Shown: positions 1 to 64,000 of the stretch, one piece after another | How positions within the stretch are numbered: position 1 is the stretch's first letter | How the letters are laid out: the number at the start of each line of letters is the position of its first letter | NCBI GenBank assembly: GCA_036172245.1 | Contig: JAYWIR010000005.1 | Coordinates: 558,001-622,000 of the forward strand | Direction of reading: 5' to 3' | Length of the DNA stretch: 64,000 nt | DNA from: Raillietiella orientalis | Taxonomy: Eukaryota | Program-made: the position numbers and the translations under genes | Notes under the pieces: model-generated | Seen by the model: only the letters and a program-made list of their open reading frames with translations | Told to the model about the DNA's origin: nothing | Databases searched by the model: none

Positions 1-223
1 CGAATTCATAGCGTACGTGGTTGAGCATGCGAAAGTTAAAGGTTTCTTACAAAGTGCGTAAGCGATAAGCTGTCATGAAATTCGTGAAAGTGCTCGCAGT
101 TTGACAGCGGGAAACTGGGTAGTGTGTATTTTATTAATGATTATGGTGCTGAGATAATTGAATAGCAACTTTTCAAATTAGGTAGATACATGTTGCAAAT
201 TACACTACTAAGTTGACTGGTTT

Positions 224-1992
224 ATGGATAAAAAAACCAAGCGAAGAATTAAAAAGGTCAAAAAAAAGGCAAGACCAGGTAGGAGATTTTTAAAATATTC
301 ATTTCGTCTCCAGGATGCTTACAATCTCTTGCAGAGCTTAACGTACACTATGGTTGGCAGAAAGAAAATCACTTTCACACTTTTGACCTATCGTTGGATA
401 CAGTAAAAGATAATCTGGAAAGAATCGATGGCAGGAAAGTCTCGAAAGCCGAATTTCAGGAGAAATTTGAGAAGAATTACAAGCCTGTTGTCATACTCAA
501 TCTAATGGATAGATGGAGAGCCCAAGAAAAGTGGACCATAAAAGTAATTTATTTTTATTTGTGTGTGCATATTTCCAATCGACTTCACAAGTTCGTTAGG
601 TAGGGTTTCTAACTTGGGTAGTAGATTTTGCCACTAGTTGAATTAGATGAAGCATTAGTTTTAGTGTTCTGTCAAATTTGTGAGTAAATGAATGTTTTGT
701 TTGAAAATTTAGAAATTAGGAAAGAAATATCGCAATCAGAAATTTAAATGTGGAGAAGATAATGAGGGCTACAGTGTGAAAATGAAAATGCGATATTTTC
801 TTCAGTATGCATTAAACAACAAAGATGATAGTCCTTTGTATATATTTGATGGGAGTTTTGGAGAGGTAAGTGGTAATTATTTTTGGAATGGCGGAGCTCA
901 GTTTCTTGTAGCATCCTAAGAGAAAACAACTTCTTAGAGACTATGAAGTTCCTGACTACTTCAAAGAAGATCTTTTCCATTACGCTGGTGAACATCGTCG
1001 TCCACCATATCGGTGGTTTGTGTTGGGTGGTCCCAGGAGTGGTACTGGTATCCATATTGATCCTTTGGGTACTAGTGCCTGGAATGCTTTGCTGGTGGGT
1101 CATAAAAGGTGCGCTTCAGATTGCAATCCAGATGCAAGGGTGCACAGTTTATTTGTATTAAGGTCTCTGCTTACTGCATTCATCCAACAGGATTAATCAG
1201 GATGTACGGGGAATTGAGAACTAGTTAAGTTGGGAAAGGGTTTTTTGTTCCAAAGATGCTCAAGTGATGATCAGCGCAAATAATTGATGAATGACTTTCA
1301 GGTGGTGCCTGTTTCCAACAGATACTCCCAAGGAATTGATAAAAGTTACTCCTCAGGAGGGGGGTAAACAGCAAGATGAAGCCATAACATGGTTTCACTG
1401 TGTGTATCCTCGAACCCAGCTCCCTTCATGGCCTAAGCAATTTCGTCCTGTGAGTGGACCCTCATTTGACTGTAATTACATCAAGTTTGCAGCTAGAGAT
1501 TCTCCAAAGAGCAGGTGACACTGTCTTTGTTCCTGCAGGGTGGTGGCATGTGGTCCTTAACCTGGATGTCACAATTGCAGTCACACAGAACTTTTGTTCT
1601 CACGTCAATTTCCCTGTAGTGTGGCATAAAACAGTAAGGAGTCGTCCAAAACTATCACGCAAGTGGTATCAGGTGCTTAAGGTGAGGCAGCTGTATTAGG
1701 AGGAAATGTTTTATTCGTGAACAGGAATGCCGACCAGATTTAGTTCTTGTTGCTAATCAGGTTGACATAAGCAAGAACATTGGAATGGCCACAGATAGTT
1801 CTGATTCTAGTTCGAGCAGTTCAGATTCAGATGTTGAGGAATCCCATGTTGAACCCAAAAAGAAAAGGTAACATGGAGATCATTTGGCAACAAAACTTTA
1901 TTTCCTTTTTTTTTTTTTTTTTTTTTCCTTTCGTTTTTAGGAGAAAACTGACCCATTCACCTCCAGCTCGCAAAAAATATGGTAAATCGTAA
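224..1992 (+). CDS. JMJD6: Bifunctional arginine demethylase/lysyl hydroxylase JMJD6 (phosphatidylserine receptor), 8 exons
   Basis: Exons 224-278, 335-543, 713-865, 912-1108, 1302-1449, 1493-1681, 1725-1867, 1941-1992, all GT-AG and in frame. Translation contains [61 protein letters not shown] and a C-terminal poly-Ser tract, all diagnostic of JMJD6. Confidence 0.97.
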
Positions 1993-2171
1993 ACCGTGGA
2001 GCATCATCAGTCTTTGGCAATTTCCATTCTATATGACATCAGTTAAAAGCATTAATGACCTTCAGGAGCACCGATTACTGTGGTTGTTTGAAGGCAAAAT
2101 AGTATTTTGGGAAACCTTTATAGAATTGTATTGACCAGCACACATTGAAGATTACATGTATTCATGTTTTC

Positions 2172-2177
2172 AATAAA
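2172..2177 (+). promoter_or_regulatory. Probable polyadenylation signal of JMJD6
   Basis: AATAAA 180 nt after the stop codon, followed by a GT/T-rich downstream tract (2230-2265). Confidence 0.6.
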
Positions 2178-2334
2178 AATTCTCAAGTTCCTCAGGAGGA
2201 ATTAGCGGGATTGTGATTCATTTTCGTCCAGTGGTTTTTATGTGTGTTTGTGTGTGTGTGTTTGCAATGTGTTATGTCGATGAAACATCCGAAAATCAGA
2301 CGCAGCCAACTTCGAACTTGTGACGATCGAAGAG

Positions 2335-4400
2335 CTAAGCAGCGGTCCTAAATCTGTGCGCGGTACATGTGAATTTTAGTCGTCTCGTTGCCTGTAGGTC
2401 TGATGCCGTCCCCACCACAAGGAAAATGGCGTTGAGAGCTTCCCGTTCAGCCTGGGCACCGCGTGCTCGCTCGCACCAAACGCAGGTTAAGTGCAGTGAC
2501 GCCCCAGCCTGCTGGTTTCCCACCACTTGAGCACTCGACGTCCCAGGTTTCGATCCAGGGGCCGAACTGATTGCCTCCCGAAGTTTCTGTACCTTCGGCG
2601 GGCGGGCAGCCACCCAGTACTCCCGCCCGTTACTACGCGCGGAACAAAGTGATAGTTTGTAGCATATAGTAGCGAGTGCTGTCGGTCCGCTTCCGGCGTA
2701 CAACGGGAGACCGGTCGCCGCGACTTCGGAAACCGACCTCCCCGGGGGGCATGTGGAGTTTTCGGAACGCTTCCCCCAAAGTGCGCGTTTCGTGTTTCCG
2801 CGCTGCCCCACAGTGTTCGGCTGCGGGATTCATTGTGGACGGGGCCACCGTCAGGTTTCGTGTCTTGCGACGTCCTTCCCCCGCGAGTTGTCTTGCAAAC
2901 TTCGACCGGATTGCACGCAGACACGAGTGGGTGTAGAAACCACCGTACCTGCGTGCGTGCCTCGAGGCTCTGTTGTCAGCGCGCCACGAGCAAGGAAACG
3001 GAAAGCGTGTCTGCCCTTCCCAAAGAAACGGAATAGACGGACTTCATCGTCATTTGACCTTTAGATTGTTCGCCTTCGGTGGCAGTCCGAATATCTCGTT
3101 CTGATGGAGCACTCTTTGAAATGTGACTTGGCTCACGGGAAAAGAACCAGCTTAGCTCAAACATGTTATTATCTTTGGAAGCCATTTCTCTATCCTGTTT
3201 TAATCGGGAATGCCCGGTTAGGTTTCAGTTCTTTCGCCTTCCTACCTTCAGTTAGGTTTTGCCGCAAAGATGGTCCGGAAGCAAGTGGAGACGATTTCTG
3301 CTTTTCTGAAGAATCCGTGGCATGGAGCGATGGCAGGACTGCAAGTTCTCCAAGAGGTTGTCTTACCGTTTACTTTCCATCACTTTTTGGGGAATGGACG
3401 CATGAAAACCACGAACGTTATTTCAGTGAAATAGAAGCACTTTTATTCATTTTTTCTTTTTTCCAAAATGTCCTGTGTGCTTGTAGTCATACTTATACAA
3501 CATTCTCAAAATCTAAACCCAACATCTGCTAGCGCTTCCTCTAGCAAACAGAGAAAGGGGTTGCAATTAGTGATACCTTAAAGGGCCTCTTCTATGGAAT
3601 GATTTGTGAGTCACTGGTTGAGCCAAGTTGGTGACCAGTCACTGCTATTCGGAGGCCGGGTTTGTATCCAGAAAGAAGTGTGCATCTTGCAGTTGAATCG
3701 AACTGTCACAAGCGCAATGGCATTGAAAGGTCACCGAAGCAAATTCGCCCGCGTCAGAAGCCGTGTGGTTGCGGTGGTCTCCGGGCGTGGCACCATGCGT
3801 CGTAAGTTCAAACGCTCCCAAGCAATCGACGCAGTGAGTCGTGGGTCCCGAGTTCACCCCACAAGATGACGCTGGTTGGCCTATATTCATCCAGGTGCGG
3901 CACTGGTAGCGGCTAAAACCGGATGCCCCCGATGAGGGTTGGGACAAATAGGAGTCGACCTCCGGGTCCTTCCAAGAATCACAGAGTGGGGAGTTCCCCC
4001 CGGTTGCAAAGAAGTGGACCCCCCATTCTGGGGGGACCCTCCGCGTCGTACTGATGGAGTAGGTGGGTTGCCACCACCTCTCCAGAGAGTGCAGAGAAGC
4101 GAGTCGATCCCTTCAGAGAAGCTGCGTCCTTCTGAATTTCGGAAGCGTCCCTTCCGGGTTCTCTTCAGAGGAGTAAAAACAGGAGCGGATCCCTCCAAGA
4201 ATCTCTTCGGAGAGAATAAGGAAAGAGATTCTCTGCTTGATTCCCATTCGGAGACAACCAGGGTGGAGTTGATCTCCATTTCCGGGAATCCTTCCCTAGG
4301 CGTGAGAGGAACGGACTCCGAGTCCTTCCTGGATTCATAGGGTGGACCCCTCCAGGGGTACCCCTTATCTTGAAGAATTACCCACCTTCGGACGGCGTGT
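2335..4400. mobile_element. GC-richer decayed repeat-like sequence, possibly ORF1-region remnants of a non-LTR retrotransposon
   Basis: Abrupt GC increase relative to the flanks and broken ORFs with only faint ORF1-like segments (e.g. AGFIVDGATVRFRVL). It lies upstream of a recognisable LINE copy. No diagnostic motif is intact. Confidence 0.25.
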
Positions 4401-5559
4401 AACCGTGTCGAAGAACTGCGAAGACAGAAAAGAAGCCACTTTTAGGACTGGCACAATCGTAGTGCACCACTACACAGGATCCACGTGCCATTTTACTAGA
4501 TGTTCAAGAAATGAAAAAATCGTAAGCAGAATGAAATATAGAGAGTTTTGAATGAACAGTATCTCTTGGGAAGGAAACTCACGTTCATCAACATTAAAAT
4601 GCAAACTCGAAAGCTTCTTCTCTTTGTTTCTCCCATCTCTCTGCTTTTCGAAGCGACGTCATGCAAATTGAACCCATCCCTAAATTTGACTGACTTTGCA
4701 GAGAAGCTCTGTATTTCCACTTTGTGTAAACGAATTGTTTTTGTCTAAACAAAGTGGAAACAATTTGATTCTTCACTAGAGCTTTGTCTCGGGAAACAGG
4801 ATATTTTCTTGTTAATACAAACCTAGTAGGAATTGCGATGCCTTATCCTGAAACATTTTCAGAAGATACGGAATTCACAGGTCACTTGTAACAGCATGAG
4901 TGGGTACCCAGAAGTCTGCTGCTACCCAGTTCTCTACCTCTACCAGGTGTTTGACCGCTCTAATTCCATAATGACAACACTATGATTGCCAGTCTTTTCA
5001 ACATGAAGAAGCTCCAAGTTTCCTGTTTGTTTGTTTGTTTCAAAAAAAAATTGTTGGAAAATCATAATGTTCCTTTTATTCTAACCCTTCTCATTATCAA
5101 ATCATAATTCATTAAATTATAATCATTTTCATTAAGATGCAAGGTTCCTTTTATGCAAATCGTTCCCCTCCGTTTAAATCCAAATCTTTCAAACACCTGT
5201 CATTAGATCTAACTACCGGATCACTCGCATTAAGATAAACGCCTGATCATCAGGTGCTTATCTTAATACATCGTTGCTAATGCATCCTTGGAGCTCTGTT
5301 CCGCTGAACGTATTCGGGCTAAAGACAGACACATTATGCCTCCAGTTCTGAGCTTCCCATCGAAAACTCGAAGCGGAAAGAGGCAATACAACTTCTTAAT
5401 GACCCCTTTCGAAGAGCACCTACGTTAAATGAAATTCCACTACCCAGTCGAGATCCAGAGCGACACAAGCTGCCCTAAGGTAACCCTAAGGTATCGTTCG
5501 TTCTTTGGCATTCCCTACGAAAGAAAAAGAAAAAAACTGCAGCATTCCTACACTTGAAA

Positions 5560-7283
5560 TCAGCATCTGTTTTTCGAAAAGTCTTCGACTTCTCTAACAG
5601 AAACATCTTAGGGCTCGGTTTAGCTCTTTGACTGTTGCAGCCTCTCTTGCCCTTAGATTTTTCTCGATTCCTCACTTGCTATACCAAATCGCGGTGTTAT
5701 CGGAGGAGCACAGCTGGATTTCCTTCAGGTCCCTCCCTAAATGGTCACACTTGGAGACAAGAGACGGCGGACACTTGCATCCGCAAAAATCCCACGTCTC
5801 TGGAGGTGTGCATTCCCCCCTAGGGTTCCACCTGCATATCCCTACCGATGCCCCGTGCCATCTCTTGGGAGAGGAAGAATGCAAAGTCCCTGAGAGACGT
5901 GAGATGACTTTTCGGTCCTCCGGATCCCTGCAAAACACAACAAACAGTCGAAGGTGATGAGGATGGCTGAAGAAGTCCCTTCCAGAGAAACCGCTTAAGG
6001 GTCTCAGAGACGGAGAGGCCATCTTGGAGTCATCAAAAAAAGTCTTACAAATCTCAGCCTTCTCACCGGAGACCTCCATCGTTTCTCCGAGTTGCCAGCA
6101 CATCGGCGTTTCTATGGTACAGCGGAACCCCATCCATAATCGGCAGCCGCATCGTAACGAGGGAGGTTCCCAAGGAACGCGTACATTCCTTGGGAAAGTG
6201 CACTTTAGAGACGGAGAGGCATACCAGTATCTTCAAGGCTGTGGAAGGGATGATAAAGCATCGTAGTGGTATCGAAACGCTCCGACGGCACGTCTTAAGA
6301 CTTGTTGCTCAGCATGTTTACCGTACCGACGTGATATATGTGGCAAACATGCAGGAAAAGTGCGCCTGCCGTAGCAGGGATGCTTCCGTGATCGCCATTG
6401 CTCTCATACGCAGTGTGCTGAAGCAAGTTCAGCTGGTGGAAGACACAAAAAGACCCTCGGATCAAGCGTAGAAAATTCGGGACAAATCACTGGTGAAAGC
6501 ACCCTATTCCTTCCTCTCTCGCTCTCTGCCGGTGATCTATAAAGCCACTAGCACCTACAGAACAGATCGTCGGATTTACCTCACCTTCCATGGTGTTGCT
6601 CGTGTTGCATTGGGGAATCCCATGCAAAGCACGTCTCCATCATTGGAACACTTGGGAGTGTGGATGCCACTTACGAAAGTTGCGGAGAAAAAGTCTCCTT
6701 CTCTCCACCTATTAATAGACTGTGTCGGCCTCCGAGTGCTTTGGTATCGACTCTCGTTGATCCTTAAAATCACGGTAGGCGATTCTCAGAACATTTTCAG
6801 GCGCCTCTTCATGCGTGACGCCCTGCTGCCAGCCGCATCTCTAGCAGTGCTTTGCTGTGTACGTGGAATCGTGGCAAACTGCAACGCCAGAAGAGGCCAC
6901 AGTAGCAGGGATGCCATCCATCGGATGGGAATCTTCTTGAAGACAGCTTCCCGATGGCCCCAACTGCAAACAAAGAATGCAGAACTTGTCAGCATTCTGA
7001 ACAGGATGCAGAGGACGTCTCCAGGCGACCAGTGTTACCTTCCCCGCCCTCCTCTCCCCGAAAAACTTCCCCCACCCTCTTTTTTTGTCTTTTATTTTGT
7101 TTTTGTTTGGTTTTCCTCCCCCTTTCGCCTTTGGAGCGGTCCTCACCGGTCTGCGTACCAGTTTTTGGCAAACCCTTCGCGCTCTGGTAGAACCAGCGAG
7201 TTGTTCTGCCACGATTTTGCAAACATCACGACTTTTGTTATAATTTTTTATAATAAGTGGCCCGGCAAATCCGGGTGATAAAA
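5560..7283 (+). mobile_element. Old degraded copy of the L1/Tx1-like LINE (RT to 3' end)
   Basis: FRKVFD remnant of the RT KAFD motif near 5575. ORF 6493-7278 carries HLLIDCVGLRVLW..RDALLPAASLAVLCCVRGIVA..ELVSILNRM, homologous to 42473-43954 and 45461-45934. The 3' UTR motif CCGGTCTGCGTACC and the terminal hairpin (7261-7276) are present. Confidence 0.85.
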
Positions 7284-8479
7284 CCTCGCCTTCCAAGTAC
7301 TGTACGTCCACTATAGGGAGCCAATGATTTCCATTCGTATCATACTTTCTGGAACGTTCCATTTTACATATTCTGAACTGTGCAGCACGTCCATAATGGA
7401 AATGTTTTTTCCCACTGAAATAATAGAAACCTCTACACGTGATTCATTATTCCAGCTTCCACGCATCTTCCAAGAGGAGCCGACTGTTGGAGAGACGTCC
7501 ACATTTCTCAAGATGGCGCGGATTCTCTGCAGTCCTGCTTGAAGTTTGCACCTCAGTAGAAAGAGAGCGAAGCAGTTTAGTCGTTGCTACTTGTTCTTAT
7601 CAGGCATTGATTCGGTACACAGTGCACTTTAACTACCATAATGGATCTTGTGCGTCTCTCAATCACAAGCTACAATTGTACAGCCTCTTTCGTTTACCGC
7701 ATTCCACGAGACGGTTTCAGAGGGCACTGCCCATGCAAACGGAAATTACGAAACATCCGCCAGCATTTATAATTATTTAAATCTGGACTTTTTGTCAATA
7801 TAAAAAAAATAGGAATACAAACAAACACGTTATTTCTTAAATAAAACTTTCACCGACAGAAATGGTGAGATCCGTGGTGGATAAATTAAATGAGGTCTTT
7901 TCCTTATTAAGGTGTCTGTTCAGTTTCAGTAAGTGAACTTGGAAAGATAGAAACCAAGCAAAATACAAAGCAATATGAGGTGAGCGAGAAATACGTTCCA
8001 TTGAGACTACGTTTCGAGAATTCATTTGCCTATTCGTGACACGATTACTTTCAAAAAGTAATCATATCTGTTTTACAACGAATCAAAAATCGTAAATTCT
8101 TCAACTGACTTTGACCTCGAATTTCCCGATGATCTCCTTTATAGAGGGTCTTTGAAATGCCTTTCCCACAATCTTCCATAAGAGTAGCTTTTTTAAAAAT
8201 AAATAAATAAATAAATTCGGAAAGCGTATGTACATTACTTTTATGAAATTCAAAGCGTAAGACACTCCTTTGTCAGGGTTGCTTTGTCACAAAATACTCA
8301 TAAGAATCACGAATTGATGGTGCGATAAATTAATGGGCGATACTATCATAAATTAATGGTGTGAAGGAAAGATTTTACACTAAATAAGAGCTGAAATAAA
8401 TGATCTGTGCAATGATGGTATCTAGCAATGACGAGAAAATCAGCATTTGCATTAAACAGTCAATTAAGTTGTGGATAAA

Positions 8480-8820
8480 ATAACCAAATGGACGAATCTC
8501 AGCAGCGGTTGTTGTTTCAGTTGAGAAATATTCCGTCAGCATTTGGATTTCTTATTCATGGATATTGCAGTAGATGAACATTTGGGTGTTCTAACAGGAA
8601 GGTGTGCTGCAAGTCTGTTATGAAACCATCGTGAATTCTTGAGGTTTTCTCAGGAATAGGACCTGGTGGATTGATATAATATAAATGGCTCACAATTTTC
8701 CGTTGATATAACGAACTTGTGAGTTACAAAGTGTTTATACCGATAGTGCTGACTGATTTTGCAAGATTATGTTCTTAGTAATACTTTGACTCGACAAGAA
8801 CAATATCCTTCGATTCTGTT
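8480..8820 (+). mobile_element. Degraded piggyBac-like transposase remnant
   Basis: MDIAVDEHLGVLTGRC from 8558 resembles the piggyBac first catalytic motif (xVDEQLxxFxGRC). Stops and frameshifts follow, and no TIRs were identified. Confidence 0.4.
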
Positions 8821-9387
8821 TTTGCAACAACAACAACAACAGAAGAAAAAAAAACTTTCAAATATGCCTTAAAAGCAACAGATGCTAAATTCATGTTGAA
8901 TTATTATAGGTATGAACAAGTTTGCAAATTTGAAATTAAATTGAATCCGCCAGCTCTGAGGAAGCGTAGAATGCATTTCCTGATGTGAGTTTCGATACTG
9001 ATATCAGTTTCGATCAAGTGGCTTGATGTGAAACTGAAATTTTATTAAGTTTGAAGCAACAGGAATACACAATCAGCAAAAAACACATGAAGCGGAATCA
9101 GAGGGGAGGGGGGGGGGGAACGTAAAGTACACACAAAAAGTAACTTGAAAAACTTTTTCGAAGGCACCTGGGTATTTCCAGGTAACTTAAAAGATATCAA
9201 ATCGTTTTTCTATTTGAATTAGCTCAGTAAATTTCATTTGTCTGCAATGCAGCAAGTGTCAGTTCCTTAAGAAAGTGCAAGTAACGACCTGTCAGGCGAA
9301 GGTGCCGACGGCTATAGTAGTCTTACAGGGGTTATCGAGATGCAGTTTCATCGTGCACGTGGAAGGTGACGATACTAATGTACCATA

Positions 9388-10782
9388 ATGGATAACGTTA
9401 CTGAAGCAAAGTTTGCAAACATCAAAAAGAATCTTCCCCAATTGTTGGATCTGATCGATGAAAAACGTCTTGCAAGCAGTTTGGTGGCCTGCAATGTTTA
9501 TTCACAAACTTTCGTGAATGATATAATGGTGTGTATTTGGTGATTTCTTTTTATTGCTGTTTTTGTCGCAAGGAGGGAAAACAAAACTCCATAGACCGTA
9601 AAACGGAGCTCCTAATGAAAGTTCGTACAAGAGGTCCACATGCATATCGTAAATTTGTCGATGCTCTGATGCAAAGCGGCCTGCTTTCTGCAGTTGAATT
9701 GCTGGAGCCCGAAATAAACAGGAAAAACAGGTGAGAGTGTTTCAACTACGATCAAAGTACTATGATTTACCAAGAGAGTTCACAGGCAATGATGATAGCA
9801 CACCATTCATTGTAAAGCTGGCAACAAAACGAATGGAAGGAAAAAAGGCAGGCAAATTCATAAGCAGAGTGTATCAGTGTTGGCTGTTTTACAGATATAT
9901 CCGATGAATAGTTTCCCCCGTGGCTATGCTTTGCTTATAAACATAGAGGACTTTCATCCAGATGCTGAGCTATCTAAAAGAGATGGTTCTTTGTTGGATC
10001 TTCATAACCTTTGCAGAGTGCTTCAAGGTCTAGGATACATAGTAGAAAAGCATGTCAATCTAGAGCATCATGAAATGTGCAATGTGATCAAAACTTTTGC
10101 TCAACGCTCAGAACACACACAAGTAGATTCATGTGTGGTGTTCATCGCAAGCCATGGAAACTGTGGTACTTGTTATAGGGAATACTTGTTCACAAAAGAG
10201 GGCCGTATGCTGCCAATACTCTGGGTTTGGAGCCAGTTTGATAACCTCAGCTGTCCTGCATTGCAAGGCAAGCCTAAAATATTCATTTTCCAATCCTGCC
10301 GGTGAGTAAATTCTGCCATATTATTCATATGTCCCCTTAGTGGTACTAATGTTGATCAGGGTGCCCAGATATGGAAATCTGATCTAAATGCAGAGTGTTG
10401 TTTGATCAAAAAAAACATCAACCCAACAGAAATGCAGCAGATTCAGGCTGATAACTTGAGTCACAAGGTTACTACAGATAGCAAGCCATTTCAGTTAGCT
10501 TCTTGGCATAAGAAGAACCTTCCTACTTTCACTGATATGCTTATCATCTATCCAACAGTCTTAGGATATGCTAGTTTGCGAGAACCCTTACATGGCACCT
10601 GGCTAGTTACCACATTATGTGATGTACTTAGCAAAAAATCCTGTGAGAACAGTCTCCAGCAGATGATACAAGAAGTCAGTCAGCGTGTGAGGAAGCTAAG
10701 TGGTGATCAAGGACAACGTCAAGCCATCACTTGGGAGTCGATTGCTTTTGACAAAGAACTGTATTTTAATCCTGGTTTGTGA
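9388..10782 (+). CDS. Initiator caspase with N-terminal CARD (Dronc/caspase-9/caspase-2-like), 5 exons
   Basis: Exons 9388-9528, 9573-9730, 9775-9847, 9895-10301, 10341-10782. CARD-like KVRTRGPHAYRKFVDAL; p20 with YPMNSFPRGYALLIN, ASHG and GKPKIFIFQSCRG (split by a 39-bp intron); p10 with PTFTDMLI..GYASLR..GTWLV..KELYFNPG. Confidence 0.93.
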
Positions 10783-10783
10783 C

Positions 10784-11314
10784 TCAGTGACTGATGCTGT
10801 ATGACCGTTTCCAATACACATCCTTGGTTTTCTTGTTCAAAAACTGATGTAGACGCCTAATCCGTTCATTCATCTCACGCCATTTACTCGGACGTGTAAC
10901 CATCATGTGATCTCCCAGCATCTTTCGTTTCCGCAACAGCATTTGAAACTCATTTCCACGAAAGCCTTTAAGCCAGAATGGGACACCATAACTGATCTGA
11001 GTTGGGTGAATACGGCCATCTCCTAAGATATCTGGGCATCCCCAATATTACAATACAATTACCTATGCATAGTTACCGATGTAATCATTTTGGCCCTTGA
11101 GTGCCCTTTTTCTGGACCACACATCCTTTGGCCTATAAATGGGCAACTGCTTAATGCGGCCAAACTCTTCGCTACGGGGAAGCAATCCCCTTATTGCTAC
11201 TTTATCTTCATAACCGAAATGGCGAACATACGGTTCCTTCTCACTGAAATACCTGTGTCGCACACATGTACGGACTACTGGTTGAGGTGACAGCAACTGG
11301 ATTATGCGTATCAT
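10784..11314 (-). CDS. MRPL51: Mitochondrial large ribosomal subunit protein mL51
   Basis: Exons 11314-11077 and 11031-10784 (45-bp GT-AG intron). Translation contains [50 protein letters not shown], the mL51 signature. The ATG sits directly after an acceptor-like TTCAG, so a 5' UTR exon is likely (donor near 11491). Confidence 0.93.
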
Positions 11315-14300
11315 CTGAATTAATTAAGGCCAAATCGAATTTGGTGCACAGTTTTACATTCTAGTTCACTTCATATAACTTTTCTTGTTCCCTTGGTTTG
11401 GGACAACACTTAAAATGGGGATATAAGTGTTAAATACGGCACAATAACAACTGACCACGTAACCACAGCACGTTTCTCATATAAAACTTACGAATCATGA
11501 AATGCTTTCAGAGACCTCAAGTATTATTAACCACAAACCACGATCGTATATAGCAATACAATCATCGCAATAAATAGTTGCCCGAAGGAGCCAAATACCA
11601 TTACATGGCCCTTAACATGAATGATTGAATGCCTTGCCTAGCGCAACGTAAAACACTCAAAGAGAAGCAAGGATACCAAGATCATGTTCAAAATACGTGC
11701 TGCAATTTGACTTCTTTTTCAAGTCGATCATCTATTTAGAAGATCGACCTTCCAAATAGATGGGCGCTTTGGACCAGCACACACTTGGCTGACAAATGTG
11801 GCATTGGCACTCGGAAAAATAAAATAATTGTGAAACATCTGAAATAAAAGTTTTTATTGCAAAGGTTTTCTTACATTAACTGCAATTTAAGAATTCCAGG
11901 AAAAAATGCACATTTTCAAATTTACATTTTTTAATTATTTCAGGAAATTATTAAACTGGCTTTGGAAGCTTTTATCATCATATATACAGAATCTATGAAA
12001 TGCGAAAATTTATAACATGTCTTAGCACTTTTCAGGTCTTTTACTTGGAAGAACACAGAAGCATGAGCCTTTTACTTTTGATTCACTTAAACATTATAAA
12101 AACTTCTAAGTCTATAGATAGAGGAATTATAAAGTGGTCCGGTCTATATGGAAGTATTTAATTTACATTTTAAGATTCGTTGAATACACTGTTCCCAGTG
12201 GAAGTTTAAAAAAAGAAAATGATACTATTTGTTATTTGTTCACAACCTGGTTCTTTCAGAATTACAGCTTGCAATTTACACTTTGCATAGTCTTCATATG
12301 CAATGTTCATAAATTTCCAAATGCGTTTAATGTAAAAGCAAGATGGTAAACATTAGAAAAATTGATAAAAACATGGGGAAAAGGCTGATCTGACGTCCAA
12401 GTTACTGAATTTGAATCCTGATTCGTCTTGATACTATTCCTCCCTAGTCATTTTTTTTTTTTTAATTCATTCTGTGTACGAATCGAAGGTTTCAGTTCAT
12501 TTTCAAGTGTTTGCGTTTTGCGTAAACTTAGCGATTTAAATAAAGAAGTCTATCAACGGTGCATTGATTGAACTTAAAATGCATGCATTAGAAAATTAAC
12601 AGGAAAATTATCTAATTTTCCCAAAATATACACCTTAAACACACAACTTAAGTATCGTGCCATTATTATGAAACGCATTTACCCTTATTTTCAAACTTGA
12701 AAGACTTAAGGAGCAATATTAGTTGGAAGAAATGTTCCACCAGAGAACAAAGAAAACAAATACGCATCTCCGAAAGAGTAAATGAAAAAAGATCGGAATT
12801 TTTACAACGCAAAATAAGAGGAAAACTGAATGGTGCAAATATGTTAATTTACATTCTGCAATTTCAATAAGAAGACAGAAAAAAGGGGCAAAAACAATGT
12901 TTTTCACAAGAAGCGAACTGAAAATCAAAGAAATCATCAGCACAGTAAAAGGACTTATGGATTTTATGCATGTGTGCGAAAATTTTAAAATTCTTTCATT
13001 CAGAAACAGAGGATAAATGCTGAGGGTTTCAGGACATAACACAAGAATACAGGGGTCCACTAAGTGTTTCTGAATATCAAAAGTTGTTACGAGATTGATT
13101 TCTTTAAAAGACAAACTGAAAATGGTTTGGTGTGAGGAGGGATTTCGAACCAGATGTCACATCAGATCTATTCTAAAATGGGAAAAACAAATTGCTCTGT
13201 GTACACATCTTAGAATGAAGTTTAGGTGAAGAAAACCGGAAGTGGGATGCGCTCGTTAAACAGAAGACGTCAACAAAATCTGAGTGATTAACTAGGAATA
13301 TTTAGAATTTTAGAAAACGGGTGTGGAGACCCAAAAAAGTGAACATCTCACGGGTACAGCATACTTTTTTTTAAAAAAAAAGAAGTCAAAAATGGATCTT
13401 TAATTTTAATGAAATGCATCTTGAAGGCATTCCAGATGGTTCGTTTTTTAATAGCATGAGAAGGGAAACTCAATAGGATTATGGGCTTCGAGATCCTTGA
13501 GCGAAAACGCATCTGGATGTCATCAGCAAACAATGATGTCTGCAAATTGATGCCGTGGTCCTTGGACCACGGCTAGAGAGCACGAGGGTAATGAATGGAC
13601 GGCATTTTATATGTGTATTCGTACTTCGTGAATTTATCTGTTCGAGCCAAATGGAATAGAAATGGCCTTAGAAAAGGGGGAAAAAATACACACACACACA
13701 TATATACACCTAAAAGAGCCTTTTACGTAAGTTATTTACGATGCTCGAAACGAAAGCGAAGGCCATTTCCAGGCAGAAGATGACGCCTAGGCAGTCTGAA
13801 TAGACAGGAGTAAAGAGAGCGCGCAAGCAAAACAAAAACCATGCTAAACTGGGTCTACAGTGGAAGCACTTACGTTCAATTCAGATACACGAGGAAAGTC
13901 CAGTTCGGGCAAATCCCCTGCGGTTCCGTATGCAGGCAAAGATCGGACAAATCACCGAGGTAGGAACCCCAGAATCCGCTTGCCGGATTGCGGTGATCGG
14001 ATTCGATCCTTCTTCACAAACAGATCACTTATCTCACTCCCTATTATGTCCTTCACATGCGATATGCCCAGAAGAGTTCTCGGTAAGTGGATCTAGAGTC
14101 ACTTGTAAACAGGTGGAGCATTTCCTCGATTGGGTAGCTCCCACTATAAATCATGTGTTCTGCACTGTGTGCCCCTTCAGGCATGCTGATTCAGCTGCGA
14201 GAATGCCTGCCTTAGATCTTTGGCAACATCCCTGAGCAGTGTATCCGGGTTTAGTGTAAACACATGCTATGAAAACATCATTTACGATGTCTGCTAGGAC

Positions 14301-17300
14301 ACTGCGACCCATCACTGATGAAGTAATAGCATAAATCACCACTGACACCAACTGGACGCACAAAAGGATTGGCGAAATCATCTGATAACTTGCTCATCAA
14401 AGTTGGATTGTGTTTACATTAGCAGCGCCCTTTGAAAAATGAGCAAGCCCAATGGCTTCCATGCACCGTGCTCGGGGAGCAAGAGAACAAGAAGAAGCAA
14501 GAGAAGGAAGTGATGAAAAGGTGCCACCACAGGATGACAGAGCTAAAAGCTTGTTTTCCCCTCCCTCGCTCTCCTACCTTCCCTAGGCGGTAGAACGGGG
14601 ATCTGGATGTAACAATTTCCCCGCCAAGCTCCCTACTTCCCTTTCAGCAGCTGCTCAGAGAGTCACGTGAAGAAGCAGGTGGTTTGTCCTGCTTCGCTCT
14701 TCTGGAGAACAGTTGGCAGTGCTCCCCGTGGGAACACGCGGGCAGCCTGCACGGTGCTGACCTGTCGACAAAATCGGGGACTTCCGACCACCGTTACGCC
14801 AAGTTCCAAAGCTCTCTGAGAGCCAGCGGATTCGCCTGGCAAGGACGCCACTCCTGGAGACCAACACGCCACTCTCGAATCGATCCTTCCTCCCGCGCTT
14901 TTCCCGCGCGTCATGAGTAGCGAAAGTGGACAGTGTTCGTGCAGGTTCTTCCTGTCTGTTTGGTGCACACGAGCACGGGCCACATGAGAATCTATCACCT
15001 GTGTTGCAAAGTCCATCAGAAGCGCAAATAATCAGTTGGCTTTTGAAATGGTTTACTGATTTTTAGATTCGTCTCGGAAATACATGTGAGAAGATAGTTG
15101 CACAGCGGCCGCGGCGAGGATGCCGCTCAAGGATACGGCGCGCATGCGCTGCGATCGAGTAGGCTACTGAACGCACAGCTGCTGAAACTGCTTCAACGTC
15201 TGCCCGTTATCAGCCCTGTGGGTGTGGCAGGGAGCTGACCGAGGTGCACCCGCCCACGGCGTCTCCCTCGACGGCCGGGGCGCGTGACCCGCCCCTCTCG
15301 TTCCCGCGCTTTGCCGCGGGAGCTCCGTTTGACCGTCTGAGGATCTGCGGCAGAAGACCGGGAGGGTGCGCTCTGCAACGCCCCGTGGCCGTTGAAGGTC
15401 AACCGCCAGGAGGATGAAGAGAAGGATCCAGAGTCAGCCGAAGAGCATGGCTTTCCTCCTCGCGCGCCTGCCCGTTCGAGACAGCCGCCGGGCGAGGCGG
15501 CAGCGCTTACCCGTTTCCATGACGATTGCTTCGTTTCAGCCGCTGGAGGAAGCCGTCCGTTTCCCGCTTGCTCTTGCCGCTGCTATGCGTACGTGGCGAC
15601 GAGGGCCTGGGGAAGGAGGGGGGGACATGACCCCTGCTCGCGGAGCGCATGCGCGCGCTCTGCTTCTCTCTCCCGAGGTACGGACCATGCAGCAGCGGGG
15701 GGAATTCGAGGTCACCTTTCGAGATGAGGTTCACTAGGGGGGGGGGGCGAGCCTTTTCCGGAAGCTTCTAGGATCCCCTGGTCCTTGCGGCGGATACATC
15801 GAGGAGGAGGGACTCCCGATCCCTCCGACTGCGCAAGGAGACGGCAAGGATAGGGGGAGGGGGCGATGTTTTTTATCCCGCCCATGACTGCCAGCAGGAG
15901 ACTAGGGGCCCGGCAGGCCACGGGCGGAACGGGGATGAAGTGGGATGCACGGGAAATCTCCTCCCTTTTTACCGGCCGACATGAGCAGCGATGCCAGACT
16001 GGGGAGGTCGCGGAAAGCGGCGCGTTTTTCGGCGCGCACCTCTCGTGGGCTCGACAGGCTTCACCGTTGCCATGGCCAGCGAGCGGGTCGCCTGGAATCC
16101 GGTTTCCATTGTGGCCGGGAAGGAAAAACGAAATGAAGTGAAATAAGCTCTTCGTCGGAAGCGCGCGCTCAGCTAAGCAGTGCTCTTCTTCAGTCACGAA
16201 GACAAAGAGATTTTTTTTTTTTTTCACCCGGTCACGTGCCGGGAAGACAGGAGGAATCGACTCCGGGTGGCCGAACCCTCCTGCTGCTCCACGAGAGACT
16301 CTTGGCAGCGACGCGCAAAATTGGCTTTGCTTGAGGCAGAGAGCAGGGCACTGAGCGGTTCCCCTGAGAACAGCGAGCGCGCCCCAAGTCTTCCAAGATC
16401 TGGTCTCCGAGACCCCTCATAATTAGCGCAGAGTCATCCGAAAGACAGACCAAGGTGGAAGAGGGGACCGTAGGGAACCTTTTTGTCACAGGGAGTCTGT
16501 CGTGTTCGTTTCGTTCTTGCTGCGGACCACAGTTTTATTTACAGCGAACGGCAACTCTGAATATTTCGTATATATTTTTTTTTTTACGCAAAACTAATGT
16601 CTTTTAATTTAACCGCTCCAAAACTATGAGGCCAGAGAGTCCCACGGTAAGTTGGTTAAAATTTCTCTGAGAGCTTCACAAAAAAGCGCCGGCGGATCAT
16701 AGAATAGATGCTCCTCATACTTCTACACTGTAGAATCTCAAAATGAATTAATGAGCTCATCCTTCTGTCTCAGTTAGGCCGAGCACTGTGCTCTTTCAAA
16801 ATGGTTTCTTTTTAAGCAAGACCAAAGGCCGTAAACTTTTGTTTACCGCTCTCAGATTCCCTGTTGCAATAACTCCGAGAACATTTTGCATCCAGAGAGT
16901 AGATCTGCAAGATTTACCGACATTTACCGACATTCTTTACATTTTTTTCAAAACAAGATTCCAACCAGAGATTCTAACGAAAGAAAAATGCTACGTGAAA
17001 GTGGTGCGTAGTGCTGGTGATAGTTTTTCCGAATGTCCACTGCATCTCCCACTATTGTATTGAGGTATTGAGGCTGTCGTATTTGCTAGCGACATTTCAC
17101 ATTTGCAGCCAACCACACTTCAGCGTACAATCTTCAGCTGTCAGAGCATGCTAGGCGTCGGTACAGATTTGCGATCCAGATAGTCTCATTCCGATGTAGA
17201 GTTACAGAGCATTTCGTCTTTTGTTCCAGATGAAGCTACCCGGAACGATGAGGCAATGCAGAAGCAGCGTGACAACTAAGTCAACGAAGTGGTCAGCGAA

Positions 17301-18099
17301 GCCTCGTTCTATTTTCCCGCTGCTCCGCAACACTCTCTCCACGCCTAAGGTTTCCGTATGCCACTTGAAACGGATGGAGCAGTGCACTTTTTCCGATTAC
17401 TGATTTTGCTTGTAGAGTTTGGTATTACGAATGCTCGTGCCGGAAGTTGGCGGATGCAAAAGTAGCCGCTTGCTTTTCGCGCGCGCTTGCGCAATGGCCG
17501 AAGCGAGGGTAAAGTTCCCAGCAGGGAAAAAGAAGGAAAAAAAAAAAAAAAATGAAAACTTGCAAAGTTGATTTGAAAACCAAGTTTTATTTTTCGAAAC
17601 GATCGAACTGAGTTTCCAGAACGAAGATGTGCGTTTCGCGAGTGATGTGTCTCCTGGGAACGTGTGAGATTTTCCGCCTCGCAGCCTGCTGTGCACACGT
17701 TGAAGGGAATCGCTTTGCAAGCTTTCGTGGCGGTGACCTCTGTGCACTTCACCAGCAGATGGGAATTCTCACACGATTCTCCCGTGTTGTGAACGGGTCC
17801 ACAGCATATAATGAACATCGTTCGAATAAGCTGGATTGCTGAGCACAGTAATGCTAATAAGGTATGTGTGTATGAAATGTGGGAAAAGAGAGTCAAGCCC
17901 CCGAAACAAGGGCCGTTTATTCGCAGGGTGCACGTCGGTGCTCGCAATCGCGTACAAAGGATTTCGCGATGAAAGTGAGGTTCCTGCTTTGCTAGCCGTT
18001 CTTGGGGAACCCTGCAGCGAGAGCGGCGAAGAAGGATACCGAGGTTGCAGAGCTCGGGGTGCGCTTCCCCCCTGAGGAGAGTCACTCCGATGAGCCACG

Positions 18100-18285
18100 T
18101 GATTCCGAAGTCGCCATTCACCACCCGAGGGGTGCGGCTCCTGCCGGCGAGAGCCTTCCCCTGAATCTCCGGCACGAGGTGCCAAGCTGGAGCATGGCCG
18201 TATCCCCCGGACTGCCGCCCCGTATTCGTGGGCAGGGAGATCATCACGAGGCGCGATCACACCTGCGAGGCTGGCGGACCAGACC
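18100..18285 (+). mobile_element. Possible decayed FLYWCH-type zinc finger (MULE-like transposon remnant)
   Basis: One frame reads FTTRGVRLL..AFP*..C..W..DC...EIITRRDHTC, loosely matching the FLYWCH pattern, and contains a stop codon. Confidence 0.22.
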
Positions 18286-21200
18286 TGCACTTTGCTGCCC
18301 ACGTTCCTGCGGTGGCAAGGGATGCACCGGCGCTGATGTCACCGAGGTCTGCTCGTTACCAGACCTGCGGAAGCGCTGCCCCCTGGGCCGAGTCACGACA
18401 GTTTCCCGTGATGCTGCAGAGAGTGGTGTACACCCTGCTCATGTGCTGCTGCCGGGAGGTCATCGGAGCCGTCGGGTCACAGGGCAACAACCATCAGGAA
18501 GGGGATGCCCCTCCCGTACAACAACGGCCATCCATCTTCGCCCGGACTGCGCCAGCAGGGTGGGAGAAACCTCGCTGAAGGTCGTTCGCTCCAGCTACGC
18601 CCGGACCGTGGGAGCCGAGTTGGTGGTGATGCTGGAGCTCCCCGGGGGCGTTTCGCGGAAAGAAACCAGCCAACCCTCACTTGGAACTGCTTCTGGGCCG
18701 AGCTTCAAACCACCCTCGAGGGTCCCGAAGATCACCAAGGATCTCGGGCCTGGTGAACCAGAAGCCCTTCTTCGAAAAGTGCTTGAAGCTGGTCCGACAC
18801 GCCCGGAGAAAGGAGCGACGTCACGAGTTCAGGGGTTTCGACCCATCTGAAGACTGCGGCACTTCTGCACTGCGGTGCCGGCGAGAGGAACCCAACACCA
18901 CTACCTTGCGGAGGACCGAAACCAGACGAGGCTGCGCGTCCTACCCTGAAAGGACTTGATTACGGCGTGACGACGAATGACGTCACTCGCGGAGCGAGCG
19001 ATTTGCAATCTTAAAGGGCGAAAGAACAAAAGCCTGATTTTGACAGATTTGTTTTCAAAAAAACAAAAGTAAAGAAAAATCTCCTCTTGGAGCTTGAGTG
19101 CTTTCCTCTTTTTTTTCCTTGAACAAACAAGCGCAAAGTGCAAATGCAATGCCCATGATTCATCAAGAGGAATCTCTTGATGAATGTTGAGCAGATTAAA
19201 GTCAAGCCACGTGCTTGCAGATGCACTGTCTGGGCGCTGTTATGGGGACGGTCCGGATTCCAGCGGCGATGCCACTCTCTTAAGTAAGTAAGCAATACTT
19301 TTTGCATTTGGCCCCCCCTCCCGCACTTGCGATGGACGCAGCTTTTTTTCGTCTCTGTCGATGCTAGCGGCTCTCTCGGTAGCCACGCGTTGTGCCTTTT
19401 TGCGCGTTGGACCACGTGCGGGGCCCGGGCCGCTGGCGGATCCGGGAGAGGGGGCGTCGCCCGTCGTGAGCGGGCGGGCATCCCCCGATCCCAGCGCTGA
19501 TGAAGGTGCGCGGATCCGCGTGCGCTCAAACCGGCGTCGCCCGCGAATGTTTCGCCTCCGGGTGTGACGCGCAGTTTTGCGAGGCCCGATTTACCGCCCG
19601 GCGTGCGAAAAATCCTCCCCCCCGTGCCGACCCCCCGTGCCTTTGGGGAGGGGAGAGGGCGAAAACAGCCGGAGGGAGCCCCCCGCCCACCGACCCCTTC
19701 CTTGCAGCAGCAGCGCACCGCAGCGCGCTGGTGGCCGTTCGCGGACCAACAAACACCGCCGCCGCTGCGAATTTGTTAGCCGCCGGTTGCCATGTCGGCT
19801 CGCGTGCGCGGTGGGGGAGGGGGGGGGGGTGCAATTGTTGCCGTCCGTTTCGCTTCATGTTTTTTTTTTTTCTTTGCCAAGGTGACGAGCGTGGCACGAC
19901 TCACGACGCAGCGTCAAAAAAAAAAAATAAATAAAAAAAAACGGAAAAAATAAGAAAAAAGAAAAGCTGGACATTTCGACGACAGAATGAAAATTCGTTC
20001 GTTCGTTCGCGGCTCCCCTTGGATCGGGAGGTACAAATGCGCGGGCGCACCTCGCCTAGCAATCAGTGCCGTGCGCGTTTCCAAGACCGAGGGTGAGCGT
20101 CGTGCACATCCCTTAAAAATTTCGGCAGGGTGTGCTCTGACACTTTGCCACGGCATGTCCTCCCAGCAGGTGTGCGCCGGGAACGGGAGCACCGAGCGAC
20201 GGTCAGGGATCCCCTAGCCTGCGGAAGCTGCAAAGGTACATTTCGAAAAGTTTCTCCCGCGCGGGGATCGCTACGTGGCGCGCGCGTTCCCTCCTCCCCC
20301 CCCCCCCCGGCGCCTGGGAAAGCTCCCCCCTCTCCTGCCTCGCGTCTGCGATGGTGGTGACCAGCGGCGGGGAGAGCTGCGCGGACTCGAGGTTTGGAGG
20401 TGACCGAAACGAAAGCCCCTGCGGAGCAGAATTTTTTTTCCTCCCCCCTTTTTCCTCTTTCGCCCTTTCCTCCGTTTCATCTGCGGCGGGCTGCAAATTC
20501 CTCCGAGAAAGGCGAAGTTCGAGCGATCTTGGCGTGGCCAGAGGGAGAGAGAAGAAACGCGCGCGCGCGCACATACTTCTTGGATTCTTGCGATGCTTCC
20601 TCGTCTTGTGTCTTTTTTCTCTCCCCATCACTTTGGATATTCGATTGCGTTCGTCACTGCCCGGCGGAAAGAGATGCCAGGTGTAGCAGCAGCGTGTGTC
20701 ATCCGTCGGTTTCTGTGGGGAGTTATCTGAATTCCTCGAACGTGAGTCGGGCCCAGATAAGGCTCGTGGGTCCGACGCGTGCAGCGGAACGCCGAAGATG
20801 GGAGGGATGTCTTCTGCCGCGACCTTCGTCTCTCACGCGCTCCTCTTTTGAGGTGGTGGTGGCGGCGGCGGCGGCCTCTCTGGCGGGGGAGGCGCGTTCG
20901 TGTGCCTTTGCGGGGGATGGAGGGGGTTCCGTGATCCGCAGGTTCGTGTATACCACGTGTTCGTGAGGGTGGTCGGAAGAAACCTCCGTGGTTTCTTGCT
21001 CGCTTCTTGCGCGCCCTCCACAAAGCCTTTCTGGAAGGTTCTCGGGCTTGCCGATCTTCCGCTCCTCGATCGCCACCGGGGTTTCCGCATGTCGGCGCAG
21101 GGCGGGCCGTGCGGACTCGACTGCAGCAAGCAGTCCAGTGCACGTTTGTGTCGGGCCGAAGGTCGCGCGGCACAGTGGTCGTCCGCGACGCGGATGCTGT

Positions 21201-21974
21201 TGACCACCGCTCCTGGGATCGGATCGCCAGGTGGTGGTGGACAACGTATGTGTTCCCGGAAGGCTCGCCACGCCGGAAGATTGGGGAGATCCCGGGATGC
21301 TGGGACGCCATCTGCTCGGCGCCCGGAAAAGGCTGCCTGATATCGGACGAGTCCGGCAGCCCCTTCGGGGGACCTGGGGAGGGCTGGGTCGTGGTGGCTT
21401 CCTCCCCCCCCCCCCCCCCTTCTGCTGCCTGCGCAGCCGCCGACCGCTTCCCCTCCCGGATCGCGCGGCAGGGAGCAGGTCGGCAAACTTCCTCGCGCGC
21501 TCCTCGCGAGCAGGCGCGTTGGCTCCTGCCCGTGACACCTGTTGGCAGCATCCACTGCAAACCGACCGCCCCGGCAGGAACGTTTGGCTTTTCTGGAGGA
21601 GGAGCGAAGTTGCCGCCGATTCCGCAGCGACTCCGGAGCGCTCCGATCGTCGCGACGGTTCCGCAACGTCACCAGCCCTCCTCCCCCCTCCTCGCCCGGG
21701 TCCCTGCGAGAGGAGCGATGGCTGCAGGAGGGCGCGAAGTGGCCCGCTTAACCCCGTGTGTCGAGATCATCTGATTGGCGGAAGTGGGGGGCAGGTATTC
21801 CGCGCGCGCAGGGACGAGAAGGAAATGGCGAGGAGAGGGGAGGGGGGGGGGAGAAGTGTTCCCCGTTTCCCGCCTGCGGCATGCAGTCGCGCACTTCTGC
21901 CTGCCATGGGGTGCCTCGCTGGCACCGCGAGCGTCTTGGCCTGCCACCTGGCGTCACGCGTCCTGAAAGGGGGA

Positions 21975-22110
21975 GGGAGGAGGAAAGACGCAAAAGAGGT
22001 TGAAGGGATTTTTTGTCGGGAGGAGGAAAGACGCAAAAGAGGTTGAAGGGATTTTTTGTCGGGAGGAGGAAAGACGCAAAAGAGGTTGAAGAGATTTTTT
22101 GTCGGGAGGA
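21975..22110. repeat. Tandem repeat, 43-bp unit x ~3.2
   Basis: Unit GGGAGGAGGAAAGACGCAAAAGAGGTTGAAGGGATTTTTTGTC starts at 21975, 22018 and 22061, with a partial copy at 22104. There is one mismatch in copy 3 and no spacers. Confidence 0.97.
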
Positions 22111-25100
22111 AGGAAGAAAGAAGCGTTCGCACAGAAGTCACGTCGCTTGCCGTGCCATTGCCGCGCGTCCCTCCCGGACCTGTCGGCAGCCTTCCTTTCG
22201 CCGGGTGAGGAACCGAGCTTTTCCCACGCGCGCCGGGAGGCGGCCCGCCTGCCCGGGGCACTCAGCAGGCAACCCAGCTGCGAGGATACGGCGAGGGCAG
22301 CAGCCCTCATGCTCCTTCGGGCAGCCCTAAAATGCAGACCCGTGAAATGCAGAGAAACAAGTTTTCCTGCACGGCGGAAAAACGGCGCTTCCGCTGCCAC
22401 CGCCGTTGTTTGTTTGTTTTTTTTTTTTAGTTTGTTCTATTTATTTATTTTTTTACGTTTCGCTTTCGCTGCCTCATCCTCCTCGTCTACCCAGCTGCTC
22501 ATTTCGGTGACCAACGTGACCGAGGATCTGTGCTTTCCCTTCCAGCCCTCGAAACCTCCGGACGCTGCCACTTGGACCCGCGCCGCTGAACGATGCAGCA
22601 GCAGCCGACGGCAGCAACCAAGCACGCGGCGTCCTCTGAAAGCATCCCGACTGAAGGTAAAAAAAAAAAAAAAAAATTCTTGCGCGGACGCCCCTCGAGC
22701 GCCCAGCGCGGTGTCTCGCGCACCGTTCGCAGGGTCTCGCCACGATGCGCGCGCGCGCGGGGGGACGGCCATCTTGGGAGCGCAGAATCCCCCGGGATGG
22801 GTGGCGACGGTGAGCGGCCACGCCGGACGCCAGGGAGCGGAAAGGGAAGCACCGCGGAGGGAGGGCGCAGTCACGTGGTTGCGGGCGGCCCTCGAGGTCG
22901 TCTTCAAGGTCACCCGGGCTCCGACTGCAGCCGGCGAACGTCCACCGGTTCGTTCTTGCAGTGGTAGAGGCGACCACGGGACACACGTCGCGGAGGCCAG
23001 GAGGTGACGCGCAGGATCTCCCGCTCTCGGGGGTGGGAAGCAACGAAAGGAGGGCTGCTGCTGCTGTCCGTGGTCAAGCACGTGGCTGGCATTCCTTGGT
23101 GGCTGATGGAAGGTGGATGCCGCCGGTCTTTTCTTTTGTTTTCACTCTCCGCCGACAAAGTGCGGCCTTCTTCCGCTCGGGCGCGCCTCACATGAGCCGC
23201 TTCCGGTTTCAGAGTTTTCTCGCGGCCTGTGTGACACGGAAGTGCTCAAAGGACGTGGAGGCCGCCGAGGTGAATGGCGCGTTCTCACTGTCCCCTCCTC
23301 CTTTTCTTCCTTCCCTTCCTCCTCCTTCCCCCCCTCCCTCCCGCCTGCATTTGGAGCGGGAAAGCGGGCCACGCGGAGCCGCGCAGCGAGCTCAAGACGT
23401 GACGGCGCCCCTCCCCTCCCCCCCAGCAGCGCGGAGGAACTCGCGCCGCGGGAGGAGGCTGCCACGCGCGCACGCGACCTTTGGCGCGGTGAGGACGGGA
23501 CCTTCGGAAAAGCTGCCGTTCTCGTTTCGCCAGAGTTAGTGCGGCGGATCCGAAGGCGCCCGCAGTGGCTCAGGGCGCGTCTGGCTGGCGCTCGTTGCGG
23601 CGGCGGCGGCGCAAAGCGCAGCCTCTGCGTCTGCGGCTCCGTTCGCGATGCACCAGCGCGCGCGGAAACACCGCGCGAATCGCCTCGGCGTCCACGGAAC
23701 CACCACGTCCGCGACAGACGTCGCACGCGACTCTCCGAGCTTGGAGGGTCTCTGCGGGAGCAGGCGCCTGCTTGTGATGGCGCTGCTCCTCTTTGCTGGA
23801 GTCGCTGCCGGCCACTCTCCTGACCCGGTGCACCTTTTCCTCGCCCTGCCACCGCTGGACGCTCCAGTCTGGTGCTCTCGGAAGGAGGTAGGTAGGTGGG
23901 TTACTCGTGTCCCTCCTCCACGTGGACCTGCCGTCGCAGGAGGTCGCCCGCAGCGGCGGCGCAAGGGGAGAGGCCATCTTCCTGCTTCGGCGTCCGAGGA
24001 ACGGGGAGACTGCGTCCGGAGAGCGGCCCGGGTCGCGACCCGGATGCCCCGCCGCCGCGCACAACCTGCCGTCTCCGTGCAGGACTCTTCAAGGTCTTCC
24101 GGGACGCCACGAACTCGTGTGGAGGAAAGCGCCTAGTGGACGCATCGGTTCCGTTCCGCCTGAACTTCGTCCACTATTCCCTCTGTTGCGCCTACCCTCC
24201 TCTTCCTTCCTTCTCCGTGCGTGCGCGAGATCGCGCCGCAGACCCCGAGCGAGGGGGTCTGTGGCATCGCCGCGCGGAAGCGCAGGAAGCCGCCACCTCC
24301 CTTCCTTGCGCGGCAGATAGCGCGTCCCATACCGACGGCCAGCCCGTTTGCCTGCAAAGAAGGGTGGCAGCAGTACCGAAGAGGAGTCGGCCGGTACGCG
24401 GGCGTTCGCCCCCGAAGGCGTTTCGCGGCAGGAAGTGCAGGGGGCAGAGGTGCGCCGCACCTTCTCCCTCCTCGCGTCCGGCATCCCACCGTCATGCACA
24501 CCTCGCGGTGCCCCGTGCCGGCGAACGCGCGTTCGCTTGAGCGCAGCACTCTCGACGAGATGACACGCCTCGCGGACACAGCAGCCTCTCCCGCTCTCCT
24601 CTTTCTTGCGACGCGTCCCCCGGGCCTTCAAGTTCTCCAAACCATAGCAGCAGGACGAAGATGGTATCTCACCCGATTGCTACTCCGCGGAGCTGCTTCT
24701 TCCTCCCGGCTCCGTGGCGGAGCTGTGAAGGAAAAAGCAGAGTCCCTCGGCGCCCTTCCTGTTGCCGTCGCGCCGGTCGGCTCGCCGGAGCGATTCTGCT
24801 CTCTGGGGAACCCACCCGGGGCAGGGCGAACGGGAAGCAACGGAGAGTTTTCTGCGCCCGCGGGCGTGGAGAGGGATCGGTTGACAGAAAAAAACATGTG
24901 CTCATGAGCGGATTCGTCCGGCGGGGAAGGGAACCACGCAGTGGATCCGGGGCCGGGTTCATTCGTCTTGGTTTCGTCGTCGTCGTCGTCATCGTCGAAA
25001 TGGGGTTTCCGTTTCCGCCTGGTGCAACTCGTTGCCTCGCGACTGGCGGAGGAGGAGGGGGAAGTCTTTCACTCGAGCATGCCCCGGGGCGTTTCTTAGA

Positions 25101-25593
25101 TTAGAAAAAGACGAGGGTTTCCGGTGCTGGCCGCCCCTTCCTTTCGGAATTGGCGATCTCCGCCTTCACTCCTTCTTGTCTTCCGCTTCCTCTTCCTCCT
25201 CTCTTCTCCCAATTCCTCCTGGATTCATAGGGTGGTCCCTCCGTGGTATTCCCTATAACTTGAAGAGTGACACGCTTACCCTCGGGTGGCACAAACGGCG
25301 TGAAAGCCCTGTTCGTGAGTCCACCGCAGGTGGCGAGCAGTCCTTCAGTACTTGGCGGAGGATGGGTCTCAGGAAGGGAGAAGGGCCCCTGCCTCCTCCG
25401 GCCGACCGCGGCACCGGCGTCCTCGGCCCTCCCTGCGGCAGGCAGGTCCTCGAAGAGATAGCGACGCACTTCCTTCTGGTCTTCGGCAGCGGGCGGTCTC
25501 GTTGTGGGGGCACCTCCGCCGTCGCTTCGCTTTCCCTCCGACGCGGGTGGCGCGTCCGGAGCGATGTGCTGCTCACTCTGGTGTTCTCTTCAG

Positions 25594-27220
25594 ATGGGCC
25601 ACCCCCGGATAGCGATTCGGATGACTTGCCGGACCCGTTCTGCGACCCTGCGAACCCCGTCCAGGTGCGCTTCCAGGATGTCAGCATCGCCGCCCTGCGT
25701 ATCAAAGACGCCATCGTGCAAACGCCCTGCATCGTAAATGAACGGCCCGTGGCGGTCTGCTGACGCTTTCCTCCTCCCCCCAGAAATCGAAGCTCTCGGA
25801 GCAGCTGAACATGGAGATCTTCTTCAAGAAGGACTTCCAGCAGTACACTGGGAGGTAGCGGAGCGGCGGGAGGGGAGAGGTTGCGGGGGCCGCGACCGAC
25901 CACCCCGGGCGGGGATTCAGTTTCAAGGAGAGGGGTGCGCGGAACACCCTGGCGCTGCTCCCCGACGAGTCCAGGAGCAAGGGAGTGGTGGCTGCGTCCG
26001 CGGGAAACCACGCCCTCGCGCTCTCGTACCACGGGCGCGAGATGAACATCCCGGTCACGGTCGTCATGCCCACCTGCGCTCCGATGATGAAGATCGGCAT
26101 GTGCCGCAACTACGGGGCTGAGGTCATCCTGCACGGGAGCAATATCGCGGAGAGCCGCACGAGAGCGCTGCATCTCGCCCGGGACAGCGGGAAGGTGTAC
26201 ATCAACGGGTGAGTGCGCGGACGGGCGGACGGGCCGGGACTTGGCGCGTCCTCTCGCCGTCTTCCTTTCCAGGTACGACCACCCCCACATTCTGGCGGGA
26301 GCGGGCACCATGGGCCTGGAGATGATCGAGCAGGTGGCCAACATCGACGCCGTCGTGGTGCCCGTGGGCGGGGCCGGGCTCATCGCGGGCATCGCCGTAG
26401 TGTTCAAGGCCCTCTGCCCCCACGTCACTATCATCGTAAGCGGGGATGGGGGTGAGAAGTCGGGCGAACCTTGGGCCCCACGGGGGAGTCAGGGGGCCGA
26501 GGCGCAAGCGTGCCCGTCCTTCAGCGAGGCCATCCGCTTCGGGAGGCCGGTCCGCGTGACCAGCCACCCCAGCCTCGCCGACGGGCTGGCGGTCCCCAAG
26601 GTCGGCTACAACGCGTTCGCCACGGCAGCGCCGCTTGTCGACCGCGTCGTGTGCATCCAGGAGCAACACATCGCCATGGCCATCCTGCGGCTCGTGGAAA
26701 ACGAGAAGGCCGTCGTGGAGGGCGCCGGAGCCGTCGGCCTGGCGGCCATCTTGAGCGGCTGCCTGGATGACCTCAAGGGCAAACGGTCGGTCCCGCCAAA
26801 AAAAACAACGGCAAACTTTCCCCTCCCCATATGTGCCGTCCAGGGTGGTGATTCCGCTCTGCGGAGGCAATATCGACACCACCGTGCTGGGCCGCTGCCT
26901 GGACCGAGGGCTCGCTGTGGACGGGAAGCTGGTCAAGTTCAAGGTCACCGTCAGCGACAGGCCAGGGGGCATCGCGGAGCTTACGCAGCTGCTCTACGAA
27001 CTTAGGGTGTCCATAAAGGACCTGTTCCACGAGAGAGCGTGGCTGAAGAACGACATCTTCTCCACCTCGGTAAGGCGCGCCCATTCCCACCCCTTCCGCT
27101 CACCCATCCCGGGGCCAGGTGAAGATCATCTGTGAGACGAGGGACTTTGAACACGCGGCGGAGCTGGAGGCGGCCCTCCGCAGTCATTACACGGACGTGC
27201 GCTTCGTGGTCCACTCGTAG
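25594..27220 (+). CDS. PLP-dependent L-threonine dehydratase/serine ammonia-lyase with C-terminal ACT domain (invertebrate TdcB-like); first exon not located
   Basis: Exons 25594-25733, 25784-25854, 25921-26208, 26273-26435, 26493-26785, 26844-27069, 27119-27220. Motifs: TGSFKERG (PLP lysine), ASAGNHA, GAGTMGLE, VPVGGAGL, ADGLAV, EGAGA, GGNID and ACT-like SDRPGGIA. AATAAA at 27365-27370. Confidence 0.94.
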
Positions 27221-29599
27221 GAAGGCCACGTCCCGCCAGCCAGGCAGGCAGCAAGCGAGCGAGTGGTCTGATTGCAGCCGCGGGCCTGCCCTTCCACTTG
27301 GGTCTTCTTCTCCGAGGGTGGGGGGAAAGAAAGAAGGAAAAAAAGAAACATGCAAAAAAATGAAAATAAATTCGTATTCTGTGGCTGTTTTTTCCTCAGG
27401 GGTGGGCTAACCACAGTGGATCGTAAGGGAAAACAAAAATTCATTGGCGTGTGTGCGTTTGTTGTTCCTCGGCCGGTTTTCGGTTGCCGAAAGAAGGAAA
27501 CTCTAGGAGCCGCTCGCCGCCCTCCTGAGGCCCCTTCCGCGCTCCTGCGTCTCCTGCACTTCGCGTCGAGTGTTGAGAGAGGCGCGGGCTGGAGGAGGCG
27601 GTTCGCAGCTTCCCGGTGGCGGAAAGTCAGCTCTTCTTCGGCGCTCGCGGGAGTCTGCGCAGCAGCAGCAGCGTTTCGTCGGTTTACGTCTGTCTGTCTC
27701 TGCCGGAGCCCCTCTACCCTTCTGTGGTGTCACGCAAGGGACTCGGAAGTGTGGTATGCGTCCCTCTCTGATGTGCTCCTCCGATCGCGCGCGTTCCCGA
27801 AGCTCCTGCGCGAGGTGCATCCCCCCCCTTCCCGGGGGGGGGGGTCCCGACGGTGGCGCGCGCGCCAAGTTCCTATCGAGACGCCTTGCACGGCGTGATG
27901 GCGTTCATGTGGGAAGCGGGGCGCCGCGAGTATAGCCGCCACGACGCGCTTGCTCGCCCTCTGGAGCCAGCCGGCGCTTACCAGTGGCGCCGCCACCGCC
28001 TCGAAGAGAAAAGCGGGGGGTCTCAGGACGTGTACACAGGTCTCGCAAAGGCACCACCGTGGTGCGTTTGACGGATATATGCGCGGTGTGAAAAAAAAAA
28101 AGAGAAAATTACCCTTTGCCATCAAAATACGAAATTTGAGCAAAAAGTTGGAACAATCTCATTTATTTGTGTATTTTACTTATATTCTGATCGGGACTAC
28201 AATGTGCAAAATGTCCTTATTCATTTTTTTATCAAATTTCTCATGAGTTTTTTATTTTTCTTATGTATGAGGTTTCTTATTTTCCGTACAATTAGGAAAC
28301 TTTTGTGGATAGAATTTTTTTTCCTTTTTTTCCATGGAAACTTACAATGGATGCATCTGCTGTGCGTTTGACGTATCTGTTCGTTTTCGCCCATTTTAAG
28401 CCACGCACCCACAGGTAGACTTTGCTGAAGGAGGGTTACTCGCTCAGCAGGTCAAAAACGTACGGCCGAAAGCAAACCGGCGACTTTCCACCCACGCCCA
28501 ACTCGATTCCGAGTTCCTGATCCCGCCCTGATCCACCAGATGCAGCTTCCGCACCGGGGGCCGAACGGCAAAAACCACCGTTCAGTCCACGCGCGCTTTC
28601 CATCCGTGCGTTTCTCTTCTGCCGGGCTTCGAGCCTTGAAAAGTCCCTTCCGGTTTTTCCCGAAATCCTTTGCTTGAGGATGGCATGAGCTCTCACTGAC
28701 GCATGCGTGTGTTCCCCTCCCCCTCCTCGAAATAATGTATGAGGTCATCATTCGTCATCGAAGCGGAGGAGGCATGCGTGCGGGCTTACCGAACCGTACG
28801 CATTTCGGTGCGGCGTACCACCTCATACAACTTTCCGAGGATTTGGCTCGCATGCGCACGAGCAGAAACATGCATGGACGTTTGGGGTGGCAGTCGCTTG
28901 ATCCCGGTGGTGGTTTTCGTTAACAGCATTCGTGGCCCCCTCTCCCCCCCACACACATACACCGCTGGGAATGAATCATTTCGGTTTCCACTGGGGAGTC
29001 TGCCCAAATGGAGAGGATGCCGGCGAGTGCAAAAAAGCACCATCTGCACTGCAGAGGGAGGAAGGCAGCGGATCCCGAATCAAGGACTCCCTTTCTTTCT
29101 TTTATTTTATTTTAAGAGCTTTTTTGCATAGGACAGGGGAGCACTGCCCACACGCTCCGTGGGAAGACGGCTGCCCACTGCGTGGCGAGACAGCGCCGGA
29201 AGCAAACGTCGACGCGTGCTCGTCCGCGTGGTTGCTGCAGCAGGAGGAAGGCCTCCTACGTGCATTTCGGGATCTGACCGGATTCACACGTTTCCTGCTT
29301 TTTCGTCCCCGCACGGTTTGCTGCAGGGGCAAAAAAAAAAAAAAAAAGGTGGACTGATGAGCGCATCGCCAACAGCACGCCGCTACAAGAATACCTGGAA
29401 CCGTGGATCAGCCCAGCACCTTCGTCTGCCGCCCCTTCCCCCCGCTAGAAGGCAGCCACATTTGCACAAAAAATCAGGAACACCGTCCTCCTTCTCCCAG
29501 CCACCTGATAAAGTGACTCCGTCGGGGATGCACGCTGTCCGATTCCGCCTGACCTCCAACTGGCAGCGATGACCGTCTTTGGGTTTCCTCGATACGATG

Positions 29600-30890
29600 A
29601 AGAGCGCGGAGAAAACGAGCCGAGAGTACTCGTCATGTTACGAGGACTGTTGATGACTGTCATCTCGCCGACCCTATGGGAAGGGGGGAGGGGGAAGGGA
29701 GGAAGGCGCCATGCTGCACGAATGCCACGCGTGCATGTGCATGTACTCTGAAAAGTGTACTCTGCCGAAGGCCCACGAGGAATACTTTCTGGAATACATT
29801 CTTCTAAATTTAAGCAGAAAGGCCGCCTCGCAGGCTTCCCGCTCGTGCAGCTGGAAATTCGGGGACTTCTGCCCCGGAACAGCTGTAAAGCGCGTAAATG
29901 AAGTTCACCTTTCCTCGACGGTGTGTTGCGCAGCCCGCGCGTTGCAGCGAAACCCGGGAAGACTTCGCTACTTGATTTGTACCGAATAGCTGTTTTTTTT
30001 TTTTTTTTTTTAATCTACCGCAGATTCCAAAAATTCAACCATGCATTTGCAACCAGCATTCCCTCCTTCCCTTCTCTCCCTCCAGAAAAGAAAAAAAAAA
30101 AAACGAGCGACGAAAAATGCTGGGAATTCGATATCTTCGATTTTCAAGAGCAGAATAATGAGGAACGGAAAGCAGCGGCAAAAGAAGAAGAAAAAGCATT
30201 GAAACGAAACAGGAATCGTGCTTCGGAAAGGAAAATCGAATCTTGTCACGTGGAAGAAGAACAGGCTGGTCCAGCCTACTACACACGACCAACGTCCCCA
30301 TCATCCGAACACCACTTGGCCGCACAAAGGACTCTTTCAGAACTGCCGACAGGCGTGGCAGAAAGACGTAAACACGCTGGAATTCACGTACTACCTACAA
30401 GGAAACAACCACATGAAGCCGGCAAAGAGGGAACGGAAGGAGGAAGAACGCGCTGCAGTCGCCGTTTCGGGGCTGAGGCGCCTCGTCAGCAAAGAATCGA
30501 GCGATTTGCTGCAACGTTGCAGCAACACGGCGTCGTGTCAAATAAAGGTCTGCAGAGCACGAGGATCCAAAGGCTGCGTCTCCTGAGACTGGAGAAACTA
30601 CCAACGACTACACCGCAGGATGATTCCTTCCCGGAGGATCATCTCAAGAGCACTGAAAGGAAAGGCAGCACGCCGAGAAGTGGCCTGGAAAATCACCAAC
30701 CGTTGGGTAGCGCAAGGACCCCCTGCTACTGAAAACAGAATGTGTTATCGTTTTAGCGTCCGCGAGCTGCTGCAACCTTCACGGATTTTTGAATTCACTT
30801 CGGAGATGACGCCCAAAGGTATGACGCCTCCTCCTCCTCTTGGGCGAAGAGAACTTCCTCTTTACTTTGAACTGAAATCGCACCTTCTGA
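29600..30890 (+). mobile_element. Degraded piggyBac (PGBD4-like) transposase remnant
   Basis: Ordered decayed segments resemble piggyBac motifs: TLWEGGR (LWKGR), EYFLEYILL (GYxxxFxxY), LRKGKSNLVTWKKNRLV (W.DKR.V), FTYYLQGNNHMK, and a Cys-rich-domain-like end near 30740-30880. Many frameshifts; TIRs not resolved. Confidence 0.4.
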
Positions 30891-32458
30891 TGCAGGCGCC
30901 GATTCAGCACCGAGTTCACTTTTCGTCCCTCGGAACCACTCGAACATTCGTATCAATCTGTGCAGATTGGGCCGTAGGTACTTAATTGGGCATGAAAGGT
31001 GACCAGTAACGGAAACATTACGTGAAAACTTTCCTTTGCGTCCAGAAACCGAAAATCCGGTGTGGAACACATCGGCTCACCTTGTCAGGTCACAGACAAT
31101 GCGGAAGAAATCAGTAATTGCATTTTTTGGGGGGGAGGTTCCTTTTACACATGCCTAGTCAGCCGGTCCCAAGAATTCTTTCCACAAAATACTATGAAGG
31201 CCACCTTCGGAACAGGTTCGTGTTGAAAACAAACGGCACACGAAAATTTTTCGTCTGACACATCATGCATTGGTCGGTTGGTACACAAAATCTTCATTTA
31301 TTGATCGCAGAAGCATTCAAGATCATCTGGATCGCAGTTCAATGATACATGAGCACACCTTACGATGGATGTAAGCTGAATGGGATGGACTTAAGCACCC
31401 AAAGATTAAGTAGTTTCCCCAAATGCTGGTGAATTCACCCCAAGTGCACAAGAACGATCGAGTTCTCCGTTCAAAAAATTGACCAAACTGCAAGAAGGGA
31501 GAAAAGGTGGACGGAATCAAGATCACACACAGAGCCACACATTAACCATTAAAGAGAACCACAGAAAGTGAAAATCAACACACACATTTCCCATCACTCT
31601 TGTGAACAAGTGAGAGACTAGGATATAGGAAACTCTGGAACAATCTTTATATCCAAAATACTCTTCCCCACTAGGGAAAAGCCAGCCACCTTGAAGAGTA
31701 GTTGCCTCCAAGCGCTGCACATTAAGGAAACATTTAAAACTGGGAAACCAGAAATGGAATCACAAAAAGAAAATGGCCACAGAATGATGTGCCAGCATGC
31801 ATTATAAAGGAATACAATAGTGAGTAAACTTATGCATAAAGAAAAAAATGCTGAAAATGACAATATTGAAAACAAACTATGGCCACAGTATTGAGAACTG
31901 GGTATGGTAAAGATGAGCTTATCAAAGAAATGAATACCAAGATTTTAATCCTGCACTCTTTGATTTTTGAACAAAAGTATGGTAGCACATCATCAAATTC
32001 CAAACACTCCAAAAGTTTTTTGATGCTTCAGTGATGCTTTTGGGCCAAGCAATCACTTGATTGTTAGAACAGCAGTTTTACTAAGTTCAATGCTTAGGTG
32101 TGTTTACTGATATCACAACATAAGATAATAACAATAAACTAATGTACACAACAAACATATTGAAAAACGAAAAATGGAAAGAAAGAAAAAAAAAACAAAA
32201 AAAATAGAGGGGGGAAGAATAAAATCCAGTACAAAGACAAAACGGTCTAAGCCCTCAAACTACACCCATTAGTTTGAAACTGGCCATATCTCGAACTTTT
32301 TATGAAAATCAATTCCTTTAATCTCATTTTACAATTATGCATTTCAATTTCAGTCACACACTGCATTTTCAACAAAAATGTTTGATGCTGCTAAACTCTT
32401 CCAGACATCACAAACATGGGAGTCATTTTACACAGATGTTTAGCACAAAACACAACAT

Positions 32459-33717
32459 TTACCCAGGACAATAAGATTTGATCAAAGGTCGAAACACCAA
32501 ATCATTGTAAACCATCACTCCTACAAGCAAAAATATGAAACCCAACATCTGTAAGTAAAAGAAATTCTGCCATCCCAGAAAAATGCTCACAGCCCAAATG
32601 ATAAGAGTCCTTATGCTACCAAGAACCATCCGAGTAGTGGCTGATAATTCTTTAGTAACTGAAACTCCAGCAAAATCAAAGAAGGCAATGCTAACAATGG
32701 TGCCAACAAATGCTAAGGACAGGGAAGGGGAGTTGGAAAGTTGAACAAAAGCATCCCAGGCATCTTCTAAAACACCTCGTGGATTGCTATAAGAAGGGCT
32801 GCTTATAGGAATGAAGTACATGAGAACCAGCAGCACGGAGAGGATACTAAAGCCAAACAATCCTTCCCAACCAACAACCTGTAGAGGTGCAACTGCATAC
32901 TTTTTGAAGCAGCACTCCTCATACACCATCTGGGATGCACTAAATATTTGTGCCATGATAATGATCAAAATTCCTGACAGATTATTGCTAGTGGATTGCG
33001 GGTTACCACTTTGATGGCTCAGATAGTCAGAAGCACCAACAAGAACTAGATCCATAAAGATCAGAAATATTCCTACCCAATGATACACCTGAAACTTGCG
33101 ATCCAGGAAGCCAACTGACATAAGTCCTGTAAAGATGATCACACATCCTGGAAAGGTACGAGATGAGATGCATAAGGGAAAAACACTCTTGCTTCCATAT
33201 ACCTCTTAGCATCTGGAATGATGATGCATAAGTCAAAGTGAGACCAGTATACATCAACGAAGTAGCAATTATATCAAAGACTGCTGGTGGCAGAAGGACT
33301 AAATAATTCATGTTACTACTATTGCTACTGCTGTCAACAATGAGCGGATCATGCTTTTTATCCATTAGTAGTTTGCCTTTGGGAACCCAGTTACTCTTAC
33401 ATCTTCTCGTTTTTTTGCTCTCCATACACATATTTGGTACAAAATTAGACAGAACAATTCTCCTAAGAACATGCCAGCTGCTTGTACAAATGGATGATGA
33501 AACTTGGTTGCAACTCCTATACTGTTGTAGGATTGCAGTTTATCAGCCCACCTGCACCACACATGACAGTGAACATACCAAGCAGCAGCAATAAATAATA
33601 TAACCCAATGCTTAAAATTCCCACTTAAATACATACTTACTTTGAACTTAATGTACTCAAAGACCCAGTTATTACTAACATAACGGCAATTCCTAGCTGA
33701 TACACTGTCCACGCCAT
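32459..33717 (-). CDS. SLC35F6: Solute carrier family 35 member F6 (nucleotide-sugar transporter-like)
   Basis: Exons 33717-33641, 33551-33401, 33353-33203, 33147-32459. Translation: MAWTVYQLG..KWAD..FHHPFVQAAGMFLGE..ASSFQMLRG..AQI..QMVYEE..VGWEGLFG..SVTKELSATTRMVL. The last codons could instead be a donor (GG|GTAAAT) to an unlocated final exon. Confidence 0.92.
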
Positions 33718-34180
33718 CCTTCCTAATTAAAAGCACACAAATTCTCTGATCTTATTGTGCCTATTTTTATTAAAGTACTGATTCACTTCCTAAAAACAAA
33801 TCACACTTTATTTGTCCTTCATGCACGAATGTCCCCATAAAAAAACAGCCACTGAAATGACCCAACAATGCTTGCAAAGTTTGTTACGGCTGTATGGTCA
33901 CAGTGATGAAAGGCAACAAGCAGTATCCTGTACTGTCATATGCAAAAACATCAGAAAATGTATTACCCTGAATAGAGATTACTAAAGAGAATTTATTAGA
34001 CACACATTATATGCACAATACATCATTGCATAATATACACAATGCTCAAAGAGATAATTTAAATAAAGGATCCAGTGATTTATGCAAAATATTTATGTAA
34101 ACCAATATCTTTAAGATCATGCATTTTTAAACAGAGCATTCTGCCATTACTGTCAGCCACTATATCTTTCCAGCACACTT

Positions 34181-35088
<908 letters not shown>

Positions 35089-36699
35089 TTAAGGGTTTTC
35101 TTTTTTTTTTTTTTCGTTTTTTTGTTTTTTTGTTTGCTTTTTTGTTTTGTGTGCGTACTGTTCCCTAAATGGATAAAGGCAAATAAAGGAACGGGGACTT
35201 TGGTTCCCGCGAGGGGGACGCGCGCCCCGACGTTCGGTGCGGAGGAAGGAGGGAAGCCCAGAGTCCAGGATTATTCCTTGGACATCCCCAGGCTGTTGCC
35301 AGGAAGAAAAAAAAAAAAAAAAAACCTTCCCGTGAAACATTTTTTCGAAAACACGTGGAAAACCTGGCCAGCAAGAGAGAGAGAAAAAAAAAAATCGACG
35401 GCTGAGGAAGCGACCGCCGCCGTCCAGCGTTTTTCCATTTGGAAAAGCGCCGTTGCAATTGACTTTCAATTGACAGCTTCTTGCAAAGCTCTTCATAGTC
35501 CCCAGTGCCATTCTTTTCTTTCGGTGTGGTTGTGAAGAGAGTTAACAAAAAAACAAAAACAAAAAAATTACATGGCTGGTGCTCAAGAGAAGACAACAAC
35601 AACAAAAAAAAACACACATGGAAACGATTTCTGTGATGAACCTTCAAAGTCCGAATTCAAGTGGAAGGTAGGTAAAGATCCAGAAAACTTTAGGTGTTCA
35701 GGATCTTCAATCTTCCTGAATTCTAATACAACCTGCTTCTTGGTTTGACATGATTTTTTGGTTCCTGCTTGACAGACGTGGTTGATATTTGATGATCACA
35801 TTGAAGTTTCAAATTAGAAAATGATTTCTTTTTCCCTTCACCCCCCGTTCCTCCACTACCATCCCATGATTTATGAGATGTTTTTTTGTGCCTTCCAAAC
35901 ACGTCTCAACGTATTGCTGCCCTCATTGAAAACACCGTAAATAACGGGAAAAAGATTACCTGGCAACGAGAAACGCATGTGTATGCATCATATTATATAC
36001 TGCCGTCTACGGAAAGCACAATGTAAAGAAATTTCATGATCATCTCTGATTTAATATCCCAAGCACTCACCGTTGTGTTACTGCGAGTAATAGATATTCA
36101 AATTAATTGTACACATTTTAATTTCTCTGTTTGAGAAACATCTTGTCCTTTATTTTCATTTGCCTTTCTCGTTACGAGCTGTACATACTGCGCCTCTTCC
36201 ACCCACCCACCAGTCTCACACATTAGCGCCGCTATTTAGGGATTTTGTGTGTGTGTGTTGTTTACATAACCAGAGTCTCGGGAGGCGGAAACGGAAAGAA
36301 CCAAAGTGCTTCCCCAGCACTTCCTCTTTAGCGAGTTTCATGTGTTGGTGCAAATACCGTGGTCAAAAAAAGACAGAGGGATTCCTAGCCTTTCGCCTCT
36401 TCGATTGTCTGTTTTTAGCTCCCCCACGTGCGCGTGAATGGAAACCACAGGATCATCGAAAGGAAATGCACTTATTAATAAACGAATGCTTCACAGCGTA
36501 AAAGAAACATGGCGGATTCCTTTCTTGTTACCCTTCAAACATGGACCTCTGCGGTCTCGGAAACAGTCGAGCTTTTTCGTTGCGTTGTTTACTTACCAAG
36601 GTGTACGTGATTTCAAGGGACAGGACTCGTCGTCATCTTCACCTTTTGCCAGGAAAAAAAGGAAAAAAAAGGCGAGAAAGCTTCCCAGTTACCTCTGGC

Positions 36700-37389
36700 A
36701 GTCGGTGCAGAAGGCGGCAGGCACTCTGTGAAGAGACTCGAGACGAACTCGGAGCCTCGCAAGCACAGCGGGCACTCCGTCCTCCGCTGCGTCAGCAACA
36801 GCGGCGCAGGCACATCGTTAAGCACCCGATGGACCCCCCCTCCTGCCCCACAGGTCGAGCCAGAGAGCCTCTCCGTTCCTAGATGCGCTCCGGCCGCACT
36901 CCTGGCCGCTTCTCCGCCCGCGTTTCCCGCTCCCGATGCATCGGGGGGCGCAGGACACGCGGGTCACACACGGCATCCCGGCCAGCGCCCCAGGAGCTGT
37001 ACTCGGAGTGGTCAAAGCCGACGCAGGAGGCGCTCAGAAGCCCACGATCGTCCAGAGCTACCAGAGGCGCCTCGGACGAACGGACAGACCTTGGAGATGC
37101 ATGCGAAAGCTTCGCGGAGGCATTGGCACCGGATCGCGTTTCTTCCACGGCGACATCTTTTAGACGTCCACCCACTTAGATGTCCCTGTGCTCCGTGGGA
37201 GCGGCCGCTCCGACGTCCTGGTCTTCATACGCACCCGATCAAGGAATGGGGGAGTCACCGACCTCCCCGTGATGTGGGGAGGAGGGGTCCAGATGCCCAG
37301 GGCGATCCTGCTCCCCCTCCACGCGTCCATGACGATCGCGTGGCCCGGATCCCCTCTCCCGGCTGACGTAGCTGAAGCGCCAGCTGGAT
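36700..37389 (+). mobile_element. Decayed LINE fragment, possibly the ORF1 end and APE-endonuclease start
   Basis: PDVLVFIRTR...WGGG...AILL near 37210-37315 resembles the N-terminal APE motifs (D.l.lQET, GVAIL). It is interrupted at ~37390 by the 3' end of an opposite-strand LINE copy. Confidence 0.35.
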
Positions 37390-39000
37390 TCTAACTCGGG
37401 TGCACCGGGGTATTTCTTCCATATAAAAAATAAACATTCACAATCTCTATGGTTGAAGCGCTGGTTCAACCACATCCATTTCAAAGGGAACCTTCCGGAT
37501 AGCCGGTACGCAGATAGGTGAGGTTAGGCACAGCAGCAGAGGGGAAGGGGCAAACAAAAAGAGGAAAAGAAACTATTTTTTTGTTTCTTTTCTTAAACAA
37601 ACTTGGGGATGAGTGGGGTACGGGATTACTGTCTGCTGGAGGTGGTCCTATGCATCCTTTGAAGGATGCCGGCAAGGTCTTTCTGGATTTTGTTGTCCAC
37701 GTAAGGCCATCTTCTTGCCATCCTCATGAAGCCGGCGGCGAAGGCATCCCTATCGCAGGGTCTTCCTCTTGCATCGCTCCCTGCAGCGACGATCCTGCGT
37801 AGGCAGCAGAGAGCTGCTAGGAATGCGGCCGCGTAGGAGGAGGGGCCTTAAAGCGTCCCTGGAGTTGCCGCCGGAGGGTTCCCAGGGCCGCGGCGAAGCG
37901 TTCCCAGAGGGACCGGAGGGCGGGCAACAGAATCCACAAGCAGGTTCGGGAGCTGGTAATCGCTCTCCCCGCACCTTCCACAGTTGGAGTCCACACTCCC
38001 CCGTGTCTAGTGATGCCGGCGGCATTGCACGGGAGGTCCCAGTGCAGCAGCAGCAGCAGCGCCGCTTCTTGCCACTTCAGTAATTGGGTCTGAAGCACTG
38101 GGCACCACTGCAGGTCTTCCTCCGCAATACCGAATAGTTCGCCCAGCGCAAAAATCTACGAGATGGGGCACTCGGGGTCGCAGCGTCCATGAGTCGGTCC
38201 GTCTTCCAGTCGCTCAGTTTTTTCCTCCTTCTGGAGTTTTCCATAGAGACTTCCCACCTAGCCGGGAGGCTGTGCTCCCTCAGGGAGGGCAGCGCTGCAG
38301 CAAGGGAGGTTGTTAATCCTGCTCACGCACTCTTCAATGGGTTTTCCAGGATCTTCCGGAGCAAGCAGTTATAGCATCTGCGTCTGTTTCTTCCCGGGAG
38401 GCGTGGAGATCTGTGCGGGCGGTGGGTGGGAAGTCTCGGCGCGTCGGCGCGCACGTCTCGGTCCGCGCGAGTGGATGCGCGGGACGCAGGTGTGCGATCG
38501 CGCGCCAAGCTGGGAAGATCTTCCTGCGGGCTCGCTCTTTCCGAAGCCACATTCGTCGCCCCTTGCAGACGTGGCTCGGAGCAATCCCGGGATGTTCCTT
38601 AACGATCAATCGCCGTCGGTGCACAAGCAACGGGGGAAACTCTAGTGGAGGTCCTTTGTGAGCTCAACGTGCAAATAGGTCGTAAGAGCTGGGTGTAGGA
38701 GCGGAAGACAGATCGAACCATCTGGTAGCTGCAGGTCTCCTCCGAAGCTTCCCTTAGGATAGCTCTGGATCAGCAAAAAAACGGAGTCTCACTTGGTAAA
38801 GCGGCCTTGGGGCCTAGGTGACCTCGACCTATTCTCACACTTGTGAGTCCCCCGCTACCGGGGACCTGCTGGGCGAGGAGGCGCACAAGGTGGCACTCGA
38901 CAACTTCGCCACGAGGGCGTGTTCAAAACTGGAGCTGCAGCTTCATTCGCCCAAGCGTCAGGAGGTCTGGACCGCTGTCCCAACGCGGGAATCGCCAGAT
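37390..39000 (-). mobile_element. Degraded L1/Tx1-like LINE copy (post-RT region to 3' end), interrupted by a 28S fragment
   Basis: LKWQEAALLLLHW and NSRDALRPL remnants (37650-38378) and segment 38844-39000 align by eye with 42473-43620. Terminal hairpin at 37394-37410. Confidence 0.85.
38625..38842 (+). pseudogene. Diverged 28S rRNA fragment
   Basis: GGAAACTCTAGTGGAGGTCC..ACGTGCAAAT..TCGTAAGAGCTGGG..TCGAACCATCTGGTAGCTG..CCGAAGCTTCCCTTAGGATAGCT..AACGGAGTCTCA..GGTAAAGCG..ACCTATTCTCA is colinear with the reverse complement of ~41430-41660, with many substitutions and a deletion. Confidence 0.9.
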
Positions 39001-40019
39001 AGAGGGCCAGCAGTGGACGCGAGCGGGTCGGGCACCCATCCGTGTTCTGGGTGCGCGCGCCATGGGAGTTCCTGGAGACTCAGATGGTACTCCTCGCTCG
39101 GATCAGACGGCGCCCAAGTCGTGTGCCCTCCCGTCCATGACCACAGAGTCCAAGGAGCCGTCCCTCCTCCTTGTCGGCACCACTGTCTCCGGGCAGCACC
39201 GTGCCGCCGCCCCGGGAGCGCAAGCAGGCGACTGCCCTTCTCCTTCTTCGCCTCGTCCGGCGGCTACTTCTCGCCTTCCGGAACCTCCTTGGCCTCAAAC
39301 CGCCAGGCATCAACCGCCGCCGCCTCGATCAGGACACGGAGGAGCGGGACAAGGGCAAAACCCCTGCGACTCGGAGAGGCTGATCGTCCTGGAGACGGCG
39401 GGCGGAGCACGGGAGTCGGGGAGCGGTTCCTTTCGTCGGGTTTGGTGCCACCGCCGAGGGGGTCCGGAGAGGAGTAGAGACTGCGGCAGCTTCCCCGCCA
39501 GCTCAGAGAAGCGGCAACTCTGTTGCTCCCACTTGGCGGCGCCTCAGGTCTGCCCCTCCTACTCTAGCAAGCAGCCCCGCCTTGCCGTTATGGAGGCACC
39601 GGGCAGTCGGCTTCCTTGACAACGGTGCCTTCCCTGTTCCAGGACCGTACGAAACTCCACCGCCTCCGGTAGGATCCAGGGCGGAGCTGGCGTTTGGTCA
39701 GGGCAAAGGGGGCGCATGTCGGCAGTCCCTAGGCAACGGAAATGTCACCACGTTGTGCCATGTCGTAAGAGAGCCGGCCCTCGCCTTCCGACCGGTTGCG
39801 CCGGGGCATACCTTTCAGGCGGCGGACGAGCAGGAGAAAAATCGGCGGCGGCAAGGGGGGACCATAGGTTAGCACGACTTCCAAAGGTGCTCGGTGGTCC
39901 AAAGGTCAAAGGTCCGCCCACCAATATGCCAGGAGGCGAACCGGAGAGATATCCACGCAGGCAAAGGAGGGTGGGAAAAGAGGGAAAAAATTAAAAATAA
40001 ACACAGGTGCGCCAGAAAA

Positions 40020-40051
40020 GGCCAGGACGAAGCCAGAGCCAACTCTGGTGG
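40020..40051 (+). pseudogene. 32-nt 28S rRNA micro-fragment
   Basis: GGCCAGGACGAAGCCAGAGccAACTCTGGTGG matches the reverse complement of 41638-41669 at 30 of 32 positions. Confidence 0.75.
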
Positions 40052-40749
40052 CGACAGCGGCGGTGGTGGTGGTCACCCCGCGAAACCTGGTCGCTAGCCG
40101 GGGGGAGGAAGCTCTGTCGAGCGGCCGGCGGACGTTTCTTCCTCCTTCCCAGTTGGCCGGCGCTCCCGGGCGCGGAGTCCCTCGTCTGGCGAAAGCGGGT
40201 GGTTTGGCAATCCTGCTCGTCCGAAACCATGCCTTTGCAAGGAGGCACCGACACTGGGATCAGGCGGCGAGGAAAGGGGGAACACATAAATAAAAAGTTC
40301 TTTCACCCCACAAAAAGGTGCGGTCACCAGGGGAATTTGCCGAACGCAAGGTGAAAGGGATGAGAGGAGGGGTCTCCCACTCTGCCTTCCTGAGGGGCAG
40401 GAGGCGCCCTTCGGGTCATACTCTGCGGCATGACCTCGCCTCCGCAGGACCAGACGGAACGCGTGGCTACCATGGAAACTGCTCCAGCACCTCCTGCGGG
40501 GTCTCCCAGTCGGGGACGGTGGCGGAGCGAAGAGCAGCCGCTGAAGAGCCACTGAGTCCTCCGGGCTGCAAGAGAAGGGACTCCTATTGCCGCAGGAGCC
40601 GTGCGCGCGTCGCCACTGCCCGAAGCGGCGGAGGACCATCGACTCGACGCAGCAGCAGCTGCGTGGCGTCTACCGGGGAACTGGTTGACCAAGCCAGGCG
40701 CAGAGGCACACCGCGCATTCTTGCAAGGTTTCAGCGTGCAGACGCTCGA

Positions 40750-40872
40750 TTGAAACCCGGTTGCTCCGGGACGTTTACTCTTGCGAACAAACCTATATAA
40801 AACTGTGACTGTACCAGTAGTCCAGACACGCCCTAGATACTGTCAGCCTGCCTGGCCCCCGGTGCGCAGACC
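40750..40872 (-). mobile_element. LINE-derived 3' tail attached to the 28S fragment
   Basis: Minus strand GGTCTGCGCACCGGGGGCCAGGCAGGCT matches the LINE 3' UTR GGTCTGCGAACCGGTGACCCGGCAGACT (copy at ~42358-42385) at 23 of 28 positions. It ends in AGTAAACGTCCCGGAGCAACCGGGTTTCAA, like AATAAACGCCCCGGCGCACCCGGGTGTGAAA at 46155-46185. Confidence 0.85.
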
Positions 40873-40882
40873 CAATTAGTCA

Positions 40883-41703
40883 ATTTCTCCGGGCACTTAG
40901 GATCGACTGAACCATGCTCAAAGGCTGTTCGCATGGAACTTCTCCACATCAGACCTCCAGGATCTCACTGGAGTATTTGCTACTACCTGCAAGATCTGCG
41001 CCAACGGCGGCTCCAGGTGAGCTCGCGCCCAAACCCTTCTGCGCCCACCGTCGCGACCCTCCTACTCGCCGGAACCTGAGGAACCTGCCGTCCTCCGGAA
41101 CGCGCCCGGAAGGCAGGAACGGTTCTGTCCCGGCGGTTGGGTATAGGCTCGATGCTTGAGCGCCATCCATTTTCAGGGCTAGTTGCTTCGGCAGGTGAGT
41201 CGTTACCCACTCCTTAGCGGATTCCGACTTCCATGGCCACCGTCCGGCTGTCCATAGCAACCAACACCTTTCATGGGATCTGATGAGCGTCGCATCGGGC
41301 GCCGTAACCCAACGTTTGGTTCATCCCACAGTGCCAGTTCTGCTTACCAAAATTGGCCCACTGGGCGCTCATGGATCCGAAAGTCCGAGCTTCAGCTTTC
41401 AAGCAAGCCGGACTTCTCATCCATTTAAAGTTTGAGAATAGGTTGAGGTCATTTCGGTCCCAAGGCCTCTAATCATTCGCTTTACCTGATGAGACTCCGT
41501 TCTTTTTCCGCTCCAGCGACCTCCAGCTATCCTGAGGAAAACTTCGGAGGGAACCAACTACTAGTTGGTTAAATTAGTCTTTCGCCCCTATACCCAGCTC
41601 TTACGACCAATTTGCACGTTAGGATCGCTGCGGACCTCCACCAGAGTTTCCTCTGGCTTCGTCCTGGCCAGGCATAGTTCACCATCTTTCGGGTCCCAGA
41701 GTG
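40883..41703 (-). rRNA. 28S (LSU) rRNA fragment of ~820 nt, non-functional dispersed copy
   Basis: Minus strand runs from GGGACCCGAAAGATGGTGAACTATGCC through GGTAAGCAGAACTGGC, CCCTGAAAATGGATGGCGCT and GCAGATCTTG..GTAGTAGCAAATA to CAGTCGATCCTAAG. Normally invariant positions are substituted (e.g. TAATTTAACCAACTAGTAGTTGG for TAATCGAACCATCTAGTAGCTGG). No flanking rDNA. Confidence 0.97.
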
Positions 41704-44700
41704 GGAGAAGCTTTTCAGGGAGGAGGAGAGAGCACGCCTGGACGAGCCTTTCACGATGGGTGAAATCGGGAAGCTCAAAAGGCGGAAGTCACTGGGGGAG
41801 GACGGTCTACCCGCGGAGTTTTTTCAATGCTTCGCGGCGGAGCTGGTCCCCCTGGTACAGCGCTTAACGCTGCTGATCCGGGAGACAGACGACGCTCCCG
41901 CCTCCTTCCGATCGGCACGGATGCGTCTTCTCCCGAAGGGAGGAGACTTACAGAACCTCAGCAACTGGCGCCCGATCACCGTTTTGAACGCGAACGCAAA
42001 GCTGCTAGGGAAATTATGGTCGAAGCGAATGAGGCGGGTTTCGGAAAGCTTCATCAGCCCGGAGCAGACATATGCTGTTCCCGGGAGGAGCATGCACGCC
42101 AACCTGCCATTCGCAAACACCTGGTTCGAGTTCCAGAGATGTCGAATAAATAAAGGCAATACGGCCGGCACCCCGATTTGCGGGACGTCCGCTGGTGGCT
42201 CGCGGGATGGTTGGGAGCGAGAGGGGGCCCTCGCGGTCGCAGTCGATTTGCGAAAAGCATTTGATTTTCACCCGGATTTCTCCGGGTCTTTTATTTAAAA
42301 ATAAACTTTACAATAGAAATGTCAGTGGCTGCAGCATTGCTGCACGAAGAATCACGGAGTCTGCCGGGTCACCGGTTCGCAGACCGGTACGGTCCACCAA
42401 GATAGCAGGGGAAGGGGGAAAAACAAAAAACTAAACAAAAAGAAAAAAAGAGTGGGAGGGTAGGGGAAGGAATCACTGTTGCTGCTGGGACCGCATCATC
42501 CTTCTCAGGATGCCGGCAAGCTCTTGCTGCATTTGAGGATCCAGGTGGGGCCATCGCGACGCCCTCCTCAGGAATTGAGAGGCGTACTGGATGGCATCCT
42601 TATCGTGTGGTCCTCCCGTAGCCGTGCTCCATGCGGCGACAATCCCGCGAAGGCAGCACAAGGCGGCTATCGAGGCCGCTCGCCGAAGGGCTTCGTTAAC
42701 GAAGAGGGCTTTCAATGCGTCCCTGGGGTTGCCACAGGGGATACTGATGGCCGCGGCAAAGCGGAACCAAAGGGGCCGAAGGGCAACACAATCCACAAGG
42801 AGGTGGGGGAAGGACTCCCGTTCCCCACACCTTACACAGTTGGGATCGACCGCTCCCCAGGTCCAATGATGTCGGCGGAGGTTGCAGGGGAGTACCCAAT
42901 GCTGCAACAGTAGAGCCGACTCCTGCCATTTTAAGGGGAGGGTGGAGGTGTTCATGAGCACCGGGGGCCACTTCAGACGTTCAATGGGAACATCGAGCAG
43001 CGCGCCCCAGCGCAGAAGTCCATGGGGAGGCGTACTCGGGGTCGCAGCGTCCGTTAGCTGGCCCGTCTTCCACTCTCCTATCTTCCTCTCCCTTCCGGAG
43101 ATTGTAACTGTAACCTCCCACTTCACCGCAACATCGCTGTCCAGATCTTCCATCAGGGAGGCCAGCGCAGCAGCGAGGGGGGTTCCTGACCACGCTCGCT
43201 TCTGCGGATCCTCCAGGATCTCTCGGAGCGTGCAAGTTCTGTAGCACCCAAACAGGAACCGTCGTTCCTGTTGGGCGCTTTGCATGCCGCACTGTGCCCA
43301 CGTGAGAACGGTTTCCTGCAACCAGGCACTACCGTTCGCGGGGCGACAGGTGATCCATTTGTGGTTTTTCCGAACCAAGGCTGCCACCCTCCGTAGCTGG
43401 AGCCCACATCGGTTGATGCGGGAGCGATGGAGTGAAAGAAAGGACGTGAGTCCCGTCTTCCCGGTGGCTTCCTTGACGAGGAGACGTGCAGGGACGCACC
43501 AGCAGGTGCACCACAACTCCGGCACAAGTGCCAACATCCGGAACTGGAGCTGAAGCTCCAGCCACTCTAATGTCAGGAGACCGAGACCGCCGTCCCGACG
43601 CGGAGCGCGCAAGTCCTTCAAGCGGACTCGGGCCCTCCCGTTGCCCCAAAGGGCGATACGGAGGAGGTCCTTCGTCCGCTTTTTAATCCTCTCTGTGGGG
43701 GGGCAAACAAAAAGCAGGGAACGGAGGAGAGGAGCCGCGAACGTGTTCCAAACCGCGGCCCGTTCAGGCAGGAAAAACCTGCCGCCTCGGAAAGGGCCGA
43801 TTGCCGTCTCTACTTTTTGGAGGCAGCCGGACCACGCTTCCGCAGGGGAGTAGTCCCCCAACGGCACACCAAGGTACTTGAAGTACCTCACCGTGGGGAT
43901 CCCCAAACGGACCCAGTCCTGCTGCCCTGCCCACGCCGCACCAACTGGCATCACGCCAGTTGGTGCGACTTCGCCCTGTTCACCGTAAGTCCGGTTCCCC
44001 GATTCAGCAGGTCGAAGAACTCCTCGACCGCCGAAGCCGGGGTGGACATAGGGTGCATCAGCAGAAGGTCGTCTGCGTACGCTGAAACCGCCGGCGTACC
44101 GGCATTTGACTGCTTCGACCAGGAGCTCCTGCTGGAGCTTCTGGAACTCTTGGGCTTTCCAGCTTCTTTAATGGCCTTTCTGAGCTCTGGCTGGCGCGAA
44201 GCGCTAACGAACGTCTCTTTTAGCGGAAGAAACGTGTTTGGTGTGCCGGTGCGCCGCGGAATACGGCAGGGTGACAGCTTGAGCCCTTGCTCTTCAGCAC
44301 CTACTCCGAGCTGGTGCTGAGGGCGTACAGGGAGACTCTAGCTCTCCTGCCGCGCGTGTGCCTAGGTACACCGGCCGTGGCGTCGTATGCGGACGATCTT
44401 CTGTTACTGCTCCCCATGTCCACCCTGGCGTCGGCGGTCGAAAACTTTTTCGAGCTGCTGCGCCGCGGGGCAGGACTGGAGGTGAACAGAGCGAAGTCGT
44501 CCGTGGTTGCAGTCGGTTCGTCGTGGGCAGGGCAGCAGGACTGGTTTCGCTTGGGGATCCCCACGGTGCAGTACGTGCAGTACTTCAAGTACCTCGGTTG
44601 CCGTTGGGGGAATACTCTCCGGCGGAGGCTGCTCTGGCTACCTCCAAAAGACCGAGAAGGAGATCGGCCCGTTACTGGATGGCGAGTTTTTCTTGCCGGA

Positions 44701-46185
44701 ACGGACCGTGGTGTGAAACACGTTCGTGGCCCCCCTTTTTCGCCACTTGTTTTTTGTTTGTCCCCCACCCTGCGGTGTGAAGAGGCGGACGAAAGACCTC
44801 CTGAGGATCGCCCTTTGGGGCAGAGAGAGGCCCCGAGTCTGCCTGAAGGACCTGTGTGCTCTGCGTCGCGATGGAGGCCTCGTCCTCTTGACGCTGAAGC
44901 GGCTGGAACTGCAGCTGCAGTTCAGGACGCTAGCCCTAGTGGCACAGTTGTGGAGCACCAGCTGGTGCGAGCCTGCACGACATCTGGTTCAGCGAGCCAG
45001 CGACTGCGCGGGATTGTGTACCTTCCTAGCGCGCCGCAAACGTCGGTACCTGTTCCACAGCGGACTGGCACTTCGGCAAGTATCCGATATCCGATCTTCG
45101 GCCTGCGAACGGTCCTGTCTAGTTGCAGGAAAGCCTTCGCACGTGGGCCCCGATCGAGGAATTGAGCCCGGAGTTGCGGCAGCGACTGCTGCACTCCTTT
45201 TACAACAGCCGCTCACTGCAGGACATCATCGTGCAGCACGCATCGAGTGCGTGGGCTGAGAGGACCTCCCTTGCGCGGCTCTGCCCTACCTCAGGGAGCA
45301 CCTGGGCAGTAGTCAGCCGGCCAAGTGGGAGGTCCGATGCAGAATCTCATCAAGAGAGAGAGAACAAGGTGGTTGCACCACGGGCCAGCTAACTGGCGCT
45401 GCGACCCCAAGGACTATTGCGCTGGGGCGAGCTGCTGAACATCTCGCTGGATGTACTCGAGTGGCCCCCAGTGCTGAAGAATATCCGGGCCCTCCCCCTG
45501 AAGTGGCAGGAGTCGGCGTTTCTGGTGTTGCATTGGGGACTCCCAGCAACGCCCGCCGACCTCACTGGACGAGGGGGGCTGTGGACGCAAACTGTGTCAG
45601 GTGCGGGGAACGGGAATCCCTCCCGCACCTGCTTCTTGACTGTGTTGCCCTCCGGCCCCTGGGGTTGCGTTTCGCAACGTTCCTTGGTGCAACCATGAAC
45701 AGCTCCAGAGACGTATTGAAGCGCCTCTTTGTGCGCGACGCCCTTTCGCCTGCCGCAGCCCTTGCAGCCCTCTGCTGCCTACGAGGGATTGTGGCGGCCT
45801 GGAGCACCGCCACTGGTGGACCGAACGATAGGGACATCATCTGCTCCGCCCTGCGCTTCCTGAGGACGGCAGTCGGATGGTCCCATCTGGGACGTATGAG
45901 GACTGAACTTGCCGGCATCCTGGAAAGGATGTAGAGGACGACCCCTGAGGAACGTGATCCCTCCTCAACCCCCCCCCCCCCCCTGCTTTTGTAAATAGTG
46001 TTCTCTTTTTTTTTGATTCTATTTCTCCCTTCCCCCTCCGCTGCCGAGTCGAACTCGCCGGGCTGCGCGCTGGCAGCCCGGCGAGTTCAAAGTATTTTTT
46101 TCGGGCGCTGTAGGGACAATGGCCCTACACATGCTTGTTTGTTTTTTTCAGAAAAATAAACGCCCCGGCGCACCCGGGTGTGAAA
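41704..46185 (+). mobile_element. 5'-truncated L1/Tx1-like LINE (RT through 3' end), split by a nested insertion
   Basis: KSLGEDGLPAEFF, LLPKGGDLQNLSNWRPITVLN, EQTYAVPGRS and VDLRKAFD at 41704-42264. It resumes at 44102 with AFD..RGIRQGDSLSP, YADD, VNRAKS, FKYLG, GGL and the C-terminal CVRCGERESLPHLLLDC zinc finger, then the 3' UTR and hairpin. Several frameshifts. Confidence 0.93.
42265..44101 (-). mobile_element. Younger 5'-truncated LINE of a related subfamily inserted into the RT of the host LINE, 8-bp TSD
   Basis: Contains YADDLLL near 44075, a 493-aa open frame (42473-43954) with FKYLG, GGLGL and CVRCGERESFPHLLVDC, a 3' UTR, AATAAA, the hairpin and a short A tail. GCATTTGA is duplicated at 42257-42264 and 44102-44109. 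Confidence 0.95.
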
Positions 46186-47068
46186 GCAGCGGCTGCGGGG
46201 GACGGTTCCACCCACCCTTCTATCCCCTCTCCCCTCACTGGCTCCGCCCAGAGAGGAGAGAAGGAAGCGTGCAATCGCTTTTTTCTTCTTTTTTCAGGTG
46301 GCGCCGGGATCGGTTGCGCGGGAGACCCCCTGGCGTAGGAAGGGCTCCACCATCACCCGGCGACGAAGGAGCGGGTAAGCGGGGCCTGTCCCCGCGAGAC
46401 ATCCCCCACGACGCCCACATCCCGTGGTCTTTGCCAATGAGCCGGCCAAGCGGAAAGACCAGGAGGATCGAGGCCGAGCGGAACGAGAGAGCGTCACCGG
46501 CGACGTCCTCCAAGTCCCCAGGCGGTCCGCGCGCCCCGAAGGGCCGTGACCCCTTCCGACCCAGCGCAGAGTCGCGGAGCTGCGGCGGGTCCCTGGATCG
46601 GAGGGCAAAGGGCAGAAACCGGAGCCGCTCCGGCAGAGGGACTTCGCAGGGGCCAACTTCCGGGAACTTCCCGGAAAAGAAGCAACCTTTCTGCGCGTCC
46701 GCGTGTGCCCTTCGTCCAGGGGAGTCCCCGCGCCCTTCCAGCGAACCGCGAAGGCTCTCGCGCAACCGATTGGCCCGTTCCTCCCGCTTCGGGGATGGCG
46801 GGTTCACTCCCATGGGCTCCGGCTCACATCCCCCAAGCCCCAGCGCTTCCACACCGTAGGTGCGGTCGGCCGTCGCGATGCCGCCCGCCGGTGCAACCAC
46901 GTCCAGAACATAGGCCTGCCTCCACACCTCCCTGAGGGACACTCCGGCTTCCCAGGGGTGCCATGGGCGGTGCTCACAAGGACATCCATCCGTCTCGCGC
47001 CTTCCGTCGAGCGGCGCTGCAGAAGCGAAGGGGCCGGTGGAGAGGGATTGACTGGGGTGTTCCAGGGT

Positions 47069-48402
47069 GAACTCGAGCACTACCTAGACGTCGCCCTTAC
47101 CTCTTTTCCCGGTGCCGCAACCGAACTCGTCCCGTGTAGCAACAACCCTTCGGGTCTCTCGGGAAAACAGAACACGCTTCCCGCGAAACCGCAAGTCGCT
47201 GGTCGACGGTCTGCAGCAGCAACGCTCGGAACGAGCGGACGATCGCGAAACGGTCCTTCGCGTAGGGATGGAGTACCTGGCCCCCTGCCAGTGAAGCCGA
47301 CGGAGCGGAACCGCTCCCGCCGAAAAGACCTTCCTCGGTGGCCCAGGGTCGCACCGTTGGTCGGCGAGAGTCCCCACGCGGCCGCCCCTCGTGCGACGGA
47401 CTGACAACCCTGCCTTTCAGAGTGCAGCCGCCTCGCCAACCTTCGGCCCGCCGCGCGGGGCAGGAGCGAACGGGCGTCCCCGCCCACCACCAGCAATCCC
47501 GCCCGGGGACACCAGGCAGCGGAGGCAACGACGTACGGGGAAGCCCGGGACCCGCCCCTCAGGGCCTAGCCAGCGGCCAAGAGGGGCACAAGCCCGCTCA
47601 CTCCGAGGCTCGCCGTACCAGCCTGGCGGCCAGGCGCCACCGTTGCTACACCAGGGGGACTGTGGGAGCCCTCACTCCCCGCAGCACGGTGCCCTCGGGA
47701 CATCGTCCCGGAGTCCCTCATACCGCCGAGAGCCGCGACGCTGCTGGACGAGAGGCAGGGGAGCCGTTGCACCCTCTTCGCGACCCGCCTCCCATGGCGA
47801 CAGCCGAGCGCGCCCGAGACCACGCCATCGGCAGCAGCCCCCCGGCGCCCTGAGCGGCGAGCAGGGAGGGGTTCGCCCTCGCGCGCCCAGTCGCGGCAAA
47901 GCCGCTCCCGCCTTTCCCTGCTCTGCTCTGCCCTGCCCTGCCCTGCCCTTGCCCCTGAAGGACGACGGGGCGACCCGACACGACCTGCCGGGTTGCACCG
48001 TCCGTTCCGCTTGTCCGAAAATGAACTCCCGGACAGAGGCGCCGCTCGCGCAAGCCGCCGTATCGGGCTGCTCACAATCTGCACTCCCTTCGACTGGCCT
48101 GCTCCCGTCCAGGCACCCGGGGCTGCGGTGCCCTGACGTGTCTGCAAGAGGGCGCGGGCTGAACAGGCAGGCAGATCGCTTGCGGCAGTCCTCCGCCTTT
48201 GTACCGCGAGGTCGTGGCAGCTGCTCCGCGACTTCCGGGTGGCCTCCGCCACATTCCCCGGTCTGCGCCTCCACCGCAGCATGGGCGGAGGGGGGGGGGA
48301 AGCAGTTGCGACTGCCTCGCTCGATCCTCTGATGCTGCTGCTTGGGCGGGTTCCACCTTGTCCTGCAACGCCGTCGGTGGGCGAGACGGCCTTTCCGTTG
48401 CG
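47069..48402. repeat. 1.33-kb direct repeat, copy 1
   Basis: Near-identical to 59989-61323; about six differences were found by eye, including one 1-bp indel. Confidence 0.97.
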
Positions 48403-51400
48403 CGTCATCACGGGGGTCATGGCCGCCCTCCATAACCCCCGAGATGCATGGATGCATGGGTGAACAGTAGACGGGAACCAGCAAGGTGCCAGAGTGGTTA
48501 CCTCTCTGAGCACGACCACGGGTTCGCGGAGCCCGAGGGCTGACCACTCCTGCCAAGAGCAGGGAGAGCGAGTGGTACAAGGGTTTCCAAGGTGACCCCA
48601 AGCAGGTGGAAGCGGCTGGAAGGTTGCGCTGCAGGGGCTGGGGAATCTGCCTCGTCGCACGCCGGGATCCCATGGGTGCCGCGGTGAGGAGTCACGCCGC
48701 CAGCGGAGCCGCCGCGCTGGCTCTTCCGTTGGCAGGCGTCCAGAGCTAGTCGGAGGGCGAGCTGCGCGGCGAAAAGTCCCTCCCCCCTCCCCCGAGCAAG
48801 CGCCGATCGCCACAATCTGACTTGTGGGTGCGCGCCTGAGGCGATCGGGGACCGAAGGCGAGGGAGTTGCGTGGTTGCGCCTCTGCTGCACGCAGAGATG
48901 GGAGCTCGCTGCCGCCGCCTCCGGTGCGATGGCCGTCCCATCACCGTCATGGGCACCGTGTCGCGTCATCGCCATCAGTGCCATGATCGGCGCCCCCATC
49001 TCCGTCATCGACACCGCTAACTGTCGTCTCTGTGCATCTTTGCGCCACCGTCGGCGGCATTATCCTGTGCAGCGTCGTGTCCTCACCGTCGTGGTCTCCG
49101 CGTGCCATCTTCGTCGTGTTGTCGTCACCGGCCATAACTGCGACCTGCGTCGCCCTGTTCGCCCGCGACCCCGTCGGCGGGCAGCGCTGTTGGGCCTGCC
49201 CCAGGAGCAACTGGGGACAGAAATGGCGGAGACCCAAGGGGTTCCTCCACGCCTCCTCCTCCTCTTGGCCCTTCCCCTCCGTTGCGAATGGCCTTGATGA
49301 ATCCCGCATGGTTGCTCCTTCGTCCGGGACCGGCCCTCACACCCGGGCCCCCCGCAGCGCGAAGGCCGCCGCCATCTTGTGCTACGCACCCCGTGGGGCT
49401 TTAACATGAGGGAGGTCATCCTCCCGTTTTTAGCCACGCCCACATTCCACAGAGCGGTGAAGCGGCTTCCCGGGTGAACCGGGCCGCGAGCGAGGAGGGC
49501 ATATCGCCCCGCTTGGGGCAAAAACCGAAGGCCGAAAGAACTGGGCCCGGCGGGCCCTTCGCCAAGTTTTTAATTCTGACGGCTTGCTGTCGCTGCACCC
49601 CTGCCCTCGGACTGTGCTGCTCTTCGCCCGGACCACGGGGGCGACCGAGGTCGCGCCCAACCTGGACTGAGCGCGTCGTTGCTCACCGAACGTTCCGAGA
49701 GCGATTTTGTCGTTCCAGAATGCCCGGCAGGCAGCCCGCGATGAGGCTGATCGTCTCCGTGGCGACAAGGATGATCCCTGAGAACGTGCGTCGGGAAAAA
49801 AGAAAGAGGAAGATGGACGGATGGGTTGCTGCCGCAGCCATGGAGGCAGCCCGTTCCAGCCGACCTCGTTTGTTCACCCTACTTCGAGGTCAGTCTGGCC
49901 ACAGTCTGCCTGGAGACGGCCATGATCTTCCTCCATTTTAACGGTCTCCGCTGCTCACACGTGGCAGGAGGTGGCCAAGAAGGAGGAAGTGTGTCCCAGT
50001 GCGCCACCGGCAAGATGGTGGTGCGCCGGCGTCCATCAGGAGTTTCCGGGACCTCTGTGTTTCCGTGGGCAACCCCAGGATCCGCCTCTGCGACCGCTGG
50101 GTGGTGGTCCTCGGGGTGTGTAGCCCTGTGGTCCAGTAGGGGCTGAGGGGAAACGACGGGAGCGGCGATCTGCGACGGGCTGCAGGAGGGCCGCGGGGCT
50201 CGCACGGTCCGAGACGGTCTGCTCCCTGCCGAGCAGCCGATGCCTCCGCCGGAGGACTTCCCGAGAGTTATCGACTGCTGCTGATGGCAGGCGTCGCGCC
50301 CATCCCGCGAAGGCGGAGAGAGATGAGCTCGTGACCCTCCGAGCAGGAACCCTGCCGGGGAATCTTCGTGGGCGGAACGGCCTGTGTCCCCTGGGAAGTC
50401 CCAAACGCGCCATCTTGCGCCGCGCCCCGCGGCCCACCACGCTGCACAAAGTCCGCCCGCCCTGAGCGCGCCAACGCCGCCTTTTTTCCACTGGCTATTC
50501 TGTTTGTGTTTCTGCCGATGCGACGCAAAGTGGCGCTGGAAAGGCCGGAGGCCTAGGACGGGGGGGGGGAGGGGTGAGTCGCCCACTAAGCCGCTCTCGC
50601 CCGGCTCGCTAAGCGACGATTCCTCGCTCACGAGCATGGACCTCTCGTCGGGTGCCTTGCTCAGCGGCCTCTCCAACGGGCCTTTTGCGGCCTTGCTGCC
50701 CTCTGGGGGACAGCGCGGAAGGGAAAAACTCGGCGACTGCGCGCTGCAGGGTCGTCCGTCGTGGTGGCGAGCTGAGCCCGGACCAGAGCGTGGGAAGAAT
50801 CCCGTCCGTCGCGTCGTTCTGAAAGCGAGGGAGGGCAAATCGCAAGCCAGCGAAGAAGTCGTCGCTTTGCCAACGGCGGGACCGCGCACACGCGTCCAGG
50901 GTTATGCTCGGCCGGGACGACGACTACCCTCTAGGGGAGGGGGCCAAGAGGTGCGCGCACAACGTCCTCCTCCGCTTGATGTCTGTGGAGTCTGACGACG
51001 CCTCCTGCAGCGTGCAGCAGCAGCTGTCTTGGAGCAAGTCCGAGGTCCCGCCCGGGAGCTGCCCGCGCCAGTTCTACCCTTCTCGCCGCGAAGGCGCGCC
51101 CTGAATCGACCGAATTCTAAGGTCCCATCGCCCCTTCGTCCTCCTCCTCCCCGGGAGCAGTGTCGGTGCAGGCTCAGACCGCCGTCGCCGTCCGCTTTCG
51201 GAAGCGCCTGTAGGATGCGCTGCGCGCGCCCGCATCGCGCCGCCGAGGGTTTCCTAGGAGACCCACAGCGTCACTCGATCGTCCCCCCCCCCCTCCCCCC
51301 GTTCGGCGGCGTGCGCACCTGCACACGCACAGTGGAGCCCTGAAAGGTGACGGCATCGGAGGGTGCACCGACGTCACCGGATGGCTGCGCTGCGGCCTCG

Positions 51401-51451
51401 CGCAGCGGCGGGAGCCAACAGGCGCGCCAGAGTTTCGGACTTTTTTGCTTT

Positions 51452-51457
51452 TTTATT
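51452..51457 (-). promoter_or_regulatory. Probable polyadenylation signal of the HDAC gene
   Basis: AATAAA on the minus strand ~100 nt after the stop codon at 51559. Confidence 0.55.
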
Positions 51458-51558
51458 CGTTCGTGGAATGGCTGCGTACCGACAGAGATGTGCTATCCAA
51501 AATAAAGCATTTCTTGGAGACTCGTCCAGACTCGCACGCACCACTGTCTATCACAGGT

Positions 51559-54500
51559 TCATTTGATGTCCTCTTCCTCCATGGCTTCGTCCCGCTCGTC
51601 CAGAACGCCGCCACCCTCCCGACCGGGGGGCAGGCGGCTCGCCTGGACGGTGAGGCTGGCCAGCGCCGACACCGTGTCGCTGTCGTCGGCCGCCAGGGAG
51701 AGCAGGCGCCTGCGCAGGGTCCAGGACAACGTGCTGGCGTACTGCTGCACGACGGGCCAGTGAGCGGCCTGGCCCCCCGCCGCCCGCGTTGAAGGCTGGC
51801 CCTGCTCGGGGGCTCCCCTCGCTCACCTGCACCTCGATGACCTTGGTGAGGACGGCGACGGCGTTGCCGCAAGGGATCCGGTCCAGCTCGGAATCGCTGA
51901 GCGGCTGCGGGGCTTCCCCGAGAAGCGTCCTCACGCAGGCTTCCGAAGAATCACAGATGGCAGGGAGGTCGTACCCGCCTTCGAGGGCCAGGGCTATCTG
52001 GAGGTGGGGGAGGGAGGAAGGGGGAGAGAGGGCTCTCGTTCGGGAAGGGGGGAGAGGAGGTGTGCTGCGTGCGCGTACCTTCCCGTCGGCCAGCTGCATC
52101 AGCTGACGCGTCATCTGGGCGAAGCACGCCGGCGTCACCGCGTACCCGCCCAGCGGAGGGGGGTGCCCCGCGGCGGCGTCGAAGCCCGCCGACACGAGCA
52201 CGATGCCGGGGTCGAAGCGCTGGAGGAGAGAGAGAGAGAGAGGAAGAGAGGGTGAGGTCGAGAGACCGCTGGCGAGGAGAGGGTACACCTACTCTGGCGA
52301 TGGGCATCACCACGGCGTGGAAGGCGGTCAGGTACTCGCAGTCGCCCATGGGGGGCTGCAAGCCGCCCGACCACGCGATGTTGATGGTGAAGCCCCTGCC
52401 CCTGCTGAGGCCCACCTCGCCGACCGCGCCCGTGCCGGGGAAGAAGTTGCCGCCGTCGTGTCGGTGGATGGAGATGTACAGGACTCCGGGGTCGTCGTAG
52501 AAGATCTGCTGGGTACCGTTCCCGTGGTGGACGTCCTGGAAGAGCGGGACCGCGGAGGAGTGGCGCTCGCTCGCTCGTGCGCGGGTGGCGTCCAAGTACG
52601 CACCCAGTCCACGATGAGGATGCGCTCCACGTGGAGCTTCCTCTGCAGCTGGCGGGCCGCTATGGCGACAGAGTTGAAGTAGCAAAAACCCATAGGCTGC
52701 TGGTACTCCGCGTGGTGGCCCGGGGGACGGACCAGCGCGAAACCGTTCTTGACCTCTCCGGAGGCGACTGCGCGGGAGGGAGGTGGGGGTGGCGAGGAGT
52801 GGCAGCGGGTGCGGACTGACCTTTGAGGGCGAGGTCCACCACGCAGCCGGCGGCCACGCGCGCCGCCGGGGGCGTGTGTGTTTCGTTCCAGACCGTGTCA
52901 GAGTCCACGCCGATCCCCTGGCAGGGCAGCAGCACGAAGTCACGGACGGGCAGCTCGTGAACGCCGGACAGGTCGACCTTGTGGCTGGTGCGAGAGACGG
53001 AGCTGAGGCCTGGAAGGCGCGCGCGTGTCCGGCGCCAGGGCGAGGGGGCAGTAGGGGGAGGGGAGGTCGCGTACCGAAGAGCAGCGTGTACAGCTCTCTG
53101 TGGCAGGACTGCAGCTCCTCCAGGGTCGCTTTCCGGGAGCGCAGGCGGACGCAGCGGGGGAGGAGGCCGGTCTCCTGCAGGCGGGCCAGGACGCTCTGCA
53201 GGCGGCCGCTGTGCTCCGGGTGGGCGTTGGCGTTCCCGCACAGGCACTGGTGCTTCAGCATGAGGGAGTCGTACAGCAGCGCCGTGGCATGGGGGGACTT
53301 GAGGCAGCTCGCGGCGGCCGCCTGCGTCGGCGCCGCATGCTCTGCGGAGGAGCAGCAAGTGATGGACACCAAGGGGCTGGACAGGGTCCGGGCGAGCGGA
53401 CGGGCGGATGCGCCCCCGTCGGCGGCTTCCGCTGAGGCTGGCTCGCCTCCGCAGTATTTGACACCGCTGCTTCCCGCGTCGCCCTGCTGCTGCTGTTGGT
53501 GGTGGTGGTGGTGCTGCTGTTGCTGGTGGTGGAGGAGGAGGTGCTGCTGCTGCTGAAGGTGCTGGTGGTGGTGGGCCTGGGACGCCGAGTGCTTCTGGAA
53601 CTTGTGGCCCCTGCAGAGGAGGTCCCCGGCGTCGCAGCCGCCTTTCTTGTCGCCGCTATCGGTCAGGTCGATGATCTGCGGAGGGCCGACGCCGACGCTT
53701 CCCGCCCCTCTACTCTCCCTGGAGCTCACCACGGGCGCTTTCGCCGGCACTACGGAGTCGCCGCCGTCCCTCCTGAAGCCGACCTTGTCGGCGAGGTCGA
53801 CGTACTGCCTCGAGTTCACCCGGGTCAGCACTGTCTGCCGTATGTGCTGCTTGAGGAGTTCGTGCTGCTGCTGCTGGACGCTGGTCGCAGAGTGGGAGGG
53901 AGACGCGCCCTGGAGCAGTGGGTGGCCGAGGGGCAGCGGTGCCGACTGCGTGCGGCCCAGAGGGCGATGGGGCGGGCGTCCGGCCGCCTACCTCGGAGAA
54001 GCGGCGTCAGGAAGGGGGGAAGGCCGCCCACTCACGTTGTGGACGTCCGCTGGGTATTCGCCGTCGCCGGAGGGGTCCGGCCGGCCGTTCCTGTCGTGGT
54101 GGTGGTGGTGGTGATGGTGGTGGTGGTGGTGGTGATGCGCGCATGCCTGGTAGGGGTCGCCGCCGCCGCCAGGAGGGCCGTCCCCGGTCGCGCACTGCTC
54201 GCAGGGCACGCTGCACTCCCGGAGAGGCGGGTACAGGGGGAACAGGTAGTTCCCGGGGGCTGCCGGGCGGTGCTCAGCGCTCGACGTCGGAGGCTCCTCG
54301 GTGTCCATGACCACGCTCAGCCGCTCGACCTCCTGCAGCCGCGCGTGCGGGAGGAAGGAAGCCAGCGACGCACCAGCAACTTACCGCGTTGGCGAAGCCG
54401 ACGTGCGGAGGCCGCCCCAGGGAGATGTTGGGCAGAGAGGGACTCACGTAGAGAGATACCCGGAGGTCGCCCAGGCTGGCCTGCCTCGACATCAGGCCAT

Positions 54501-55834
54501 CTTTTCCCGGCTGCCCTTTCGAGATTAGAGCACGCCCGGCGCGGAAGGAAGGGGGGGGGGGATGAGGAGAGGGTGGCATTACGCGTACCTGCTGCGTCTC
54601 CTCGGTGCCGTCGCAAAGCGCGAAGGGCGAAGTGCCGGCCGCTGCGTGGGGCGAGCTGCAGCCGGAGTCCGGGGTGCCGCTATTGGTCTCTGCTGGAAGC
54701 AAACGGGAGGGCCGTCGACTCTCTTCCCTGGTAAGGGAGGGGGGACGGGCGGGCAGGGGACGGAAGGGAGAGAGAGAGGTGGTAGTGGGGGAAAGGAGGA
54801 AGGGAGGAGGAGGAAGGGGGTGAGGAGGGAGGAAGGGGTGAGGAGGAAGGAGGAGGGAGGAAGGGAAGAGGAGGAGTCTGGCGTGAGGGTGGGTGGGGCG
54901 GACGGGGGGGGGGGGAAGAATGTGTGGTAATCCTCACTCTGAATGTGCGCCAGCCTCTTGCCGATGGTACGCCCCTCGCGGCGCCGACCGCCCGCGAGGC
55001 ACTTGCGCTCCATGACCCTGTGCTTTAAGCGGACTTTGAGGTTAGGCTCCGAGACTTGCAGGAACGGAGAGAAAACACAGAAAAAACAAAAAAAAAGCAT
55101 GCGTCTTGGTTAGTCAGGCCCTCCCCGGCACAAACATCAAGCGCGCACATGCGCGCTGGTCTCTTCCCCGGCAGTGCGGGAGAGAGAACGCCTTACCCGT
55201 CTTGCGCAGAGGGTAGTCCTCCCGTCCAAGCGGAAGTATCTGCTTGTAAGGGTGGGCTGCTGGACACGGGATCGCGCCGATGCCCCCACGGTAGACTCCG
55301 CTCCTGGAGAAGGGGAAGTGGCGATCTCTCCGTTCCTCGCCCACGCTTGCCCAGTTACCAGTTCCTGGGACCACCGCCGCCGCCGCCACCGTCGCCAAGT
55401 CCGTTATCTCCCTGCTTCTTCCTCAGCACGAACTCCTGCTCGGAAAAGAACGGGAGAGGGGGAAAGAGGAGTGAAAAATGTGTCAGGATCCCAAAAGAAA
55501 GGCCCTCTTCCTCACCTGCAGGATCTGCTTGACCTCGAAGGACGCGACGGCACTCTGCGCGCTCTTCTCCTTGTTCTTCAGAGCCTCCAGCTTGTCCTTC
55601 TCCTTCTGCTCTTGATCCAGGCGGGCCTTTTCCATCATCTTGAGATGCTGCTGCTGTTCCCATACTTCCTGATTTCAAGAACGCCCACTGCAACGGACGT
55701 CAAAGCACCAAGACGCCTCGTCAGCTTACCTGCACGTGCTGAATCTGTCTCTGGTGCTGCTCGATGAGCTGCTGGCGCTGCACGTGGAAATGCTGGAGCA
55801 GCAGCTGCTCTTCGAGATCGTGCTCGTGCTTAAG
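51559..55834 (-). CDS. HDAC4: Class IIa histone deacetylase (HDAC4/5/7/9 ortholog); 5'-most exon(s) not resolved
   Basis: Exons 55834-55730, 55668-55516, 55435-55359, 55303-55197, 55054-54938, 54692-54589, 54510-54385, 54332-54036, 53987-53075, 53009-52821, 52767-52604, 52535-52293, 52219-52079, 51997-51827, 51768-51559. Gln-rich N-terminus, MEF2-binding [17 protein letters not shown], 14-3-3 sites RKTVSEP, RTQSAP and [16 protein letters not shown], and catalytic [28 protein letters not shown]. Confidence 0.96.
54096..54137 (-). repeat. Coding (CAC/CAT)14 poly-histidine tract in the HDAC
   Basis: (GTG/ATG)14 on the plus strand inside exon 54332-54036. A second mixed Gln/His run lies at ~53484-53578. 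Confidence 0.9.
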
Positions 55835-58800
55835 CTACCACGAAATAATATGTGAGAGCTTTCCTTCCTTTCTTTCTTTCGGAAGGACGGAGGTGAGCGG
55901 AAGGAAGCGGGCAAAGAAAAAGGAAAGGTGCGAGGGCGGTGTGCGTTCGGAAGGAGGAGCTGGGTGGTGAAGGATGGTGTAGTGGTGTGGGCCATCTGAT
56001 GACGGCGTCCTCCGTGCCGATTCGCACCATTTTCTGAGGGGTATCTCCCCTCCCCCCCCACACGACCAACGTAACCATCAGTTGGGCCCACCAAACTCAG
56101 TCCGTCGCGCGTTGAGCACGGTCGACTCCGGCAGATGGATGGGCCATCCCTTCTTCCGCCTGTGAGGCGATCGAGGGTCCCCTGTCAACCCCTTTCCGTG
56201 GCAAAAGAGGAATCGACTTCTCTCTCTTCCTCCCTTCCTCCCCTCCCGTCGAAAAGAGAAAACGAAACAAAACACACGAAAAGGAAACGCCATCGCAAGG
56301 GCCACCGAATTCCTCCGTAACGAAGGGATGCACGCCGTCGTTCCGTAGCACTTCAGATCCACCGTCATGCGATTGCAATTTAATTTTCATCCAGTCGTTC
56401 TGATCTGCGTTACGAGACAATCACTCACAGAGGCGACTTTAATTTCACTGAGACACGAACCAAGGAAACGCATTCATTCGTGTTGTACACCTGGCACCCG
56501 TACAGCAGCCATAGTGTGCTAACGAGCTCGGCGAGGGAAGCAGGAGCGGAGGAGCACAACCACCTTTGCCTTCCGAACCTCCTGGAAATGTACACAACAC
56601 ACGTAGTGTGGACGCAAGTGTATGGAAAGGAAACACGGCCGGGCCTACGACGACGAGTATCACGAGGCAAACGGATGACGGGGAAGGAAAAGGGGGAGGC
56701 GGGCAGCTCGGACGGATTTATTCTTGTTGCCAACCCCGGAGAGCTCGGGGGTCTTCGGACGGCGCCCCTTCCCTCCAAAGTCCTGCAAGAACGGCGAAGA
56801 TCCCCCGTCCTGCAGATGGGGAGAGCAGCCTGCGGTGGCGTTCTTGCATCGTGCGGAACGCGACATCTTCCAAACTCACGTCACGAGAGCCCAAAATAAC
56901 ACGCACACGCACACTCAGAGGACAATCTCGAGAGCGAAACTATGCAACGAAGGAAGAAAGCAGTTATCGAACCGTCCCCTCCCACCATCGATAAAATGTG
57001 TTGACATCGCAAAAAAAAAAGAAAAAAGAAAAAAAGAAGGGCCCCCTTTCTGAGCCACGGAGAGAGAGAGACTGACGAAAAGAACAACCGCGCGGAATGG
57101 GCCGGCAAGAAATGAGGGGTTAGCTACCATCAAACCGATGCTGAACTCGGGTCGTTGCTGCTGCTGCTGACTGCTTTTTTTTTTTTGGAGGGGGAGGGGG
57201 GTTCCTTCCTCATTTTGGAGATGCCGCGTACTCCTACAGATCTTCGTCATAGTCTCCGGGAAGTCTTCGGTTCAGCTGTTCGAGCGACTTGAATTTTGCT
57301 AAAGCCCATCAAACTGTCGCTCGATCGCGAGTTGGAATGGGGCCTCCGCAAGAATGCGTGGGTGGCGCACAGGCACCGACTTGTTGGACCACGCACGTCG
57401 CTCACATGTGCTGCCGAAAAGGCTCGGACGCTTGCAAACACGATTATACAAATCAGGGATGGGTCGCAGCAGCAACACCTTATCTCAAGAGTGCAAGCAG
57501 CACTGGGTGAGACACCGTTGTCATGCGAAATCGAACTGCGCATTTGGGGCAGCGGGAATGGGGGAAGGGGAGAGGGGGAAAGAGAATTTCTAGTAAAATG
57601 CAAAATACCTGGATCATTCTTTCTTGCAGAAAGGGATCCACGTTTTCCGGAAAAGTGTGAGCAAATTCTCCGTTTCTCTTATCTATATTGGTGATCATAC
57701 CGGGATCAGACATAAGTGAGCCAACATCTAAAACAGATTTCAAAAAGTACACTCATGATTGGAATTCAATAGGCAAAAATGAAAAACGTAAAAGAAAAAA
57801 AAAGAACACTCTTCAGCACTATCAGCTGCACGGCCACTGGTACAATCATACTGGTGAGGATGCAAGCAGCCAAGATGCTCTTCATCCACAAAAATCGTCA
57901 AAACTGATAAACACGATAAGAGTATTTTTAGATAAAACTCTCTGATTTTCGAAAAGTTACCGGAGGAAAAAAAATGGTGCAATAAATGGAAACAAAAATC
58001 CGATAGCCGAGATAAGAAGAGATTGAAAGCAAACGGCAAAGTTCGGAAAAGGAAGGAAAGGGCATCTGACGAAACAGCACGGCGAAGGAAACGCGGCTGC
58101 TGTCGTTGCGGTTACCACGGGAGCTCTCCGTCAGCGGAGGTGCGGATGCGAAGCAACGACTCGGGAGTTCTCGAAAAGATCGGTCCTCCCCCCCACTCGA
58201 CGGGAGGAGAGCACGGGGGAACTCCGCGCAGCCCTCGCACCCCGCGAACAGCGGCAGGACGGAGCGGAAGAAGAAGAAGCATTTGCAAGAGACGAGCCTT
58301 GAAAAGGGAAGGAAGAAGGAGCGAAGAAACCGAAACGAAAGGAGAGAGACAAAAAGGTAAAACGAAAACGTTAGCTTCGGCGGGAACTTATCTCTTGGTA
58401 CCACCACCACAGATGCACGCAAGCTATTCTTATACACATCCACCCCCCCCCCCCTCCCCAAATTCAATTGCAAAATTCGGGAACTTGCACACAGATAACA
58501 TCTGCTTTTTATTCGTGGGAGATAAGGAAGAAGAAGAAAAATCGACCGTATCCCGTAGTTTCGTGTGATATGGGATTCGCTTGCAGGATGAGCCTCCTCT
58601 CCTGCAAGGAGAGATTTGATGACACTCACGAGGAGCGGGCCAGCAGCCGGTCCTCACAAGGCGACCGACGCGAACGCTCCGGAATTCGACCGGGAGAACA
58701 CGCCGCATGTGGGGGAGGGGTGTCCTCCTATTTATTTACGCGCACCTGACGGCACCATGGCAACCACGGGGAGGGCACGCTTCGACTTCCGCGGCTCCTC

Positions 58801-59988
58801 CTCCCCCACGGGCGCGCGGTGGAGAGCGCCACTTATTCCGTATGCATGCATGCATGCACCTACATGGAAACGTGTGCAGAAGCATTTGAAGAACGTATGG
58901 AGAAAGAGAGAGAGCGAGGAAAAAAAGTCGTTTTCACATACGGCATTTTGTTTTCATAAATTTAATGGCGACGAATCGAGAGGCCCAGGTGACAAGAAGG
59001 AAAAAAAAAGAAAGAAAAAAAAACGAAGAAATATTAAGCGCGAAAATTGTTACTTCGTAATTCCTCAACGTTTTTTCTTTTTTTTTCCTTTCATCCGAAA
59101 ATAGAAAATCGTTGAATGGCTTTATTTTGAACAAAAAAAAATAAAAGAGCAAAATTGGAAAAAGGAAAACAAGGAAAAAAAAAGAGGGGAGGGGAGGGAG
59201 ATCGAGCATCTTCCGGATTAATTTTTTTTGCCTTCTTTATGGAAAGGCAACGCAGGGAACGACAGCGGACTGTGAAGGCGCCTTTCCCACAAAAGGCGAA
59301 GCGGGCAGCCGGGCACGAGGTCGGAGGAAGAAGCATTTCGCACGAGGGGGGGGGGGGGGGGAAGGAGACTGAGTTGCGGTTCCTTCAGCAAACTCCAGCC
59401 CGCGAGGCCACGTGTCGCTTGGCCCAACGTGGGGTCCCCTGTCGAGAGGGACAGGCGAGGTCAGAGCGCCTTCGGAGCCGCACAGGAGACAGGTCGAGAA
59501 AGCGCGCGATTCCCAGCTTCAGAAAAATGACCTTGAGGCAAAAAAGGAATCAACGGGAGCGAACCCTGCGTGTCACTGTCGCCACCGAGGGTGGATGTTA
59601 GATGCTCTCGGGTCACCGCCGTGGTGACCCGACAGTGCCCTGTACTGTTAGGGCTGACGGCAAATTAACAAATGAAAACGCCCCCACGAGCTGAACGGGA
59701 AGGAGCGATCGCATGACCTGCGGGGTTGTCGGAAAAAACTGGTAACCAGGAAGGCTGCATTTCGGGGGTTCATCGCCTCAGCTCCCCAGCCACAAAGGGC
59801 CACGAGGCCGACCCTCGTCGCGTCCGCACAGATGAAATCGCCGAAGGCGTTTTTCCCCTCGACTTGCCGAGCCCAGGCGATCCAGCAGGAGTGCCACCGA
59901 CGATTTTGGGGAAAGCTGTCTGAAGTGATCCTGAAGGGGTGCCAAGCGGGAACGACTTTCCGCTCCCGGAAGCGCCGCGGGGCGGGCC

Positions 59989-61323
59989 GAACTCGAGCAC
60001 TACCTAGACGTCGCCCTTACCTCTTTTCCCGGTGCCGCAACCGAACTCGTCCCGTGTAGCAACAACCCTTCGGGTCTCTCGGGAAAACAGAACACGCTTC
60101 CCGCGAAACCGCAAGTCGCTGGTCGACGGTCTGCAGCAGCAACGCTCGGAACGAGCGGACGATCGCGAAACGGTCCTTCGCGTAGGGATGGAGTACCTGG
60201 CCCCCTGCCAGTGAAGCCGACGGAGCGGAACCGCTCCCGCCGAAAAGACCTTCCTCGGTGGCCCAGGGTCGCACCGTTGGTCGGCGAGAGTCCCCACGCG
60301 GCCGCCCCTCGTGCGACGGACTGACAACCCTGCCTTTCAGAGTGCAGCCGCCTCGCCAACCTTCGGCCCGCCGCGCGGGGCAGGAGCGAACGGGCGTCCC
60401 CGCCCACCACCAGCAATCCCGCCCGGGGACACCAGGCAGCGGAGGCAACGACGTACGGGGAAGCCCGGGACCCGCCCCTCAGGGCCTAGCCAGCGGCCAA
60501 GAGGGGCACAAGCCCGCTCACTCCGAGGCTCGCCGCACCAGCCTGGCGGCCAGGCGCCACCGTTGCTACACCAGGGGGACTGTGGGAGCCCTCACCTCCC
60601 CGCAGCACGGTGCCCTCGGGACATCGTCCCGGAGTCCCTCATACCGCCGAGAGCCGCGACGCTGCTGGACGAGAGGCAGGGGAGCCGTTGCACCCTCTTC
60701 GCGACCCGCCTCCCATGGCGACAGCCGAGCGCGCCCGAGACCACGCCATCGGCAGCAGCCCCCCGGCGCCCTGAGCGGCGAGCAGGGAGGGGTTCGCCCT
60801 CGCGCGCCCGGTCGCAGCAAAGCCGCTCCCGCCTTTCCCTGCTCTGCTCTGCCCTGCCCTGCCCTGCCCTTGCCCCTGAAGGACGACGGGGCGACCCGAC
60901 ACGACCTGCCGGGTTGCACCGTCCGTTCCGCTTGTCCGAAAATGAACTCCCGGACAGAGGCGCCGCTCGCGCAAGCCGCCGTATCGGGCTGCTCACAATC
61001 TGCACTCCCTTCGACTGGCCTGCTCCCGTCCAGGCACCCGGGGCTGCGGTGCCCTGACGTGTCTGCAAGAGGGCGCGGGCTGAACAGGCAGGCAGATCGC
61101 TTGCGGCAGTCCTCCGCCTTTGTACCGCGAGGTCGTGGCAGCTGCTCCGCGACTTCCGGGTGGCCTCCGCCACATCCCCCGGTCTGCGCCTCCACCGCAG
61201 CATGGGCGGAGGGGGGGGGGAAGCAGTTGCGACTGCCTCGCTCGATCCTCTGATGCTGCTGCTTGGGCAGGTTCCACCTTGTCCTGCAACGCCGTCGGTG
61301 GGCGAGACGGCCTTTCCGTTGCG
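59989..61323. repeat. 1.33-kb direct repeat, copy 2
   Basis: Same orientation as 47069-48402, offset 12920-12921 bp. Confidence 0.97.
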
Positions 61324-62879
61324 TGTCTTCTTCCTCCCCTCCGTTCCCTGGGCAGATCCCGTCGGCGCTCCTGAAGAACAGTCGGACCCGGCGGGAACGC
61401 CGCCGTATCCCTCCGTGGTTTTTTTTTTGCTTGTCTTTTTTCCTCTCTTTCTTTGCACGTTCGTGAAATGAACGCCCCGGGGCGAGCGGACGAGAATCCC
61501 TCCCCCCGCGTCTCGGCGGCGGAACGCGAGCGGGGGAGGCACTTGCGGCGCCCAGTGCACGGGTCTCGTGCCCCTTAGCATCACCCGATGCATCCCCGGC
61601 CACTTGCGGACCACCACGAACGCGCCCGTCGGCTGCGGAAACCGCGAACACACAGGAGGAGGGGGAGGAGGAAGGAAGAAGAGCTATAAAAAGAAAAGGA
61701 AAACCGGGAAAGAAATGGAAAGGGACGCGATCCATCCGAAGCGCGATGCGCGTCGCGATCACCAGAATGGAGGGGAGGGGGAGAGGGGGATATGCTCGTT
61801 AATACGGAAACCGCAGCAGCGAGATGAAAAGCGGATCTCTTCGGCGGCGGGAGGCTACGGTGCCAAAAGAGCGAGGGGCCTCATTTGCAAACCTTGAACT
61901 CTTCAGCAATCTGTTGCATTGGATGCCAAGTAAACATCCCTAAAAATAGCCTCTCCTTCTCCTCCCAGGTGGCGCTCACTCGAAATGATCGAAGCTGCCG
62001 ACCCTGCCGTGGTGGCGGCAGCGGGTGAAGTTCCACAGGCGCGGGGCAGCCGGCCCCACGCCCGCCTGAACTGACCGAGGCGGGCGGAACGAGGAAGAGG
62101 GGCCCGGCGAGTTCGGATCGCGCCCCAGGGTGATCCCCCGCGGCGGAAGGGACTGCCTCCCGGAGAAGTCCGCACTCGGGCGATGCCGCGTGCACTTGGC
62201 AGGGCCGCCACCTACGCTCCCTGCCCGCGGTGCATTGCCGGAAGGCAGAGACCCCTCCGGAGAGGGTAGATGGCGAGCGCGCAAGAAACGCGCGCCTTCC
62301 GGTTGGAGCTACGGGCGGCGGTTTCGTCGAGCTGTTTCCGGCGAAAATCACCCAGCACCACCGCTCGTCGGGGAAAGGAGACGTAGCTCGTACCAGCCGG
62401 GGAGGTCGTAGCCGGTCTGCAGCTCAGCTCGGGGGGGTCAAGTGGGGAATTCGGCGAATGGATCTCCGTGGCTACAGGATCATCCCCGAGAGGGGGCAGC
62501 GCGACGAGGGGGTGGGTGGGAAGATCGAAACCAGCCAGGATCCCTTTCGACGAGGGTTCGAAGCGGTGGAGACTCCCGCCGGAACGTGCGTCCGCCCGGC
62601 TCGCGCTAGAGGGGAGGGAGGGGAGCGAAGGGGAGCCGCCGAAAGCGACGCGCCGCCATCAACCACAGGGGAGGGAGGCATCGGAATCCCGGCTTCCGGA
62701 GGAAGGAACCATGGAAACCAAAGTGCGTTCCAAAGGGGAGGCCGTAAATATTCCCGAAATACGACGCGGGCGGAGCTCGCGTTCACCCGCTCGGGAGAAA
62801 GGCGGGGGAGGAAAACCGCGCAGGCGCAGGGAGACCCGCCCTCTGCGCTGCTGCGGGAAAGAGCGGCCCCCGCGGAAGA

Positions 62880-63320
62880 CAAGCCCTTCCGCTCTTGCGG
62901 GAAATGCTAAGTCACCGAGAACTGAGCGGAGGAAGCGGCCGACTCGGGAGTCCCTCGTACCGGGAAAACACCGCTCTCAGGAGCCGTCGAGGACTTCCGG
63001 CGCCCGAGGGATGGGAACCCCCGGAGGAATGGAGAGATCCCGCAGGCCTGGTCCACGGGACGATCGTCGCACCGCAGGCTATGCGCCGCGGAAACGAAAA
63101 GCAGGAGGACCGCGGGAAAGAACCAGCGGCCGACAGGAAAGCGCGATGCCGCCGTGAGCCCGTTGCCGTGCAACGCCTCGAAGGAAGGAACTCCCCCCCG
63201 CTGGAGGCTGTGCAGCTGCTGCGTCCTTCCCACGCATTCGAATATCACAGGTTCGAATCCCCCCCAGGGATGCGTGGTGGGGTTCGAGTCCAGCTCGCAA
63301 GATGATGCTGGTCGGCCGGA
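62880..63320 (+). mobile_element. Highly decayed reverse-transcriptase-like remnant of a non-LTR element
   Basis: Fragmentary similarity to early RT motifs across frames (KSP.., GEIPQAWSTG, PVAVQRL, PGMRG..QL). A KAF-like remnant also occurs at ~59835-59960. No intact motif. Confidence 0.3.
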
Positions 63321-64000
63321 AAGTTCTGGATGCCCTCGGAGGAGGACGCTGACTCCCCTACGCTGACCCGGGGGGTCCCCTGTGAGGCTTTCCCGCTCGC
63401 TCCAGCAAGGGAGCGGCTCTTCGGTGGAAAGGCAGGACATGCGACTGACCTGACCTGCCCCGTGACCGCCGAGATCTTTTTTGGACGATGAGGAACGGCC
63501 TGACGAAAAAAATACCCGAGGAGGAGGCTGGGAGGGTCCGCAGAGAGATTTTTTTTTTTTTTTTTTCGTTTTCCGGCAACGTGCCGTACGCCTTTTCCCC
63601 GCCTTGACAGTGGGGACCCTGAGGAACGGGCAGCCCAGTTCGGGGAGGCTCAACCCCCGAGGGCACGCAGCGTCCGGATCGGAGGCGCCGCACGCGCGTC
63701 CTGGAATACGCCGTTCCCGAATAGGGCTCGAATCTGTATCCTGGAACGACCGACAGGACTTCCGAACCCGCCATCGAGATGCTTCCCCCGGAAAGAAGGA
63801 GAGAGCAGCGGGGGGTCAACCGAGGTCGTCCGCCTGCCGCCATCCCGCGTCTCTGCCTGCTTCCTCCCGAGCCAAACGGGCGATCCTCTTGATCCGCGGA
63901 AGAGAGCGGAGGCGATACGGGGTAGCAGGGTGTGGGGCGAGGAGAGGAGTTTCCGTCACTGCAATGGCGTGCCAGCGCTGCTGCGTATGGACGCCTGCCG

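Follow-up and report, generated by a model that had tools for sequence, protein, structure and literature searches.

A decayed 28S rRNA fragment fused to a LINE 3′ tail, probably a one-off chimeric retrocopy made by template switching

The window analysed here, a stretch of DNA of 64,000 nucleotides, holds the ORF2 C-termini and 3′ UTRs of four LINE copies that tblastn and Pfam place in one family, whose full-length relatives carry an APE endonuclease, RVT_1 and zf-RVT. LINE D, on the plus strand, ends near position 7285 and LINE C, on the minus strand, near 37385 (both from tblastn and Pfam), and the remaining two copies are nested one inside the other. The outer copy, LINE A, lies on the plus strand in two parts, namely a 5′-truncated ORF2 with the linker and the start of the RT domain (41717–42264; Pfam RVT_1, tblastn and comparison with its closest relative) and the remainder, comprising the rest of the RT domain, the C-terminal region and the tail of the 3′ UTR (44102–46188; tblastn and tail alignments); its open frames span 206 and 296 amino acids. 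The closest relative of the LINE A ORF is a 619-amino-acid ORF (P0001) on a JGI metagenome contig of 2870 bases, which is 73% identical to it, with homology beginning at 41717 in the linker that precedes the RT domain. Since this contig comes from an environmental metagenome, relatives of the host or of the LINE occur in environmental data.

Between the two parts of LINE A sits LINE B (42265–44101, minus strand), a 5′-truncated copy with a 564-amino-acid open frame that includes zf-RVT and with a 3′ tail of its own. LINE B is flanked by a perfect 8-bp target-site duplication (TSD; 42257–42264 and 44102–44109), and taking out LINE B together with one of the two repeats restores the reading frame of LINE A. 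The family is thus demonstrably mobile here, inserting 5′-truncated copies, and makes short TSDs that are still legible at this locus; LINE B itself looks like a comparatively young insertion. All four LINE UTRs share the same plan, with a GGTCTGCG-type box that opens a stem, a second stem and a T-rich stretch with an AATAAA-like word, and they close with a CCCGG-loop-CCGGG hairpin, which is followed by a short A-rich terminus and no poly(A).

Immediately to the left of LINE A, on the opposite strand, lies a fragment derived from large-subunit (LSU) ribosomal RNA (40894–41699, minus strand; Rfam RF02543, 687–697 bits). The Rfam LSU_rRNA_eukarya model matched the minus strand from 40916 to 41753 with 687 bits and an E-value of 1.4e-184, and residue-level alignments placed the true 28S homology between 41699 and about 40893, the extension above 41700 being spurious because the DNA there is the antisense of a LINE ORF. 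These limits agree closely with the initial annotation, which had put 28S rRNA on the minus strand from 41703 to about 40883. The fragment opens at 41699 with the conserved block immediately 3′ of expansion segment D3, covers D4 to D6 and reaches its 3′ limit at about 40894, two bases past the CCUAAG motif at the start of D7a, beyond which the posterior probability of the alignment drops. Both of its ends fall inside mature 28S and it carries no spacer sequence, which fits what is expected of an RNA-derived copy.

No second LSU match was found with Rfam anywhere in the 64-kb window at E ≤ 0.1, and no 28S was detected downstream of the LINE tail described below, between 40300 and 40745, at E ≤ 1, so that the absence of downstream 28S claimed earlier holds at both thresholds. 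Nor was 28S found to resume beyond the 3′ end of LINE A. Within the fragment, one universally conserved block contains four substitutions against upper-case consensus positions, and a conserved marker of the 28S hidden break, at 40948–40931, carries two substitutions and a 2-nt deletion. To judge from these changes, the 28S copy is decayed and is no functional gene fragment. Mutations at conserved 28S positions also argue for an old genomic copy over a mis-assembled rDNA read, and an assembly artefact was ruled out on the basis of these substitutions and the deletion.

The 28S fragment is followed on the same strand, after 20 bases, by the terminal module of the LINE 3′ UTR (40873–40748, minus strand), identified with a covariance model of the four other LINE tails, a two-box pattern and alignments. 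This tail contains the GGTCTGCG box and its stem, a middle stem, a T-rich/AGTAAA stretch, a terminal hairpin (CCCGG-loop-CCGGG, 40770–40756) and a short A-rich end. The covariance model, trained solely on the four ORF-attached LINE 3′ ends of the window and searched with filters off, matched 40746–40880 on the minus strand over all of its 133 positions (1–133) with 40.3 bits and, on a rough calibration, an E-value of 1.4e-7; the training tails themselves scored 109–132 bits and the best unrelated match 11.7 bits. Similarly, the two-box pattern (TCTGCG, 80–110 nt, then a CCCGG/CCGRGT hairpin) gave four matches, the tails of LINEs D, C and B and the 28S-attached tail, and not one of 100 shuffled sequences contained any match.

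The LINE tails are 50–64% alike in pairwise comparison, the 28S-attached tail being nearest to that of LINE A (63.7% over 113 columns). At this level of likeness blastn is blind to the tail, and accordingly a blastn comparison of the 28S-attached tail and both of its flanks with the window showed no meaningful repeats or similarity. The evidence for about 125 nt of local LINE 3′ UTR at this position is therefore stronger than the initial annotation had stated, given the full-length match of 40.3 bits and the two-box pattern, and the 23/28 match to a conserved UTR motif on which it had relied was not reproduced as such. Of the poly(A)-signal-plus-hairpin terminus described there, the hairpin was found, and the supposed poly(A) signal is degenerate, an AGTAAA-type word. 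Past the terminal hairpin, the 28S-attached tail (40738–40747) and the LINE A tail (46186–46195) have a AGCGNCTGC-like word in common. This shared word suggests that an element of their subfamily may end about 10 nt later than LINE B, and the true 3′ end of the 28S-attached tail may accordingly lie up to 10 nt further on, at about 40738.

Some 20 bases at the junction of the two parts (40874–40893, minus strand) have no firm match; the Rfam alignment of D7a runs into them with falling posterior probability. A short linker had been claimed here at about 10 nt, and a linker is indeed present, its length being better given as about 20 bases (40893–40874), which Rfam aligns weakly to D7a. These bases most likely represent the proximal D7a of the source 28S. 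Positions 1–8 of the LINE-tail model do not match the junction bases, which indicates that the LINE-derived part starts at the box (40873/40872), where the conserved module has its 5′ edge. An 11-base word within the junction (40883–40893) is identical to 42276–42286 on the minus strand, the 5′ arm and loop of the terminal hairpin of LINE B. This identity could be coincidence, native D7a sequence or the trace of a second template switch.

The 3′ limit of the 28S fragment lies in the region in which protostome 28S is cut. In the passages of one report available to us (PMC6925239), two ‘highly conserved’ 20-mers bracket the hidden break. In the available parts of that report and of a second one, the two markers enclose the protostome break, which in the species examined there had its centre at a UAAU at the end of a stem (PMC6925239, PMC4671170), and the UAAU is missing in many species that do have a hidden break (PMC6925239). 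The hidden break has been lost in some protostomes and, on limited data, tardigrades appear to be without it. At our locus the 28S sequence ends between the positions of the two markers, the first of which is present at 40948–40931 and the second of which is absent, and a UAAU occurs at 40878–40875, 2 nt before the LINE box.

At its other end, the 28S fragment meets LINE A head to head, with LINE A on the opposite strand and itself 5′-truncated, an arrangement that had been missed in the earlier reading of this DNA. Inspection of the sequence leaves 17 bases (41700–41716) between the two 5′ ends with no assignment. A continuation of LINE A to the left of the 28S-tail element, which would have made the element a nested insertion, was searched for by tblastn with 83 RT homologues of at least 600 amino acids (of 150) and rejected, all 113 matches falling within 41678–45236. 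Pfam likewise detected no endonuclease or RT to the left of 40746 among the 96 ORFs between 35053 and 47404. As LINE A is not continued on the left and there is no 28S on the right, the truncated 5′ ends of the two elements meet head to head. LINE A would then have inserted independently, nested or adjacent, or else would form the second half of an event resembling twin priming.

We searched for TSDs in the regions 40725–40760, 41685–41760 and 46175–46250. Around the 28S-tail piece, LINE A, or both together (40748–46188), no TSD of at least six nucleotides was found apart from one non-adjacent 6-mer, in line with the absence of a TSD already reported for this copy. The shared words recovered, a 6-mer (40729, 41713) and an 8-mer (40733, 43227, 46266), come to about the number expected by chance on our own estimate. 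That the 28S-tail element has no TSD while that of LINE B is intact indicates that the original 5′ end is missing or that the insertion was atypical, so that the boundary which the 28S piece originally had on its 5′ side is lost or atypical.

Elsewhere in the window, a stop-free frame of 678 amino acids on the minus strand (51951–53987) resembles HDAC4 and contains a class IIa histone deacetylase domain (Pfam, E 8.5e-31). Among the 120 best matches listed for this frame, all those named by organism come from arthropods or tardigrades, and the list is headed by acariform mites, ticks and spiders, making a protostome host likely and, more specifically, an arthropod one probable. Its identity to these proteins is high over short stretches only, as expected for exons read through introns. 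ARAGORN found no tRNA genes in the window. Two exact matches to the tRNA-type B-box consensus (63250–63260 and 63281–63291, plus strand) lie 31 nt apart and may be a tRNA-derived repeat or chance. A weak, sub-threshold Rfam match to RNase P (58984–59096, minus strand; 34.9 bits with the gathering score at 100, E 0.07) is probably due to chance.

Two further searches were made outside the window. Among metagenome contigs, the sole match to a pattern of the junction (CCUAAG context, 5–35 nt, LINE box) was one in which Rfam recognised no rRNA, and it was set aside as a chance match. None of the 22 sequencing runs listed contained half of the sampled words, each reaching at most 0.09, and the runs are uninformative on copy number, habitat and expression.

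The best explanation of these observations, to which we give a probability of roughly 0.55, is that the 28S-tail element is a dead, probably one-off chimeric retrocopy that arose by template switching. The 28S sequence (41699–40894) and the LINE tail (40873–40748) share the minus strand and are separated by 20 bases, making this a direct fusion in the same orientation, and both the covariance model and the two-box pattern identify its 3′ part as a 5′-truncated LINE 3′ end. The initial annotation had proposed a chimera formed by template switching or from a read-through RNA, and of this the anatomy of a retro-copied chimera stands, with a sense-oriented direct fusion and no 28S after the tail. 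Orientation, direct fusion, the absence of downstream 28S and the absence of spacer together fit a template switch. 28S does not lie on both sides of the insert, as it would in an insertion of the R-element type, and no single TSD flanks the whole chimera.

In such an event, the RT of an L1/Tx1-type LINE would start at the 3′ end of the LINE RNA during target-primed reverse transcription (TPRT), copy the terminal structured module of the 3′ UTR, about 125 nt in length, and then switch template to a molecule of 28S rRNA. The acceptor would most likely be the free 3′ end of the 28S-alpha half, made by the hidden break in D7a, from which the enzyme would copy about 800 nt of 28S and halt just after D3. 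The product would be an element with the order 5′-28S(D3 end to D7a)-LINE tail-3′, which would have decayed afterwards. The template switch is an inference, as is, from the position at which the 28S sequence stops, the hidden-break end as acceptor, and we assume that the element is one-off. The exact retention of the conserved tail module would fit a selected, mobilisable unit equally well.

Fusions of this general kind have precedents. U6/L1 elements are bipartite chimeric retrogenes, R2 is known for template jumping, and stringent LINEs require a 3′ stem-loop. In the fungus Magnaporthe, the LINE MGL has given rise to 33 bipartite chimeras (WEIRD/MGL), which the available part of the report ascribes to site-specific template switching (PMC2104539). 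U6/L1 and WEIRD/MGL resemble the element described here in that an abundant cellular RNA has been copied into the 5′ part, a 5′-truncated LINE end makes up the 3′ part and switching takes place at preferred sites of the LINE RNA. They are flanked by direct repeats, whereas none was found here, where one copy is visible in 64 kb.

Chimeras of 28S and LINE-1 are also known from primates, where 18, mostly sense-oriented, have been reported and their formation during TPRT has been put down to RNA ligation or template switching, in those parts of the report that were available. As in our element, a 5′-truncated LINE 3′ part has a sense-oriented 28S fragment joined to its 5′ end, and such chimeras are rare. 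By the same partial account they differ in that the partner is a mammalian L1 with a poly(A) tail and that the 28S pieces are 50–482 nt long, often starting near position 3636. Here, by contrast, the tail is structured and poly(A)-less, and the 28S piece, which measures about 800 nt, stops in D7a, the place of natural cleavage in protostome 28S. Chimeras of 28S and LINEs, and SINEs derived from rRNA, are thus already in print. In the literature searched, mostly titles and the openings of abstracts, we found no such fusion with a structured, poly(A)-less arthropod LINE tail; in titles, abstract openings and passages of two papers (PMC3160391, PMC4671170), we found no retrocopy that ends at the hidden break.

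An unlikely alternative, raised in the initial annotation for the case of a multicopy element, is that the fusion gave birth to a 28S-headed, non-autonomous retroposon family, similar to a SINE, whose copies have been mobilised repeatedly through the retained LINE tail. Stringent LINEs, in the work on UnaL2 and UnaSINE1, reportedly mobilise RNAs that bear their 3′ stem-loop, and what has been kept here is exactly the conserved terminal module of 125 nt, from its 5′ edge. SINEs with LINE-derived 3′ tails are built alike, from a foreign head and the 3′ terminal recognition module of the partner LINE; their heads come from tRNA, 5S, 7SL or snRNA and have internal promoters, their families are multicopy, and the length of a SINE is typically under about 600 nt. 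Our element has the LINE-derived 3′ tail, with putative recognition by the partner LINE. It differs from such SINEs in showing neither an internal promoter nor, within the 64 kb, a multicopy family, and it measures about 950 nt as preserved, with its 5′ end incomplete, so that the short length of SINEs is not seen either.

Several observations weigh against a family of this kind. Among the five tails in the 64 kb, one is attached to 28S and the other four belong to LINE ORFs, the head of about 800 nt is far longer than SINE heads, and the copy is decayed and has no TSD. We found no match to the B-box within 40748–41716 and, for the A-box, one match with one mismatch at 41326–41336 on the minus strand, which is at chance level. 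Across the whole window the consensus motifs used for the Pol III boxes likewise occurred as often as expected by chance (19 found against 20.5 expected, and 22 against 23.7), and the head shows no internal Pol III promoter of the kind seen in SINEs. A low-copy SINE derived from 28S is known in mammals, SINE28, which is said to have been derived repeatedly from rRNA, according to the available part of the report (PMC4994717). SINE28 is, like our element, retroposed and has a body of LSU rRNA; going by that partial source, our 28S piece differs in being internal (D3 to D7a), in its LINE-derived tail and in having no Pol III boxes. We consider it more doubtful still that the locus is an old copy from an arthropod family of 28S-alpha-headed retroposons that captured the 3′ end at the hidden break and spread by means of the 125-nt LINE tail.

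Improbable, too, is an origin from a master copy in the rDNA itself, in which a 5′-truncated LINE sits in D7a of an rDNA unit and a Pol I read-through RNA is retro-copied, even though this would yield an identical final anatomy. Such a history takes two events, as opposed to one for template switching, and to our knowledge D7a is not among the rDNA target sites of LINEs. Arthropod rDNA is often targeted by LINEs, as tabulated in a review, and D7a is absent from the rDNA target sites named in the passages of that review available to us.

Two or more separate events must be held improbable to much the same degree. Either a short, 5′-truncated LINE would have inserted into a 28S orphon, a dispersed pseudogene already present, and the 28S downstream would have been deleted afterwards, or a piece of 28S would have come to lie next to an old LINE remnant. 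Insertions are crowded in this region, which holds LINE C, the 28S-tail element and the nested pair of LINE A and LINE B, and the missing TSD implies that at least one end of the element has been disturbed, which counts in favour of such a history. It would, however, require insertion on the same strand, a deletion ending exactly at the tail and the loss of all of 28S-beta. Moreover, LINEs of a family recognising its own tail at the 3′ end would presumably be poor vehicles for a bare 28S RNA.

The head-to-head arrangement calls for one more reading, which we regard as very improbable, namely that a single twin-priming-like insertion produced the 28S-tail piece as one arm and LINE A as the other. 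Both nicks of one target would each have primed a cDNA, and the two cDNAs would have been joined where their 5′ ends are truncated. The arms do lie head to head, with both LINE tails facing outwards and just 17 bases between them, and it is the LINE A tail that the 28S-attached tail resembles most closely (63.7%), with a likeness that runs a few bases past the hairpin. In the part of the primate report available to us, antisense chimeras of RNA and LINE-1 are ascribed to twin priming. No TSD brackets 40748–46188, however, and since LINE A still has open frames spanning 206 and 296 amino acids, a likeness of only about 64% between the tails is too low for them to stem from one RNA species. Also conceivable is a LINE subfamily that had captured 28S into its 3′ UTR, a reading for which nothing upstream on the same strand speaks.

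A single decayed copy changes little by itself, and the general phenomenon is known already from mammals and fungi. If the template-switch reading is true, the locus would be a genomic fossil of a LINE RT jumping from its own RNA to ribosomal RNA, an invertebrate case in which the LINE family recognises a structured 3′ end instead of a poly(A) tail. SINEs are supposed to begin with fusions in which just the tail module is kept, and the end of the 28S sequence in the hidden-break region hints at a preference for naturally cleaved ends of rRNA as acceptors.
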